A DNA stretch of 64,000 nt from Myxococcota bacterium (lineage in GTDB: Bacteria; Myxococcota_A; Bradymonadia; UBA7976; UBA1532), in assembly GCA_036337435.1 (NCBI GenBank), contig JAYZEG010000037.1:1-64000 (forward strand), in the 5' to 3' direction. Under the pieces are notes generated by a model. It was not told where the DNA came from. It saw only the letters and a list, made by a program, of their open reading frames with translations, and searched no databases. Both the position numbers and the translations under genes were made by a program. This document shows, piece after piece, positions 1-64,000 of this stretch. Within the stretch, counting starts at the first letter, position 1; every line of letters begins with the position of its first letter.

Positions 1-191
1 TCTTAAGTCGGGGATACCCACCCGTCATCATCCCATCTCATGCGCGCGATGCCTACTATCACGCGTTGAACCATCCGACACCCGACCGTCTCGGCGATGT
101 ATTCGCGGATTCTGTCTCTAAACTTCTCTCACGTCTTGAAACGCCGCTGGCACTCATCGAAGGTCGAACTCGCTCGGCCGCTGCCGGCTAA
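1..191 (+). CDS. Fic family protein, C-terminal fragment (5' end outside window)
   Basis: Frame starting at base 3 reads LSRGYPPVIIPSHARDAYYHAL...AAG* (TAA 189-191); GYPP-hhh...YY.AL is typical of the segment just after the Fic motif. The catalytic motif itself is not in the window. Confidence 0.6.
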   Translation, partial: LSRGYPPVIIPSHARDAYYHALNHPTPDRLGDVFADSVSKLLSRLETPLALIEGRTRSAAAG

Positions 192-227
192 TGAGGCTTC
201 CATGATGAGGACATCGCGGGGACTAAA

Positions 228-806
228 TTAGTTTGAGGACGAGGCAGAGCCACCAATTCGGACATGGTCCAAGAGGCTTCTGACAAAGCGCACGCAACGC
301 TGACCCACAAGGGTGTTTTTCAAAACCTCCGGGTCCAATTTCATTGCTCTGTCACGAGACACCTCAAACTCCGCGATGGTTCTAACGTGGCGTTTCTGGA
401 GATACTTCCCATCTCCAATGGGCTTCACGCTGGTATCGACTTGAACAAAGTGAAGCTCAATTTTTTTCACTTTTGGGAGTTTCTGGAAGAGGGCGCGCGC
501 TCCGAGTGCCGATTTGAGCCGACCGACAAGCAACCAACGTCCACCAGAACACTCCATGCCTTTTTGAGAGGACCGCGTCGACCAGTGATAACGAATCGAG
601 AGGGTTCCGTTGCGGAATGTAATCTGCTCGCTCGAATCTCGCCGTTCGCGGGCAATGACGTACAGTCCAAAATACGCATGAACAATGGCATCGAGCTTCT
701 GAGGGGCGACTTGGGTGTCTTGGACCGTTTGCGCCCAGGTGTCTTGAACAGACGTGGTCAAAAAAACCATCAAGACCGCCCATAAGATGCGCCTTACATC
801 CATCAT
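228..806 (-). CDS. Hypothetical exported protein
   Basis: Start reassigned to MMDVRRILWAVLMV (806), with AAGGAAA upstream and a signal-peptide-like N-terminus; this removes the overlap with the + strand gene at 889. Confidence 0.65.
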   Translation of the reverse strand: MMDVRRILWAVLMVFLTTSVQDTWAQTVQDTQVAPQKLDAIVHAYFGLYVIARERRDSSEQITFRNGTLSIRYHWSTRSSQKGMECSGGRWLLVGRLKSALGARALFQKLPKVKKIELHFVQVDTSVKPIGDGKYLQKRHVRTIAEFEVSRDRAMKLDPEVLKNTLVGQRCVRFVRSLLDHVRIGGSASSSN

Positions 807-888
807 TTTATATTTCCTTTGGCGCGTCTTGTTTGCGTCAACTGAAGTCTCCGAGTAATCATGGAGATCAAACCACCACGGACATGAC

Positions 889-1680
889 ATGTGCAAGTTT
901 AAGTACAGTCTCACTCTAGCACTGATTTTGCTCGCCCATCCGACGATGGGCCATGGAGCTGATACAGACCGTGAATTGCACATAAAGCAGTTCAAGCCCG
1001 GTGTCAGTGTGGGCGTCGGTGTACAAAGCGGTTCTCTCTCTTACCGCAGTGACACGGTTCAGTCAGATATCGGCATTACGGCCATTCCACAGGTCTTAGT
1101 CGCTGCCGATTTTTGGCCAACCAAAGCACTTGGCTTTTTTGGCGATTTGAACGTAGGCACAGGTGCGAAAATTGATGGTGTATTTGGACAGCAGGTCAGC
1201 ATCAATACCGTCGGATATCGCTTCGGTGCAAAATATCGCTGGTTTCTAGGGGACAACAGTGAGGGGATTGCGCTCGGTGTAGGCCTCGGTCTGAATGCAT
1301 TTTCTCAGTTCGCTCAAGAGCAACGGCCATCTATCCTGCTTGAACGCCACATCATCGGTCCAAGCGCATCTGGTTTCATAACATTTCCATGGGCCAATGG
1401 GGACAACTGGCTTAGGATTAGCCTTCGAGGAGACCTTCCATTCTTCGTACGAGAGTCTCCAAATGATACAGGCGACCCCAGTGGGTTTTATGGCTACGGT
1501 GCCAAAGGTGAATTCGCGATGGCACTGTCCGAGTTTTGGGCCGCGGTCCTGCAAATAGACCACTCTGCACGGACACTGAATTTTGATGGGCCAGCAACCC
1601 GAGCTGCCGGGACTGGCGATGGCCAGACGCAAGACCGATTCTTATTGGTTGGTCTCTATGCTCGGTTTATGGATCTCTGA
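889..1680 (+). CDS. Probable outer-membrane beta-barrel protein
   Basis: Signal peptide, alternating aromatic/Gly beta-strand pattern, C-terminal aromatic strand (VGLYARF). Confidence 0.6.
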   Translation: MCKFKYSLTLALILLAHPTMGHGADTDRELHIKQFKPGVSVGVGVQSGSLSYRSDTVQSDIGITAIPQVLVAADFWPTKALGFFGDLNVGTGAKIDGVFGQQVSINTVGYRFGAKYRWFLGDNSEGIALGVGLGLNAFSQFAQEQRPSILLERHIIGPSASGFITFPWANGDNWLRISLRGDLPFFVRESPNDTGDPSGFYGYGAKGEFAMALSEFWAAVLQIDHSARTLNFDGPATRAAGTGDGQTQDRFLLVGLYARFMDL

Positions 1681-1682
1681 TC

Positions 1683-2159
1683 TCATTGGAGAATGGGCGC
1701 ACACGAATCCATTACAGGCTCACAATTAACATCACCAATATTTGGCGAGTCGGGTAATTCGGCCCGAATCCACGCGTCTACTTTTTGATAAGCGCATGCC
1801 ATCTCCGTTTGAAAGCAAATTCGGTGCGTTTCAGCATTCGGATCACCCTCAAGGGCCACTCGGACCAGAACACTGGCATCGGGGTTGTCAAGATCGACGA
1901 AGGCCTTGGCGAGCTGGTATTCGGCGTCGAGATTGGCTGGCGAATTGTCATTGGGGTCGAGCTTAAAATCACCCGTCAAGGTCAGGTGACACCCTGGCCG
2001 TGAACAACCAACGGTCACCAACGCCTCTTTTACGAGGGGAAAATCCGCCTGGCTCGGTCTAATGGCAAGCTCTAAGGTCTCGACTTGGCCACATCCATGA
2101 GACGCCACGGTCAGCAAGCAGCTGAGCACCAGAACACAGACTGTACGTCTATTCTTCAT
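1683..2159 (-). CDS. Hypothetical Cys-rich lipoprotein with CX4CH motif
   Basis: MKNRR...VASHGC lipobox-like; CSRPGCH; ATGA overlap with the upstream gene stop. Confidence 0.6.
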   Translation of the reverse strand: MKNRRTVCVLVLSCLLTVASHGCGQVETLELAIRPSQADFPLVKEALVTVGCSRPGCHLTLTGDFKLDPNDNSPANLDAEYQLAKAFVDLDNPDASVLVRVALEGDPNAETHRICFQTEMACAYQKVDAWIRAELPDSPNIGDVNCEPVMDSCAPILQ

Positions 2160-3265
2160 CGTTCCGTCCGACACCATGCATTCACGATTGCAAGACGCTG
2201 TTGAGTCAAGTCCTCTGGACGCTTAACGGGGATAAATCGGCTCCCAAGGCCAGAGCGAGGGACACACAAGAACTGAGAGTCCACAAACGCAGAAACTTCA
2301 CCAAGAAGGCGCTCAAACTGAACAACTGGCACTTGGTTGACCTCTTTCGAAACGGCAAACCAAGTCAGGGGAGGCGGTGATTCAAACACATCAAGGTTTA
2401 ACCAGAATGTATTGGTATTAAAAACAGGTGGATTACGCCTCATTGTCGGGGGTAAGCGAAAGTGTTCAACCAGCTGTAAATGACCATTGAGCCAATAGGG
2501 GGCACCACCGGTATCGCCACCATCGTTCTCCACAAGCTCTATGGTGGCAGCTTTGCCCGATTGAATATGGTAGCCGTAAATCATCGGATCGATGGTCGCG
2601 ACCGCATTATCGACGTTGGTGACAAATACAGTCTCCACGCCAGCTGCCTTTAAACGGGGCACCAGGCCACTTAGTCCGAGCGCATGAACTGCATCTCCAT
2701 GGCCTGTGCCATGGTAGGACGGCTCTCCAGCGTCGGTGTAGTATAGAGAGCCATCGGGACGGAATCGCACCGATACACATTGCTGAAAAGCCCAAATTCG
2801 ATTTTGAGGATAACCGAAATGATGACTGGCGTTGAGGTGTTCCGTCGTGAGCTTGTCGGTGGCGTGGCTGTTCATGAGTAGGACGAGAGGGGGGCCTTTT
2901 TGGCCTGTATGACGTAATCCATCCGTAAGTTTGAGGCCGAGAAAAGACAGATCGGCATCAACGGAGACCGCTCCCTTTACAACGCCACCAAACCGCGTGG
3001 CCATCCCACCGTTCAATACCAATAATGCTAATTTGCCCGACTTAAGAGCGTCGTGACCAAGTTTTTCGAGCTCCCCTCGAGCGGAAAGATCCTCATAATT
3101 GTCATAATCAGTGGATGACGGAACGACGACTTCACCCTCAATATGATTTCTGGTCGAATCAAAATGGGACCCCAGCGCGTCGAAGCGTAATTGTTCGATT
3201 AAATCACCTGACAACCCATAGGTCTCGATCATATCGATGACCTGCCTTGGTAATGAATCCTTCAT
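2156..3265 (-). CDS. UTP--glucose-1-phosphate uridylyltransferase, eukaryotic-type UDPGP/UAP family
   Basis: LNGGMATRFGGVVKG, LMNS, GHGD, NVDN, FNTN and RFIPVK motifs of the UDPGP family. Confidence 0.85.
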   Translation of the reverse strand: MKDSLPRQVIDMIETYGLSGDLIEQLRFDALGSHFDSTRNHIEGEVVVPSSTDYDNYEDLSARGELEKLGHDALKSGKLALLVLNGGMATRFGGVVKGAVSVDADLSFLGLKLTDGLRHTGQKGPPLVLLMNSHATDKLTTEHLNASHHFGYPQNRIWAFQQCVSVRFRPDGSLYYTDAGEPSYHGTGHGDAVHALGLSGLVPRLKAAGVETVFVTNVDNAVATIDPMIYGYHIQSGKAATIELVENDGGDTGGAPYWLNGHLQLVEHFRLPPTMRRNPPVFNTNTFWLNLDVFESPPPLTWFAVSKEVNQVPVVQFERLLGEVSAFVDSQFLCVPRSGLGSRFIPVKRPEDLTQQRLAIVNAWCRTER

Positions 3266-3891
3266 CCGTTGGTCTCCTGCTCACTCTTGGAATCAACAGG
3301 TGGCTCTTTTTTATCGATGCCGACTAAAAAGAACTCCACGCTCTCAGAACGAGTACTTTTGGGTTTGACCCTCTTCACAGATTTAAAACGACTCCGCATA
3401 TCGTCAACCAATTGGTTCACATCCTGCCCGTCGAAAACTTTGCATACGAAAGCCCCTCCTTCGACCAGTAAAGTGTCTGTCAGAATTAAAGCCCGAGTGC
3501 ATAACTCGACAGACCGAACATGGTCGACAAAGCGATTGCCGCAGGTATCTGGGGCCATGTCGCTTGTGATCACGTCGAAATGACCACCTGCGCTCTCAAA
3601 GAAAACATGGGCCTCTGTCTCAAAAATATCACCAGCAATGGTCTTCACATGGCCGGCCATTGGTGAAACCTCGGTACGATCGATGCCAACCGCACAACCT
3701 TTCGGCCCCACTCGTTTGGCGATGAGCTTGAGCCAAGACCCGGGTGCACACCCTAAGTCCAAGACCCGTTGGCCCGTACGAAAGAGACGATGCTTGGAAT
3801 CGATCTCTTGGAGTTTAAACACGCTACGAGCAGCATATCCCTGTTCGCGTGCACGCTTGGTGAAATGGTCGGATACTCGTCTTCTTGCCAT
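3262..3891 (-). CDS. rlmE: 23S rRNA U2552 2'-O-methyltransferase RlmE/FtsJ
   Basis: ARSVFKL, VLDLGCAPGSW, SDMAP, KVF, RSESVE (K-D-K-E tetrad). Confidence 0.95.
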   Translation of the reverse strand: MARRRVSDHFTKRAREQGYAARSVFKLQEIDSKHRLFRTGQRVLDLGCAPGSWLKLIAKRVGPKGCAVGIDRTEVSPMAGHVKTIAGDIFETEAHVFFESAGGHFDVITSDMAPDTCGNRFVDHVRSVELCTRALILTDTLLVEGGAFVCKVFDGQDVNQLVDDMRSRFKSVKRVKPKSTRSESVEFFLVGIDKKEPPVDSKSEQETNG

Positions 3892-3971
3892 GATTACAAC
3901 TGTGCCTCAGAGTTCAATACGATTCAACTCGGGATTCTTCAACTGCCGGACGTCTACACCCGAGATGTTGC

Positions 3972-4364
3972 TCAACGCGCAACGAGACCATCGGGGTCGG
4001 CGACAACGCAGTGCTCACCATTAAAGATAAAGACCCTTTCGACGCCTAGGTCCAGTCGGGCAGCCGCATCAAAGAGAGAAGAAATCCAAGGTTCGATTCG
4101 CTGGTTCGTCTTTGAATCAGTATCCACCAATGTGACCATCCAATGACTTTGGGCGATTTGCAGTAGGCGAGACAAAATGACGCCGAGCTCAAAGCCGTTT
4201 TGCGTAGATTTGCCGCGCGCTAAAACATAGGAGCGTTCGACTTCATCTAAATGGTGAGCGAGTAAGAGTTGCATTGAATCCGGGAACTGAGACCGAAAGT
4301 GGTTGAGCATTTCAGTGTATGTCTGGAGTGCATCCTGAGGGTTAGGTCCCTCGATTAAGTACAT
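3972..4364 (-). CDS. Hypothetical protein
   Basis: Likely start MYLIEGP (4364); the upstream in-frame extension is AT-rich and looks intergenic. Confidence 0.5.
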   Translation of the reverse strand: MYLIEGPNPQDALQTYTEMLNHFRSQFPDSMQLLLAHHLDEVERSYVLARGKSTQNGFELGVILSRLLQIAQSHWMVTLVDTDSKTNQRIEPWISSLFDAAARLDLGVERVFIFNGEHCVVADPDGLVAR

Positions 4365-4751
4365 CTCATTCTGTGGCCAGAACTCATTGAGAGTTTGTTT
4401 AATTGGCAAACTAATTGGGTTACCGATTTGGCATTGAGTCTGCCGACAACCGATGGAATCATCGACTTTGATCCTTAGATTTTTTGAGCGAGATATAGTC
4501 CGTATTTTGTTGTGTGTACTGTGCTTATTTTCTCCGGCATCTACGCGATGCTTTGACATTCGACTGTGACGGAGTTTGATTCTATGTAATTTCATTTAGG
4601 ATCCGTAATTGCGTTAGACTCGTCGGGAGCGAAGCATGAAGTGTACCAGTCCAGGGTCTACCCAACAGATGATGCACAGAGGGCCGTTTGCTGTACTGCC
4701 CGTTCACTCCGTCGATATTTTGAACGCTGGCGAGATGAGAGCAGAGGGCCT

Positions 4752-5501
4752 ATGGTGGTCTCAATGACGTCTATTGCTCAATTCTATAGTGCACTCCATC
4801 GCGGTTACACCGGGGATATCTCCTTTTACAAATCCATCTGCAAGGACGCAGCTCATGTGTTGGAATTGGGATGCGGTAACGGTCGAATGACCATGGAGCT
4901 GGCCCAGGTCTGTCAACACATCACCGGGCTAGATGAAGACCCCGATATGTTGGCATTGGCCAGAGAGCAGATGGAAAAAAAGCGGCTGCACTCCATTGAA
5001 TTGATTTGTTCAGATATGGCCATCCTAGATTTAGCAGGACCCTTTGACCGAATCGTAATTCCATTTACGACAGCCTTTTGCCTAAGCAGACCACGCCTTC
5101 AAGCATGCTTGAGACGTTGTGCGGAAAGATTGTCGACCGAGGGTATTTTAGCACTTGATGTTTATCCGGCCGAGATCTTCCATGACTCGGAGGTCTCCGA
5201 CGTCGACTACGAATTGATCGAAACAATCGATGTCGCTGGTGTTCGCTACGCTGTCAGTGAAAAGACATCGGTGAGACGAAACGACAAAGTCATCAACGTG
5301 ACGTATCGCAATACACCGAAAGACCCTAAGTCCAGCAGTCAGACGGTTGAGTACACCATTGAACATCACTATGTATTGATGGATGAGTGGCCCGACTTAC
5401 TGAAGAATGCAGGCTTCTGTCATTGGGAGTTCTATGGAGACTTTAATGGTGCTGGGGTCCATGTTGATGCAGATAGATTCGTGATTTTGGCAAGCCTTTG
5501 A
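4752..5501 (+). CDS. Class I SAM-dependent methyltransferase
   Basis: VLELGCGNGR motif I, ITGLD, CSDM, FDRI; C-terminal YGDF. Confidence 0.9.
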   Translation: MVVSMTSIAQFYSALHRGYTGDISFYKSICKDAAHVLELGCGNGRMTMELAQVCQHITGLDEDPDMLALAREQMEKKRLHSIELICSDMAILDLAGPFDRIVIPFTTAFCLSRPRLQACLRRCAERLSTEGILALDVYPAEIFHDSEVSDVDYELIETIDVAGVRYAVSEKTSVRRNDKVINVTYRNTPKDPKSSSQTVEYTIEHHYVLMDEWPDLLKNAGFCHWEFYGDFNGAGVHVDADRFVILASL

Positions 5502-5616
5502 CCGTAAGCCACATAGTCTTGAACCGACTAATTTCACGGCACGTCAATAGAAGACTGGATTCAAATCTCCGAGTGGGTAGACTACAGCCAAATCAAAAGA
5601 CGACGAGCAGCTCACT

Positions 5617-7119
5617 ATGATTAACGGAATAAAAATCAACCAACTGATACTGGCAACACTGTTCCTCGCTTTAGGGGGCTGCGAAGTCAAGCCAACGACG
5701 TCCATCGATTCGGCTAAAAGTACGGCTGCGAAACCGAAAGCGAAGCCGGCTAAGGCCAAGACCGCCACACCCCATGGCGGGCCGAAAAAGATCGCTAAAG
5801 AGGTCGTTCAGAGTGGGCAAAGGCCAGCTGCCAAAAAAACGGCCACACCACGCGTGCAAGCACAGAAGCCCCTCGGCAAATCGAAAACCGGTGGAACCCG
5901 GCTCGCCCAGCAGAATGGTGCTCAAGCCCCTGCTCAGTACCGGGTCCGTCTCGATACAACGCGCGGTGCTGTCCATATCGATGTCAATCGGTCTTGGGCA
6001 CCGCGGGGAGCAGACCGCTTCTATGCGCTTGTCAAATCAGGGTACTATACAGACGTAGCCTTCTTTCGGGTCATCTCAGGATTCATGGCGCAGACTGGTC
6101 TCAGCGGAGATCCTCGTTTAAGTGCGCAATGGAGCAGGGCGAGTATCAAAGATGACCCGGTGTCCAGAAGTAACCAACGGGGCATGGTCACGTTTGCCAC
6201 ACGCGGCAAAAATACGCGGTCAATGCAATTCTTTATCAACTACAAGAACAATGCCTTCCTGGATAAACAAGGATTCTCCCCTTTTGGACAGATAGACGCC
6301 GCCGGTATGGCGATAATCGATCAGCTTTATAGCGGGTATGGGGAAGGTGCACCGAGGGGCAAAGGCCCAAGCCAAGCGGACATTAGACGGCGGGGTAATC
6401 CATACTTGAAGGCTGATTTTCCAAAACTTGACTATATTCGTCGTGCGAGCATCGTCTCTCCAAATTTATCGAAGAGGCCCAATGCAAATCTCAAAAAAAC
6501 GACTTCATCAGTCCAAGTGGCAGGCCCCAAAAAATCAGCGACGAATCAAACGGCCAAAACGTCCGCTAACCTAAAGGCACCGGCCAAATACAAGGTTTTA
6601 TTTACGACCACTAAAGGACGATTCCTTGTCCACGTAACCACAGATTGGGCACCCATCGGCGCACAGCGTTTCTACCAGCTCGTCACGCAGGGCTTTTACA
6701 GCAACACCGCGTTTTTCAGAGTTATCCCAGGGTTTATGGCCCAAGTGGGCATTCATGGCGACCCTAAGATTAACGCCGGTTGGCGTAATGCCACGATCAA
6801 AGATGACCCCGTCACACAAAGCAACAAGCGTGGTTACGTGACCTTCGCTAAGACCGGCCGTCCGCACAGTCGAACAACTCAATTTTTCATTAATTTTGGA
6901 AATAATTCGCGCTTGGATGGAATGGCCTTTGCGCCCTTCGGTTTCATCGATGATAAGGGAATGGAAGTGGTCGATGCGCTCTACTCCGGTTACGGGGAAG
7001 GAGCCCCAAGGGGTAAAGGACCGGCACAAGGTATGTTCGCGTCGCGGGGCAACGCCTATCTCAAACAATATTTTCCTAAGCTCGATTATATCGTCAAGGC
7101 AGAGATTTATAAGCCCTGA
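5617..7119 (+). CDS. Lipoprotein with two tandem cyclophilin-type PPIase domains
   Basis: LALGGC lipobox; two copies of FFRVI.GFMAQ...DDPV..SN.RG.VTFA...QFFIN...YSGYGEGAPRGKGP. Confidence 0.92.
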   Translation: MINGIKINQLILATLFLALGGCEVKPTTSIDSAKSTAAKPKAKPAKAKTATPHGGPKKIAKEVVQSGQRPAAKKTATPRVQAQKPLGKSKTGGTRLAQQNGAQAPAQYRVRLDTTRGAVHIDVNRSWAPRGADRFYALVKSGYYTDVAFFRVISGFMAQTGLSGDPRLSAQWSRASIKDDPVSRSNQRGMVTFATRGKNTRSMQFFINYKNNAFLDKQGFSPFGQIDAAGMAIIDQLYSGYGEGAPRGKGPSQADIRRRGNPYLKADFPKLDYIRRASIVSPNLSKRPNANLKKTTSSVQVAGPKKSATNQTAKTSANLKAPAKYKVLFTTTKGRFLVHVTTDWAPIGAQRFYQLVTQGFYSNTAFFRVIPGFMAQVGIHGDPKINAGWRNATIKDDPVTQSNKRGYVTFAKTGRPHSRTTQFFINFGNNSRLDGMAFAPFGFIDDKGMEVVDALYSGYGEGAPRGKGPAQGMFASRGNAYLKQYFPKLDYIVKAEIYKP

Positions 7120-7141
7120 GCGCGGCGGTTGGAGTACTCTT

Positions 7142-8377
7142 TTGGCGGCATTGAAAGTCCGAGCGGATGGATGTGGGCTGCGACGAGTCGCCGGACTGTT
7201 GATTTTCTGTGTGATGGCATGTCAGTCAGGGTCGCAGCCGAAAGTAGGCTCAGCGGTGGTGAAACAGCCTAATACGGTGCGCATTGCGACGTTCAATGCG
7301 TCTCTGAATCGAACGAAACTCGGTCAGTTGGCGGAAGAATTATCCAATACCTCAAACGCACAAGCGAAAAAAATCGCGGAAATCATTCAGCGAGTGCGGC
7401 CTGACATCTTGGCCTTGCAAGAGTTCGATTATGACGCCGCTGGGCGGGGCATATCGGGATTGCTAAAAAATTATTTGGCCGTGTCTCAAAATGACGCAGA
7501 CCCAATCGAGTACGGACATGTCTATCAACCCCCGGTGAATACCGGACGTCCAACGGGGCTTGATCTAAATCGAGATGGAACAACAAATTCACCATCCGAT
7601 GCCCAAGGCTATGGCCAATTTGAGGGGCAATATGGCTTCGTTATTCTCTCGAAATATCCCATTGACGAGAAATCGATCCGCACATTCCAGTCCTTCCTAT
7701 GGTCGGACATGCCCCACGCCAAACTCCCTAAGCTCGACTCGTCAGAACCATACTACGACGCCGCCGCGCTAAAGACTTTGCGGCTGTCTTCTAAGAATCA
7801 CATCGACGCAACGATTGTCGTAGGCGGTCGCCGAATCCACTTATTGGTATCCCACCCAACACCACCTGTATTCGATGGACCCGAAAACCGAAATGGTCTC
7901 CGGAATCATGACGAGATTCAATTTTGGACCGATTATATTACGCCGACTCGAAGCCAATATATTGTCGATGATAAAGGTGTGCGGGGCGGTCTTGACGTAC
8001 ACGAGGAGTTTGTCGTCTTGGGCGATTTAAATGCAGACCCGGTCGATGGAGATGGAATTCAGAGCGGTATCCTCGGTTTACTGAGCCAAAATCGGCTTAA
8101 TCAAGACGTAGCCCGTGGCGCACTGGTTCCCTCCAGTCGAGGTGGGGCCACCCAGGATTCGAAAGCAAAAGGACAGAAGGGGAATCCTGCACATGACACA
8201 GCCTCGTGGGGTCTCCGGGTCGAGTATGTTCTGCCGAGCGCGGATCTTTGTGTGTTGGACAGCGGGATTTTTTGGCCTGAGGCAGGCACCGCGCATCGGG
8301 CACTTGTATCCGGTTCAGACGCAGAGAAGCAACCGTCAGATCATAGACTCGTTTGGATCGATGTAAAGGTCGACTGA
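7142..8377 (+). CDS. Endonuclease/exonuclease/phosphatase family protein, probably exported (start uncertain)
   Basis: RIATFN, LQEFD, SHPTPPVFDG, GDLNAD, SDHRLVW motifs; TTG start after GGAG. Confidence 0.85.
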   Translation: MAALKVRADGCGLRRVAGLLIFCVMACQSGSQPKVGSAVVKQPNTVRIATFNASLNRTKLGQLAEELSNTSNAQAKKIAEIIQRVRPDILALQEFDYDAAGRGISGLLKNYLAVSQNDADPIEYGHVYQPPVNTGRPTGLDLNRDGTTNSPSDAQGYGQFEGQYGFVILSKYPIDEKSIRTFQSFLWSDMPHAKLPKLDSSEPYYDAAALKTLRLSSKNHIDATIVVGGRRIHLLVSHPTPPVFDGPENRNGLRNHDEIQFWTDYITPTRSQYIVDDKGVRGGLDVHEEFVVLGDLNADPVDGDGIQSGILGLLSQNRLNQDVARGALVPSSRGGATQDSKAKGQKGNPAHDTASWGLRVEYVLPSADLCVLDSGIFWPEAGTAHRALVSGSDAEKQPSDHRLVWIDVKVD

Positions 8378-8387
8378 CGGAGTCCTT

Positions 8388-9689
8388 TTACTGTAATCGT
8401 TCCTTGGTGATGAACCGTTCTTCGACCTGGGCATAATTGGTTTTTACATCCAGTCGAGCAAGGACCGAATAAAACCCGAATTGGAGGCGATTCACGAAAA
8501 ACAACCCCTCGGGTAGCGGAACATATCCGTCTCCGGTCCCCCGTCTATATTCTTTTATCATCACCTTCATCCGGCTCACTAAATCAGCAACATAGGAACG
8601 ATCAACCTGGAAGGGTGATTCAAAAAGTGGGCGAAAACACGCCCTGACATAGTCAAGGGCACTCTCTTGATATCGACCCCCTTTGAGTTCAAGCAAATCG
8701 CAGACCGCTTGATTAAAACCAACGTCATCTTGATGTCGCGCATACCAGTGAACCCAGCGCGCCAGAGCCACTTTGTCCGGTGGGATCGCCTGGACACAAC
8801 CAAAATCCAGAAAAGCGATCTGGCCATCGGGTCGAAACATATAGTTGCCTGGGTGGGGATCCGCGTTAAAATGTCCACCAACCAGGTTCGCCTGGTAGAC
8901 AAATTGCCACAAAGTTTGAGTCCATAAACGGCGCTGCTGCTCATCGGCAGCGCATGCCGACTCAAAATTCAGACCATCGACCCATTCCGTTGTCAGGACG
9001 CGCGTACTCGTTAATTCGTGGTATACTCGCGGTACAACAATCTGTGGTTGTTTTTCAAAAAATCCGGCAAACATGGTCTGTCGCTCAGCTTCGAGAAGGT
9101 AGTCCAGTTCTTCTCGAAATCGCATACGAATTTCTTCAAGCACGGCCTTCGAATTGAACTTACGCAGACCACCAACTCGCCCAAGTAACGACTCGATGAG
9201 TCCAGCGTTCTTCAGATCGTTTTCCATGGCCTCAGCAATGCCGGGATGCTGCACTTTGACGGCAACTACGTTTCCATTTTTGGTCGTTGCTCGATGGACT
9301 TGCCCGATGGAGGCACTTGCCACAGGCTCGGGATTGAAATCAGCGAAAAGTTCGAGGGCCGACTTTCCAAACTCGGCTTCGATGGTGTCGAAAATCGCTG
9401 ATATACTCGACCGAGGTGCCTGGTCTCTCAACGTGGCAAGCCACTTTGCGTAGGCCCCCTGCTTGTTCTCTGGGATGACACCGTCGATGTAGCTACCCAT
9501 TTGACCAACTTTAGCGGCCAATCCACGCAATTGCCCGAGGGTTTGAGCTGCTCTACGAGCCACCCGCTCGCCATCGTCATCTCGGAGCAAGTTTGTGCCC
9601 GCTCGCAAACCCGTCGTCATCAAAGAACTCAGTCTAGAAAAACGACCTGATGGTAGCTTTTTATTCGTCAAAAAGGTCCTCCGATTCAC
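8388..9689 (-). CDS. ABC1/UbiB/AarF atypical kinase family protein
   Basis: KVGQ, ASASIGQVHRA, VAVKVQHP, ADPHPGN, LDFG. Confidence 0.93.
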   Translation of the reverse strand: MNRRTFLTNKKLPSGRFSRLSSLMTTGLRAGTNLLRDDDGERVARRAAQTLGQLRGLAAKVGQMGSYIDGVIPENKQGAYAKWLATLRDQAPRSSISAIFDTIEAEFGKSALELFADFNPEPVASASIGQVHRATTKNGNVVAVKVQHPGIAEAMENDLKNAGLIESLLGRVGGLRKFNSKAVLEEIRMRFREELDYLLEAERQTMFAGFFEKQPQIVVPRVYHELTSTRVLTTEWVDGLNFESACAADEQQRRLWTQTLWQFVYQANLVGGHFNADPHPGNYMFRPDGQIAFLDFGCVQAIPPDKVALARWVHWYARHQDDVGFNQAVCDLLELKGGRYQESALDYVRACFRPLFESPFQVDRSYVADLVSRMKVMIKEYRRGTGDGYVPLPEGLFFVNRLQFGFYSVLARLDVKTNYAQVEERFITKERLQ

Positions 9690-10114
9690 CCGAGAGCCTC
9701 ACGATAATCGCATCCCAAAGCGACGTCTATAGCTGGATAAATGAAAGTTTACTGGCGAATCTTTCCGATTAACCAGCCGTCTATCGCCGATTTCTTAGCC
9801 GATGATTTTTGGAAACCACTCGAATAACGGCAGCAGCCGCGGTGTAGACACGAAATAGTGCAATTTTTATCGTCTCAAAATACTTACAAAACCCTGTCCA
9901 AAAAAAACAGATAAAGCGGCTACATCGCAGCGACTCTAGAAAACAAAAACACTCAAATAAAACAGGTGCTTACGATTCAAAAAAGCATTATCTTTTCGAA
10001 TCGCGAGACATATTTCCGCGGCGTGAACACGGTTTATCAGCGCAATTGAAAGGCGTTAATTGGCCCGCTGGAAAAAATACTGAACAAAAATACCGCTATT
10101 ATCGAACTTTTACG

Positions 10115-10144
10115 TTGTATCTAAAACATTTCGCTCGCTATAGT
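10115..10144 (+). promoter_or_regulatory. Possible sigma70 promoter for the giant secreted protein gene
   Basis: TTGTAT-18 bp-TATAGT within an AT-rich ~490-bp divergent intergenic region. Confidence 0.3.
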
Positions 10145-10183
10145 TTGGGTACGTAAGGGTATTTTAAACGTTTCTCTGGAGCA

Positions 10184-13100
10184 GTGAACACGATGAAAAG
10201 CAGCGTCGCTTTTCAATCGGCAGCGCAACGACCGCGTCCCAACAGGGTGAATGCGCGTCCCATGTGCGTCACATCCACACCATTCAAGCTTGCATTGACT
10301 TTAGTCGGTTTAACCTTGGCTCTGCCAGTGCACGCCCAACTCAGAGTAACGGCCATCGATTGGGTCCAAGGTCGGCCAGAAATTCCACACCCCGCTTTGA
10401 ATGGGAAATCAACCATTCTTCAAGCGGTGGCTGAAGGTGGTAATTGTGGCGGCAACTACCAATACCGTTGGGATTATAACGGCGATGGTGACTATGCTGA
10501 TGCGGGTGAAGAATGGCGAGCGTCATCGGCCGGCGGTCATCGCGCCGGATATTATGCTCCCGTTGGACTAGAAGTCCAATATCCAAATCAACTCGGCGAC
10601 CGTCTGTTTTTTCCGAAAGTGGAAGTTGATTGCGCCGGTGAGCGGCGGTCAACCACGATGCCCGTGCTCGTCAGAGTCGACAGGATTTGCGATGGATACC
10701 CAGAGCATATCGACGGACGTTGCGATGACGGAGACAATATCCTTTTGACACGGCAGACCCACCATGACCGGGTTGTCGACCGGTCTCTCTGGTGGATGTT
10801 CAATCGCATAAGTCACTACGACGATGATGGTCGCCGCGGCGGAATCCACTCATGTGTTTATTGGGGCTCCCCGACCTATTATGGACAGGGCCATATGCTC
10901 AATGCCTTTCTCAGGCGCAGCCATGGTTTTGGAGCGGGCCGGGAGTCGGACCCATATTATCGCCACGTGACTCAATGCGGCCTCAATGCACTGGTTGGCA
11001 CCTACAACATGGTGGGCGGCAATTGGTTCGACGACGACGGGACCCGCGGTTGGGATGGATGGCGTATGCAATATACCGATGGACGTCTTGGTGGTGGTTC
11101 CCATTGGTCAAGTTATGCGTCTACAGCATGGGTCGAGCCGCTCGCCAATTACGGCAATGCTGAATATCGGACACCCGGCGGCGAAAACAACGTCCGTGGT
11201 CGAGAACTGCGTGATCTCGCCGGCGACTTAGCCGATGGGCTGGTCTACTGCATGGCTGACAGCGGCCAGTGGTACTACAGCTGTCGCAGCGATGGGCATG
11301 CCGACGCATCCACCAATGGCTGGGCACCAGAGGCACTGCGATTGCTAGAACGCAAGTTCGGAACAAATACATACGGATGGGCCAAAGACCGACAACGCAA
11401 TTGGTTAAATGCCCACTGCAGCCACAACAGCAACAACGACCACCGTCTATTCGGCTGTAATTACCACACTGAAAATGTAGGTGGCGGCTACGGTAAACTC
11501 GCTGGTAACGCTCTGGTTGGCTACGGCTGGACCCAGGATCAGGATTTTAACAATCACCGCGGAGACACGGGCTGGCGAATGCATGGGCATTGGGTCGCGG
11601 CCAGCAGACTGAATCACAATTGGTGGGGCTTGTACTTTATGTACGCCACAACCAAAGGGATGCGGTCCTTTGTGCCTGAGCGACGAGAGTTCGAAAATGG
11701 GCGCGATTGGGCAACCGAATTTGCACATTTCTTACTGAGCATAAGTGAAAATGACCAGTATTGGCGTTGGTGCACAAACGAAGGTGGAGCGGGGGAATGT
11801 TACTGGCATTGGAAAGCCAGTATTAACCGGGATACATCGACCGCTCTATCAACCCAAATTGTACAAACATGGCTCGAGACGCAGGCCCTGGCTCGGGCAA
11901 CACCACAAGAGACAGGACCCGGAATCGACATTACTTTCGATCATAGTTGGTCTCACATATTGGATCCTGCAGTCACCCTGACTCGATTCCGTTGGAACGT
12001 GCGCAATCAACCCGAAGACGATGAAAACGGAGATGGTGTCGTCGACGTTGATGAGATCCAGTGGGATTTTGAAACCAACGATCCAACCGAAGTGTTTCGC
12101 TATCAATATAACGAAGACTTGGGTTGGGACGATGTCCGACGATTTAAAGTCACCCTGGAAGTCACCGATTCTTTTGGACGGACAAATTACGATGACAAAT
12201 CTGTCCAGATTACGCTCTCTCTCAAAAACCACCCACCGGTCATCGTTGGGCATCCACAAGGACTCAATAGCTACTACACCGGTTATATCGGCGCGGCGAT
12301 CAATCTCGATCCTCGAGCAACCAATGACGTCGATGCAGATCATGAGGTCTTTCCTGGCGACGCGGAGAAGCCCCGCGGCATTCCCGACCGAATCACATCC
12401 ATCTGTTACGATATCGACTTGGACGACAATTGGTGTGAAGCCGGTGAAGATGCGACCAACGGGCCTATTAGCTTCATCCCGCAAGCCGGTATGCAAGTGG
12501 GAGATCGCATCGCGATTCCGATTCGCGCGTGCGACGATGGTCGATGGAACGGAAAATGCTATCAGCCTGGTGATGGCGGGCCCGCCCACTTAACCCGTGC
12601 CGATTGCAGTGACTGTGCTTTTGGTTCAGTCGGTCTAGAACTCGTCCATAACCGTGAGCCACCAACCATTGAGTCAGCCCAGCAGGTATACGAAGTAGAG
12701 CCGGCGGAACAAATTGAATTGGATTTTAGTAACAGCACCGACCCGGAAGGCGTGCTCGGCGATGGCTCGGCCCACAATGGGGTTCGATTCACGTATCGAC
12801 TGCCTGACGGTGGCGGTCGGATCGAGCCAACACCGGGCTACGATGACCCTAACGATTTTGGACCAAGGCCCACATTTATACCAGACGGAGATGGCAACCT
12901 TGATGTGCGTCTCATCGTCCGGGCGACGGATTTTGCCGGCTCCGCCTCTGAGTCAGATTTTACGGTTCGGGTCGCCAATGCACCCCCTACGCTAGATGAC
13001 TGGAATCCACGCTTTACACCTCGACCGCCCGTGGTGAGAGACCAGCCCATCATTGAAAATTTAGGGGGGAGACGATATCGACTGACGGTTGATGCTGCTC

Positions 13101-16100
13101 CGGATCCTGGGTGGGATGCGTACATCGATTATTCAACGACTGAGCCATTCAATGAGCCTGTCACGGTAACCGCTGACATGGATGGTGACGCCGTGACTGA
13201 CTTAAGCACCCAGGTACGTGCCGGGTCTCTGGGTCCATTTACCTTCGCTTTGGGTGGCGTCCACAGAGTCATGACCGTCACTGTCTCCGATGGAGAGGAT
13301 TCCGACACGCAGCAACGCAATGTGGAAATCCCCCCGATTCCAGAAAACGTACGGCAGGAAATGCGCTTTTCCGTCGACATCGGCGGAGACGGGTCCATGG
13401 AATTGGCCAATAGCAATCGCTCGACGATGGAGTTTTTTGCGCCACAAGGGGCGAGCGAGATCCGAGTGACAGGGCTTGTGATTGGGAATGGGTTTAGAGT
13501 GCCATTTGACGCAGGAGATGTGCCCCTGCCCAACAACGCACCATCCATTCAGTCGGTTCGCGTGGCAAATCAGGATGGATACAATGTGGTTCTCGTCTCC
13601 AATGCCTTCGACACGGACAACGATCCCATCACATACACAATCAACTGGGGGGATGGAACACCGCCACAGCCAACCCGTGCGGTGATCGCAACCCATAGTT
13701 ATCCGAGGGGCCGATACGAAACCTACCAAGTGACGGTAACCGCCGAGGATGTGCGCGGTGGGCGCGACGAACATCAACTCAGTATTGCCATCGAAGAGCC
13801 ACAAATCATCAAGGCCGATATCGGTTCTCTCACGTGGCGCAAGATTACGCCCACAGAAGGTCGATATGATGGGGTCCGTAGTCTGGCGATTACACCGTCC
13901 GGGCGGGTCTTCATACATAACTACATAGATGAAATCCGTCGTCTCCGTGATGATGGACAGACCTGGGATACCGTTCTCGATGACGTCGAATGTTGCGGCG
14001 CGATGGTTTCTCGTGGCCCCGGGGAAATCATCTTGGCCAGTCCAGATGGACTCTATTACACCAACGATGATGGGGCGACGTGGGCCTTGTGGGCTGAGCA
14101 AAAGTTCACCAATGTTGCTTTATCACCAAACGGTGAATTTGTGATCGCATCAATCCATGATGAAATTTTTCGCTTTGACTTCACCGGCAATCTCGCCGAT
14201 CGGTTTGAGGCCGCGGCTCCCGTACATGACATGGACAGCTGTTCGACTGGGAACCGTTCAGCATTCACAACGACCAGGGGGCTTCTCATGGTCAACGATG
14301 ATGCCAGTCTTGCTGCTGACCAATGGCGAGTTCCCGAGGCTAGATTCTCGAAAGGCCAAGGGCAGAGTAGTGTTTCATTTGACGAGGAGTGCAACCTGTA
14401 TCAGGGGATGTGGAATGGATATCGAGTTTGGTCCTACCCGGACGGCCCTGCCATACCAGCGTCGAACAAATCACCCAACCATTTGATCCATCCAAGCGGC
14501 AGTCATGGCCACCACATTCACCGTGGAACGGCCAACATCAACGACATTTTAGCCTGGCCTGGCGGCCCGTATATCGTTGCAACAGCCCGTGGAATATACG
14601 CCTCTGAACAACACCATAATGCAAAGACAACACCGTATTGGAAGACACATAATAGTGGGATCACAAGGTCGACAATCGGTCGAAAAATGGCTGTGAGCCC
14701 CACGTCAGGGTATGCCTATCTGGCAACCAGTGCAGCTACACAGGTTCCGAAGTATTGCAGAAAAGCGAGAAGTCGTCGCCGACGAAACTTTCGGTTTAGA
14801 CGACGTCGAAGCGGACGACAACAACAATATTATTACGTGTTTTGCGGCTACACATTTCACTATTACGGGGGTCTATACCGGTCGTCTACACCACTGGTGA
14901 ACATGAAGGTCATCGGCAGTGGTGGCAGTGCCTTCAAAACTCTAAACACCCGTGGGACGGTGTATTCAGACGATGCTGATGGCTTGATCGTCGACATTCG
15001 CGAACAAACCAATGCACCATTGTGGCTGCCGGATACCGCCAACAGCACCTTAGTCCGATGGGATACGACGGGACCAGACCCGCGTGCCGTTGGAACATAT
15101 CGTGTGGGCCTACCGGCTGGAGAATGCCCTGATACATGTTGCTGGAACGACGGCTGTAACATGGCCAGTCGAGTTTCCGTTGACGATAAGGGGGATGCCT
15201 ACATCGCCACAATTGGCTTTGGCATGCAAGGAACGGTGACGAAAGTGGCCGGCAACATTGCCCGATGTATAGACCGCAATGGGAATAATCAAATCGAGAC
15301 CTCAACAAATGATGTCGCCCTCGATTATGGCGAAGATGAATGTATTATTTGGTCTGCCCCGGTCGGTGGCGAGAACGCATTACTGCGGTCAATGGTGATC
15401 GATCAGGGAGACGACCTTAGACCCGATGGATATGTATGGGTCGGTGCCTACAACGAATCAAGACTGTACAAGCTCGATCCCAATAACGGGCAAGTTGTGA
15501 ATTCAGTCGAGCTTGATTTAGCGCCCTTTGGGTCGGTCATCGATGGTGGAGGGCGCGTGTGGGTGACGAGTCTCGGCGATGCATCCATGCAGTCGGTCGA
15601 TACCAGCACCGACGCCGTGGGCCCCTTGGTACAAAATCCGCAGGCACTCAGAGACGGTTGTCGAAACTCGTACGGCTCGACAATTGATCACTATGGCCGC
15701 ATTTGGCTCGCAGGCTGGGAATGTAATGATGCCGTCGCGTACGATCCCAGAACAGAGTCATGGTGTCGGGTTGCAATGCCGCGAAATCGAACCGGGGGCC
15801 GGGGTATTACCGTCGATCATAATAACCGAATTTATACCGCATTGGGTGGTGACGGCCCCTCTGGAATTGCCTGGTGGGAAGCGGACGACTGCGTGGCTGA
15901 CAATACCTTTAATGCCATTCATTATCGGAATACAGCGCCCAATACGATCGGGGCATCATCCATCGACATCGACCGCCTTGGCCGAGTTTGGCTTGCACAC
16001 TCAATTTCAAGAAGTCTATTTCGACTCAGCACGTTGGCTGGTGTCACGACACGTCAATGGGACAATGCAAAGCGCGTTTACTCCTTCGCTGACTCAACCG

Positions 16101-16450
16101 GATTGGTTCGCAAAAATAGTCTCGGAATCGGCACCTATACGGAAGATATAGAGGCCGATTGTGATAATCCGACCTGGTCGCAACTGGTTTGGACGGCCGA
16201 TGTACCAGATGGGGGTGACATCAGCTTCACGGCACGCACCGCAAATCAGAGAAATAAGCTCGCCCAAGGCGCATCAGTACTCGTTGGCCAGCTCGCCGAC
16301 GACGGTGGACCAAACCAAATCGGAGACGCCTTAGACGATCAGGGTGTCATCTCGAGACGCTTTCTCAGGGTTCAAGCCAGGCTTAAACGCTCAAATGACG
16401 GAACCAGTCCCGTACTACGCCGGTTCTCTGTCCTATGGTCCTGTGACTGA
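10184..16450 (+). CDS. Giant secreted multidomain protein (prenyltransferase/squalene-cyclase-like helical domain, PKD/Ig repeats, BNR-like and Vgb-like beta-propellers)
   Basis: Signal peptide ending VHA-Q; PKD signatures (YTINWGDG, THSY, YRWDYNGDG); Asp-box-like TNDDGATW; propeller repeats (D..GRVW); CIDRNGNNQIETS and YSFADSTG motifs seen in myxobacterial Vgb-like domains. Confidence 0.75.
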   Translation: MNTMKSSVAFQSAAQRPRPNRVNARPMCVTSTPFKLALTLVGLTLALPVHAQLRVTAIDWVQGRPEIPHPALNGKSTILQAVAEGGNCGGNYQYRWDYNGDGDYADAGEEWRASSAGGHRAGYYAPVGLEVQYPNQLGDRLFFPKVEVDCAGERRSTTMPVLVRVDRICDGYPEHIDGRCDDGDNILLTRQTHHDRVVDRSLWWMFNRISHYDDDGRRGGIHSCVYWGSPTYYGQGHMLNAFLRRSHGFGAGRESDPYYRHVTQCGLNALVGTYNMVGGNWFDDDGTRGWDGWRMQYTDGRLGGGSHWSSYASTAWVEPLANYGNAEYRTPGGENNVRGRELRDLAGDLADGLVYCMADSGQWYYSCRSDGHADASTNGWAPEALRLLERKFGTNTYGWAKDRQRNWLNAHCSHNSNNDHRLFGCNYHTENVGGGYGKLAGNALVGYGWTQDQDFNNHRGDTGWRMHGHWVAASRLNHNWWGLYFMYATTKGMRSFVPERREFENGRDWATEFAHFLLSISENDQYWRWCTNEGGAGECYWHWKASINRDTSTALSTQIVQTWLETQALARATPQETGPGIDITFDHSWSHILDPAVTLTRFRWNVRNQPEDDENGDGVVDVDEIQWDFETNDPTEVFRYQYNEDLGWDDVRRFKVTLEVTDSFGRTNYDDKSVQITLSLKNHPPVIVGHPQGLNSYYTGYIGAAINLDPRATNDVDADHEVFPGDAEKPRGIPDRITSICYDIDLDDNWCEAGEDATNGPISFIPQAGMQVGDRIAIPIRACDDGRWNGKCYQPGDGGPAHLTRADCSDCAFGSVGLELVHNREPPTIESAQQVYEVEPAEQIELDFSNSTDPEGVLGDGSAHNGVRFTYRLPDGGGRIEPTPGYDDPNDFGPRPTFIPDGDGNLDVRLIVRATDFAGSASESDFTVRVANAPPTLDDWNPRFTPRPPVVRDQPIIENLGGRRYRLTVDAAPDPGWDAYIDYSTTEPFNEPVTVTADMDGDAVTDLSTQVRAGSLGPFTFALGGVHRVMTVTVSDGEDSDTQQRNVEIPPIPENVRQEMRFSVDIGGDGSMELANSNRSTMEFFAPQGASEIRVTGLVIGNGFRVPFDAGDVPLPNNAPSIQSVRVANQDGYNVVLVSNAFDTDNDPITYTINWGDGTPPQPTRAVIATHSYPRGRYETYQVTVTAEDVRGGRDEHQLSIAIEEPQIIKADIGSLTWRKITPTEGRYDGVRSLAITPSGRVFIHNYIDEIRRLRDDGQTWDTVLDDVECCGAMVSRGPGEIILASPDGLYYTNDDGATWALWAEQKFTNVALSPNGEFVIASIHDEIFRFDFTGNLADRFEAAAPVHDMDSCSTGNRSAFTTTRGLLMVNDDASLAADQWRVPEARFSKGQGQSSVSFDEECNLYQGMWNGYRVWSYPDGPAIPASNKSPNHLIHPSGSHGHHIHRGTANINDILAWPGGPYIVATARGIYASEQHHNAKTTPYWKTHNSGITRSTIGRKMAVSPTSGYAYLATSAATQVPKYCRKARSRRRRNFRFRRRRSGRQQQYYYVFCGYTFHYYGGLYRSSTPLVNMKVIGSGGSAFKTLNTRGTVYSDDADGLIVDIREQTNAPLWLPDTANSTLVRWDTTGPDPRAVGTYRVGLPAGECPDTCCWNDGCNMASRVSVDDKGDAYIATIGFGMQGTVTKVAGNIARCIDRNGNNQIETSTNDVALDYGEDECIIWSAPVGGENALLRSMVIDQGDDLRPDGYVWVGAYNESRLYKLDPNNGQVVNSVELDLAPFGSVIDGGGRVWVTSLGDASMQSVDTSTDAVGPLVQNPQALRDGCRNSYGSTIDHYGRIWLAGWECNDAVAYDPRTESWCRVAMPRNRTGGRGITVDHNNRIYTALGGDGPSGIAWWEADDCVADNTFNAIHYRNTAPNTIGASSIDIDRLGRVWLAHSISRSLFRLSTLAGVTTRQWDNAKRVYSFADSTGLVRKNSLGIGTYTEDIEADCDNPTWSQLVWTADVPDGGDISFTARTANQRNKLAQGASVLVGQLADDGGPNQIGDALDDQGVISRRFLRVQARLKRSNDGTSPVLRRFSVLWSCD

Positions 16451-16834
16451 GCGTTGGCCGGACTTATTTGGAAATTGAATTCCTTGTTAAGCCCTTGATT
16501 AGGACACGTCTTGCCCACAGAATAGAGTCGTGTCATGTCTACGGTGAGGGGCAATGTCTTAAAGGTGAGCGACCGTAATGGAAAGCTGTTTTTTCAACCG
16601 GCAGCCATGGTTCAACTGGGACCAATTTGGTCATAGCAATCAGCCTCCGGATCCATTCAAACGGCCTGCGAGAACCCGTGTTGTGGGGTGCCTGAATCGT
16701 GATGAAAGCGGCATCAATTGCCCTTTCATTTATGACAGTCACCGGATTATTAACAAGCGTGGTGCTTTTAGACCAAGCCTCTGTGGCCATCAAGCCATGG
16801 ATGTCAGCTTGGCGAAGGCGGAGGTCTAAAATCC

Positions 16835-19800
16835 ATGCTACACCTCTGCTATTCCAATCGGTTTGAAGTCCTGTGCGCCCCCCTTGCAGAGCGCCTAAGA
16901 CAATCGCAGCTCAGAGATCCCCTTGAGCCGGCGCACATCATCGTTCCCAATCCAACAGTCGAACAGTTTCTTCGTTTCGATATAGCTCAGACCGCAGGTG
17001 TGGCCGCGCATTTAAACATCAAGTTGATGAATACGTTTTTGAGGGACTGCGTTGAAGAAAGCCGGGCAAACATACGCGTCGTCGACAAATCAGAACTCCA
17101 ACTCTACCTCTATCATCGTATCCAGGATGACGCATTTCTAGAGCGCAATGAACTCGGTACAATATCGCGTTATCTCGACTATGCGTACGCCGCCTCCAGT
17201 CGCCAGGTGAGAGCCTTCCTACTGGCGGGTGAACTCGCGCGTTTGTTTGAAGAGTACAGTTTAAGCCGGCGCGATATTTTGGAGTTTTGGGCAACCCATC
17301 CACCTAAAAGCAATGTTCAGGAAACGCAGGTCAGCGCGTGGCAACATCGGCTATATCGAGCGTGTTTTGATTCTCAAAAATGCTTAAAAGGACTGGGGTC
17401 GAAAGACGACCAGCTCGATTTTTTTTCCACATCTCAAGACCAGCAGCGACACATGATGCTGATCGATGCGATTCACCATCTTGGAGACGAGCTTAAGTTA
17501 CCGAGAGAGGTTCATTTATTTGGTCAATCCTATGCGGCCCCTGCATTCATAGAAATCTACGGTCGCCTGAGTCATTTAACCGAACTCTTCGTCTACGCCC
17601 TCAACCCATGCATCGAATTTTGGGAGGACATCCATAAAACTGGATTGGCTCAGCTTAAATTAGAAGCTGTGCAGCAGCTGGAAGCCCGACAAGCCATCAA
17701 TTTAGATGAGGCTGACCCATTTCGACTGACAGCCGATGCAGACAACCCTGCGCTGAGACTGTGGGGACGTCCAGGACGTGAATATATCCATTTACTCAAT
17801 GAACTCACTCAAGCTGAGTTTGTCTCAGGTTTTCTAGATCCGCTCTCATCGACAGAGACGCTTCTGGCCCAGCTTCAACATGATATCCTCGTTCGAGCAC
17901 CCATCCCGGATGAAACAGGGTCTCATCTACCCATCGACGATAGTATCAAGATTTCGGCCTGTCCGACGCTCAGACGAGAGGTTGAAGTCGTAGCGAAAAC
18001 CATCTGGCATGCTGTTGAAGAAAGCCAGAAGCAACCCAATCCAATACGTTTTCATGAGATTGCGATCCTATGCCCTGAAGGTGAAAGAGACCGATACCTT
18101 GCTCAAATCGAGGACGTCTTCGACGCACATGACCGAATCCCGGTTCAGTTTTTAGATCAAAGCTTAGCGCAAAAGAGTGCTGTTTTCGGGCTGATTGAAG
18201 CACTCTTAGAACTGCCGATGACCACCCTTGATCATGAACGTATGACGCGCGTCCTATATCACGAGAATTTGCACGGTTCATCGGCAGCAATTCGACAAAC
18301 ATGGCGCGATTGGATCGACGATTTGAATGTCTGCTACGGAGCCGACAGCGATGATCTGGCCGGCACCTATCTCACCGGAGACGCATACCATTGGGAGCAG
18401 GCACTCCTACGCATCTTGGTCGGACATTTTATAGGTCAGGTGCCCACAAACCGCCAAGACCCCATTCAGTGGCATGATGAGATAATTTCGCCTTTGGAGA
18501 GCGCCAGCGAAGATAGAGCCGTCATTTCCATGTTTGCCAGTTCGATTTACGACCTCATGGTCGACGCTCGGCGTATGGGACGAAGTGAGCTGACTCTGAC
18601 AGACTGGGGCCGATATATTTGTCGCTTATTCAACCGGTACGTTATGCCACTATCCGCCGTCGATGAAATGGTGCTGGACAGATGCATCCGCTGCGTGGAG
18701 CGACTGGCTGATCGGCAGTTGGATGACAAACCGCTTCCCTACCCCATCGTCAGGGAACTCCTGCTTATTGATTTAGGTCGAGTTGAGAGCAATCGCTCAC
18801 AACACCGTGCTGATGGTGTTGTGGTCTCAGCACTATTACCTATGCGGACATTGCCGTTCCGACATCTTTTTGTCCTGGGTTTGGGCGAAGGTTTGTATCC
18901 GGGTATCGAGCAGCCTAATCCCCTCGATCTCAGGTCTCTTAAGCGTTATCCAGGCGATGTAAGCTCATCGGAACGAGATCGGTATCTGTTCTTGGAAACC
19001 ATCCTCGCGACCCGTGAATGCCTACACCTGTCATACGTGGGTCAAAACCCAACTACAGCTGAGTCCCTGGACCCATCACCCGTCATCCGGGAACTTGAAT
19101 TTGTACTGCGTCCATACATCGGCCGAGATGGACTTCAAAGGCTAACGACGGTCCATCCAATGACGGGATGGGATGCGACATATTTTGACCCAGTAGACCC
19201 AAACCCAACCAATATGGCTTACTCTGAGGCCGCTCATGCCCTCTCAAAACTGCCCCAGGGTTGGACCGAGTCGCCGGATGCTCTTGAGACGTATGAAGGC
19301 CTCATTAGAGGGTTTAAAATTATCGAACCAAAACACGATGCAGGGTACACATTCACACCGCCCGACTCGGTGACGATGGGGACCATTAGAGGCTTTTTAA
19401 TGTCGCCGCTTCAACAGTCGGCGAAAACCGTCCTCAGAATGCAAGAGTTGGAGTCGAGGCCACCCATCACCAGCGAGCCCATTACTTTGGACTCACTCGC
19501 GCGATATCAGCTCTTGACCGATGTGTTTTGGAGCTATCGCGAAGACGGAACAAGTCTTGAGTCACATTATCAAGACGCCGCAAAGAAACTGTATCTGAAA
19601 AACAGCTATCCAACTGGCCCATTTGCCACGGCGACTATGGCGGATGATTTGAAGACGTTGGAGCGTTGGCTGAGTGTGGTTTCCGATTTAACTGACAATC
19701 CACGTCATGAATGGACGCATCGCGTCTTCGGGCCGTGTGATGAAGCCGCGTTAATTGACCATCAATATGACAGCCTAGACATCCACCTCAGTGACCAACA

Positions 19801-20302
19801 TAAAATTAAATTACAAGGGCGACTGGAGGCGTACCACCCCGGTGATTTTACCATTATCTCACCGGTGGTCTCAGAGCGGCTCTCGGACAAGCATTGGCTC
19901 AAGGGTATGGTCAGCATTCTTATCATGTCTGCAGCCGGCTTCAACTTGCCGGAAACCGTCAGGGTGCTCTTACCTTGCGCGGGCGACGCCCCATCCTTCA
20001 AGCAGACCAGGGTTTATCGAGTGCCACCACAAGCCTATGCCATCGACTGGTTAAAGGCTGTGATCTCTGACTTGTGTCAAGGATTTCACGCATACAGACT
20101 ACCCATTGAAGTGGTCTACAAGTGGTATCGAGCTCGCTTGGAGTCTCCTGATGCCAAACCCAATCTGAACGCCAATCAGGACACGTCTGACCGATTTGGA
20201 CCCATCGTGAATCCAAACCAATTTGATTTACCACCCATTGAACTGGCAGATGAAATGGTTATGCGCCGCTTCGACTTGATCCTCCGTATGGAGGCGAACT
20301 GA
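16835..20302 (+). CDS. recC: Exodeoxyribonuclease V gamma subunit
   Basis: MLHLCYSNRFEVL, LNPCIEFW, NPALRLWG, LQHDIL, LLPMRTLPF, DRYLFLE; GGAGG RBS. Confidence 0.93.
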   Translation: MLHLCYSNRFEVLCAPLAERLRQSQLRDPLEPAHIIVPNPTVEQFLRFDIAQTAGVAAHLNIKLMNTFLRDCVEESRANIRVVDKSELQLYLYHRIQDDAFLERNELGTISRYLDYAYAASSRQVRAFLLAGELARLFEEYSLSRRDILEFWATHPPKSNVQETQVSAWQHRLYRACFDSQKCLKGLGSKDDQLDFFSTSQDQQRHMMLIDAIHHLGDELKLPREVHLFGQSYAAPAFIEIYGRLSHLTELFVYALNPCIEFWEDIHKTGLAQLKLEAVQQLEARQAINLDEADPFRLTADADNPALRLWGRPGREYIHLLNELTQAEFVSGFLDPLSSTETLLAQLQHDILVRAPIPDETGSHLPIDDSIKISACPTLRREVEVVAKTIWHAVEESQKQPNPIRFHEIAILCPEGERDRYLAQIEDVFDAHDRIPVQFLDQSLAQKSAVFGLIEALLELPMTTLDHERMTRVLYHENLHGSSAAIRQTWRDWIDDLNVCYGADSDDLAGTYLTGDAYHWEQALLRILVGHFIGQVPTNRQDPIQWHDEIISPLESASEDRAVISMFASSIYDLMVDARRMGRSELTLTDWGRYICRLFNRYVMPLSAVDEMVLDRCIRCVERLADRQLDDKPLPYPIVRELLLIDLGRVESNRSQHRADGVVVSALLPMRTLPFRHLFVLGLGEGLYPGIEQPNPLDLRSLKRYPGDVSSSERDRYLFLETILATRECLHLSYVGQNPTTAESLDPSPVIRELEFVLRPYIGRDGLQRLTTVHPMTGWDATYFDPVDPNPTNMAYSEAAHALSKLPQGWTESPDALETYEGLIRGFKIIEPKHDAGYTFTPPDSVTMGTIRGFLMSPLQQSAKTVLRMQELESRPPITSEPITLDSLARYQLLTDVFWSYREDGTSLESHYQDAAKKLYLKNSYPTGPFATATMADDLKTLERWLSVVSDLTDNPRHEWTHRVFGPCDEAALIDHQYDSLDIHLSDQHKIKLQGRLEAYHPGDFTIISPVVSERLSDKHWLKGMVSILIMSAAGFNLPETVRVLLPCAGDAPSFKQTRVYRVPPQAYAIDWLKAVISDLCQGFHAYRLPIEVVYKWYRARLESPDAKPNLNANQDTSDRFGPIVNPNQFDLPPIELADEMVMRRFDLILRMEAN

Positions 20303-23300
20303 TGTATCGTTATCCAAGACCGCCAGTTCTCAGCCAAATCCCGCGCGAACAACATGCCGTTCTCGAAGCGAGTGCAGGGACTGGTAAAACCTACACCATC
20401 GAGCATCTCGTCATCGATCGTCTGATTCACACGGACGCCCGACTTTCGGAAATTCTTGTAGTCACTTTTACTGAGAAAGCCACTGGCGAGCTCAAGAGTC
20501 GAATCCGGAGCTTGATCGAGACGATTCTTGAGCAAGCTGAGTTGTGCGAACCCGATGGGATAGCGTCTCCAACGGAAGCCGATGAGTTTTGGCTCTTTGA
20601 TAAAAACATCAAGAGCAAGTTGGAGATGGAATTATTCAGTTTTGACCTCGCTCCTATTTTCACAATCCATGGTTTTTGCAACCGACTGCTATCAGAGTTG
20701 GCGTTCAATAGTGGCCAAGTCTTCAAGCAAACGAAGGTCGACACGGACATTATCTTTGAACGGGCATGGCGAGAGGCCGTTCGATACGATTTCGCTCAGA
20801 GTCCTGAACACCATGAGCGCCTGACGCGCTGGCATCGCAAATCAACAGGGGATCGCGAATTGTGTCGCCTGCTACAAAATGCGCATAGCAAGGGCTATTT
20901 GCGAAATAGATTAGATATCTCAGAGGAAATCCAATCTCTAAAATCTGATTTGAATCGAGATTTCAGGGCCGATGAATATATCGAGTCCGTCAGTCAACTG
21001 GCTCTTCAACGCAAGGGCGTCGAGGCGATTGCCGATCAAGCACCACGGCTCGAGCAATTGAACCGGAGTGAAGCCGATGGACAAGATTATTTGGCCCAAC
21101 TGATCGACTTAGACTTAAAGGCACTAATTCGACCGCCCAGAGCCCGGTCAACGGCCCTAAAGGCACCCTTTCCAGATGGGTTGAGCGCAACCCAAACCAA
21201 GAACCTCAACCGGATCAACCAACTGAGTCGAATTGCCCAACTCCTTCAAGCCGAAGAACGGGCCGATGTCGACGCACTGCTCCCTATGGTCACAAAGCGA
21301 ATTGACCACCAAAAGGAGCGGGACAGGCTTTTCGAATTCGATGACTTATTAAACCGAGTCAGTGATGCGCTTTGCGACGAAACAAATACGGACTTTCTCA
21401 AGCTCCTACATGAGCGATTTCGTTATGGCCTTATCGACGAATTTCAAGATACCGATGGCAAGCAATGGCACATATTCAAACGTATATTTGTCGACAATCC
21501 GAAAGGCGTTCTCTACATCATCGGTGACCCAAAACAAGCGATTTATGGATTTCGTGGTGCAGACATTCATACCTATCTGGATGCCAGAGACTCACTGCTT
21601 AACGCCCAAGATAATCCAGCCGTACGCGTTCCATTAAGGACCAATTTCCGATCTACGAATGCGATGATCGACGCGGTCAATATGATCCTCGACCAACGGG
21701 ATGCTGACCCAATGCTTCAGGGTCCAATACGATACAGCGAGCCGGTGTTATGTGGGCGAAAAGAGCTGACTTTAGTTGATTCCGAGGACCAAATCGTAAA
21801 ACCACTGACCATTTGGACACAGACAATACATCCAAGCGGCCGCTCTAGAAGTCCGTCAGGTGCTGCCGTCCTTTCTGGCTTTATGGACAATATCGTTGGG
21901 AGTATTCAGCAGCTATTGTCACACGATCAGGCCTTATTCCTGAGGAGTGAAGGGGGTCAGAAAAAACGCTTGATGGCCAATGATATTTATATCCTGGTCC
22001 GAACCGGAACCGAGGCCAATCTCATCGCGAATGGGCTCAAACAGGCCGGTATTTCAAGTGTTCGACAGTCCAATTCAAAGATTTTTCAGTCCAAAGAATG
22101 CCGGGACATCATCCGAGTCCTGAAGGCGGTTTCACGGCCTGGTTCAGAGTCGGCTAGACTGGGTGCTCTGTATTCCAATTTCTTCTCAATTCCTCAAGAG
22201 CCGCTCTCTCAGCATCGGAGCTATACTGAGGATCCCAACTTTCTGGACCAGCTCAATCGGTGGAAAAGCCTCGCTGAGCGTAACCGATATGGCGAGCTAT
22301 TCCGGGACCTCACTCTGACATCAGGCTTCATGGCTCGCCAATTGGATCGAATCGGGGGTGACCAAACGCTGGCTTTGGTCGAACAAATTTTCGAGGTCAT
22401 TCTGGAGACCATTGCGCAAGGCCGAACCCAGCTCGACCAGCTCATCGAAACACTCGAACGCTGGCATGAGGGCAGTTCAATTCCTGATGGAATAAACAGC
22501 GGTATGCGGCTGGCAGGCGAACACGATGCGGTTCAGATTCTGACAATCCACAGGAGCAAAGGTCTCGAAGCGGGCATCGTCTTCTTCTTCGGAGGCTACT
22601 CGAGACCGCCGAGCGGAGCGGTACAAACTGTCAATTACGCCAATCAACGCCATGTCCTCGTCGGTCGGTCCGCATGCCAAGCTTTTGGAGACCTGCTCAA
22701 GGCACAGGCTGCAGAGGAAAATGAACGGTTGCTCTATGTTGCGCTCACTCGTTCTGTCGCGAAACTCTATGTCGGTGCTGTCCAGTCGAGCAAACCGCTG
22801 GCCGGCCCCTATGATATCTTGAACAGACGACTCCTCGCACTGCTCGATTCTGGCCGCATTACCGACTATGCAGATATCCAGTCTAATCAGGGCGCCATGA
22901 GCACAATGATGGGCGCAGCGCTCGGGCTAAAAACTGACGCTGTCGCCGTCCCAACGATATCGATGAATCGCGACAGATATGACCTCCTGCGCCGTCACCA
23001 TGCCCCATGGATCGTAACCAGTTATTCGGGGATGAAGCAACAGGCTCCAACCACTCCAATGCCCATCAGCCCAGCCAAGGATGTTAACGACAGCCCGATG
23101 GATGACGTACAGGATTTGCAGTTGGAACAACATCTCGCGAAGGATCTACCGGGCGGAAAGCATATGGGCCGATTCTTACACGAAGTCATTGAAGAACTGG
23201 ATTTCAAAAAACTGATTGCCCAAGCTTATCCAGATTGGGCGAGAGACGAGCAAGTACAATGGGCGTTCGAAAAGACCATGAGACGACACGATATCGATCC

Positions 23301-23865
23301 AAAATGGTTGTCCGATTCACAAGGCCTTATCTACAGAGCACTCAGTCAGTCACTTCCCCTTGGTACAGCGTTTTTGCCACCGCTTGCGTCCCTTCGATGT
23401 CTGCGAGAAATGGAGTTTATTTTTCCAATACCAGAACACGGTCACCCCCTCCTCAACGGCACCGAAGGCGCAAATCAAAGTTGGACCGTTGACCGGGGCT
23501 TGGTCAAAGGATTCATCGATCTCATTTTCGAATACAAGGAACGATATTTCTGGCTCGATTGGAAGAGCGACCGTTTGAGCCAGTATGTGGCGTCCAGCCT
23601 GCATAATCATGTTCAAACCAACTACGTCATTCAGGCACGTCTCTACACAATTGGAATGGTTCGCGTCCTTGGCATCAAAACGCTTGAAGACTACGAGCGA
23701 CGGTTCGGAGGATATTTGTATCTGTTCTTGAGGGGGGCTTCATCGGAAGACGCCCGGTCATCTGCGGTTTACTTCGAGCGGCCAAGTTGGGCAGACGTCG
23801 TTGCGTGGGAGTCATCGCTGATAGATGACCCACGCCTACCCGCCCGTCGGGAGGTGGCCCAATGA
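20302..23865 (+). CDS. recB: Exodeoxyribonuclease V beta subunit (helicase-nuclease)
   Basis: EASAGTGKT, VTFTEKA, DEFQD, IGDPKQAIYGFRGAD, TIHRSKGLE, YVALTR; nuclease GFIDL...DWKS. Confidence 0.96.
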   Translation: MYRYPRPPVLSQIPREQHAVLEASAGTGKTYTIEHLVIDRLIHTDARLSEILVVTFTEKATGELKSRIRSLIETILEQAELCEPDGIASPTEADEFWLFDKNIKSKLEMELFSFDLAPIFTIHGFCNRLLSELAFNSGQVFKQTKVDTDIIFERAWREAVRYDFAQSPEHHERLTRWHRKSTGDRELCRLLQNAHSKGYLRNRLDISEEIQSLKSDLNRDFRADEYIESVSQLALQRKGVEAIADQAPRLEQLNRSEADGQDYLAQLIDLDLKALIRPPRARSTALKAPFPDGLSATQTKNLNRINQLSRIAQLLQAEERADVDALLPMVTKRIDHQKERDRLFEFDDLLNRVSDALCDETNTDFLKLLHERFRYGLIDEFQDTDGKQWHIFKRIFVDNPKGVLYIIGDPKQAIYGFRGADIHTYLDARDSLLNAQDNPAVRVPLRTNFRSTNAMIDAVNMILDQRDADPMLQGPIRYSEPVLCGRKELTLVDSEDQIVKPLTIWTQTIHPSGRSRSPSGAAVLSGFMDNIVGSIQQLLSHDQALFLRSEGGQKKRLMANDIYILVRTGTEANLIANGLKQAGISSVRQSNSKIFQSKECRDIIRVLKAVSRPGSESARLGALYSNFFSIPQEPLSQHRSYTEDPNFLDQLNRWKSLAERNRYGELFRDLTLTSGFMARQLDRIGGDQTLALVEQIFEVILETIAQGRTQLDQLIETLERWHEGSSIPDGINSGMRLAGEHDAVQILTIHRSKGLEAGIVFFFGGYSRPPSGAVQTVNYANQRHVLVGRSACQAFGDLLKAQAAEENERLLYVALTRSVAKLYVGAVQSSKPLAGPYDILNRRLLALLDSGRITDYADIQSNQGAMSTMMGAALGLKTDAVAVPTISMNRDRYDLLRRHHAPWIVTSYSGMKQQAPTTPMPISPAKDVNDSPMDDVQDLQLEQHLAKDLPGGKHMGRFLHEVIEELDFKKLIAQAYPDWARDEQVQWAFEKTMRRHDIDPKWLSDSQGLIYRALSQSLPLGTAFLPPLASLRCLREMEFIFPIPEHGHPLLNGTEGANQSWTVDRGLVKGFIDLIFEYKERYFWLDWKSDRLSQYVASSLHNHVQTNYVIQARLYTIGMVRVLGIKTLEDYERRFGGYLYLFLRGASSEDARSSAVYFERPSWADVVAWESSLIDDPRLPARREVAQ

Positions 23866-25796
23866 AGATTGAGTGTACGATGACCTCCGCATGGGCCCAC
23901 TATGAGACGCTCGACAAAGGCCTTCGGCGCGGGCGCCTCTCCCAATTGACATCTCAACTGCGTAAAGACCGCGCCGCGAACAACCACGTAACCTTAGCTG
24001 AACTATTGACGGCCGCTGTCAACGAAAAGAGCGACGGGTATAGATGTGCACTGCTGCTCTTACTGGTTGTCGCTCTCGAAAATCAAGAGAGTGGGTCGAC
24101 CAGACTCCCTATATGGGTCGACGGTGAGATGTGTATTCGTACCCGTTTAACGGAGCGAATCGCAGCGTTCATGGCCGGAGATCTCAAGTGGTTTAGTGAG
24201 GGCATTGAGTCCCTGATGAATGACATCGAACGCGGCAACCTCAAACCACTGATCGGGGCTGAAACAGAGTCCTGTCCATTCATCATTCGCGCCGGCTGGC
24301 TCCATGAGAATCGAGCTTTCAACCAAGAAGTTATCCTGGCGAAAAAGATGGGGTCAATGGCCACTAGACTCACAGGTGTGACAACACTGGACATCGACGC
24401 GCTCGCATTAGAATTCCCGCTGTCCCAAGAGCAACGGCAAGCCGTGGAAAAGACACTTCATCGTCAATTGACCTTGGTAACCGGAGGTCCGGGTACAGGG
24501 AAAACCTCAATCGTCGTCGCATTGATCAAAGCATTGATCTCCGAGGGCGTCGACCTGAGCCGGATCGTCTTGGCCGCCCCGACAGGTAAAGCGGCCTTCA
24601 GGATGGATCAGGCCATTAGAAATGGCTTGTCTCAAGGACGAGAAACACTGGATGGTCTGTCTCCAGCGATGACCTTACATCGATTGCTGGGCTACCATCC
24701 GCGAGGCGGACGATTCAAACATCATCCGCGCAATCAATTGAGCGCATCTGTCGTGATTATCGATGAGGCGTCAATGATCGACACGCATCTGATGTTTCGT
24801 CTGATAAGAGCACTGCCAGAATCGAGCAAGCTCATTCTCCTAGGAGACAACGACCAGCTGCCATCTGTTGGCTCGGGACAGGTCTACAAAGATTTAATCA
24901 ATGCACTTCCAAAAGCCACAGCCAGACTCACAAAAAGTTTTAGAATGCGTGACGACGATCCTGATGGAAGAGATATACTTAAGTTTGCCGCAGCCATATG
25001 TGAGACTAAACCAAACCTCGATTCAGTGAATCAAAAAAACTCCGTCCAAGAAATCCGATGGGCTGGTGCCGAACATGTATCAGACAATGTACCCAAAGAT
25101 GCCATGGTCGCGGCTTGGTACGAACGACAGTTCAGCTTTTTAGAGCGCCTGCCTTTTATGATGACGCACTCGGCAGTGTCCGATGTCGACGACCCCATAC
25201 ATGAGACCTATTCTCAGTTGCTCGATGAATTCGAACGAACACAGGTTCTTGCCGTCACTCGCGAAGGACCTGCAGGAGTCAATTCGCTTAATCGGCTATT
25301 TCAGTCGATTCATTGTGAGCGCTACCATCTAAATCCAAAGCAGACATTTCAGACCGGCACACCGGTCATCATGAGGCGCAATGATTATCAACACGACCTG
25401 TTCAATGGGGATCAGGGGGTCGTCATCGGTCCTCGTCACGGTGACATAAACGAACACAGCGTGCTGTTTCGGGGAGCCAATGGCAACCGACTCTTGCCTT
25501 TGGGAAGTCTACTGGGTGACCTCGAACTCGCCTACGCCGTGACCGTGCATCAATCGCAAGGCTCAGAATACGAATCCGTTCTCATTTGTTTGCCCTCTGT
25601 CGATGTCCCCATGTTAACACGAGACTTAGTCTATACCGGTGTCACTCGAAGCCGGCGCTCTGTCATTACATGGGGGCCTGTCCAGAGCTTGCAATGGGCT
25701 TGCCAACGCGCTGCCATTCGTTATTCAACGCTCGATGCATTGCTGAGGCACTCAGTAGACGATGCCGATTGTGCACCGGACGAGCTGACCAAATGA
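23862..25796 (+). CDS. recD: Exodeoxyribonuclease V alpha subunit
   Basis: TGGPGTGKT, APTGKAA, TLHRLL, DEASM, GDNDQLPSV, TVHQSQGSEY, YTGVTR. Confidence 0.96.
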   Translation: MKIECTMTSAWAHYETLDKGLRRGRLSQLTSQLRKDRAANNHVTLAELLTAAVNEKSDGYRCALLLLLVVALENQESGSTRLPIWVDGEMCIRTRLTERIAAFMAGDLKWFSEGIESLMNDIERGNLKPLIGAETESCPFIIRAGWLHENRAFNQEVILAKKMGSMATRLTGVTTLDIDALALEFPLSQEQRQAVEKTLHRQLTLVTGGPGTGKTSIVVALIKALISEGVDLSRIVLAAPTGKAAFRMDQAIRNGLSQGRETLDGLSPAMTLHRLLGYHPRGGRFKHHPRNQLSASVVIIDEASMIDTHLMFRLIRALPESSKLILLGDNDQLPSVGSGQVYKDLINALPKATARLTKSFRMRDDDPDGRDILKFAAAICETKPNLDSVNQKNSVQEIRWAGAEHVSDNVPKDAMVAAWYERQFSFLERLPFMMTHSAVSDVDDPIHETYSQLLDEFERTQVLAVTREGPAGVNSLNRLFQSIHCERYHLNPKQTFQTGTPVIMRRNDYQHDLFNGDQGVVIGPRHGDINEHSVLFRGANGNRLLPLGSLLGDLELAYAVTVHQSQGSEYESVLICLPSVDVPMLTRDLVYTGVTRSRRSVITWGPVQSLQWACQRAAIRYSTLDALLRHSVDDADCAPDELTK

Positions 25797-26794
25797 AAAC
25801 GTATCAAACCGCCCGTCGAGAACAGCGGCTGGTCGAGACATTTAGAGAGCTGCTGCCGAAAGAGTTAAGCCCAGCGCCTCTTGTCTATGATGAAGGCGGC
25901 TATGTGGGTCGATGGATACGGAATGTCCATCCACCATCAACAGTTTGGAATCGGTGGAGTATTGGCGACTCAGTGGGTGTCCCTGAGCCGCCAAATGCGT
26001 CTTTTGAAACGGCAGTTATTCGACTGCCTCACTCCAGAGATTCTCTGAGCTATGCACTGAACATGATCGCGGGACGCTTGGTGCCAGGAGGTCAGCTGTG
26101 GATCTGCGGCGCAAATGACGAAGGAATTAAATCAACAGCGAAACGCATGGGGCCACTCTTCTCTACAATTCAAACCGCGGGAGTAAAAAATCATTGTCGA
26201 CTGCTCAGTGGTCGACGAACGGAGGCTCCTGCACGCTCAAAGATTGACCACTGGTGGACACATCAAACACTCAATCTAAGACACGAAACCGTCGATTGGT
26301 ATTCCCTGCCTGGCGTATTTTCCCGAGGGAGACTGGATCCGGCTACCGCGCTTCTGCTTGACCACCTGCCTCAACTCAAACCAAAGTCACGCATTCTCGA
26401 CTTTGGATGCGGAACGGGCATTATCGCATGGGCGTGCCAGCGTCTTGAAAAAACAATTCAGGTCAGTGCATCGGATGCGGACAGCCTTGCTCTGAAGTCG
26501 ACGGCGCGTAACCTTGACCAAGTGCGGCTTATTCAAAGCGATGGGTGGCGGTCAATACCCCGCGAAGAGTTCGACTTAATCATCAGTAATCCGCCCATAC
26601 ACAAAGGCAAAAGCGAAGATCATTCAGTTTTGGACCAGTTGATTGATGGCGCACGCAAACGCCTGTCGAAAGACGGCCAACTGGTCATCGTTGGTCAAGG
26701 CCGATTGGGTCTAAAACACCGAATGAAGGCGGCATTTGAAGGTGCCTCTTGCACAGCACGAACGAACCGCTTTCAAATTTGGAGCAGCCGATGA
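25793..26794 (+). CDS. rsmC: 16S rRNA m2G methyltransferase, RsmC family
   Basis: GANDEGIKS, LPGVFS...LD, LDFGCGTG, ISNPPIH; ATGA overlap with recD. Confidence 0.8.
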   Translation: MKTYQTARREQRLVETFRELLPKELSPAPLVYDEGGYVGRWIRNVHPPSTVWNRWSIGDSVGVPEPPNASFETAVIRLPHSRDSLSYALNMIAGRLVPGGQLWICGANDEGIKSTAKRMGPLFSTIQTAGVKNHCRLLSGRRTEAPARSKIDHWWTHQTLNLRHETVDWYSLPGVFSRGRLDPATALLLDHLPQLKPKSRILDFGCGTGIIAWACQRLEKTIQVSASDADSLALKSTARNLDQVRLIQSDGWRSIPREEFDLIISNPPIHKGKSEDHSVLDQLIDGARKRLSKDGQLVIVGQGRLGLKHRMKAAFEGASCTARTNRFQIWSSR

Positions 26795-27498
26795 CTCATC
26801 GTCGACTCGATTGGACCCTGGTCAATCGGGCCATAGGCCCTCGAAAACACGTTCAGAAAATGATTAAAGGTGGTCAAATTAGCGTCGATGGCCACACTGA
26901 GACAAACCCGAAGGCGAAGGTCCGAGAGAGTCAAACCATTGCTATAGATGGCATCGAAATTGGCATACTGCCGCATCTTCTCGCGTGGCATAAACCCGTT
27001 GATGTGGTCTGTTCGATGAGAGATCCATTTGGACGGAGCGACTTGAGTGGAGTCATTCCTGAGTCTTTACGGGGGCGGTTTCACCCAGTCGGCCGACTGG
27101 ACAGAGACACCAGTGGACTGCTGATCTTTTCAAGGTCAGGTTCCCTCACTCAATGGTTTCTCCATCCCAAAAGATCAGTTCGACGCTGGTACAAAGCCAT
27201 CGTGGATGGAATGCCTTCTGACGAGCTTGCCAAACAGTTGGCAGGGGGTGTTGAAACCAGTCTGGGTGTGTTTCCAGCCCAAGTTGACAGAATCTCAGGC
27301 AACGCCGTCGTGCTCTCAGTCACGGAAGGTAAACATCGCATGGTCCGAAGGATCCTCGCGAACTGCGGATATCCCGTCCTCGACTTGCACAGATTTCGTT
27401 ATGGCCCGATCGAACTCGAGGGCTTGCGGGCTGCACAGATTCGCCCTGTCTCAGAGGCAGAAATGACGGCCCTCGCAGAGATGGGCGCCCCTTTTTAG
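26791..27498 (+). CDS. rsuA: rRNA pseudouridine synthase, RsuA family
   Basis: N-terminal S4 domain, HKP, VGRLDRDTSGLL, EGKHRMVRR, LHRFRYG. Confidence 0.8.
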   Translation: MTHRRLDWTLVNRAIGPRKHVQKMIKGGQISVDGHTETNPKAKVRESQTIAIDGIEIGILPHLLAWHKPVDVVCSMRDPFGRSDLSGVIPESLRGRFHPVGRLDRDTSGLLIFSRSGSLTQWFLHPKRSVRRWYKAIVDGMPSDELAKQLAGGVETSLGVFPAQVDRISGNAVVLSVTEGKHRMVRRILANCGYPVLDLHRFRYGPIELEGLRAAQIRPVSEAEMTALAEMGAPF

Positions 27499-27902
27499 TG
27501 GACCTTTAATGGCTGGCTAAGTGTAAAAGGCGCAATCTTGGCCTGGAAAACATCGCCGCCCTGCCGCAGCATTTCGTAATGACCATGCATCATCCCTTGA
27601 GGGGTTTTGAGAATGCAGGCACTGGTGTATGTAAACGTCTCACCCTGGCCAAGTAAGGGTTGCTCACCAACAACTCCCGGCCCTCGCACCTCTTCTATTT
27701 GGTCATTTGAATCGGTGATCACCCAGTGCCGCGATAATAACTTCACGGCTGCCTCACCCTCATTTGTTATGTGAACCTTGTACGCGTAGAGATATTGCGC
27801 AGCGTCTTGATGCCCACGCTCGGTCACAAACCGGCTGGTCACATTTATCCTGACAGATTGGGTGGTATATTGCGATGTGCTCATAGCCATGATCTGCCAC
27901 AC
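27495..27902 (-). CDS. apaG: ApaG protein
   Basis: LLSRHWVIT, GPGVVGEQP, YTSAC, GMMHGHY. Confidence 0.95.
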   Translation of the reverse strand: MWQIMAMSTSQYTTQSVRINVTSRFVTERGHQDAAQYLYAYKVHITNEGEAAVKLLSRHWVITDSNDQIEEVRGPGVVGEQPLLGQGETFTYTSACILKTPQGMMHGHYEMLRQGGDVFQAKIAPFTLSQPLKVH

Positions 27903-27937
27903 TCGTCTCTACAGGTCAAACAGCGTTTTCATAACCA

Positions 27938-29668
27938 TCAGAGCCGAATCGGGACTGTGAGTTGCATGTGGTCTCCAGAAAATCGTGGAAAGCGAACGCC
28001 GGCAATGGCGCGTTCGATACACTGTCCGATTTTCGTCCCACGAACGGACCCGCTGATGGCTCTCACATTAGCTGGACGTCCATCTCTTTTGATGGTCAGA
28101 GCGATCATGACTTTCGCATTTTTAAATTTCTCTTCCTTGCCAATACAGCGTTTGAGTGTCCCACGTCTTTTTCCCAGTGCCCGCGTGATTTGCTTGTGAT
28201 TGAGCGAAAAGGGCAATTTGCTTTTTGGGCCAGTTCCTCCAAAGAGATTCGATTTTGCGAGTTGCTTTTTTGGCTGTGTCACCTTCTTTGATTTGGAAGC
28301 CTGCTGCTTCCTTTTTTCACGCTGAGCAGCCCGAGACAGTTGAAGTGCTTTCTTTCTTGCCTCGTTGGCGGTTTTCTTATCCGTCGGGGATGCCGTCCTT
28401 TTACCCGTTTGTTTTTTCTCCAGCTTTGTTGTGCCTGTCACAGACCCGATTGTTTTTTTTGACAACCCAGCATTGGGTTTGGGTGCCGGTGGTGATGACT
28501 CTGCGACCTGCTTACCCGCCTGCCCGGTGCCGGACCCCTGAGCTGACCCAGAATCGACAGCCTGATTTGCAGGGGCGTCGGTCTTTAACGCCCCTTTGGA
28601 CTGAGCCGAGTCCATGGCCTTTTTCTTTGCCTGAGTCAGCTTCATAATGTCGTCAGATGACATTCCAATTTTGATTGCTTTTGGCCGGGGTTTCGGTTGT
28701 ACGACATCACCCTCTGTCTGCGACACATAGAGTGCTGTCAGGACACCGACAACAGCCAATAATAAAACGCCGATGACCAGGGGTACTTTCGATTTTCGTC
28801 CAGACTCCAGACGGCCAATTTTCCGCGCGTCATGAATCGCTGCGGGGGCTGCTGGCTCAAGGTCTGCTATTGGACTAGACAGAGCCTGTTCACGACTTTC
28901 TTGGATCGCAGTCTCGCGCTCAACAATCTTCGCCTGTGGGAGCTGGATGGCGGGCGCAGGCTCAACGTCTTGACTCGGCCCCTCGACCTCAATTGGGTCG
29001 TCAGTCAGCCGGATTTCGGACGCACTCGCAGGCTCACGATCAACGGCCGCACTTTGGGCCTGCCGCAAAAGACTTTCATCAATGTCAGCATAATCGACAT
29101 CATCTGCCGGCGGATCGTACTCGGACTTATCAGCTGCACTTTGGCGCGCGTCGAGACGCTCTGAGTCAATGGGTTGGTTTAGAGCAGGCTGCACGGTGCT
29201 CTCTGATGAATCCGAAGACTGGGACACTCCCAGTGTCATTGATAACTCGTCCGCTTTAGGAGGTGATATCGCATCCAAAAAATCAGCACCTGGAACAAAG
29301 CTGGGCATGGCAATTGTCGCCGGCTCATCCTCGTCGGTTAGAGCCTGCTCGCCATCAAGTGCCGTGGCTCGATCGCCGATTGAAGCTGAAGCCTGGGACT
29401 GCTCAAAGAGGGCGGCGAGCTCGGCTTTAAGGGCTTCATCATCAGGCGACGCAACGAGGGTGCCGTCATCGTCAGCTTGGTCAGGCTGTGGCTCGATGGC
29501 TCCCCCGTACTCGGCGGCTAAGGGGCTCTCTCGCAGAGGCACCCAATCGGTCATTGATTCGGACCAAACTAAGGCATCAGAGTCCGCCACTCCGTTGGAG
29601 ATTAAATCTCTTAACTCCGATTCTGACATCGGCCCGAGTTGGTCGTCATTTATGAGTACATACCACAT
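27938..29668 (-). CDS. GYF_2 domain membrane protein with AgmX/PglI (TonB-C-like) C-terminus
   Basis: N-terminal WYV...QLGP...LVW...DW; acidic linker; single TM; basic linker; C-terminal C...TIKRDGR...GQCI...FPRF. Confidence 0.8.
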   Translation of the reverse strand: MWYVLINDDQLGPMSESELRDLISNGVADSDALVWSESMTDWVPLRESPLAAEYGGAIEPQPDQADDDGTLVASPDDEALKAELAALFEQSQASASIGDRATALDGEQALTDEDEPATIAMPSFVPGADFLDAISPPKADELSMTLGVSQSSDSSESTVQPALNQPIDSERLDARQSAADKSEYDPPADDVDYADIDESLLRQAQSAAVDREPASASEIRLTDDPIEVEGPSQDVEPAPAIQLPQAKIVERETAIQESREQALSSPIADLEPAAPAAIHDARKIGRLESGRKSKVPLVIGVLLLAVVGVLTALYVSQTEGDVVQPKPRPKAIKIGMSSDDIMKLTQAKKKAMDSAQSKGALKTDAPANQAVDSGSAQGSGTGQAGKQVAESSPPAPKPNAGLSKKTIGSVTGTTKLEKKQTGKRTASPTDKKTANEARKKALQLSRAAQREKRKQQASKSKKVTQPKKQLAKSNLFGGTGPKSKLPFSLNHKQITRALGKRRGTLKRCIGKEEKFKNAKVMIALTIKRDGRPANVRAISGSVRGTKIGQCIERAIAGVRFPRFSGDHMQLTVPIRL

Positions 29669-29730
29669 CGGTTTGTAAGGTAACCCCTAGGCGATCACTT
29701 AGCAAAACTTAGCGTGTTGAAACTTCAATA

Positions 29731-30210
29731 TCATGGCATCAGACCTGACGCTTCGAGGAGGCTGCGCATATTGGCCCGCGACCAATGAGCTGCAGTGATG
29801 GCCCACTCACCATCATCTTTGGCGAGCGTCAGCTTGAATTTAACCAAATCGGCTCGTAGGCTTTTGAGTTCATCTGGTGAGTTCACAGGACGCCCGGTCA
29901 GTGCGGCCAGTAAATCAACGGTTGCTGTACGCTCTGTGGGAAAGCTAATCTGGCTAATTCGCGACAAAACGAAGATTTTCTGGCGACGTAAAAATTGAAA
30001 ATTGATCATCGAGACCAGCTGCTGCTTGGAATAGCGACCCTTACCGCGAAAATCGTCGGCGAAGAGCGCCCGTAATTCTCCCAAGTCTTCTTTTTCAGCA
30101 AACATTTCAGCCCGCGCGATGAATTCTCGAATTTCTGTTTCTGGATCCTTTGGACGAGACCGGCAACCTGTGGCAAAACTCACCAACAGAAATCCAAAAA
30201 GGAGCGGCAT
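29731..30210 (-). CDS. Lipoprotein, NTF2/SnoaL-like fold
   Basis: LLVSFATGC lipobox; D...L..LFADDF and K.DGEWAI patterns; start uncertain. Confidence 0.65.
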   Translation of the reverse strand: MPLLFGFLLVSFATGCRSRPKDPETEIREFIARAEMFAEKEDLGELRALFADDFRGKGRYSKQQLVSMINFQFLRRQKIFVLSRISQISFPTERTATVDLLAALTGRPVNSPDELKSLRADLVKFKLTLAKDDGEWAITAAHWSRANMRSLLEASGLMP

Positions 30211-31084
30211 GGTCGCCGACTTAAACGAAGAGCAAGGGACTCCGGGAGCCATCTGGAGTTTAGTTGTCGCCACGATAGCCATCTCCTTTGCTGCTATTTT
30301 CTTCGTAAAAGCTCAACCCACCCATCCACTGGTTTCGGCTGGTCTCCGTTTAACAATCGCTGCGGCTGTTATGTTCCCCGTGTCGGCTCAATATTTCAAG
30401 TCGATGCCAAAAGCGGCCCTATGGAAGTGCGTCCTGGCCGGACTCTGCTACGCAACCCACTTTGGTGCTTGGGTCTGGTCACTGATGCTCACCTCGGTCG
30501 CTGCATCAACGACCTTGGTGACTGCCACTCCGCTTTTGCTTGGATTAATCGGCTGGCTGACAGGTCAAGACAGGCCTACAAAGACACTTTGGGTCTCGCT
30601 CGGTCTCGCCTGTGTCGGAATCGTCCTGATCAGCCAAGGCAGCGGGCAGTCTGGTTCAGCCCCGATGCTCGGCAACGGGCTCGCGCTTTTGGGGGCTCTC
30701 GGCATGGTTGGCTATTTACTGCTTGCGAGGCAATTAGCCCAATACAATCCCTGGACTCTCTTGAGTATCGCATCCGGCGTTGGAGGTGGGGTCTTGCTGT
30801 TCACGGCGGCCTGCTTGGGCATACCTATCGAGGCCGCCAGCTCGGACGCTTTTTTTTGGATTGTAATGGCCACTTTGATCCCGCAGCTCATCGGACACAC
30901 TGCACTCACCTACAGTCTTAGATATGCGCCGCCAACCGCAGTTGCGATGGCGACGGTCGCCGAACCTGCTGGAGCAGCGATACTTGCGTGGCTCATCTTA
31001 GCCGAAACCGTCACAATACACGTCATGATTGGTTGTGCGATTACTCTATTCGCGGTTGCCAGTGCTGCTCGTAGCGGCCACTAG
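30209..31084 (+). CDS. DMT/EamA family transporter
   Basis: About 10 TM segments; ISFAAIF, HFGAW, IPQLIGH, EPAGA; AAAGGAG RBS before ATG 30209. Confidence 0.9.
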   Translation: MVADLNEEQGTPGAIWSLVVATIAISFAAIFFVKAQPTHPLVSAGLRLTIAAAVMFPVSAQYFKSMPKAALWKCVLAGLCYATHFGAWVWSLMLTSVAASTTLVTATPLLLGLIGWLTGQDRPTKTLWVSLGLACVGIVLISQGSGQSGSAPMLGNGLALLGALGMVGYLLLARQLAQYNPWTLLSIASGVGGGVLLFTAACLGIPIEAASSDAFFWIVMATLIPQLIGHTALTYSLRYAPPTAVAMATVAEPAGAAILAWLILAETVTIHVMIGCAITLFAVASAARSGH

Positions 31085-31292
31085 GCTTAATTCACGGAAT
31101 CTCTCGTCCCTTGGTCAATCTCATTGTCAAAACCTGGATTTACCCATAATTTTCAGTCCTTATGGTGCCAATTCATTAATGACGGTGGATCAAAATTAAA
31201 AGTCCGATATGATGGACATGGTAGGCGTGGGGACGGACTGGGTACGCTTTGGCGATCCGACCCCATAGCCAAGCGGTCTACGACGGGTATAC

Positions 31293-32519
31293 ATGGTCAT
31301 TGTTCTCTCGATTCTAGCCTCACTAGGGATTGCGCTCGGTGCAGCGTGGGTACTTGGTAGTCCGCGACAGCAGCCCGACCGCGCGGCCGAGGCATGTTGG
31401 AGAAACCTTGCTGATCGCTTGGACCTAAACTACGACCCAGGCGGGCTTCTCAAAGGGCCCATGATCACCGGTACGATTTCGGGAATGAACCTACAGATGG
31501 ATACGCTCTATCAAGTACGAGATGGGCGGAAAACGGTAGTCACCCGAGTCACGCTCTATAACGAGAATTTACCCGAGGGCCTTGATAAGTCCAGTAAGGC
31601 GAAAGCAAGCGATGACCCCGTCAAGCGTATGCTGGCGAGTATTACCCGGCGTTACATCACTGAATTAATCAAAAAAATCGGCGCTACGGTGGCGGGTAAA
31701 AAAGTGCGCTGGATACGTGAGAATGCCGTCTGGCCTCCAGAAAGTACTTCTGACATTATTCGCCGTATCGGACAGATCTGCGAGTTTCTCTGTCTAGATG
31801 AAGAAAACATCCCAACTCGCCTGTTACACGGCTACCAAGACGAAACGCTTTCAGACAATTATCGAGATGAAATCAAAAGCCTCTTGTTCAACCAATTCGG
31901 CGATTCTGAAGAATGTGAAGCGGTCGCGGGTGATATGCTCGACGATCCAGACCCGCGGTCGCGACTGACCGCAGCGCGCGCTCTCGGCCCTCGCGGTTAC
32001 GAAGCCCTTGCGAAAATCGCAAAGGCACCAGACGTACCAAAAGACGTCCGAGAGGCGGCTCTCGGCGACCTGATTAGTAAGACGGATGCGTCATCTGGAC
32101 TCAAGCTCCTTGGCAGCGTCATCAATAGTCCTCACGTGGAAGTAAGTCGGTCAGCGCTTGGTATGATTAGGCGGCATCGGTACACACCCGCAATTCGACT
32201 TCTACTCGACATCGCTCGCGATTCAACAGCACCAAGCGACAAGATCTGCAACATAGTTGATATCGTCGGTGAGATTGGCGACTCATCAGCGCAACAAACG
32301 TTGCTGACACTATTGCAGCATGACTTTGTCATGGTTCGCAGAAGAGCCGCGACAGCGTTGGGCCGAATCGGAACGCAATCTGCCATACCAGCACTTCAAC
32401 AGTGCATGTCTTCAGCCAGCTCAAACAAGCGATTCAAAGACTTGTGTAAACGCGCCATCGACAAGATTCGAAAGCGACACAATGTCCACGGTGACAACCA
32501 AACGGCTGAGGCCGTCTGA
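31293..32519 (+). CDS. Membrane-anchored HEAT-repeat protein
   Basis: N-terminal TM; repeats such as RLTAARALG and VRRRAATALGRIG. Confidence 0.8.
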   Translation: MVIVLSILASLGIALGAAWVLGSPRQQPDRAAEACWRNLADRLDLNYDPGGLLKGPMITGTISGMNLQMDTLYQVRDGRKTVVTRVTLYNENLPEGLDKSSKAKASDDPVKRMLASITRRYITELIKKIGATVAGKKVRWIRENAVWPPESTSDIIRRIGQICEFLCLDEENIPTRLLHGYQDETLSDNYRDEIKSLLFNQFGDSEECEAVAGDMLDDPDPRSRLTAARALGPRGYEALAKIAKAPDVPKDVREAALGDLISKTDASSGLKLLGSVINSPHVEVSRSALGMIRRHRYTPAIRLLLDIARDSTAPSDKICNIVDIVGEIGDSSAQQTLLTLLQHDFVMVRRRAATALGRIGTQSAIPALQQCMSSASSNKRFKDLCKRAIDKIRKRHNVHGDNQTAEAV

Positions 32520-32539
32520 CCCCCATCGCAAATTGCAAA

Positions 32540-33745
32540 TTAACTGGATTCGAGCGGGTTTGTCTCAGCGAGGGCTTCGAGGTCACCGAGGACAGAATCA
32601 AGAATCGTCTGAAGCTGATTGGCACCCGCTTCCAATGCATGGTTCCATTCGTCAGTGCCTCGAGCTTCTGGGTTCTTAATGATCGGATAGTCTTTGAAGA
32701 CGGCTTCCAATTCTTGCGCGAGCCGAAAAGCCCCTTCGAGTTGAGGTCGTTCATCATCCTCGTCAGCAATTTGTTCTAGAGCAGCGGATGCCAATTCCAA
32801 GCGTCCGGCCTCAATATAAACTGTGGCAAGCAAATGGGCTGGAACTGCATGGTCGAGTTGATCGAGCGCATCAGCTGCCCGTTCCATGTCTCGATCCCAA
32901 AGAGAACAGACGGAAATCCAAAACCGAGTCGACAAATCGGCGACCATGAACGCGCCTCCAACTGCCTCTTCCGCGGCTTCAAAGGAGAGAATCGCAGCTT
33001 GATAGCAGCCAAGGGCGGCGGCTGCTCGCCCAAGTTCATAGGCAATCATTGGATCGGCTCTTGGGCTCTCTAATAGAGCAAGGACCGCCTGCTCAGGCCG
33101 TTCGTCAAATTGGGCCTTGATGGCCATGCGGAGATGGTTATGAGGTATTTCTCCGCCTGCCGAAATAACGGATTTGTAGGCATCGTTTATCGCGGCATTG
33201 AATGTATCGTCATCTCCAGTGCAACTCTCAAACCAAGCAGGTTTAAACCAAACTTGATGGGGATCAAATTCCAAACTAGGCAAGTTGAAAGGTCGATCAC
33301 CGCCGAAAAACAGTCTGATGCTACCGCTGCCCGAATAGGCCGTCAGCGTAAAGTCGCCCGGGTCCGTCCCCAGTCGCGCACGCCGGTTGGCAAATGTCTC
33401 CAGCTCATCCCAGACGGCGTCGATGGCACCCGCTGCACCCAATTCGAGGATTTTCGCCTGGGTCTCATCGAAGAGGTCGGTCAATGTACCATCATGAAAT
33501 TGCTCGGCGAGTGCGATGTGACTATCGACCTGAGCTAAATCACCCGCTCTGGCGCGTTGGACCGCTTTATCGAGATTCAGCTTCACAAGTTCAGTTTTGG
33601 TCTGAGTCAGAAGTGCCCTCGCCCCGTCATCATCAATGTCCAAAAGCTGCAGTCTAGCTTCTGCATAGCGCCCATCGGAGAAAAGCTTTCGCGCTTTATT
33701 GATTTTGTCTTCTGTAGACGGAAATACCCAAGAAAAAAGACCCAT
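32540..33745 (-). CDS. Hypothetical TPR-like helical protein
   Basis: GGAGGG RBS before MGLFSW; YELGRAAAALGCYQAA and LATVYIEAGRLELA TPR-like helices. Confidence 0.65.
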   Translation of the reverse strand: MGLFSWVFPSTEDKINKARKLFSDGRYAEARLQLLDIDDDGARALLTQTKTELVKLNLDKAVQRARAGDLAQVDSHIALAEQFHDGTLTDLFDETQAKILELGAAGAIDAVWDELETFANRRARLGTDPGDFTLTAYSGSGSIRLFFGGDRPFNLPSLEFDPHQVWFKPAWFESCTGDDDTFNAAINDAYKSVISAGGEIPHNHLRMAIKAQFDERPEQAVLALLESPRADPMIAYELGRAAAALGCYQAAILSFEAAEEAVGGAFMVADLSTRFWISVCSLWDRDMERAADALDQLDHAVPAHLLATVYIEAGRLELASAALEQIADEDDERPQLEGAFRLAQELEAVFKDYPIIKNPEARGTDEWNHALEAGANQLQTILDSVLGDLEALAETNPLESS

Positions 33746-33934
33746 CGTACCCTCCTGCCAATTCATCTATGGTGAGTTTGAATCAGCGCACTATACCCAA
33801 ACTTGTGGAGGAAGAAATAGAGCAATTTAAGCAAGAACGCGTTGACGACCATTCCCATGGGAGACCAGAATGGGCAGTATCTAGTGGGCGGGTTGACGCA
33901 GACCCATTAGAATTCAACATGAGAGAACAGAGAT

Positions 33935-35086
33935 ATGCCTCGATACCCCGACTTAAACCCGTTTGTTAACCAAGCAAACAGGTCTTCCTATTCGACTCTC
34001 GCAACACGCGCCTTTCAGTCTGGTGGGCAGGTCTATCCCTTACACATAGGTGATACATGGCTCGAGCCAGCTGTCGCCTGTAGAATGGAGTCACTGACAG
34101 TAGCTGCTCATCCGGGTATGCACACGTATTCGCCTGTACAGGGACGCATGGAATTGCGTCAGGCGATCGCCGAGAAAACACGGGTTACGGGCGATCAACC
34201 AGCCGAGATTGATGAAGTTCTAGTCACGGCAGGTGCTACGGCCGGCTTGTTCGCACTGGCAGCAGCCATGCTAAAGCCTGGGGACGAAGTATTGGTCATC
34301 GCCCCATATTGGCCATTGATTGGGAATGCCATCAAATGCGCCGGTGGCCACGTGGTCCCCATCCCATTTTTTGAGACTGCCACCGACGCGGACTCGGCTG
34401 TAGTTGCCCTCGAAAACCACATCACCTCGAGAACCGTTGCCATCTACTGGAACACGCCCCACAATCCGACTGGACGTTTGATTCCCAGCGACTGGCTGGC
34501 CTCGATGGCATCCTGGGCAACAAAGAATGACCTTTGGATCGTCAGCGATGAAGTGTACGAAGACTACGTTTTCAGCGGCAAACATAGCTATTCCCGCCCC
34601 TTTGCACCGGACCGAACCATAAGCGCATACTCTTTCAGCAAGGCCTATGGAATGGCAGGAAACCGGGTTGGCTATCTCATTGGACCAGCCGCGGTCATGA
34701 GCGGTGTACAACGCATCAGTCGAAACTCCTTTTATTCCGTAAATACGGCAGGACAAATTGCAGCGCAAATCGCCTTGGGCAGTCCAGGTCAGACCTGGGT
34801 TCGCGACGCACGTGACCGCTATCGAGAGCTCGGCGAATATGCAGCCTCAGCGCTTGGCGTCGAGGCACCGGCCGGCAGTACGTTCTTATTTATTGATGTC
34901 AAAAAGGCACTCGATGACAGGGGGCTTAATGGCTTTTTAGAGGACTGCGCCAATCGAGGCTTATTGGTTGCTCCCGGCCCGAGTTTCGGACCCTACGACC
35001 ACTATATTCGAGTTTGTTTCACGTGCGCGCCACCAGACGTGGTACGGCAAGGAATCCAAATTCTATCGGCGCGCATCGACCAATGA
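33935..35086 (+). CDS. PLP-dependent aminotransferase class I/II
   Basis: NTPHNPTG, SDEVY, SFSKAYGMAGNRVG. Confidence 0.93.
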   Translation: MPRYPDLNPFVNQANRSSYSTLATRAFQSGGQVYPLHIGDTWLEPAVACRMESLTVAAHPGMHTYSPVQGRMELRQAIAEKTRVTGDQPAEIDEVLVTAGATAGLFALAAAMLKPGDEVLVIAPYWPLIGNAIKCAGGHVVPIPFFETATDADSAVVALENHITSRTVAIYWNTPHNPTGRLIPSDWLASMASWATKNDLWIVSDEVYEDYVFSGKHSYSRPFAPDRTISAYSFSKAYGMAGNRVGYLIGPAAVMSGVQRISRNSFYSVNTAGQIAAQIALGSPGQTWVRDARDRYRELGEYAASALGVEAPAGSTFLFIDVKKALDDRGLNGFLEDCANRGLLVAPGPSFGPYDHYIRVCFTCAPPDVVRQGIQILSARIDQ

Positions 35087-35178
35087 GATCGATGGTCTGA
35101 AGGCATAAACTCAAATCAGACCTCTGTTAGTGTTGATACAGCGGTAGTCCGGCTCATAGGGATAATCAGGAAGGCAAG

Positions 35179-35889
35179 ATGACGCACATTGTTCAAATCG
35201 ATGAGGTCTACAAAGACTACCCGCTCGGAAAAGTGACCGTTAATGCACTCCGTGGTGTCAGCCTCGATATCGGCGCGGGCGACTTTGTTACAATCGCTGG
35301 ACCATCTGGCAGTGGCAAGACAACGCTTCTCAATCAAATCGGCTGCGTCGACGTACCGACAGCTGGCCGGGTCTATATCGATGGAAAATGCACATCGGAA
35401 CTCTCGGAGAAAGAACTCACCTCATTGAGGCTAGAAAAACTGGGTTTCATTTTTCAAACCTTCAATTTGGTGGCCGTTCTCGACGTGATGCAAAATGTCG
35501 AATTCCCCCTTCTCTTGCAAGGTGGACTGTCTAAAGATGAGCGGCGAACTCGAGTCACTCATCTGCTCGACGCAGTCGGCCTCTCGGAACAGATCGGTCA
35601 ACGACCGAACGAACTCTCCGGTGGCCAGCGGCAACGGGTTGCAATCGCGAGAGCATTGGTGACTCGACCCTCGATCGTGCTCGCTGACGAACCCACAGCC
35701 AATCTTGATTCCGAGACCGGGGACCGAATTATCGACCTCATGAAGACAATGAACAAAGACTTTGGAACGACGTTTATTTTTTCAACCCATGACCATCGAG
35801 TCATGCGCCATGCGAGACGGATCATCAAAATGGTTGACGGCCAATTGGCATCTGATGAGCGCGTGCAACCGGAGTCAACTCCCGCATGA
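35179..35889 (+). CDS. ABC transporter ATP-binding protein, LolD/MacB family
   Basis: GPSGSGKT, GFIFQTFNL, LSGGQRQRV, LADEPTANLD, STHD. Confidence 0.95.
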   Translation: MTHIVQIDEVYKDYPLGKVTVNALRGVSLDIGAGDFVTIAGPSGSGKTTLLNQIGCVDVPTAGRVYIDGKCTSELSEKELTSLRLEKLGFIFQTFNLVAVLDVMQNVEFPLLLQGGLSKDERRTRVTHLLDAVGLSEQIGQRPNELSGGQRQRVAIARALVTRPSIVLADEPTANLDSETGDRIIDLMKTMNKDFGTTFIFSTHDHRVMRHARRIIKMVDGQLASDERVQPESTPA

Positions 35890-37976
35890 GATCCGCGACT
35901 CTAGGCCTGATTTTAAAGCTCGCCGCGCGCAGTTTGTGGGCGCACCGTATCAAGAGTGCCATCGTTGGATCACTGATGACTTTTGGAACCCTCTTGGTCG
36001 TGTTTGGAACGGCTATGTTAGACAGCGTCGAGACGGCAATGTCCAATTCCATTATTCATAGTCTAGCAGGCCATTTACAAGTATACGATGCCAACGCAAG
36101 GGACGAACTCGCCATCTATGGCGGCACGGCGATGAGTGGACTCGATTATGGAGAGATCCCAAGTTTTGCCGCGGTCAAAAAAGTCGCCGAACGAATCGAC
36201 AATGTGAAAGCCGTTGTTCCGATGGGCATCAACGTCGCCAATATGACCCGTGGCAGTGAATTGGACCTAGCCTTCTCGAAAATGAGAAGAGCTTATCGAG
36301 ACCAGAAGGCAGAAGAAGCCAAAGCCCTGATACCAAAAGTCAAGCGCCTATTGGCGTTGCTTGACGCCGATATCGATGCCCGCACTAAAGTGGCGGGAGG
36401 AGACCATCTACAGGAGCTCAAGGGGCAGCTCACCGCAGTCCGAAAAGCCCGCAGTGACGAATTCTGGGCGCAATTTCAGCGCACGCCACTCGAGAGTTTG
36501 GAATATTTAGATACCCAAGTGGCACCGGCTGGTGGAGATGGTCGTCTCATGTACCTCCGTTATGTGGGCACTGATCTATCGGCTTTCACGAAGCATTTCG
36601 ACCGGTTTCAGATCGTGCGAGGCGAGACTGTTCCAGAGGGGACGCGGGGTATTTTAATCAACCAGAAATTCGCAGACAGGCGACTCAAGATTCTCGCCGC
36701 AAGGCTCTTAGACAGTCTAGAAAAGTCCCGCCTGGAAGACGTCTTGATCGCTGGAAATGCCGAGCTAGAAAGCAAAGCGAGGCGCCTCAAAACCCAATCC
36801 GGCTCCATCAGCATCATGCTCAGTCCCAAATCTATCGCAGCGCTCAAACCAGCTCTCAACACGATCCTAGATCAGGACAACGAGACCTTCCCTGAGTTGT
36901 TGGCTGCTTTCTTGTCCATTGACGACAGCAATCTTAAAGAGCGGCATCGCCAGTTCTATGACATTCTTGCGCCCCACCTAGACCTCTACCCGTTCAAAAT
37001 TGGCGACATTGTTACAATCCGTGCATGGACGAAGAGTGGCTATAGCCGTGCTGCAAATGTGAAAGTCTTCGGAACCTTCAGTTTTAAAGGTCTTGAACGC
37101 TCGGATTTATCGGGCGCAGCTAATCTGATCGATATGATGACGTTTAGAGAACTATATGGGCAAATGTCGAGTGCACAGCGCGCAGAACTCGGTGCTATTA
37201 AAAGCGAAGCTAAAGCAAAAACGGTTTCACGAGCCCGTGCCGAAACTGACCTTTTTGGCGGTCCTGAATCGGACGGGTCGGCCAGCGATGATTTTGGCGG
37301 AGCCTTCTCCGAATTTGAGGGCCTGACTCTGAAACGGACGAAAAGACAGGCAGCACAGCAGACATACAGCCAAACCGATATCGATCAGGGTTTGACACTG
37401 AGTACAGCGATTCTGCTCAAAGATGAGTCGCTGGTCGACGTGACGAAAGCCAAGTTAGACGCGGCTTTTAAAAACGCTGGGTTAGAACTGAAGGTCGTTG
37501 ATTGGCAACAAGCGTCGGGCATCATAGGACAACTCTTCCAGCTGGTCCGGGCCGTCCTATACTTCGCTATTTTCATCATCTTTGCAGTCGCATTAGTGAT
37601 TATTAACAACTCAATGCTCATGGCCACTCTTGAGCGCGTCCGCGAAATCGGAACCATGCGCGCCATTGGTGCACAGCGCGGCTTAGTTCTATCGATGCTT
37701 GTGTCTGAGACGTTTATGCTCTGCCTTGTCGCCGGTGGCTGCGGTGCAATTCTCGGCATCAGTTTGATGAGCTGGTTCCGACACCACGGGATACCTGCGA
37801 TTAACGAGATGATGATGTTTATGTTCTCGGGACCTCGTTTGTTTCCCGATTATTCGGCACACCATATCGGTGCAGGTGTCAGCATCATTCTCTTGGTCTC
37901 GCTGCTCGCCACAATTTGGCCGGCTCGGGTCGCAACCCGGGTACCGCCTATCGAAGCCATGAGGAGCGCCGACTGA
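35886..37976 (+). CDS. FtsX/MacB-like ABC permease with very large periplasmic domain
   Basis: 4-TM topology; ERVREIGTMRAIG; WPARVA...PIEAMR. Confidence 0.9.
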   Translation: MRSATLGLILKLAARSLWAHRIKSAIVGSLMTFGTLLVVFGTAMLDSVETAMSNSIIHSLAGHLQVYDANARDELAIYGGTAMSGLDYGEIPSFAAVKKVAERIDNVKAVVPMGINVANMTRGSELDLAFSKMRRAYRDQKAEEAKALIPKVKRLLALLDADIDARTKVAGGDHLQELKGQLTAVRKARSDEFWAQFQRTPLESLEYLDTQVAPAGGDGRLMYLRYVGTDLSAFTKHFDRFQIVRGETVPEGTRGILINQKFADRRLKILAARLLDSLEKSRLEDVLIAGNAELESKARRLKTQSGSISIMLSPKSIAALKPALNTILDQDNETFPELLAAFLSIDDSNLKERHRQFYDILAPHLDLYPFKIGDIVTIRAWTKSGYSRAANVKVFGTFSFKGLERSDLSGAANLIDMMTFRELYGQMSSAQRAELGAIKSEAKAKTVSRARAETDLFGGPESDGSASDDFGGAFSEFEGLTLKRTKRQAAQQTYSQTDIDQGLTLSTAILLKDESLVDVTKAKLDAAFKNAGLELKVVDWQQASGIIGQLFQLVRAVLYFAIFIIFAVALVIINNSMLMATLERVREIGTMRAIGAQRGLVLSMLVSETFMLCLVAGGCGAILGISLMSWFRHHGIPAINEMMMFMFSGPRLFPDYSAHHIGAGVSIILLVSLLATIWPARVATRVPPIEAMRSAD

Positions 37977-39316
37977 TGTACACCCGCATTGCCATCAGGA
38001 ACCTGCGGCAGGGAGGAAAAAGAACATGGCTTCTTGGACTGGCCTTGAGTGCTGTGTCGGGTTTGTTGATTTTCCTGCTGTCCCTGTCGAATGGGGTCTA
38101 CAGCAGCATGGTCAGTGCGGCGACGACTCTGTCAGCAGGCCATGTCAATGTGTCCGGATTTTTCAAATCATCATCGGGTGCCAGTGGTGCCCCCATCGTC
38201 ACCAAGGTCGATGATGTCAGACAGGTTGTGTTGGACAATACACCGAATCTGCGAGCCGCCATCGAGCGCCATCGCGGCTGGGCCAAGGTCGTGAGTGACA
38301 CCGGCTCAATGTGGGCAGGTTTATACGGCATCGACATCGATAACGAGCCATTCTTGAAGGAAAAATTGATGGTGGCACCCGAAAACGAATATGTCGATGG
38401 GGGTCGAGCCATACCAGTCGGACAACTCGCAGACCTCAATCGACCGGATACCATCGCCTTATTTGCCATGCAGGCAAAACGTCTTGAGGTTAAAGTTGGC
38501 GACAGGTTAACAGTTCGAACCGAGACCCTTCGCGGCACGAGCAATACCGTCGATTTAACGGTCGTTGCGATCATGCAGGACTTGGGCATGATGAGCAGTT
38601 GGAATGTATTTATGCCCACCAAAAATATTTTAGACCTGTATGGGCTAGATCCGAATTCAACAGGTGCAATGATGCTCTATCTCGAAGATATCGACCAAGC
38701 CCATGCGACCATGGAGGGGTTGAGGACAGTTCTGACCGAAGCTGGATATTCAGTGATGGAGCATGACCCTCGCCCATTTTTCATGAAATTCGAGACGGTC
38801 ACTGGACAGGATTGGGCTGGGCAAAAGCTTGATCTGACCGTATGGAGTGATGAAGTCTCCTTTATGACCTGGGTGCTCAAAGCCATCGACGGTGTATCGT
38901 TTCTTCTCATCTGCGTGCTGGCAGGAATTATCGTTTTGGGCATCATTAACGCCCTCTGGATCGCCGTTCGTGAACGCACTCGCGAAATCGGAACATTGCG
39001 TGCCATCGGCATGCAACAAAAAGGCATTTTGTCGATGATCATGCTCGAGGCTGCGATTCTCGGGTTTCTCGCCACTGCGTTGGGCTGTACCGTCAGCGTT
39101 TTGCTCGTCAGTTTACTGGATGCATCAATGATCGAGATCCCCGTGGAGGCTGTTCAAGCCATTCTTATGAGTAAGCATTTTCGGTTTGTCGTCCAGTGGT
39201 CGGATGTATCGGTGACCCTGTTTGGCTTTACGCTGCTGTGCACCCTTGCGTCGATTTGGCCCGCCATCAGAGCGGCCCGAATGCGACCTATTTCTGCCAT
39301 ACAACTCACGGAGTAA
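37976..39316 (+). CDS. FtsX/MacB-like ABC permease
   Basis: IAIRNL, ERTREIGTLRAIG, WPAIRAARMRPI; TGATG coupling with the upstream gene. Confidence 0.9.
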   Translation: MYTRIAIRNLRQGGKRTWLLGLALSAVSGLLIFLLSLSNGVYSSMVSAATTLSAGHVNVSGFFKSSSGASGAPIVTKVDDVRQVVLDNTPNLRAAIERHRGWAKVVSDTGSMWAGLYGIDIDNEPFLKEKLMVAPENEYVDGGRAIPVGQLADLNRPDTIALFAMQAKRLEVKVGDRLTVRTETLRGTSNTVDLTVVAIMQDLGMMSSWNVFMPTKNILDLYGLDPNSTGAMMLYLEDIDQAHATMEGLRTVLTEAGYSVMEHDPRPFFMKFETVTGQDWAGQKLDLTVWSDEVSFMTWVLKAIDGVSFLLICVLAGIIVLGIINALWIAVRERTREIGTLRAIGMQQKGILSMIMLEAAILGFLATALGCTVSVLLVSLLDASMIEIPVEAVQAILMSKHFRFVVQWSDVSVTLFGFTLLCTLASIWPAIRAARMRPISAIQLTE

Positions 39317-40101
39317 TGACCATGAATGTCAAAGTCTGTCTTGTCCTGCTTGGGTTTGTGATTGCAGTGCCACTGCCATCAATGTCCCAACTGGCGAAAC
39401 CAGAGATGGTGGCCGTTTTAAAAACCATCGATGACCGTCAGAGAAACGGGGGCGACTACAAAGCGTTGGCCTACATAGAGCAACGCGAGAAAAATAAAGA
39501 GATGATGGTCTATGAGTCAGTCATTTACCGTCGCGACCTCAAAGACAAGCTCATGATCTTGTTCCTCAGGCCTAAAGCGGAAGCCGGTAAAGGGTATCTA
39601 AGACTCGATAAAAACCTATTCATTTACGATCCAACGGTCGGGAAGTGGGAGCGAAGAACTGAACGGGAAAGAATTGGTGGTACCGATTCCCGCCGGTCAG
39701 ACTTTGACGAATCCAGGCTGGCCGAGGAGTATGATCCGGAATACGTTGCAGCAACGACCCTCGGTAAATTCAAAGTCCACCACCTCAAACTCAGTGCAAA
39801 ACAAGGCGTCGACGTTGCCTATCCGACAGTTGAGCTGTGGATAGACCAAGAATCAGGAAATGTATTGAAAGCACAAGATCGGGCGTTATCTGGCCGCCTG
39901 ATGCGCACCGTCTACTATCCCAAGTGGCGCAAAATATTTAGTCCGTCGAAAAAGGCTGATGTTTATTTCCCAAAGGAGATTCATATTTACGATGAAGTGG
40001 AAAAAGCCAATCAAACCTTGGTCGTGATGCGAAAAATCGACTTAAACGGATTGCCTGAGAATATCTTCACGAAGGCATGGCTTGAGGGGCAAAGTCGATG
40101 A
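39316..40101 (+). CDS. Outer-membrane lipoprotein-sorting (LolA-like) periplasmic protein
   Basis: Signal peptide; FL.P....GK.YL, IGGTD...DF and DL...LPENIFT patterns; TAATG coupling. Confidence 0.8.
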   Translation: MTMNVKVCLVLLGFVIAVPLPSMSQLAKPEMVAVLKTIDDRQRNGGDYKALAYIEQREKNKEMMVYESVIYRRDLKDKLMILFLRPKAEAGKGYLRLDKNLFIYDPTVGKWERRTERERIGGTDSRRSDFDESRLAEEYDPEYVAATTLGKFKVHHLKLSAKQGVDVAYPTVELWIDQESGNVLKAQDRALSGRLMRTVYYPKWRKIFSPSKKADVYFPKEIHIYDEVEKANQTLVVMRKIDLNGLPENIFTKAWLEGQSR

Positions 40102-41531
40102 AGAACGCGGCTATTGTGCTCATATCTTGTTTTGTCTTCTCTGCGAATGCACAAAACCAAGAGCAGCAAAACCGCGAAGCAAACCTGTTCGGCGAGACAT
40201 CAGAGTCGGCACAAGAAAGGCCGAAACCAACTGAGCGAGACCGTTTAATTTTTGGCGACCGCAATGACGTACCAAACGCCGGTACATCGACTTCGGATAA
40301 TCGACTCGAGAACAGACTGGCTGAAAAACAAGATCCGCTTGCCATAGGTGGACGGCTTTATCTGCGAACAGGCACTCGCTATTTTGACGACTCAACTCTA
40401 GATGAGATGCCGCTCAATCATTCGGCTCAACTCTTTGTGTACGGGGATGCGCGACCCACTGATCGACTCCGTGCATTCATTCGGACACGTTTCGACCATG
40501 ACTTTATGGACCCACAAGCGCCGGTGGATCCAATGAACGTGGGCACGGTCGGTTCAAACGACCAAACCCAAGCGCAATTGGACCAACTCTGGCTCAAATT
40601 TGACGTAGACCGGAAAGCCTACATCACCATCGGTCAACAGCCAATACGGTGGGGGTCAGCGCGGATCTGGAATCCGACGGATTTTGTCAACGCGCAGCGC
40701 CTAGACCCCCTGGCCATCTTCGATATTCGACCTGGGATACCGATGTTTAAACTTCATGTACCCGTCGAATCGAGCGGGACAAACCTCTACGCCATCGCCC
40801 AAGTTGATGGCGCAGAGCGAATCTCAGATACCGGCGTTGTCATCCGCGCTGAGCAAACGCTGCCCCAATCGGAATTGAGTGCGACAATGTCGGTTCGTAA
40901 AGATCAGCCCCTCCGCATTGGCTTAGACTATTCCGTCGGCGTCGATGTGTTTGAATTGCGATTCGAGGGTGCTGCGATCCAGGGAGGGGATCTCCACCGC
41001 TGGACAGGTCGCTTCAACCCGGACCTAGATAATCTCATGCTCCCCGAAAGGGTTGAACTGGATTGGGCCTTTCAAAGCACCGTCGGATTGGAGTGGACCA
41101 TAGCGTACGGTGACCAAGAAAGTGCCTACTGGACGATTGAATACTTCCATAACGAGCTGGGCTATTCCGATTCTCAACTCTATCCTTGGCTGGCACTGAC
41201 CGGTGACCTAACGCCGCTTTATCTGGGCCGGCACTACCTTGCGACAAACATTGTTCTCCCAAGGCCCGGGTCCTTCAACGACCTCACTGTTCTCACATCT
41301 GGTATCTGGAATATGAGTGATAACACAGGCATTGTTCGCCTCGATTTTCAGGTCCAAGTCCTGACACGACTCAGCCTTTTCATGTATGCATCTACCTATG
41401 TGGGCAACCAGGGCGAATTTCGATTTAAGTTTGATTTGCCAGCAGACCCAACGGTACCGGGACTGGAAGAGGGCATCGAGATTAAATCAGCCATTGCCGA
41501 CATTGGTTTTTGGCTGTCGGTCGCTCTGTAA
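40098..41531 (+). CDS. Probable outer-membrane beta-barrel protein of the ABC operon
   Basis: Signal peptide; QLWL...[10 protein letters not shown]...WNPTD pattern; beta-rich; ATGA coupling. Confidence 0.7.
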
Positions 41532-41545
41532 TTCCGGGGATTGGT

Positions 41546-43921
41546 ATGTTGGTTTTCCGAGCGCGTTGCTCGATCTGGTTGGTTTTTTTCATGCTTGGGT
41601 GTCAACAGCCAAAAGGCTTGGCACCCGTGGAAAAGCAAAGCAAAATCAGTGCGACGGACACAGGCCATCTCAACCCATCACTACCCGGTCTCACAGCAGA
41701 CCAGAAACTCGTCGACGAACTTCAAAAAAACGCGGTTGAGAAGCGGGGACATACGCCGAGAACGCACCATTTGGACAAGACAGGCAAACCCCGATTTACT
41801 AACCGGTTGATTCGCGAGAGCAGTCCATATTTGCTGCAGCATGCCCATAACCCTGTGAATTGGTTTCCGTGGGGTGCTGAGCCATTCAGACAAGCGCAGC
41901 GCCTCAATCGCCCTGTTCTTTTGAGTGTCGGGTACTCGACATGCCACTGGTGTCACGTGATGGAATCAGAATCATTCGAAGATCTGGAGATCGCTGAATT
42001 CATCAATCGCCATTTCATCGCCATCAAAGTGGACCGGGAAGAACGGCCCGATGTCGATGAGATTTATATGAAAGCCGTCTATGTGTTGCAGGGCCGCGGA
42101 GGATGGCCAATGACCGTCGTGATGACGCCAAAACGTCAGCCATTCTTTGCGGGCACCTATTTTCCAGCACGGGATGGAGATCGGGGGACCAGAAAGGGTT
42201 TTCTTTCCATTCTGAAGACAATTCAAATGGAATATGAAACCAAGCCTGCCGACATCGTCTCCAAAGCGTCTGATATTACAGCTCGTTTGCAGGAAATGGC
42301 ACGCCCTGAATTACCGGGTTCCCTTCCTACTGCAGCCGCGATCAAGCGTGCGGTCCAACAGTTTCAACGCCGGTTCGATGCCAACTTTGGTGGGTTTAGC
42401 CGAGCCCCTAAGTTTCCGCGTCCTGCCACCCTTGACCTGTTGATGCGCTATTCGCGTCGTACAGGTGATCAGCGTGTCCTGAGCATGGTCACGAAGACCC
42501 TTCAGGAAATGGCCAGGGGGGGGATCAATGATCAAATTGGTGGTGGATTCCATCGTTATTCGGTCGACCGCCGATGGCGAGTACCGCACTTCGAAAAGAT
42601 GCTCTACGACAATGCGCAGCTCGCAATCGCATACACAGATGCTTGGCAGATCACGGCTCGAACCGACTTCGCGTCGGTCGTCGAATCCACCCTGGACTAT
42701 ATACAACGCGAAATGACATCGAAGGCAGGTGGCTTCTACTCGGCAACAGATGCCGACAGTAAAACTCCGCTAGGTCATGCAGAAGAGGGCTGGTTTTTCA
42801 CGTGGACCCCGACCGAGATTGAACATCTTGTCGGGGCCGAGGGGCTTAAATTACTCAAGCCAACCTACGGCATTACGGCTCAAGGTGATCTGGATGGTCG
42901 CAATGTGCTGTATTTAGCGAATACGCCCGAAAAAGCTGCAGACAAGCTGGGCATCACCAAGGCCAATTATCTCGCTGAGATCACGAAATTAAAGCAGCGT
43001 CTCTACAGACACCGTCTAAAGCGCCCCCCGCCCATCCTAGATGATAAAATAATCACGTCCTGGAACGGATTAATGATCTCAGCGTTCGCGCGCGCTGGGC
43101 GCGTTTTTTCTAACTCGAGCTATATTAAATCCGCTGAGCGAGCCGCACGTTTTTTGCTGAAAAACCTAAAGACCGACGATGGCCGTTTACTGAGAACCTG
43201 GAGAATGGGAAAGGCGCATTTGAACGGGTACTTGGACGACTATGCGTTCGTGATCGCAGGTTTGATCGAACTCTACGAAACGACTGGCCATTTCCATTGG
43301 CTAGAACAGGCCATTACGCTGCAAAAGTCTTTGGATAATCATTTTGCTGACGTTGGAGGTGGATATTATCTGACCAGCCATGATCATGAGCAACTCTTGG
43401 TAAGACGAAAGCCCGCATACGATGGCGCCGAGCCCAGTGGCAATGCCATCAGTGCCATGAATTTACTGAGGCTCTACAACCTGACAACAGAGCAAATGTA
43501 TCTGGAACGAGCAGACCGCCTCTTCAGCGCGTTCACGAACCAAATGTCAACGCGCTCATCAGCTCATCCCGCTTTGCTTTCAGCTTTGGAAATGCGCCTG
43601 GATAAACCCTTCCAAATTGTTTTGGTCGGTCCCGACAAGCCGAGTCTCAAGCCTATGCTCAAGATACTTAAGACACTCTACTTACCAAATCGCGGTCTGG
43701 CTCAAGTAGTCGAAGACGTAGAGCGCCCGCCACTTGGCGTCTTGCCCATCATCGACAGCAAAATATCAATGGCCGGTCAAGCGACCGCCTATGTCTGTAT
43801 CGAAACGGTCTGTGAACGACCTACAAAAGATCCAAAAACACTGGCCCAACAACTCAAGAGACGTCAACCATTCGCGTCATTAAAACCGGCTGTAATTAAG
43901 TCGAGCCGATCAAGCCGATAA
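41546..43921 (+). CDS. Thioredoxin domain-containing protein, YyaL/SSP411 family, with lipoprotein signal
   Basis: NRL...[51 protein letters not shown] lipobox. Confidence 0.92.
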
Positions 43922-43927
43922 ATCAAA

Positions 43928-46129
43928 TCATCGAATTTCCGTAACCGCCGTCGCTTCAATTATCAGCCACCCATTCTGAATTCGAGGCGGCGAGGGAAAA
44001 GTCGGCTGAATGGTCATGGTGTCAATGTCAGAATTGAGGGATGAAAAGGCGTCTGCTTCGACCTCAATTCCATCTAGATCCACCGTCAATAGCCCCGCGA
44101 CCGCCTCATTCAATTCAGGTCCGATTTGAGCTTGTAGGAGCGCGGAAAAGAGTGATGGATCGAGTGCCGGAAAATCCCCCCCCTCACTTAATAACTCAAA
44201 CCTGACGTCGGGAACTTCGTCGACAATACCTTCGATCTGGCCTGCTCCAAATCCAAGTCCAACACCGGCTCGTAAGCTCATGACATAGTGGTCGGGACGC
44301 TCATTGAATGGGTTTTGAACGAACAAATCGATTTCCCCAAATTGCAGTTCCATCAAATTCGGCGAACCTGGCTGCGCTGGTACAATAACGGGAGGGATGC
44401 GTGCATCCAGTGTCAGGCCGCTAATTTGCGGAAAGCCATCTGGAACAATATCAGAAAGATCGACGGTGAATGCACTTTGATGCCATGCAGACGACAGTAT
44501 ACTGTTGAAAAGTGAGAGTCGAATCGCCACAGAAATGCCTCGACTTGGAGGCCAAACGGGTTCGGCGTTCAGCGGAAAGTCTGGAATGCCTGGATGAGGG
44601 TGCGGCGCCTGGACAACCATCGGCTGACGCACAATTCCGCCCAGAATAAGTTCCATTTTGTCACGCCGGGCAAAACTTGGCTCCTGGGCATTTAGGGATA
44701 AATTGAGCTGAATGCCTGGCAACGGCGGATCGGGGCTCAGGTCCAGGGAAACGTCCCGAAGCGGTTCGATGACATCGTCGAGTCCCAATTCGATAAAATT
44801 GGGAAGTTCGTCGGCAACCAGGTCTCGGACAAGTTCGTCTGCGGCGGAATTTAAAACCCGGCGCGCTATGCTGCCAACCGTGTCAACGACTGCCTGTGCG
44901 GTTGAGTCGTTGAATTCGCCGCTGAGACTCTCGACAGCAAGGCCGAAATCATCCACGACCAACCCAGGGGTACCCCGGTCATTGATCTGCATCTCTGCCG
45001 AAGCAAAGCCAGCGACTGTCAGGATGACACGCCCAGCAAGGGAAAATGACTCTCCGCCCACATCGATAAAACCCTCAGTTTCAAAAGCCAGATTCTCTAA
45101 GCGAATAAAGATTTCAAACCCATTGTCGGTCAGGAGAATCGTGACATCGGGTATCCCCTGATCAACGTTGGTTATCCGCATCGAGAAGTCATCGTCGTCG
45201 GCAATTTGCGGATTGTCTAGGAGCGTCATTAAGTTTGAACGACTCAGCAACGCTTCAGCCGTACCCGCCAAGTCTGGAACAATCTGTAATCCATCGGGTC
45301 CAGGAGGATCTGGTGCTTCTTGACGATCGATCACAGCCTGATGAAAGCGCATGATGGCCACTCTATCCAAATCGATTTCTGAATCGTCCGCTGGAATGAC
45401 CGTAGGTGCCCATAAGACTTCTCTCACACTGCGAGTCGCCGGCCGACGAACACCATCGTCTGCGATCACGTCGATTCGGTTTAATCCAAATTCAGCTCTG
45501 AGCTCAGTCTCAAATTCACCCATTTCGTTGACCATGACAGGTTGGTCATTGATAAACACACGAATGGTTGGATCTGTGTCGGTTCGGCCACGCACGCGAA
45601 TGGATGGCTCCCCTGTAAGAATCGATGCACGGCTCGGTTCTAAAATCTCCAGACTGGGCGGTGCGTCATCGACGTAGAAGGACGCGCGGCCGCAAATATC
45701 CGGCGTCGCGCAAGCCCGAACTGCCCCTGCGCCTTCGAGTAAAAAGGTGATGGTCTCGTCATCTTCAATGTCTGCTTGACCCATTGGCTGGATATCCAGG
45801 CGGACGGGTGCATTCGCGATCACACGACCAATGCGATCGTAGACCACGTATTCAATGGTTGGCCGCTCGTTTCGACTGTAAATCCCACGTCTCGGACTGA
45901 GCTCAACATCAACATAAGCTGGAACCGCCGTCGGTGCAGCACTCATGTCGATTTGCTGGGGTCCAAGATCAGATGCTCCGACACCAAAATCAGTCAACTG
46001 AGTGCCGGAATCGGCCCCAGTGCCGTTGGACATATCGACGACATTCGAACCCATGGACGAGGAATCATCACACCCGACCAACGGGAGAAAAAGACCAAAA
46101 GCAGCGAGAAAAACGAGTCGAGTCATCAT
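43928..46129 (-). CDS. Large acidic lipoprotein with Ig-like domains and probable BPI/LBP-like C-terminal region
   Basis: LPLVGC lipobox; GGAGAG RBS; Ig-like segment with FGLNRI; LFNSILSSAWHQSAF; paralog of the adjacent gene. Confidence 0.65.
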   Translation of the reverse strand: MMTRLVFLAAFGLFLPLVGCDDSSSMGSNVVDMSNGTGADSGTQLTDFGVGASDLGPQQIDMSAAPTAVPAYVDVELSPRRGIYSRNERPTIEYVVYDRIGRVIANAPVRLDIQPMGQADIEDDETITFLLEGAGAVRACATPDICGRASFYVDDAPPSLEILEPSRASILTGEPSIRVRGRTDTDPTIRVFINDQPVMVNEMGEFETELRAEFGLNRIDVIADDGVRRPATRSVREVLWAPTVIPADDSEIDLDRVAIMRFHQAVIDRQEAPDPPGPDGLQIVPDLAGTAEALLSRSNLMTLLDNPQIADDDDFSMRITNVDQGIPDVTILLTDNGFEIFIRLENLAFETEGFIDVGGESFSLAGRVILTVAGFASAEMQINDRGTPGLVVDDFGLAVESLSGEFNDSTAQAVVDTVGSIARRVLNSAADELVRDLVADELPNFIELGLDDVIEPLRDVSLDLSPDPPLPGIQLNLSLNAQEPSFARRDKMELILGGIVRQPMVVQAPHPHPGIPDFPLNAEPVWPPSRGISVAIRLSLFNSILSSAWHQSAFTVDLSDIVPDGFPQISGLTLDARIPPVIVPAQPGSPNLMELQFGEIDLFVQNPFNERPDHYVMSLRAGVGLGFGAGQIEGIVDEVPDVRFELLSEGGDFPALDPSLFSALLQAQIGPELNEAVAGLLTVDLDGIEVEADAFSSLNSDIDTMTIQPTFPSPPRIQNGWLIIEATAVTEIR

Positions 46130-46130
46130 T

Positions 46131-48902
46131 CTACTCTCCAAAATTTCCGTCGAAAATCCACGCGGCAGGAACACCAAATAGGCGTGGTTCCCTCAAGCCC
46201 AGTGGAACGCCCGGAGGTAGGTCAAACTCCTGTAGGTCGTCGGGGATTACAAAGTCGGGTAATGGCAAGGTGGGCAATCCATCATTCAGTGCTTGGTCAA
46301 TGGTTTGCTGTATCACGCGCGTCAACGTATCCTCGAGTACTTGGCGTGCTCGATCCGGGATCTCAGCCCCGGCAAGACTGAGGTGAAACGCATCGATACG
46401 TACGCGCTGGAAAGCGATGTCACGCTCTCCCTGGATCTCGACCCCGGCTTCAATAATTGCAGCCAAGCGCACTCGTATGGGATCAACAAAGAAATCGGGA
46501 TGTACAACCCCCGCTGATAATGGACCCACCATCACCTTCACCGTCGATTCACCATCGACACCAATCACCCAAGGGGGTTGAGGAAAGCGGAGAAATACCT
46601 CTGTACCGTCGGGTAAATCTTGACCCAATCCGGCAACAAGCCCCCCCGCCTCAGCCTCGAAGTAGCCGCCCCGCCAGAGTCGGTACATAATTTGATTGAG
46701 AAGGCCAAGCTTGATAAGCGCACCGACAGACCGCCCGTCCGGTACAGCCGCAACCTCTTCCCCTGGAATCAACGGGACACCGATACCTGGGGCAGCGATC
46801 ACATCTGGCCCCGATACACCCGTGTTCACTCCAATGGTCGCTGAACCAGGAACGAAATCGAGGCGTCCTAGACTCGCATTGATGGAAAGGCGGAGATCGG
46901 GCCCGCCAGTTAAACTTGGTATGTCGAAACCCTGAGCCAACTCACCAATATCGACATTACTCAATAAGTCCGTCAGAACCCGATCAATGTTATCTGTGAG
47001 AAAATCTCGAATGGCGTCCGTGATGGTGTCTCTAATTAAGCCTTCGAACGCTTCAAACACCAATTCGAGCAAAAAACCAAGAATCCCGCTAAAGTCGGCA
47101 TCTAGATCGCCAACTCTCACCTCATTTAGGTTTCGCAATGTAATGTCGGGCTGGCCATTTCCGCGAAGGCCAACATCAAAGGTCATGTCAAGAGTGATGT
47201 GTTCCGCTCGCATCCGAACGCGGTTACCGAGGGTTCCGTTGAGCTTGGCATTTACGTTTTGCTCTCGGAATGCAACCCGGATGCGCATGCCCCGATCGAC
47301 AAGATTTAGCTCAAACAAGTTCGGTCCATTATTATTATACGACCGATATTCAACGCCTAAACGAAACAGACAAATTCCGAGGACTCGGGCGCGACATTCC
47401 GAGGGTACAAGTGGATTTTGGGCGGCCGCAGACCGATCGACCGTATCCTCGAGGCCTTGACTATTGATGACGCGTCGGAGGACATCAGCCAGACTTCGAA
47501 TCGGTGCGCTCGGCGCGCCATCGTCGAGGCTGCCCTGGCCGAGACGAAGCTGGAGTGCATCCAGGTGAGGTAAGTCGGCCGCAGCGAAACGATCCGAAGC
47601 GTAGTATGCGCAGAACGTAGACGTTTCATTCTCACCGTCGCTGGCAATGATGTCATGGACGTTGAGACCCCATTGAACTGGCACCTCAGCACTCCACCGG
47701 CCATCGTCTTGCAGGTTCGCTGCCACGCCATCCACGGTAAGACTTTCGACGCCCGCGATATCGGCGACCGTACCCGAAAGGCGATGAACACCACCAGGCG
47801 GAATCGGAATGACATCGCCCATTTCCGGTGAAACGCAGTCGACTCCGGGCCCGCCATAATCAACTAGAATTCGAATCTCTTCAGAGAGCTCACGTTCTTC
47901 CCAAGTCTCCCCCAACACGCGCACACTCAAGGTATACTCGCCTTCCTGAACACATTGAAACCGACCATCACCAAAGGTAGGTAGGGGTGGATCACTCGAG
48001 AATTCTACGGGTGCTCCGCTCACAGTGTTCCCGAACTGATCCGACACCTGAGGGATCAACTCCAAGACCGATCCAACTCGGTAGATGGGTCTTTCAGGAA
48101 ATCGTGTCACGCGTAGGCCAGCGGGAAGACCCGCTTTGACTTGTAACGACAAAGCGGGCGTGAACTCAACACCAGGTAATTCACATGCGACGCCAAATGT
48201 GCCCGCACCATCAACTCGAAAAGTCATGCCTCGCCGCTCTAAATTTCGCGGCGGTGGTGAAAATTGAACCTCGAAATTTTCATCCTCGGTTCGATTACCA
48301 AATTCGTCAAAGGACTCGCATTCGATATCAACTGTCTCCCCGGCATCAATGCTGGGTGAACTCATGCGAGTGACCGTACGCACCGGCCTCGCCGGCGTGA
48401 CCGTCCAAATCGCGGGCGTTGGATCCCTCAGACCCAGACTGTTCGCTGCACATACAACCGAGTAATCGCGAGCGATCCGACCGATCGCGCCGGCCTCGGT
48501 TCGCTCAAACCCAGTGTCTGGATAAATTTCGGGTCTTGCTCGAATCTCAGCAATCGGTTCACCCACTTGGTCGAGCACTTGGCAGGTAATTCGATTCTCA
48601 ATACCCGCCGCCGTGCGGCGTTCACCAACTCGCGTCTCAACAGCAAATGGGATCACCTCGAATTGGGCAGAATCTGGAGCCGCATCATCAACGATTGCCA
48701 TATCTTCAGGCAAAGAGAGGTCTGTCGTTGTGCCCAGATCGGCTGAGTCGGGGCCGAGATCATCGCGAGGCCCTGCATCCGTCTGAACAACCCCTGGCGG
48801 ACCGACCGATGCAACGGGTGCCTGCTGCTGGTCCTGACACGCCGTAAAAAATGTAAGTATAGGAATCATGATACGGCAAATGGAATACTTGTTAATGGAC
48901 AT
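46131..48902 (-). CDS. Large lipoprotein with Ig-like domains and probable BPI/LBP-like C-terminal region
   Basis: FFTAC lipobox; GGAGG RBS; WGLNVH; LLNQIMYRLWRGGYF. Confidence 0.65.
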   Translation of the reverse strand: MSINKYSICRIMIPILTFFTACQDQQQAPVASVGPPGVVQTDAGPRDDLGPDSADLGTTTDLSLPEDMAIVDDAAPDSAQFEVIPFAVETRVGERRTAAGIENRITCQVLDQVGEPIAEIRARPEIYPDTGFERTEAGAIGRIARDYSVVCAANSLGLRDPTPAIWTVTPARPVRTVTRMSSPSIDAGETVDIECESFDEFGNRTEDENFEVQFSPPPRNLERRGMTFRVDGAGTFGVACELPGVEFTPALSLQVKAGLPAGLRVTRFPERPIYRVGSVLELIPQVSDQFGNTVSGAPVEFSSDPPLPTFGDGRFQCVQEGEYTLSVRVLGETWEERELSEEIRILVDYGGPGVDCVSPEMGDVIPIPPGGVHRLSGTVADIAGVESLTVDGVAANLQDDGRWSAEVPVQWGLNVHDIIASDGENETSTFCAYYASDRFAAADLPHLDALQLRLGQGSLDDGAPSAPIRSLADVLRRVINSQGLEDTVDRSAAAQNPLVPSECRARVLGICLFRLGVEYRSYNNNGPNLFELNLVDRGMRIRVAFREQNVNAKLNGTLGNRVRMRAEHITLDMTFDVGLRGNGQPDITLRNLNEVRVGDLDADFSGILGFLLELVFEAFEGLIRDTITDAIRDFLTDNIDRVLTDLLSNVDIGELAQGFDIPSLTGGPDLRLSINASLGRLDFVPGSATIGVNTGVSGPDVIAAPGIGVPLIPGEEVAAVPDGRSVGALIKLGLLNQIMYRLWRGGYFEAEAGGLVAGLGQDLPDGTEVFLRFPQPPWVIGVDGESTVKVMVGPLSAGVVHPDFFVDPIRVRLAAIIEAGVEIQGERDIAFQRVRIDAFHLSLAGAEIPDRARQVLEDTLTRVIQQTIDQALNDGLPTLPLPDFVIPDDLQEFDLPPGVPLGLREPRLFGVPAAWIFDGNFGE

Positions 48903-49020
48903 TGGAACCCTCCGTATCGGCGACTCTATGGTCACTCAGAATGGTGGAACAGAGCAAGCAATTACAAATCGATGATCTCAGTTCTTGATTATCTAGGTCC
49001 CAAAAGCAGACAATCAGACC

Positions 49021-50934
49021 ATGAATGGAACCGTGAACAAGACAATTCCGCTGAGGGCAGGCATCCAAGGTCATCTGATGGTTTGGTTGACCATTGTCCC
49101 ATTGATTGCCTGCGGCGGTGATGAGTTGCCAAGTGTGGCAGACTTTGGGCGGCCAGACTTTCGAGTGGAATTCGACAGCAGCGGAAATAATCAAAGCCAA
49201 TGCGTTCAACAAACCGAGGTTTGTAATGGGCGCGACGACGACTGCGACGGTGCCATTGATGAGGAGCGGGACGTCCGCATTCAAGTTTTCGCAGATCCCG
49301 ACCACTGCGGTGCGTGTAATCGACGATGTGACGGGCCAAATGCTCGATTTGCCTGCCAGGTTGGTCAATGTGTGGTGGCAGCATGTGATCCAGGTTTTAT
49401 CGACTATAATGGTGAACCCGAGGATGGCTGTGAAGCGGACTGCGTCATCACGGCGGGCGGCCAAGAACTCTGTGATGACATCGATAACGATTGCGATGGC
49501 ACCATCGACGAGGACTTTGATCTTGAAAACGATCCGCAGAATTGTGGCGCGTGTCAGAGGGTCTGTAATGCCATCGCCAATGGCCTGAGTGGATGCGTAT
49601 CCGGGGGGTGCGAAATCGAACGCTGTGACCAGAATTGGCATGACTTGAATTCTGACATCAGCGATGGCTGCGAATACAGTTGTACGGAGCGGATTGGCAC
49701 CACGGCCAGTGAATTCTGTAATGGTCTTGATGACGATTGCGACGGACAGGTCGACGAGACGATGGGCATGCAACAACCGCCCATCCAATGCGGCATCGAA
49801 GGTGCCTGTCGATTCGACTGTGTATCGGAACAAGGCTGTGCGGATGATGAGATCTGCAATGATGGTCGAATTTGCGTACCTGCGGTTCCCGTCGAGATGA
49901 CCTGCGCCGACGATGGCGATTGCCAAGAGATTCACCCGGGCCTTGCCTGTATCTCGACAACCCGCAGACTGGGAAACGATAGAGTCACCGAACAGCGCTG
50001 TGTCGAGCGCTCGCACGAGCCAATGTGCGATGGAGCCCAAGGCTTCAGATGTATTTACTCGCTCGATTACCAACGGGCCGACGAGAGCGGGCGTTGCGAC
50101 GGTATCGACAATGATTGCGATGGCCGAACCGACGAAGATTTCATCGACGAGCTGTTCCTGGCCGACCGACAAACGCAGAGACCCTGCTCGTCCGGTCAGG
50201 GGGTTTGTCGACGAAATGGTGTTGTGACCTGTGGCCCCAACGGGGAACGCACCATTTGCAATGCCCCCATCGTGCCTGCGCAAACAAATTTGGACACGGA
50301 GTGCGACGCCATAGACCAAGATTGCGATGGTCTCGTTGACGAAGACTTCGACGATGCTGTGGTCGCCATAGACAACATAGAGATATTCGCCTACGAGGCC
50401 AGCCGTCCGGGCGCTTCGGCCGAACTCCGAGGGCTTGATCCAAATCCAAACGACGGCATCGAGACGTTTATTGAGTCCCGAGCATGTTCTCGACCTGGTG
50501 TGCTGCCTTGGGACGATGCCACCTGGAGCGAAGCGGCGGAGGCGTGCGCCCAAGCTGATGCGCGCCTTTGTACCGGTGATGAATTCGCCCGCGCTTGCGG
50601 CGGTGTTCAGACCCAACTTTACCCGTACGGAAATAGTTTCCGCTCGCTTCTCTGCAATGGCCAAACCTATGACACCGATGACGAACAGCCCGGTGTCCAA
50701 TCTCAGGCACTCGCTTGTGGTGCCATGGAAAGGTGCCAACGCGACGGTGTTTTTGACCTCTCGGGCAACCTCAAAGAATGGGTTATCGACAGCATCGGTA
50801 ACCTTCGGGCAGTCCGAGGCGGCAGCTATGCAACGGTTCTCGGTGGTGGTTTGGCATGCGATCAAGATGGAGATTGGAAAGACCGAAACTTCCACCACAG
50901 AAGCATCGGCTTCCGCTGCTGCCGCGACCGCTAG
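49021..50934 (+). CDS. Cys-rich lipoprotein with MopE-type repeats and C-terminal FGE-sulfatase (SUMF1)-like domain
   Basis: PLIAC lipobox; five C..xD.DCDG..DE repeats; two DP..CGAC repeats; YPYG, DLSGNLKEW, RGGSY, GFRCC. Confidence 0.85.
   Translation: MNGTVNKTIPLRAGIQGHLMVWLTIVPLIACGGDELPSVADFGRPDFRVEFDSSGNNQSQCVQQTEVCNGRDDDCDGAIDEERDVRIQVFADPDHCGACNRRCDGPNARFACQVGQCVVAACDPGFIDYNGEPEDGCEADCVITAGGQELCDDIDNDCDGTIDEDFDLENDPQNCGACQRVCNAIANGLSGCVSGGCEIERCDQNWHDLNSDISDGCEYSCTERIGTTASEFCNGLDDDCDGQVDETMGMQQPPIQCGIEGACRFDCVSEQGCADDEICNDGRICVPAVPVEMTCADDGDCQEIHPGLACISTTRRLGNDRVTEQRCVERSHEPMCDGAQGFRCIYSLDYQRADESGRCDGIDNDCDGRTDEDFIDELFLADRQTQRPCSSGQGVCRRNGVVTCGPNGERTICNAPIVPAQTNLDTECDAIDQDCDGLVDEDFDDAVVAIDNIEIFAYEASRPGASAELRGLDPNPNDGIETFIESRACSRPGVLPWDDATWSEAAEACAQADARLCTGDEFARACGGVQTQLYPYGNSFRSLLCNGQTYDTDDEQPGVQSQALACGAMERCQRDGVFDLSGNLKEWVIDSIGNLRAVRGGSYATVLGGGLACDQDGDWKDRNFHHRSIGFRCCRDR
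49195..50345 (+). repeat. Intragenic Cys/Asp-rich repeats (5 MopE-type, 2 DPxxCGAC)
   Basis: EVCNGRDDDCDGAIDE, ELCDDIDNDCDGTIDE, EFCNGLDDDCDGQVDE, GRCDGIDNDCDGRTDE, TECDAIDQDCDGLVDE. Confidence 0.85.
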
Positions 50935-50979
50935 CCGGCCATCGGCCTGACTGGATTCGAAAAACATAGCCCAGAAACA

Positions 50980-50996
50980 AGCGATATACGTGCCAA
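50980..50996 (-). promoter_or_regulatory. Possible sigma54 -24/-12 promoter
   Basis: Minus strand TTGGCACGTATATCGCT: GG-N10-GC spacing, one mismatch to TGGCACGNNNNTTGC. Confidence 0.35.
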
Positions 50997-51047
50997 TTTA
51001 GATTGAGCTCGCAAATCCACATCGACCAAGCAGAGTGAGTACTTTTT

Positions 51048-51364
51048 GGGGGGGCATGTCCACCCCATTGAAGGGGGACCGTAAACCGATTGTGCCGTAG
51101 AAAAGAGTCCCCCCGGCAAGTCAGATCGACTCGCCGAGGGGAAAAAGATGGCTCACAGGGCGTCGTTCGCAGCCCCCGCGACCCGCTCCAGTCGGCCGGG
51201 CAAACCTTCCGAAGCTGCACGAGACAGTTTGCCTCGCGCTGCAGGCCACAAAAGCGGGCAAGCTTCAGTGGCGATGGCCGATGCGACTCGGCCTGAAAAG
51301 CTAGATGGGCAATCTAGCCTCAACACAGATACACGTGAGTGCATCTACCAGGGAGTGGACCCCC
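51048..51364 (+). ncRNA. Candidate large structured non-coding RNA of unrecognised class
   Basis: 5'/3' closing stem, several internal helices, GUGA and UUCG loops, A-rich linkers, possible pseudoknot; no credible ORF. Confidence 0.6.
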
Positions 51365-51634
51365 AGCCACACACCAGAGGTATCCTGATCAAAAACCGGA
51401 CGTGGTCTGACGGAATTTCGGTGCGCTTGTATTTTTTTACCAATTTTAAAATCGCCGGTCAACTTATCCACACCAGTTATGCGTCTAATTATCGCGAGTA
51501 GGTGCTCTCACTTTGGACAGTGAATTAAACGTCGAAGGCGCCAGAAATTATTCGGATTTAATGAGTCGAGATACGACGACAGTTGAGAGAGTACGCGCAA
51601 TCACCTATTGTGGAGAGCCACGAGGAGAGACGTT

Positions 51635-53182
51635 ATGAAACCAACGGTGATTCTAAATCGATGCGCAGACTATGATACACAGCGGATTGAAGAACTGGTT
51701 TTCAAGGGTCTTGAGCGTCTCGACTTGTATCCTCGGGGGCGCACTCTAGTTAAGCCAAACTGTGTAACCAGCGGCCCATACTTTCCTCACGCACACACTC
51801 GAGTCGAATTTCTCGAAGGTGTACTACGCGCCATCGAGCGGCGTGCACCCGAGCCGTTGGATGAACTCGCTGTAGGCGAACGATGCGGCATTACAGTGCC
51901 GACTCGCTTCGCCTATAATGGGGCAAATTACTATCCACTTCGGAAACGAATTAAAGGACTCAAATTCTACCATTTTGAGGAGTGTCCGCAGGTCGAAATC
52001 CCCCTCTATCACGAGGGTCGATTGCGGGATTCATTTTTTACCCCTGAGCCCGTTGCACAGGCTGACTTCTTCGTAAATTGCCCGAAGTTTAAGGCTCACC
52101 CCTGGACGACGGTCACCTTTTCTATGAAGAACTATATTGGGATTCAAGACGACCGCCATCGTCTGTTGGACCATGATCATCGCCTCAATGAAAAAGTGTC
52201 CGACCTGCAGTATATCGTGCAACCGCAGTTTGTAGTGACCGATGGCATTATCGCCGGTGAGGGCCGTATGCTCACCCCAACCCCCTTCGATTTAGGTTTG
52301 GTCGCCATGGGAAACAATCAGGTCGCCTTCGATTCTGTATGTTGCCATATCATCGGTGTCGATCCCATGAGTGTTGAACACATTAGACTGGCCTATGAAA
52401 ATGGTTTCGGGCCCGTAGACCTCTCGGAGATCGACATTGTTGGCGACCTCAGCCTCGACGAAGCCAAAGAACGTGGTCAGGGATTCGAAGTCGGGCTGAT
52501 ACGGGTTGAAGACTACTTCAAGGGAACCAAAATAAGAGCCTACGGCGGCCGACCACCAAGTGATGGTGGCCATGATTATTGCTGGGGAGGCTGTCCTGGA
52601 GCCCTTGAAGAAGCCATTGAAATCATGCGCTTATATGATCAACAAACCGATGAAAAACTACCACCGATGCACGTGGTATTCGGAGAGTATGACAAACCCA
52701 TTCAACCAGGTCCGGGTGAGAAGATCATTTTTATAGGAGACTGCGCTAAATACTCTGGTCAACTGGGGGAGCAACTCGTTCAACTGGAGAGTGTGTACGT
52801 TGACCGGAGTCAAAAACAGCCCTTGGATGCGGAGGCTGACGATATTTTTATGAAAATGTGGTCGGTGCGACGAAAGATGGCCAAGCTCAAAAACCAAGAT
52901 TATATTCGCATCGCTGGATGTCCCGTCAGCGTTGCGGAGCAAACTTTAATTTTGATCCAATTGGGCGGTCTTAAAAGCCCCTACTTCGATCCGAAGCAAG
53001 TCGTGCCCTTCGTGAGTGCCTATTTATCCTCGCGTACTCGAACGGCGTTCTCTCGTCTCTTTGGGATCAAATACAATCAGCCAGGCCCAATGTTACGGGG
53101 TCGGGCACGCCCCAAACTCAACTTACCCCCACCCGGGGTGCCGACCCCTCTTGAATTAAAATCACTGCCGTCTAAAGGCTAG
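51635..53182 (+). CDS. DUF362 domain-containing protein (probable Fe-S)
   Basis: LVKPN, PKFKAH, SMKNYIG, DGIIAGEG, VAFDSV; GAGGAG RBS. Confidence 0.85.
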   Translation: MKPTVILNRCADYDTQRIEELVFKGLERLDLYPRGRTLVKPNCVTSGPYFPHAHTRVEFLEGVLRAIERRAPEPLDELAVGERCGITVPTRFAYNGANYYPLRKRIKGLKFYHFEECPQVEIPLYHEGRLRDSFFTPEPVAQADFFVNCPKFKAHPWTTVTFSMKNYIGIQDDRHRLLDHDHRLNEKVSDLQYIVQPQFVVTDGIIAGEGRMLTPTPFDLGLVAMGNNQVAFDSVCCHIIGVDPMSVEHIRLAYENGFGPVDLSEIDIVGDLSLDEAKERGQGFEVGLIRVEDYFKGTKIRAYGGRPPSDGGHDYCWGGCPGALEEAIEIMRLYDQQTDEKLPPMHVVFGEYDKPIQPGPGEKIIFIGDCAKYSGQLGEQLVQLESVYVDRSQKQPLDAEADDIFMKMWSVRRKMAKLKNQDYIRIAGCPVSVAEQTLILIQLGGLKSPYFDPKQVVPFVSAYLSSRTRTAFSRLFGIKYNQPGPMLRGRARPKLNLPPPGVPTPLELKSLPSKG

Positions 53183-53272
53183 TTCAATGACCATTGTGTT
53201 GAACGAGAACGTCGCTGTGGTTCAGTCTCCAGTCGACCGGCAGCACATCCCTCGCCATAAGGCTTTGCGGTC

Positions 53273-54358
53273 ATGGGTAGCCTAGTCGAAGCTTGGTCAC
53301 GGGTGATCGTTCATGCGGACATGGATGCATTTTTTGCCGCCGTCGAAGAACTTGATGATCCAACGTTAAAAACGTGTCCATTGGCCATTGGTGGCCGCAC
53401 GTCCCGAGGTGTTGTCGCAACGGCAAACTACCTGGCCCGACGCTATGGAGTGCGCAGTGCAATGCCTATGGCAACTGCAAAACGATTGTGTGCAAATCTG
53501 GTTGTAGTCCGGCCGAGAATGGACCGTTACCGAGAGGTCTCAAAATGCGTTATGAGGGTATTGCACTCATTTAGTCCACGATTGGAGCCACTCAGTCTGG
53601 ATGAAGCCTTTCTCGATATGACAAACCGCAGCGATGCTTTCAACAGTCCGGACGATTTGGGCCATAAAATAAAAACCCGGGTCTTTGAAGCGACGGGGGG
53701 ATTGACAGTTTCGGTCGGCATTTCCAATACGAAAGCGGTCGCCAAAATTGCGAGCGATTTCAAAAAACCCAACGGGTTGACGATTGTCTACCCCAACATG
53801 GTGGCAGATTTCTTGGCACCCCTGCCTGTATCAAAACTGTGGGGCGTGGGCCCAAAAGCACACGAAAGGATGACAGCCGCGGGCTTTACGACCATCGGAG
53901 ACGTGGCGAAGGCCAGCGACCAAGAACTGGGTCGTCTGGGCACCAATGGACCGGCTTACAGGCGTCTAGCCCAAGGCGTCGATTACCGGAGTGTTGGCTC
54001 GAAAGGACGACCTAAAAGCATTGGTTGGGAGCGAACACTAGAGATTGATCTCCCCCTCTCCGATGCGCTCATGGAGCACGTCAAAGCGTCTGTGATGGGC
54101 GTGTGCGAGCGAATCAAGAATCGGAATTTGAAGGCGGGTGGTGTTCGAGTCAAACTCAAAACATCCGATTTCAAAAACATCACTCGCCAGCAACATTTAC
54201 CGGAAGCGACCGACGACCCAGAAAAAATCTTAGTCGCCGCCACCACACTTCTCAACAGCATCAAACCAGGCAATACCTACCGACTCGTTGGTGTCGCCAC
54301 CTTCGCATTGGTCCACGAGGCAGAGGGCATGCAAATGACGCTATTCGACCATCAGTAG
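53273..54358 (+). CDS. dinB: DNA polymerase IV
   Basis: HADMDAFFAAVE, ATANYLARRYGVRSAMP, SLDEAFLD, KIASDFKKPNG, LWGVG; C-terminal QMTLF clamp-binding motif. Confidence 0.97.
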   Translation: MGSLVEAWSRVIVHADMDAFFAAVEELDDPTLKTCPLAIGGRTSRGVVATANYLARRYGVRSAMPMATAKRLCANLVVVRPRMDRYREVSKCVMRVLHSFSPRLEPLSLDEAFLDMTNRSDAFNSPDDLGHKIKTRVFEATGGLTVSVGISNTKAVAKIASDFKKPNGLTIVYPNMVADFLAPLPVSKLWGVGPKAHERMTAAGFTTIGDVAKASDQELGRLGTNGPAYRRLAQGVDYRSVGSKGRPKSIGWERTLEIDLPLSDALMEHVKASVMGVCERIKNRNLKAGGVRVKLKTSDFKNITRQQHLPEATDDPEKILVAATTLLNSIKPGNTYRLVGVATFALVHEAEGMQMTLFDHQ

Positions 54359-54490
54359 TGTGCCAGTACAATACCCGATGCGATCTCTCTCGTTGTTCAT
54401 TTCACTCAGAAAATGAAACCTAAGCCCTTCAGCGCGCCTCCAAAATACATGGGGTGCTGTTTGAATGCGCTCCTGGGCAAGGTGCGTCCA

Positions 54491-55798
54491 ATGGCAAAAC
54501 AACATTCAGTAAAAGCCGGTCTACGCAAGATGGTGGGAGGAGCCATACTCGTCGGAGTCAGTGTCGCGCTGGCCACGTTCGGCGGTGGCCTCTCAGACTG
54601 GACTGGTCTCGGGGGACCATCGGATGACATCGTCCAACGCTTTGTCGCCAAACAAGTCCCCCACGGTGCTCGAACGACGTATCAACTCGCCCAGGCCCCG
54701 ATGGCCACCTACCGGTCGGATGCGTACGAGGACGACCGGTATGGAGCGGATGTGCTTCTCTCGCCCTCGCTCTCGTATGCGGCCAACGACGTCGCATTCT
54801 TCTATCAGCAGACTCGGCGTCTTGCACCCAGCGAGGTTCTCTCGTCATTTTTAAATGCAGGGGGTGCTCCCTATTGGGGTGTTCACCAAACCGTCTTGGT
54901 GACAACGCTCGAAGGCGACCAACCCATCCGTGAACTCCTCGCGGAGGCGGTCGCTAATTTTGATGGCCAGCCACACATCGGCCTCGGAGAAACGAGGGTA
55001 ATGGATGACCCACGACTCCGAATAATCACCCTCCTTCTCGCCAAAAAGACATTCGATTTCCATAGGCTTAAAAAGTCGCTGAATGCCGGTCAGAAAACCC
55101 GTATCACTGGCAAATTAGAGGCCGGCTATACAGCACCACAAATTCTCGCGATGAACCCAGCAGGACAGATTCGGTCGATCCCTGTACGCACCCATGCAAA
55201 CCAATTCCAGTTTAATTTACAAACGAGCCCGGGGCGTTGGACAATTGAAGTCATTGCGACGGGACCTGTAGGGCCAATTCCGTTGGCACAGGTCGAGTTG
55301 TACGTCTCCGAACCACCACCAAACCGAATTGAGTACCGATGGCCTCAAAATGAGGACTCGATAAAAAGTCCATCCACGTATCTGACAACGTTGGTCAATC
55401 TATCTAGGAAGGAAGCCGGCCTAAAAGAACTCAAACGGGTGCGCATTCTAGATTGGGTTGCTTGGCAACATAGCGAAGACATGCGAATTCACGAGTATGT
55501 CGGCCACTTTTCCCCCAGAAGTGGGATGCTTACCCAACGCCTTGATCGAGTGGCATACGATCGAAATTCAGCCGGAGAGAATGTCGCGCTCAACTCCACC
55601 ATAGCAGACGCGCATCAGGGGCTTATGCATAGCCTGGGCCACCGACGAAATCTTTTGAATGGCGACTACACGGAACTTGGTATTGGTGTGAGGAAAGGAC
55701 GGATAGGCTGGTATATCACGCAGATTTTCAGCGGTGGTGGAGCCAGCGAGCGTCTGGAGCGAAACAAGCACGCAAACCTTACGCTTGGAACGAAATAA
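54491..55798 (+). CDS. CAP (SCP) domain-containing exported protein
   Basis: C-terminal HSEDM...GH...GENVA...LMHSLGHRRNLL...LGIG; N-terminal hydrophobic segment. Confidence 0.85.
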   Translation: MAKQHSVKAGLRKMVGGAILVGVSVALATFGGGLSDWTGLGGPSDDIVQRFVAKQVPHGARTTYQLAQAPMATYRSDAYEDDRYGADVLLSPSLSYAANDVAFFYQQTRRLAPSEVLSSFLNAGGAPYWGVHQTVLVTTLEGDQPIRELLAEAVANFDGQPHIGLGETRVMDDPRLRIITLLLAKKTFDFHRLKKSLNAGQKTRITGKLEAGYTAPQILAMNPAGQIRSIPVRTHANQFQFNLQTSPGRWTIEVIATGPVGPIPLAQVELYVSEPPPNRIEYRWPQNEDSIKSPSTYLTTLVNLSRKEAGLKELKRVRILDWVAWQHSEDMRIHEYVGHFSPRSGMLTQRLDRVAYDRNSAGENVALNSTIADAHQGLMHSLGHRRNLLNGDYTELGIGVRKGRIGWYITQIFSGGGASERLERNKHANLTLGTK

Positions 55799-55802
55799 AC
55801 CC

Positions 55803-57146
55803 CTATGGACGAGACGAAAGCGTCAACGTATAGGATGCGCTGCCGCCCTGAAATCCGGAAATCCGAATGAGTGCCGGTCCTGAATGCTCGACCACCTCAC
55901 CGTCGTCTTGACTAAACCCCCCGACCACCTCTCCGCTTTGGTCACGCAGTGGCCCGTCGACGGAGGTATCCCAGACGGCGACATCCAAATCACCAACGTC
56001 ATGGGCAAAGTCCAGATTGAGTCGCCAAGACCCGGTCTCGTTGATCTGGAAAAAGTCAGCATAACCGTCACAAATGCCGCCTCTCATGGTACCAAAGCCT
56101 AAGGGTGCTGCTTGCATAGACGAATTGTTTGGTTCCGAGTCCTCGTCGGGGCCATCGCATCGGTTCTCGACCATGGGCGGTGCAGGTGCTGTCCAATCCT
56201 GGTCCGGGTTATTTGCAACCGCGACCAAATCTAGGTCTCGCGCCCCTGTGGAATCATCGGCAATGATGCGCATATCGGAGCGACGCACGATAACGACCGT
56301 TGGATAAGCTCGAACAACGCCTGAGGTCGCCATGTATCCACCACCTCCTGGTTGAGTATCGGCATCACCAACCCGAATCCCAACGTCTCCAATGTATCTG
56401 GACAGATGACGATTGGCGATTTCACTCGTACAAGGCGCGTGATTATCATCTTCGAGTTCGATGAAAATAATTCGACCACCTGCAGCTTCTATTTCTGCGG
56501 CCGATTCAGCGATCCGCTGCGCATACGACGTACATGCGCCGCACCAGGTTGTACCCACCACGAAGATCATGATGCTAACGGACTCATCGCAGTGTAACTC
56601 TCCGAATCTGAGTGGTTTTACCTCGCCACCTGGGTAATGGGCATTCTCCCAATACACGTAGGGAATCGGTGCGGGTAAGTCACACGGGCATTCGCCGCTG
56701 CCTTGAGTCCTTATCGACCTTAGATAGGGGGAAAAGTCCGCGGGATAAGTGCAGGTATTAAGCGCACCTTCAATCCCACCCAGGCTGGCAATGACCGACA
56801 CTTTGCCATCAGATTTAATCTCAGCAAATGCAGGCCTAGGATCATCATCAAAAGACGCGACATCAGGATTTGATGTCGTCCATTGAACATCATTTGTCAA
56901 ATCGCGTTCGGTTCCGTCATCAAAAATACCCGTGGCGACGAAGTTCTTTGGCGTACCTGGCAACAGTGGCTTGATTCCAGCCATTGATACTCGGATTTCG
57001 GTTAATCCATCCACGGGTTGCATTTCAGCACCCAAGTCAGTCAACACGCCCGTGTCCGTGCCCGGCGTCGGAGACCCGCTGCTTCCATCACCGCCACAAC
57101 CAACGGTGAAAAAAAAGAATGCAACCAACAAAATAAACGGGTTCAT
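55803..57146 (-). CDS. Lipoprotein with Big_2, thioredoxin-like (WCGAC) and PPC-like domains
   Basis: FTVGC lipobox; ATGIFDDG...VQWTTSNPDVA; TWCGAC...AYPT; EPNN...DLD. Confidence 0.75.
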   Translation of the reverse strand: MNPFILLVAFFFFTVGCGGDGSSGSPTPGTDTGVLTDLGAEMQPVDGLTEIRVSMAGIKPLLPGTPKNFVATGIFDDGTERDLTNDVQWTTSNPDVASFDDDPRPAFAEIKSDGKVSVIASLGGIEGALNTCTYPADFSPYLRSIRTQGSGECPCDLPAPIPYVYWENAHYPGGEVKPLRFGELHCDESVSIMIFVVGTTWCGACTSYAQRIAESAAEIEAAGGRIIFIELEDDNHAPCTSEIANRHLSRYIGDVGIRVGDADTQPGGGGYMATSGVVRAYPTVVIVRRSDMRIIADDSTGARDLDLVAVANNPDQDWTAPAPPMVENRCDGPDEDSEPNNSSMQAAPLGFGTMRGGICDGYADFFQINETGSWRLNLDFAHDVGDLDVAVWDTSVDGPLRDQSGEVVGGFSQDDGEVVEHSGPALIRISGFQGGSASYTLTLSSRP

Positions 57147-57232
57147 CGGGTCAGCCTCCCTGAATAGTGCCATCCTAGTTTATTAGGCCGTTCGACATTG
57201 AACAAGCGGGGATTTCACTCTTGGATGATACC

Positions 57233-58234
57233 CTAATGGCGTCCAATAGATCGAATATCAGCCACCGTGTCAGCGAGAGTCTGAGTCCACTCTCTCGGTA
57301 TGAAACCCAGTTCGTCGCGTGCGCGCGACCAGTTGATATACCAAAAATGACAGCCCATTTCGAAAGTGACCCGGTCAAGGCCTCCAAATACGGGCATGGA
57401 TGACATGCGCTTGATGAATCCACCCGAGCGTTTGATCAGTGTATTTGGAATCGTGAATGCTGGCGCGCGCACAGCACTGACTTGCTCAAGGCCAACCAAG
57501 AAATCGCGAATGGTACAATTAGCAGCACCCATCAAGTAACCCACACCCGGCACCCCATGGGTCATCAGATTCGGTAGAGCCGCCGCAACATCTCGAACAT
57601 CAACCAGACTCATCCCGCCGGGCAGAGCGGCCTTGATCTCCCCAGACAAAAATCGAGCTACATCACCCGTGCTGCTCGCGTTATAGTCACCAGGACCCAG
57701 TAAGAGCGTTGGCCGTGCGATCCGAACAGGCAGACCCTTTTCGACAAAGTGCGCAATTTCACGTTCGGCAAGAGCCTTAGATTCATAGTACGGCCAACGA
57801 CCGATGAGAGACCACGGGACGGGGCTCGACTCGTGCGCCTCAAAATCCGAACTGGTGCCAACACCAACCGTTCCAGACGTCGACACGCAGACAACGTCAT
57901 TGATCTTTTGGGCGAGACACGCGGCGAGAATATTCCGTGTGCCTGTTACGTGCACATCGTAGAGAAGGCCGCTATCGGCAGGACTGCGAGCGACAGTTCC
58001 GGCAAGATGATAGACTTGATCGATTCCATCAAGAGCATCCATGCAGGTGCTCTGATCGGTTACGCTTCCCTGGTACTGTTCGACACCAAGGTCGGCCAAC
58101 CTGGGCTCCGCGCGGCGCGATAAAGTCCTGACATTGACGTCGAGACAGAGCAATTCTTGGACGACGTGATAGCCCAGAAACCCACTCGCCCCCGTGACCA
58201 GAACCGTCTTTTTCTTCTTGCGGCGTTTCGCCAT
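57233..58234 (-). CDS. elbE: NAD-dependent epimerase/dehydratase (ElbE-like)
   Basis: VLVTGASGFLG, YHLAG, YYESK (YxxxK), VDVRDVA; directly downstream of the ElbD-like gene. Confidence 0.75.
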   Translation of the reverse strand: MAKRRKKKKTVLVTGASGFLGYHVVQELLCLDVNVRTLSRRAEPRLADLGVEQYQGSVTDQSTCMDALDGIDQVYHLAGTVARSPADSGLLYDVHVTGTRNILAACLAQKINDVVCVSTSGTVGVGTSSDFEAHESSPVPWSLIGRWPYYESKALAEREIAHFVEKGLPVRIARPTLLLGPGDYNASSTGDVARFLSGEIKAALPGGMSLVDVRDVAAALPNLMTHGVPGVGYLMGAANCTIRDFLVGLEQVSAVRAPAFTIPNTLIKRSGGFIKRMSSMPVFGGLDRVTFEMGCHFWYINWSRARDELGFIPREWTQTLADTVADIRSIGRH

Positions 58235-58237
58235 GGT

Positions 58238-61200
58238 TTAGAGTCCAAACGTAGATTTAAATTGCATCAATAAATTTGGGTCATTTGTTTTAACCCGACC
58301 ATCCGTAAACTCAGTGAAAGAGGGGACATACCCTTCACGCACAATTTTCGTAAATGTTTTCACATCGGTTTTCAAAACGCAGTCCGCATTTCCATCACTT
58401 GGTCGACCCGGCGTCGCTTCTACATGGTCTTCTTTTGCGCGAAGGGTCCACTTGCCATCGGACTTATCGCCCAAGCTAAAGTACCAAGTCGTCGGTTTTG
58501 AGAGGGCTTCTGGAACAAAGCGACGGGGCAGCTCCTCAAAAATCGCTTCGAGTTCGGATTGGCCACGCGCAGCCGTCTCGCCCGCCAGCCAAGGATACAC
58601 ATCTCCGTCTCGAAGAGCTCTGACCGCGAGGTGGAGAATCTCCGCAATTCGCGCGTACGTCTCGATCCGGTTCATCCCTTTCGTCTGCTCCTCGATAAAC
58701 GCATGATCAATCACCGGTCCAATCACTGCGGTCAACTTACGCTGAGTGGGTACTGCTGCCCCTTTCGGTAAGGCTCGATACGTCCCTCTTAAAAATAAGG
58801 GCAGTACAGACAACTGACTTTTCTGCTGTAGATAGCCTACCCCATGCTTAAATTCTTGAAGTTGGCCATCCGGTGAACGGGTGCCTTCGGGGAATACGAG
58901 GACGATCCGCCCGCGATTTAAAGCTGTTTCTGCATGACGTAGGCTCTTTTCCAAAGACCCACTTCGTTCAACTGGGATGAGGTTTGTAAATGGCTCAAAA
59001 AAGTCGCGTTTATACTGTTTGTCGAAGAAATAGTCACTGGCTGCAAGTGCAGATAGGTTCGGTGCATAATCGCCCAGTGCGTATTTGACCAACCCCATAT
59101 CGAGATGACTCGAATGGTTGCTAATCACCAAAACCTGGCTATTCCTTGGAATGTTTTCGGTTCCTTTTACCTGGACCTTAAACGCTTGGTCGTACAGTTT
59201 TTTCTGAGCCGAACCAAGAAGCTGTCGCCCGACGTCTGCCAATGCATCCGGCATTGGCCGTGGTTCTTGGGCATCGACGACGACGGTCGCTCTGCCAAAG
59301 TCTTTCGAGTCAACCAAGTGCGCTAATTCGCCAACGGTCGAACATGACATAAGACGCTCAGGATCGAGGCTGGTCTTCACCTTTTCCTCGATCAAAAGTC
59401 TCAATTCGACATACTGCAAGCTGCTGAGCCCCAAATCTTGGGTCAAGTGAGTCTCGGGCGTCACATCGACGGATTCGAGTCCTGCCAGAGCAGCAATGGC
59501 ACCGTAGAGCCAAGCTGGCTCGCGCCCGGCGGGGACAGACATGCCCTCACGCCTGGAACTTTTGCCGACGCTGACCAAACGAATGAGTTGTTCTCTCACA
59601 TCCGCCCGCTTAATTTTACGGGTCGCTGTCCTAGGCAGTTTCTCCGTCCAAAATCTCAGCGTGCGAATGCGCTGATGATCCGCGAGACCCATGCCCGTCT
59701 TTGTAAAGTGAGCTTTAATTTGAGCTTGATAATCAGCGGGTGGGTTCTCAACGGGCACGATTAAAGCACCGACCCTTTGGTCACCCTGTGGGTCAGGAAT
59801 GCCAACGATGCAAATTTCCTCGATCAAATCATGGTCACTGTAGACCGACTCAAGCTCATCAGGATAAACATTCTTACCACTGCTGGTCACGATCAATTCT
59901 TTACGTCGACCCACCAGCGTGAGCCGACCATCCTTGTCCAAACGCCCAAGATCGCCGGTGTGCAACCAACCCTCTTTAACCGTATTTCGTGTTGCCTCCG
60001 GGTCATTTAGGTATCCAGCCATGACGTTTGCGCCTCTGGCGACGACTTCCCCGACACCATCAGCATCTGGGTCGAGAACATGCAACTTAACGCCCGGCAA
60101 CCCTGTTCCTACACTGCCTGAGCCCTTTCGATCACCAGGACGGCGCACACTCAGGACGGGCGCGGCTTCGGTTAGCCCGTAGCCTTCTAGAAGCTCGAAA
60201 CCAAGACCTTCGAAAGCATTGAGAACAGGTTCGCTGAGTGCGGCCCCCCCACTGATCAAGTGTCGAATTTGGCCGCCCAGCATGCGATGAACTTCGCTAA
60301 ATGACATGGGTCCGAGATTGACCCCATATTGTTTCTTTAAAAATCGAGACAGCCGCAGCATAGCTGTAAAGGCGAGGTGAGCCGCCTCCCCTCGATCTCT
60401 CACTTCCGTCTCAATTCGACGATGCAAAACATCCCATAGTGCGGGCACGCCAATCAGTCCGGTGGGTCTAAAATCCGAGAGTGCTTCGCGTAAAAGCCCA
60501 CCCTCCAACTCATCGAGATACAAGACATGAGCACCTACACTCAGTGGCATAAGTAATCCGCAGCTGAACTCAAAGGTGTGAAATAACGGCAGGACGCTCA
60601 GAAAGCGGTCTTTATGGTCAACTCGAAACGTCCCATGAAGTGATGCGAGAAGCGCAGTAAAATTGCCGTGTGTCAGCATGACACCTTTTGGGTCGCCCGT
60701 CGTGCCGCTCGTAAAGAGCAAACTGGCAACGTCTTCACTTCGATCTCTGCACTCGATCTCAAGTACGGGCTCAGCATCAAACACGTCACCGACAGAGGCC
60801 ATTGGGCAACTCTGTTCGGGCAATCGGTCCTCATGATGAATTAATAGTTTAGACTGACACTTCGCTATAATTCGACCCAACTCCGCATCAGGCATCTCGA
60901 AATCGACCGGGACAGCGACCGCATCGGCTAAGAGAATCCCAAAGTAAATCATGGGCCAGGCCGGCTCGTTCTTACTCATCAAAACGATGGCGTCTCCCCG
61001 CCTGATCCCTTGGGTCTTCAGATAACCTGCGACTCGGCACGCAGCATCATACACTTCTCCAAAGGTATACGTTGATTCAACACCTTGTTCAGATGTGTAA
61101 AAACTAACCGCTTTGCGTTCTTTATGCGCGCGGCATGCTGTTCGGAACACCTCGACCAAATCACGCGCTTTTGCGACCTTGCGAACGGGCCTCATCCGGT

Positions 61201-62860
61201 CATCTAGTTCGCCGAACACCCATTTTTGAAGACCCTGCATGTGGACATCAATCCAGTAGTGGCGCCAATCGAGTTCGCACAAGCTAAACGAGAACTCACC
61301 TGCGTTGCCCTCCGGCAATCTGGTGCTCAAAGTTCGGATATTGCGTGTACTAAAGCAGGGATTATTCTCTTCGACGAACGGCGCGAAGAGATCAAGAATG
61401 GAATTACAGACGCCACTGGCTTTCTCCAATCCAGCCAGTGCGCCATCAAGTTGCTTGACCAAAGGTCGGGCGGGCCCCAGCCAGGCTTTAGGAATCATCT
61501 TGAGCGCAGCCCGAGTCGATTTTGTAATGCGATTTACCTGGGGTGCGCTGATCCGATTGTAGGTCTCTCGATCCACAGGGATGGAATCGAGGTTGCGCAT
61601 GAGATGACGTTTAAAGAGGTTCTTTTCATGCCGGTCATAATGACGCCTCCAGGCAAGATTGGTCATTTCAACAGCGCGTCGCATACGCAGGGGATTTGAA
61701 TCACCTGACGCCAGATGAAACACTTGCGAGGGGCCACCTGAAAGTAGGTCCGCGCCAGCCAGTATGGTGCCACGACACACATAATCGACGGGGACTAAAT
61801 CGAGAATATTATCCGGATTACACGGAATAAATCGATGTCCCTTATACATGATGTAAACAAAAGGTGCGCACGTATTGACACCCTCATTCCAACCTGAGAA
61901 CGGAAACTCAAGAGCACTCTCAACGATAGCTGGACGAACGATCGAGACGCGTACTCCCATTTCTGCCGCACGCTTTAGTGTGAGTTGTTCGCCAAGACTC
62001 TTTGTATACGTGTATGTATTGGTCCATCCCCATTGCTGGGCCCGCTCCATTCCCTCTCGGGTCAGTTCATCGTTTACCCAGCGGGTTTTGCGCGCTTCGA
62101 AGGCTGCCTGCAGTCGCTGCGGGTCTTCGTAGTCCAGTCCCTTGTCGGTCAAGCGTTTTTTGGCTTCGTCTAGGAAGCGACATTCGAGTGCTTGGGCATC
62201 GGCCCTGCGTCGGACCTCTTCGGCAAGAAACACTGCATCGGATAACTCACGTTCCGGATCAAACTCCCGGTCGTTAGGGGCATAACCGACAATGGGTCGA
62301 TCTTCGTCGATTGGCCCTGAGCGCTGTCCAACAACAAAACATGTGCTCATGTGAACGAGCGGGCAACCCGCATCTCTGGCAAATTCGACTTTGTGGGCAA
62401 CGCCCATGGAATTCACCATCAGAGCTTGGTCGAGAGGCGGATTAAAATTGACATTGCCTGCGCAATGCAAAATGAGATCGACGGGGTCGTTTTCTGTCAG
62501 TTCTCGATAGGCGCTCTCACTCAAGCCGAGGCGTTCGAGACTGATGTCGCCTTTCACCACATTGACAACATCGTCGCACCACGCCTTGAGCGCGCCTTTG
62601 CCAAGGGTCTTGGCGACTGCATCGAAGGGTTCAGATTTTGCGACGACTGCATCGAAACGCCGCCTGGCATTGTCATAATCGCGATTCGTTCGGACCAAGA
62701 CACTGACTCGACGCACCGAGGGCACGCGAGCTGCAAGCATCGCAAGTAAAACCTTGCCGACAAAGCCAGTCACCCCGGTAATAAAAATATGCTTACCAGA
62801 AAAACTGTCGAGGACATTGAGGGTTGCATTCATGCCTGGTGTGTCACTTTTACCCGCCAC
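58238..62860 (-). CDS. elbD: Multifunctional ether-lipid enzyme ElbD-like: fatty acyl reductase, acyl-CoA ligase, ACP, PlsC acyltransferase, plus SCP2-like domain
   Basis: TGVTGFVGK and YTYTK (reductase); FTSGTTGDPKG, GYGLTE, HTGDLG (adenylation); DLGLSSL (ACP); NHSSHLD, FPEGTRS (PlsC). Domain order as in M. xanthus ElbD. Confidence 0.85.
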   Translation of the reverse strand: MAGKSDTPGMNATLNVLDSFSGKHIFITGVTGFVGKVLLAMLAARVPSVRRVSVLVRTNRDYDNARRRFDAVVAKSEPFDAVAKTLGKGALKAWCDDVVNVVKGDISLERLGLSESAYRELTENDPVDLILHCAGNVNFNPPLDQALMVNSMGVAHKVEFARDAGCPLVHMSTCFVVGQRSGPIDEDRPIVGYAPNDREFDPERELSDAVFLAEEVRRRADAQALECRFLDEAKKRLTDKGLDYEDPQRLQAAFEARKTRWVNDELTREGMERAQQWGWTNTYTYTKSLGEQLTLKRAAEMGVRVSIVRPAIVESALEFPFSGWNEGVNTCAPFVYIMYKGHRFIPCNPDNILDLVPVDYVCRGTILAGADLLSGGPSQVFHLASGDSNPLRMRRAVEMTNLAWRRHYDRHEKNLFKRHLMRNLDSIPVDRETYNRISAPQVNRITKSTRAALKMIPKAWLGPARPLVKQLDGALAGLEKASGVCNSILDLFAPFVEENNPCFSTRNIRTLSTRLPEGNAGEFSFSLCELDWRHYWIDVHMQGLQKWVFGELDDRMRPVRKVAKARDLVEVFRTACRAHKERKAVSFYTSEQGVESTYTFGEVYDAACRVAGYLKTQGIRRGDAIVLMSKNEPAWPMIYFGILLADAVAVPVDFEMPDAELGRIIAKCQSKLLIHHEDRLPEQSCPMASVGDVFDAEPVLEIECRDRSEDVASLLFTSGTTGDPKGVMLTHGNFTALLASLHGTFRVDHKDRFLSVLPLFHTFEFSCGLLMPLSVGAHVLYLDELEGGLLREALSDFRPTGLIGVPALWDVLHRRIETEVRDRGEAAHLAFTAMLRLSRFLKKQYGVNLGPMSFSEVHRMLGGQIRHLISGGAALSEPVLNAFEGLGFELLEGYGLTEAAPVLSVRRPGDRKGSGSVGTGLPGVKLHVLDPDADGVGEVVARGANVMAGYLNDPEATRNTVKEGWLHTGDLGRLDKDGRLTLVGRRKELIVTSSGKNVYPDELESVYSDHDLIEEICIVGIPDPQGDQRVGALIVPVENPPADYQAQIKAHFTKTGMGLADHQRIRTLRFWTEKLPRTATRKIKRADVREQLIRLVSVGKSSRREGMSVPAGREPAWLYGAIAALAGLESVDVTPETHLTQDLGLSSLQYVELRLLIEEKVKTSLDPERLMSCSTVGELAHLVDSKDFGRATVVVDAQEPRPMPDALADVGRQLLGSAQKKLYDQAFKVQVKGTENIPRNSQVLVISNHSSHLDMGLVKYALGDYAPNLSALAASDYFFDKQYKRDFFEPFTNLIPVERSGSLEKSLRHAETALNRGRIVLVFPEGTRSPDGQLQEFKHGVGYLQQKSQLSVLPLFLRGTYRALPKGAAVPTQRKLTAVIGPVIDHAFIEEQTKGMNRIETYARIAEILHLAVRALRDGDVYPWLAGETAARGQSELEAIFEELPRRFVPEALSKPTTWYFSLGDKSDGKWTLRAKEDHVEATPGRPSDGNADCVLKTDVKTFTKIVREGYVPSFTEFTDGRVKTNDPNLLMQFKSTFGL

Positions 62861-64000
62861 CTAGGCCTCCACATCTGCGATCATGATGGGCGGTGCGTGC
62901 GACATGGTCACCTCAGGGTGCGGTTTACCCAAAAACGAGCGCGCCATGTCCATGGCCGTATTAAAATCCGGTGCGGAGTCCCAACCAAGTTGCTTGGGCA
63001 CGCGGAGGTTTTCGGGCTCAACAACAATCACTTTGCCAACCCAAGCACGTCCAGCATCACCCCAGTACCACATGTAGAAGGGGTGGACGCCATGGTAGGC
63101 ATTTCCATGCCGGTACATGTGAATGTAGTCTGGGTTCTCGGCAAACTCTCGCTCGTACTGATGGATATCGTAGCTATTGGTGCCGATGGATAGAATTCGA
63201 TGATAAAACTCAACGTAAGATGGATGGTGAGTTCGATTGAATGATTCATGACATGGGTGGAACAGAATCATCACCCCATCTTTCTTGATTAAAGGTGAGC
63301 CACGATACATGTTGAAAAGATAGCCGAGTGCCATGACTTGGATGAGCAATGGATTCAAAATGCTATTGACGTTGTAAGGGGAAATAAAGGGAATTCCGCT
63401 CACTAAAACATCACATTGCCCTTTGACGGGGACTGCATATTGCTTGAAACAAGCGTCCAGAATCTTATCGTGGGTCGGCTCTGTTGCCCCTGCATGAATC
63501 GCCGTCAATTCATAGTGGGATGGGATTTTCTCAAAGAAACTGCGCCGCGCACTTTCTGGAAGACGTTCCAGCAGGGCGCAACTGCCTTGAAACTTGGCGC
63601 GATCGAACTCAGACCACGTGGTCTCAGGACGTCCAAGATAGGCGAGTTGCCCCCCGTACATGCGGTTATTTAAAGCCGTTTCGATATGAAAGACATTCAG
63701 TTCTTTGTCGACGATCTCACCCATTCGATTACAAATCTTTGCCAAACGAGACTTGTCGGGCCGTGGATCCATATAGCTGTGGCAGCGATGCATCGTGTGC
63801 GTATTGTGATGGGCACTCACCGAGATGTAATCGCACAAGCCCACCGTGACGCTCTTATGCCCGCCATCCATGGGTACAAGGTTGATATTGACGTAGACCA
63901 GCAGGTCACTCTCCGCCGCGCGCCGGTTCAAACGAACACGCTCTCCGTGGTCGGTCTCACCCAGTTCAACAATGTTATCCAAATCTTCAGCATCATGGTT
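62861..64000 (-). CDS. elbC: LarA/DUF2088-like protein (ElbC-like), 5' end outside window
   Basis: Frame is open to the window edge (NHDAEDLDNIVELGETDHGE...LNRR...SDLLV...GGHKS); immediately upstream of elbD. Confidence 0.7.
   Translation of the reverse strand, partial: NHDAEDLDNIVELGETDHGERVRLNRRAAESDLLVYVNINLVPMDGGHKSVTVGLCDYISVSAHHNTHTMHRCHSYMDPRPDKSRLAKICNRMGEIVDKELNVFHIETALNNRMYGGQLAYLGRPETTWSEFDRAKFQGSCALLERLPESARRSFFEKIPSHYELTAIHAGATEPTHDKILDACFKQYAVPVKGQCDVLVSGIPFISPYNVNSILNPLLIQVMALGYLFNMYRGSPLIKKDGVMILFHPCHESFNRTHHPSYVEFYHRILSIGTNSYDIHQYEREFAENPDYIHMYRHGNAYHGVHPFYMWYWGDAGRAWVGKVIVVEPENLRVPKQLGWDSAPDFNTAMDMARSFLGKPHPEVTMSHAPPIMIADVEA

Follow-up and report, generated by a model that had tools for sequence, protein, structure and literature searches.

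A previously undescribed stand-alone small RNA (sRNA) gene probably lies on the minus strand, from about 51428 to 51100, in the genome of a marine Myxococcota lineage (assembly G000). Positions are those of the window, the whole stretch of 64,000 nt of DNA that was analysed. The locus has what is generally looked for in a stand-alone bacterial sRNA, namely a promoter, a terminator, no conserved open reading frame (ORF), covariation and contigs in RNA libraries. A preliminary description of this DNA had proposed a stand-alone structured noncoding RNA without an Rfam family, and this proposal is borne out by conservation in relatives and presence in RNA libraries. What is new is an sRNA family without Rfam match; multivalent hairpin-chain regulatory RNAs are known as a kind. 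If the assignment is true, a well-supported RNA family is added to a bacterial group in which, to our knowledge, no regulatory RNAs have been described. The features of the locus are as follows.

51635..53182, plus strand: DUF362 gene (Pfam PF04015, E 4.6e-35), the constant neighbour, divergent from the sRNA here.
51457..51462, minus strand: -35 box TTGACC, read from the sequence.
51434..51439, minus strand: -10 box TAAAAA with TGG before it (extended -10 type), likewise read from the sequence.
51100..51428, minus strand: predicted sRNA gene, about 330 nt, from promoter and terminator, minimum free energy (MFE) by strand, RNA contigs and consensus folds.
51369..51426, minus strand: weakly supported 5′ domain, in which P1 (51426-51419/51376-51369) encloses P1a (51415-51404/51397-51383); RNAalifold on three sequences, one-sided (wobble) changes only.
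51348..51366, minus strand: P2, CUGGGGG-UCCAC-UCCCUGG, arms 51366-51360/51354-51348; consensus fold.
51326..51347, minus strand: P3, loop UCAC; consensus fold.
51297..51321, minus strand: P4, with UGCCC pentaloop no. 1 at 51311-51307 (UGCCU in the metagenome locus L065); consensus fold.
51276..51293, minus strand: P5, GGCCGA-GUCGCA-UCGGCC; consensus fold, one compensated pair (G-C to A-U).
51245..51272, minus strand: P6, with UUGCCC loop no. 2 at 51261-51256; consensus fold.
51217..51239, minus strand: P7, the CTGCA-CGAG hairpin of the preliminary description; consensus fold, loop differing among relatives.
51185..51215, minus strand: P8 (hairpin A), GCUUCGG-AA-GGUU-[UGCCC]-GGCC-GA-CUGGAGC, loop no. 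3 at 51202-51198; covariance models R1 and R2.
51150..51184, minus strand: P9 (hairpin B); consensus fold, two-sided changes in 6 of 10 pairs between genera.
51100..51142, minus strand: intrinsic terminator, a 16-pair stem (51142-51108) followed by CUCUUUUC; terminator-like in the scan.
51048..51099, no strand: spacer 3′ of the terminator and outside the RNA, poorly conserved in G000, G002 and L065, with no RNA contig.
49021..50934, plus strand: gene with MopE motif and FGE-sulfatase domain (Pfam), convergent with the sRNA.

The promoter of the sRNA, TTGACC-N17-TAAAAA (51462-51434, minus strand), is of the sigma-70 type and would start the transcript near 51428, a predicted position that carries a margin of 5 nt on either side. 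A TACTTT hexamer had earlier been pointed out as a start signal; the promoter is found at the other side of the element. A consensus promoter scan picked TGGATA-16-TAAAAT (51470-51443) on the same strand instead, the TAAAAA box being missed because its final T is absent. G000 and G002 hardly differ in the block 51365-51480. Among the full homologues, 11 of 11 (G000 included) carry a -35 box of the form TTGACC, TTGCGA, TTGACG or TTGCAA at a spacing of 16-17 nt, and the -10 box in the other ten is A/T-rich (TATAAA, TAAAAA, CAATAT, CAGTAT or TAATTT). All 11 have both the promoter boxes and a U-run terminator on the sRNA strand. Immediately upstream of the -35 box on the minus strand comes a direct repeat with the pattern ATAAGT-N7-ATAAGT (51463-51490; CATAACT...GATAAGT in G000, also seen in G002 and L065), at which a transcription factor acting on the sRNA gene might bind.

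The terminator hairpin coincides with the inverted repeat noted earlier at 51110-51141. Its stem (51142-51108) contains two G-U pairs when read on the minus strand, which become A-C mismatches on the plus strand, and the terminator scan of the locus found no plus-strand terminator. The terminators are clearer in the homologues, for instance a 12-bp GC stem followed by U8 on the same strand in G001. The ORFs that overlap the sRNA are not conserved: a 63-aa minus-strand ORF meets a stop at codon 8 in L065, and a 117-aa plus-strand ORF is interrupted by a 1-nt indel between G000 and G002.

Folding also favours the minus strand. When compared with dinucleotide shuffles, the segment 51048-51364 folds at -136.5 kcal/mol (z -3.5) on the plus strand and at -160.2 kcal/mol (z -6.3) on the minus strand. 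All 6 homologues compared have a more stable fold on the minus-type strand, its MFE being 19-39 kcal/mol below that of the opposite strand, with z-scores of -4.8 to -9.4 versus -2.0 to -6.8; the z-scores of G001 are alike on the two strands (-5.3 versus -5.9), which counts against a clear call. G-U pairs make up 61/335 (~18%) and 24/184 (~13%) of the paired cells in the consensus folds and would be A-C on the other strand; these folds were themselves predicted on the minus-type strand, and the MFE comparison serves as the unbiased check. From the G-U pairs, promoters and terminators we infer that the minus strand is the one transcribed. The linkers of the sRNA count against this strand, being U-rich and A-poor (AT skew of about +0.3 on the plus strand), since unpaired stretches of most structured RNAs show the opposite trend.

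The transcript would fold into about ten consecutive hairpins and end at the intrinsic terminator (51142-51100). In the subgroup consensus folds it is a string of hairpins, P1/P1a and P2 to P9, followed by the terminator. The local inverted repeats recognized in the preliminary description do exist and find their places in this minus-strand model: 51158-51175 is the apex of P9, 51215-51244 corresponds to P7, 51276-51293 to P5, 51300-51318 to P4 and 51327-51346 to P3. The larger architecture built upon them does not survive the comparison. There is no 317-nt domain closed by a terminal stem; the fold consists of about ten independent hairpins plus the terminator. The supposed closing stem (51051-66/51351-64) can form 13/13 pairs in G000, 11/13 in G002 and 11/13 in L065 without any compensating change; its left arm comes only after the terminator and is covered by no RNA contig, and its right (GUCCAC) arm belongs to the loop and stem of P2. 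Similarly, the pseudoknot proposed between GCAAAC and GTTTGC keeps 6/6, 4/6 and 3/6 pairs and is not conserved, because the loop of P7 varies between relatives. Nothing points to a ribozyme or to a conformational switch.

The stems have changed in step in the relatives. P2 has one compensated pair, G-C being replaced by A-U in L065, in addition to wobble changes. Pairs changed on both sides number 5/112 in the G000 group of three sequences, 12/92 in the G003 group, 12/86 in genus g8 and 9/106 in genus g16. Hairpin A (P8) is the best-conserved element of the family. Its outer stem occurs as four sequences, GCUUCGG/CUGGAGC, GCUCCAA/UUGGAGC, GCCGUUG/CAACGGC and GUCGUC/GACGAC, according to lineage; pairing is kept throughout and 6 of the 7 pairs are changed on both sides in 11 sequences. 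The 3′ domain common to these 11 sequences has 92.9% of its cells paired, versus 80.0 ± 1.4 in shuffles, and 12 of its 21 pairs are changed on both sides; any of the five measures was reached by 0 of 500 shuffles, and slid controls were 25-58% paired. The alignment behind these figures was fitted to the covariance model, which favours the structure. The 5′ halves of the sRNA do not align between genera.

While the stems drift, one loop is retained. Three hairpins of the G000 sRNA share a UGCCC/UUGCCC loop, at 51311-51307, 51261-51256 and 51202-51198. In 12 RNAs, 46 of the 59 instances of [UC]GCC[CU] fall within loops of the MFE folds, and the loop consensus is U(32/46) U(45/46) G C C C(39/46) G(38/46), that is UUGCCCG; the UGCCC pentaloop can be closed by pairing of the flanking U with G (or A). 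The strict UGCCC occurs 3, 3, 3, 3, 3, 3, 4, 4, 4, 3, 3 and 7 times in the 12 RNAs, the 7 copies belonging to a fourth-genus candidate, and in genus g8 the motif is also present at the apex of the terminator. Nowhere else in the 4.38-Mb assembly do two such hairpins lie within 400 nt of each other on the same strand. A scan for UUGCCCR hairpins outside long ORFs was uninformative, as 95.6% of the GC-rich genome, the sRNA included, is hidden under spurious long ORFs. Because the loops are fixed while the stems covary freely, the loops appear to be the working parts of the sRNA. This role of the UGCCC loops as functional sites is one that we infer from their pattern of conservation.

The sRNA is single-copy in the G000 assembly. 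BLAST against 61 relatives matched only within the genus, with a full-length match of 80% in one sister species and cores of 27-43 nt in two others, whose loci proved on reading to contain entire, though diverged, RNA genes. Hits of 23-36 nt (E 0.005-0.01) in G006, G011 and G031 were taken as chance, model R2 giving no match there. Scanning 185,579 species genomes with the pattern returned 43 loci, 3 of them real, and the scan of metagenome contigs returned 11 loci, 3 of them real by model R1 and one of these identical to G002. The covariance model R1, which describes the 3′ domain, matches 4 of the 28 family genomes, all within the genus. In regions upstream of DUF362 orthologues, weaker R1 matches (17.7-22.2 bits) accompanied by the same loop-bearing hairpins brought in two more genera, and a candidate in a fourth genus (G017) was seen by eye. 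The retrained model R2 finds one copy each in 9 of the 28 family genomes (3 of 16 genera); beyond this set, the homologues are the one by-eye candidate and two metagenome contigs. R2 had no match among 85 genomes from elsewhere in the class, and in a phylum sample of 151 genomes it matched 2, both inside the family and none outside; the absence outside the family is weak because only 33-150 first-look candidates per genome were scored.

In 20 RNA-type runs, drawn from 10 studies, 5-17% of the words sampled from a 1401-nt stretch around the locus were present, and contigs of four of these 20 runs were compared with it. Seawater metatranscriptome contigs from three studies match with 0 differences: 261 nt = 51151-51411, 258 nt = 51150-51407 and 231 nt = 51189-51419. 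All three match over their whole length with no loose ends, and together they cover 51150-51419. In the same three runs (X2, X3 and X8) the flanking genes have no contig cover, which is no proof that they are silent. Contigs are silent on strand, level and true ends, and carry-over of DNA into RNA libraries is possible. Three more contigs match hairpin A alone (51173/51181-51215, 3 differences) and then diverge, which fits expressed versions of the sRNA in relatives. In run X1, contigs lie on the start of DUF362 and the region 5′ of it (51578-51816 and 51837-51987; 3 differences in 239 nt) and none on the sRNA, again no proof that the sRNA is silent; a near relative seems to transcribe DUF362 from upstream of 51578. 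The sRNA is thereby visible in ocean metatranscriptomes although its hosts are uncultured.

The exact ends of the sRNA are estimates from the promoter and terminator signals. At the 5′ side the RNA contigs end at 51407-51419, slightly inside the predicted start. At the other side, the contigs of two independent studies stop at 51150/51151, where P9 ends and with 8 nt still to go to the terminator stem; either processing of the 3′ end or a break in the assembly at the hairpin could explain this, and the mature 3′ end is possibly at about 51150. The preliminary description had set the limits at 51048 and 51364, and the greater part of this interval (51100-51364) does lie inside the RNA; 51048-51099 falls outside it, and the 5′ domain at 51365-51428 had been left out.

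Known RNA families give no account of the element. At gathering thresholds, Rfam 15 had 0 matches in the whole window, and at E<=10 the region 50900-51650 gave only blv_FSE, at 15.2 bits versus a threshold of 34, a chance match. Searches of four homologous loci yielded 6 sub-threshold matches, all of them sRNA terminators, at the L003 terminator and on the same strand. The Rfam check called for at the outset was thus run without a family match, and the homologues, the covariation, the folding better than shuffles and the contigs in RNA libraries were all found. The view that the element is not a tRNA, tmRNA, RNase P, SRP or 6S RNA also stands: ARAGORN detects no tRNA or tmRNA in the window, and in sister genomes tmRNA, RNase P, SRP and 6S RNA sit at other loci. 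6S RNA (RF00013) matches other contigs of G001 (45.5 bits, cut-off 46.4) and G003 (51.1 bits) and nothing at the locus; RNase P RNA (RF00010) lies elsewhere in G001-G003 (271-293 bits), tmRNA (RF00023) elsewhere in G001 and G002 (169-171 bits), and SRP RNA (RF00169) elsewhere in 4 of 4 genomes. The G000 assembly itself has 29 tRNA genes and no RNase P or 6S match, in line with its completeness of 87%. The sRNA resembles 6S, RNase P, tmRNA and SRP RNA in having one copy per genome and in assembling from community RNA while neighbouring mRNAs do not; 6S RNA is a rod with a central bubble, unlike the beads-on-a-string fold found here. A retron ncRNA (msr-msd) was rejected, there being no reverse transcriptase or mobile-element gene adjacent. 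Searches of open-access full texts and bioRxiv preprints turned up nothing, among the matches listed, on such an RNA in this lineage.

Three other explanations of the locus have to be weighed against an autonomous minus-strand gene. The plus-strand RNA of about 317 nt (51048-51364) with a terminal stem, an H-type pseudoknot and a possible conformational switch, for which A runs and GNRA/UUCG loops had been cited, draws on the fact that the plus strand also folds better than its shuffles, on the 11-13 of 13 closing pairs retained in three relatives and on unpaired stretches that are A-rich on that strand. However, the minus strand is the more stable in every homologue compared and alone accommodates the G-U pairs, the promoters and terminators lie on it in every homologue with no plus-strand terminator found, the pseudoknot is broken in relatives, and the RNA contigs leave out 51048-51149 and reach 51419. 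We regard the plus-strand RNA as very improbable; the case illustrates that the wrong strand can be assigned when hairpin-rich elements are read from DNA alone. Still less credible is the absence of any dedicated function, in which a GC-rich intergenic stretch would carry chance hairpins and the terminators of its neighbours. GC-rich DNA does fold well on either strand, yet chance hairpins would have to coexist with cross-genus covariation, an invariant loop motif, a conserved promoter and discrete contigs in RNA libraries of three studies.

The third explanation takes the element as a cis-acting leader, riboswitch or attenuator of DUF362(-dinB), as the preliminary description had also considered, or as a divergent-promoter element mattering only for DUF362. 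Genes near the sRNA encode an FGE-sulfatase-domain protein, DUF362, DinB and a CAP-domain protein; the FGE-sulfatase-domain gene and DUF362 flank it in six loci of the genus, and DUF362 adjoins it in 12 of 12 loci examined from four genera, which speaks for a cis role. Furthermore, the sRNA is upstream of DUF362 and co-directional in G003, in the metagenome locus L055 and in the G017 candidate, where its terminator is placed about 80 nt before the DUF362 start codon. Nevertheless, the sRNA is divergent from DUF362, hence on the opposite strand, in 8 of the 9 R2-positive genomes, G003 being the one co-directional case, and it has a promoter and terminator of its own. What is flipped is the RNA alone, promoter and terminator included; the unit is therefore not a leader but an autonomous gene. 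The RNA contigs end short of DUF362, and run X1 covers DUF362 without the sRNA. DUF362 orthologues are present in 17 of the 28 family genomes at 65-98% identity, and those of five other genera (L072, L074, L076-L078 and L080) have no such element upstream. A cis leader or riboswitch is accordingly considered quite unlikely, though less so than the plus-strand RNA.

Within the reading as an autonomous gene, the sRNA is most likely a trans-acting regulator that works via its UGCCC loops, as a protein decoy or as a base-pairing regulator. It would act in trans by presenting a partner with the same short loop several times over, with the three UUGCCCG loops (UGCCC closed by U-G or U-A) as the functional sites. 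Since no partner was found, both the trans action and the role of the loops are put conditionally. The sRNA could plausibly be a decoy, or sponge, for a sequence-specific RNA-binding protein, as CsrB/RsmZ are for CsrA, although we hold this reading only tentatively. Sponges of the CsrB/RsmZ type carry many GGA (ANGGA) motifs in hairpin loops and bind and titrate CsrA/RsmA. CsrB, RsmY and RsmZ resemble the sRNA in having their own promoter and intrinsic terminator, a length of a few hundred nucleotides and a chain of hairpins with one short loop motif, whose copy number varies by lineage and whose loops stay constant as stems drift. Unlike them, the sRNA has UUGCCCG in place of GGA/ANGGA, and only in 3-7 copies; so few copies of a motif of 5-7 nt count against a sponge. 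A CsrA sponge acting by GGA (ANGGA) loops was rejected, the repeated motif being UUGCCCG and no Rfam Csr/Rsm model matching. The decoy is favoured because its anatomy matches the CsrB/RsmZ signature and because GGGCA, the complement of the loop, is not enriched either near starts or elsewhere in the one incomplete genome scanned.

Alternatively, the C-rich UGCCC loops may be multiple seeds that kiss GGGCA sites in mRNAs in the manner of RNAIII, RsaE and sX13, a possibility to which we give limited credence. Staphylococcus aureus RNAIII and RsaE and Xanthomonas sX13 likewise expose several C-rich hairpin loops in one RNA, RNAIII also being a large multi-hairpin RNA. The loops here are exposed, C-rich and invariant, the sRNA has its own promoter and terminator, and a U-rich stretch ahead of the terminator, as found in many chaperone-dependent sRNAs, occurs in group A and G001. 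On contig C26, an AAGGA-N-ATG start is preceded, at a distance of about 20 nt, by a near-complement, GACCGGGCAAACC. The loops differ from those RNAs in reading UGCCC versus UCCC/CCCC, the lineage is unrelated, no sequence or model match was obtained, and the complement GGGCA is not a Shine-Dalgarno (SD) sequence nor is it enriched near starts. GGGCA occurs at -30 to +15 of 47 of 1096 SD-supported starts, versus 41-52 in three control windows, a count from one incomplete genome with crude gene starts that still permits specific targets. The 13-mer near-complements of the hairpin-A apex number 8 versus about 5 expected, which is about chance; no conserved complement was seen in the DUF362 leaders inspected by eye, and a seed of 5-7 nt is very short. 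Some function other than a protein decoy or base pairing is conceivable, with about the same modest weight as base pairing.

Taking the decoy reading further, the sRNA might be the titrating component of an as yet undescribed system of post-transcriptional control in an uncultured marine Myxococcota family, its loops serving as decoys for an RNA-binding protein, enzyme or toxin that reads a similar loop. This extension is speculative and rather doubtful; it would parallel Csr/Rsm in function with a different motif and a different protein. The 7-nt form UUGCCCR presumably resembles a tRNA anticodon loop carrying GCC; tRNA-Gly(GCC) is absent from the assembly, in which 29 tRNAs were found. The constant UUGCCCG loop on drifting stems offers a precise handle that could lead to a new RNA-binding regulator.

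Some observations concern the neighbouring genes. The DUF362 protein has no PDB relative and a weak NCBIfam match, its Atlas clusters are all labelled DUF362, and its C-terminal half has no Pfam family. Selenocysteine in some DUF362 orthologues was considered and rejected, the in-frame stops being natural ends. In L076 and L077 (genus g14), the place that the sRNA has in other genera, here about 500-600 nt upstream of the DUF362 orthologue, is taken by GC-rich hairpins, none of them a UGCCC hairpin, together with a sequence on the opposite strand that resembles the T-arm of a tRNA. A 691-aa minus-strand ORF without Pfam match (48892-50967) overlaps the MopE/FGE-sulfatase gene and is most likely a spurious shadow ORF of this GC-rich gene. 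Farther away on the minus strand, the regions 43928-48935 and 58238-62860 contain three large ORFs (749, 934 and 1540 aa); for those of 749 and 934 aa, Pfam gives only weak Glucodextran_B-like matches below its cut-off.
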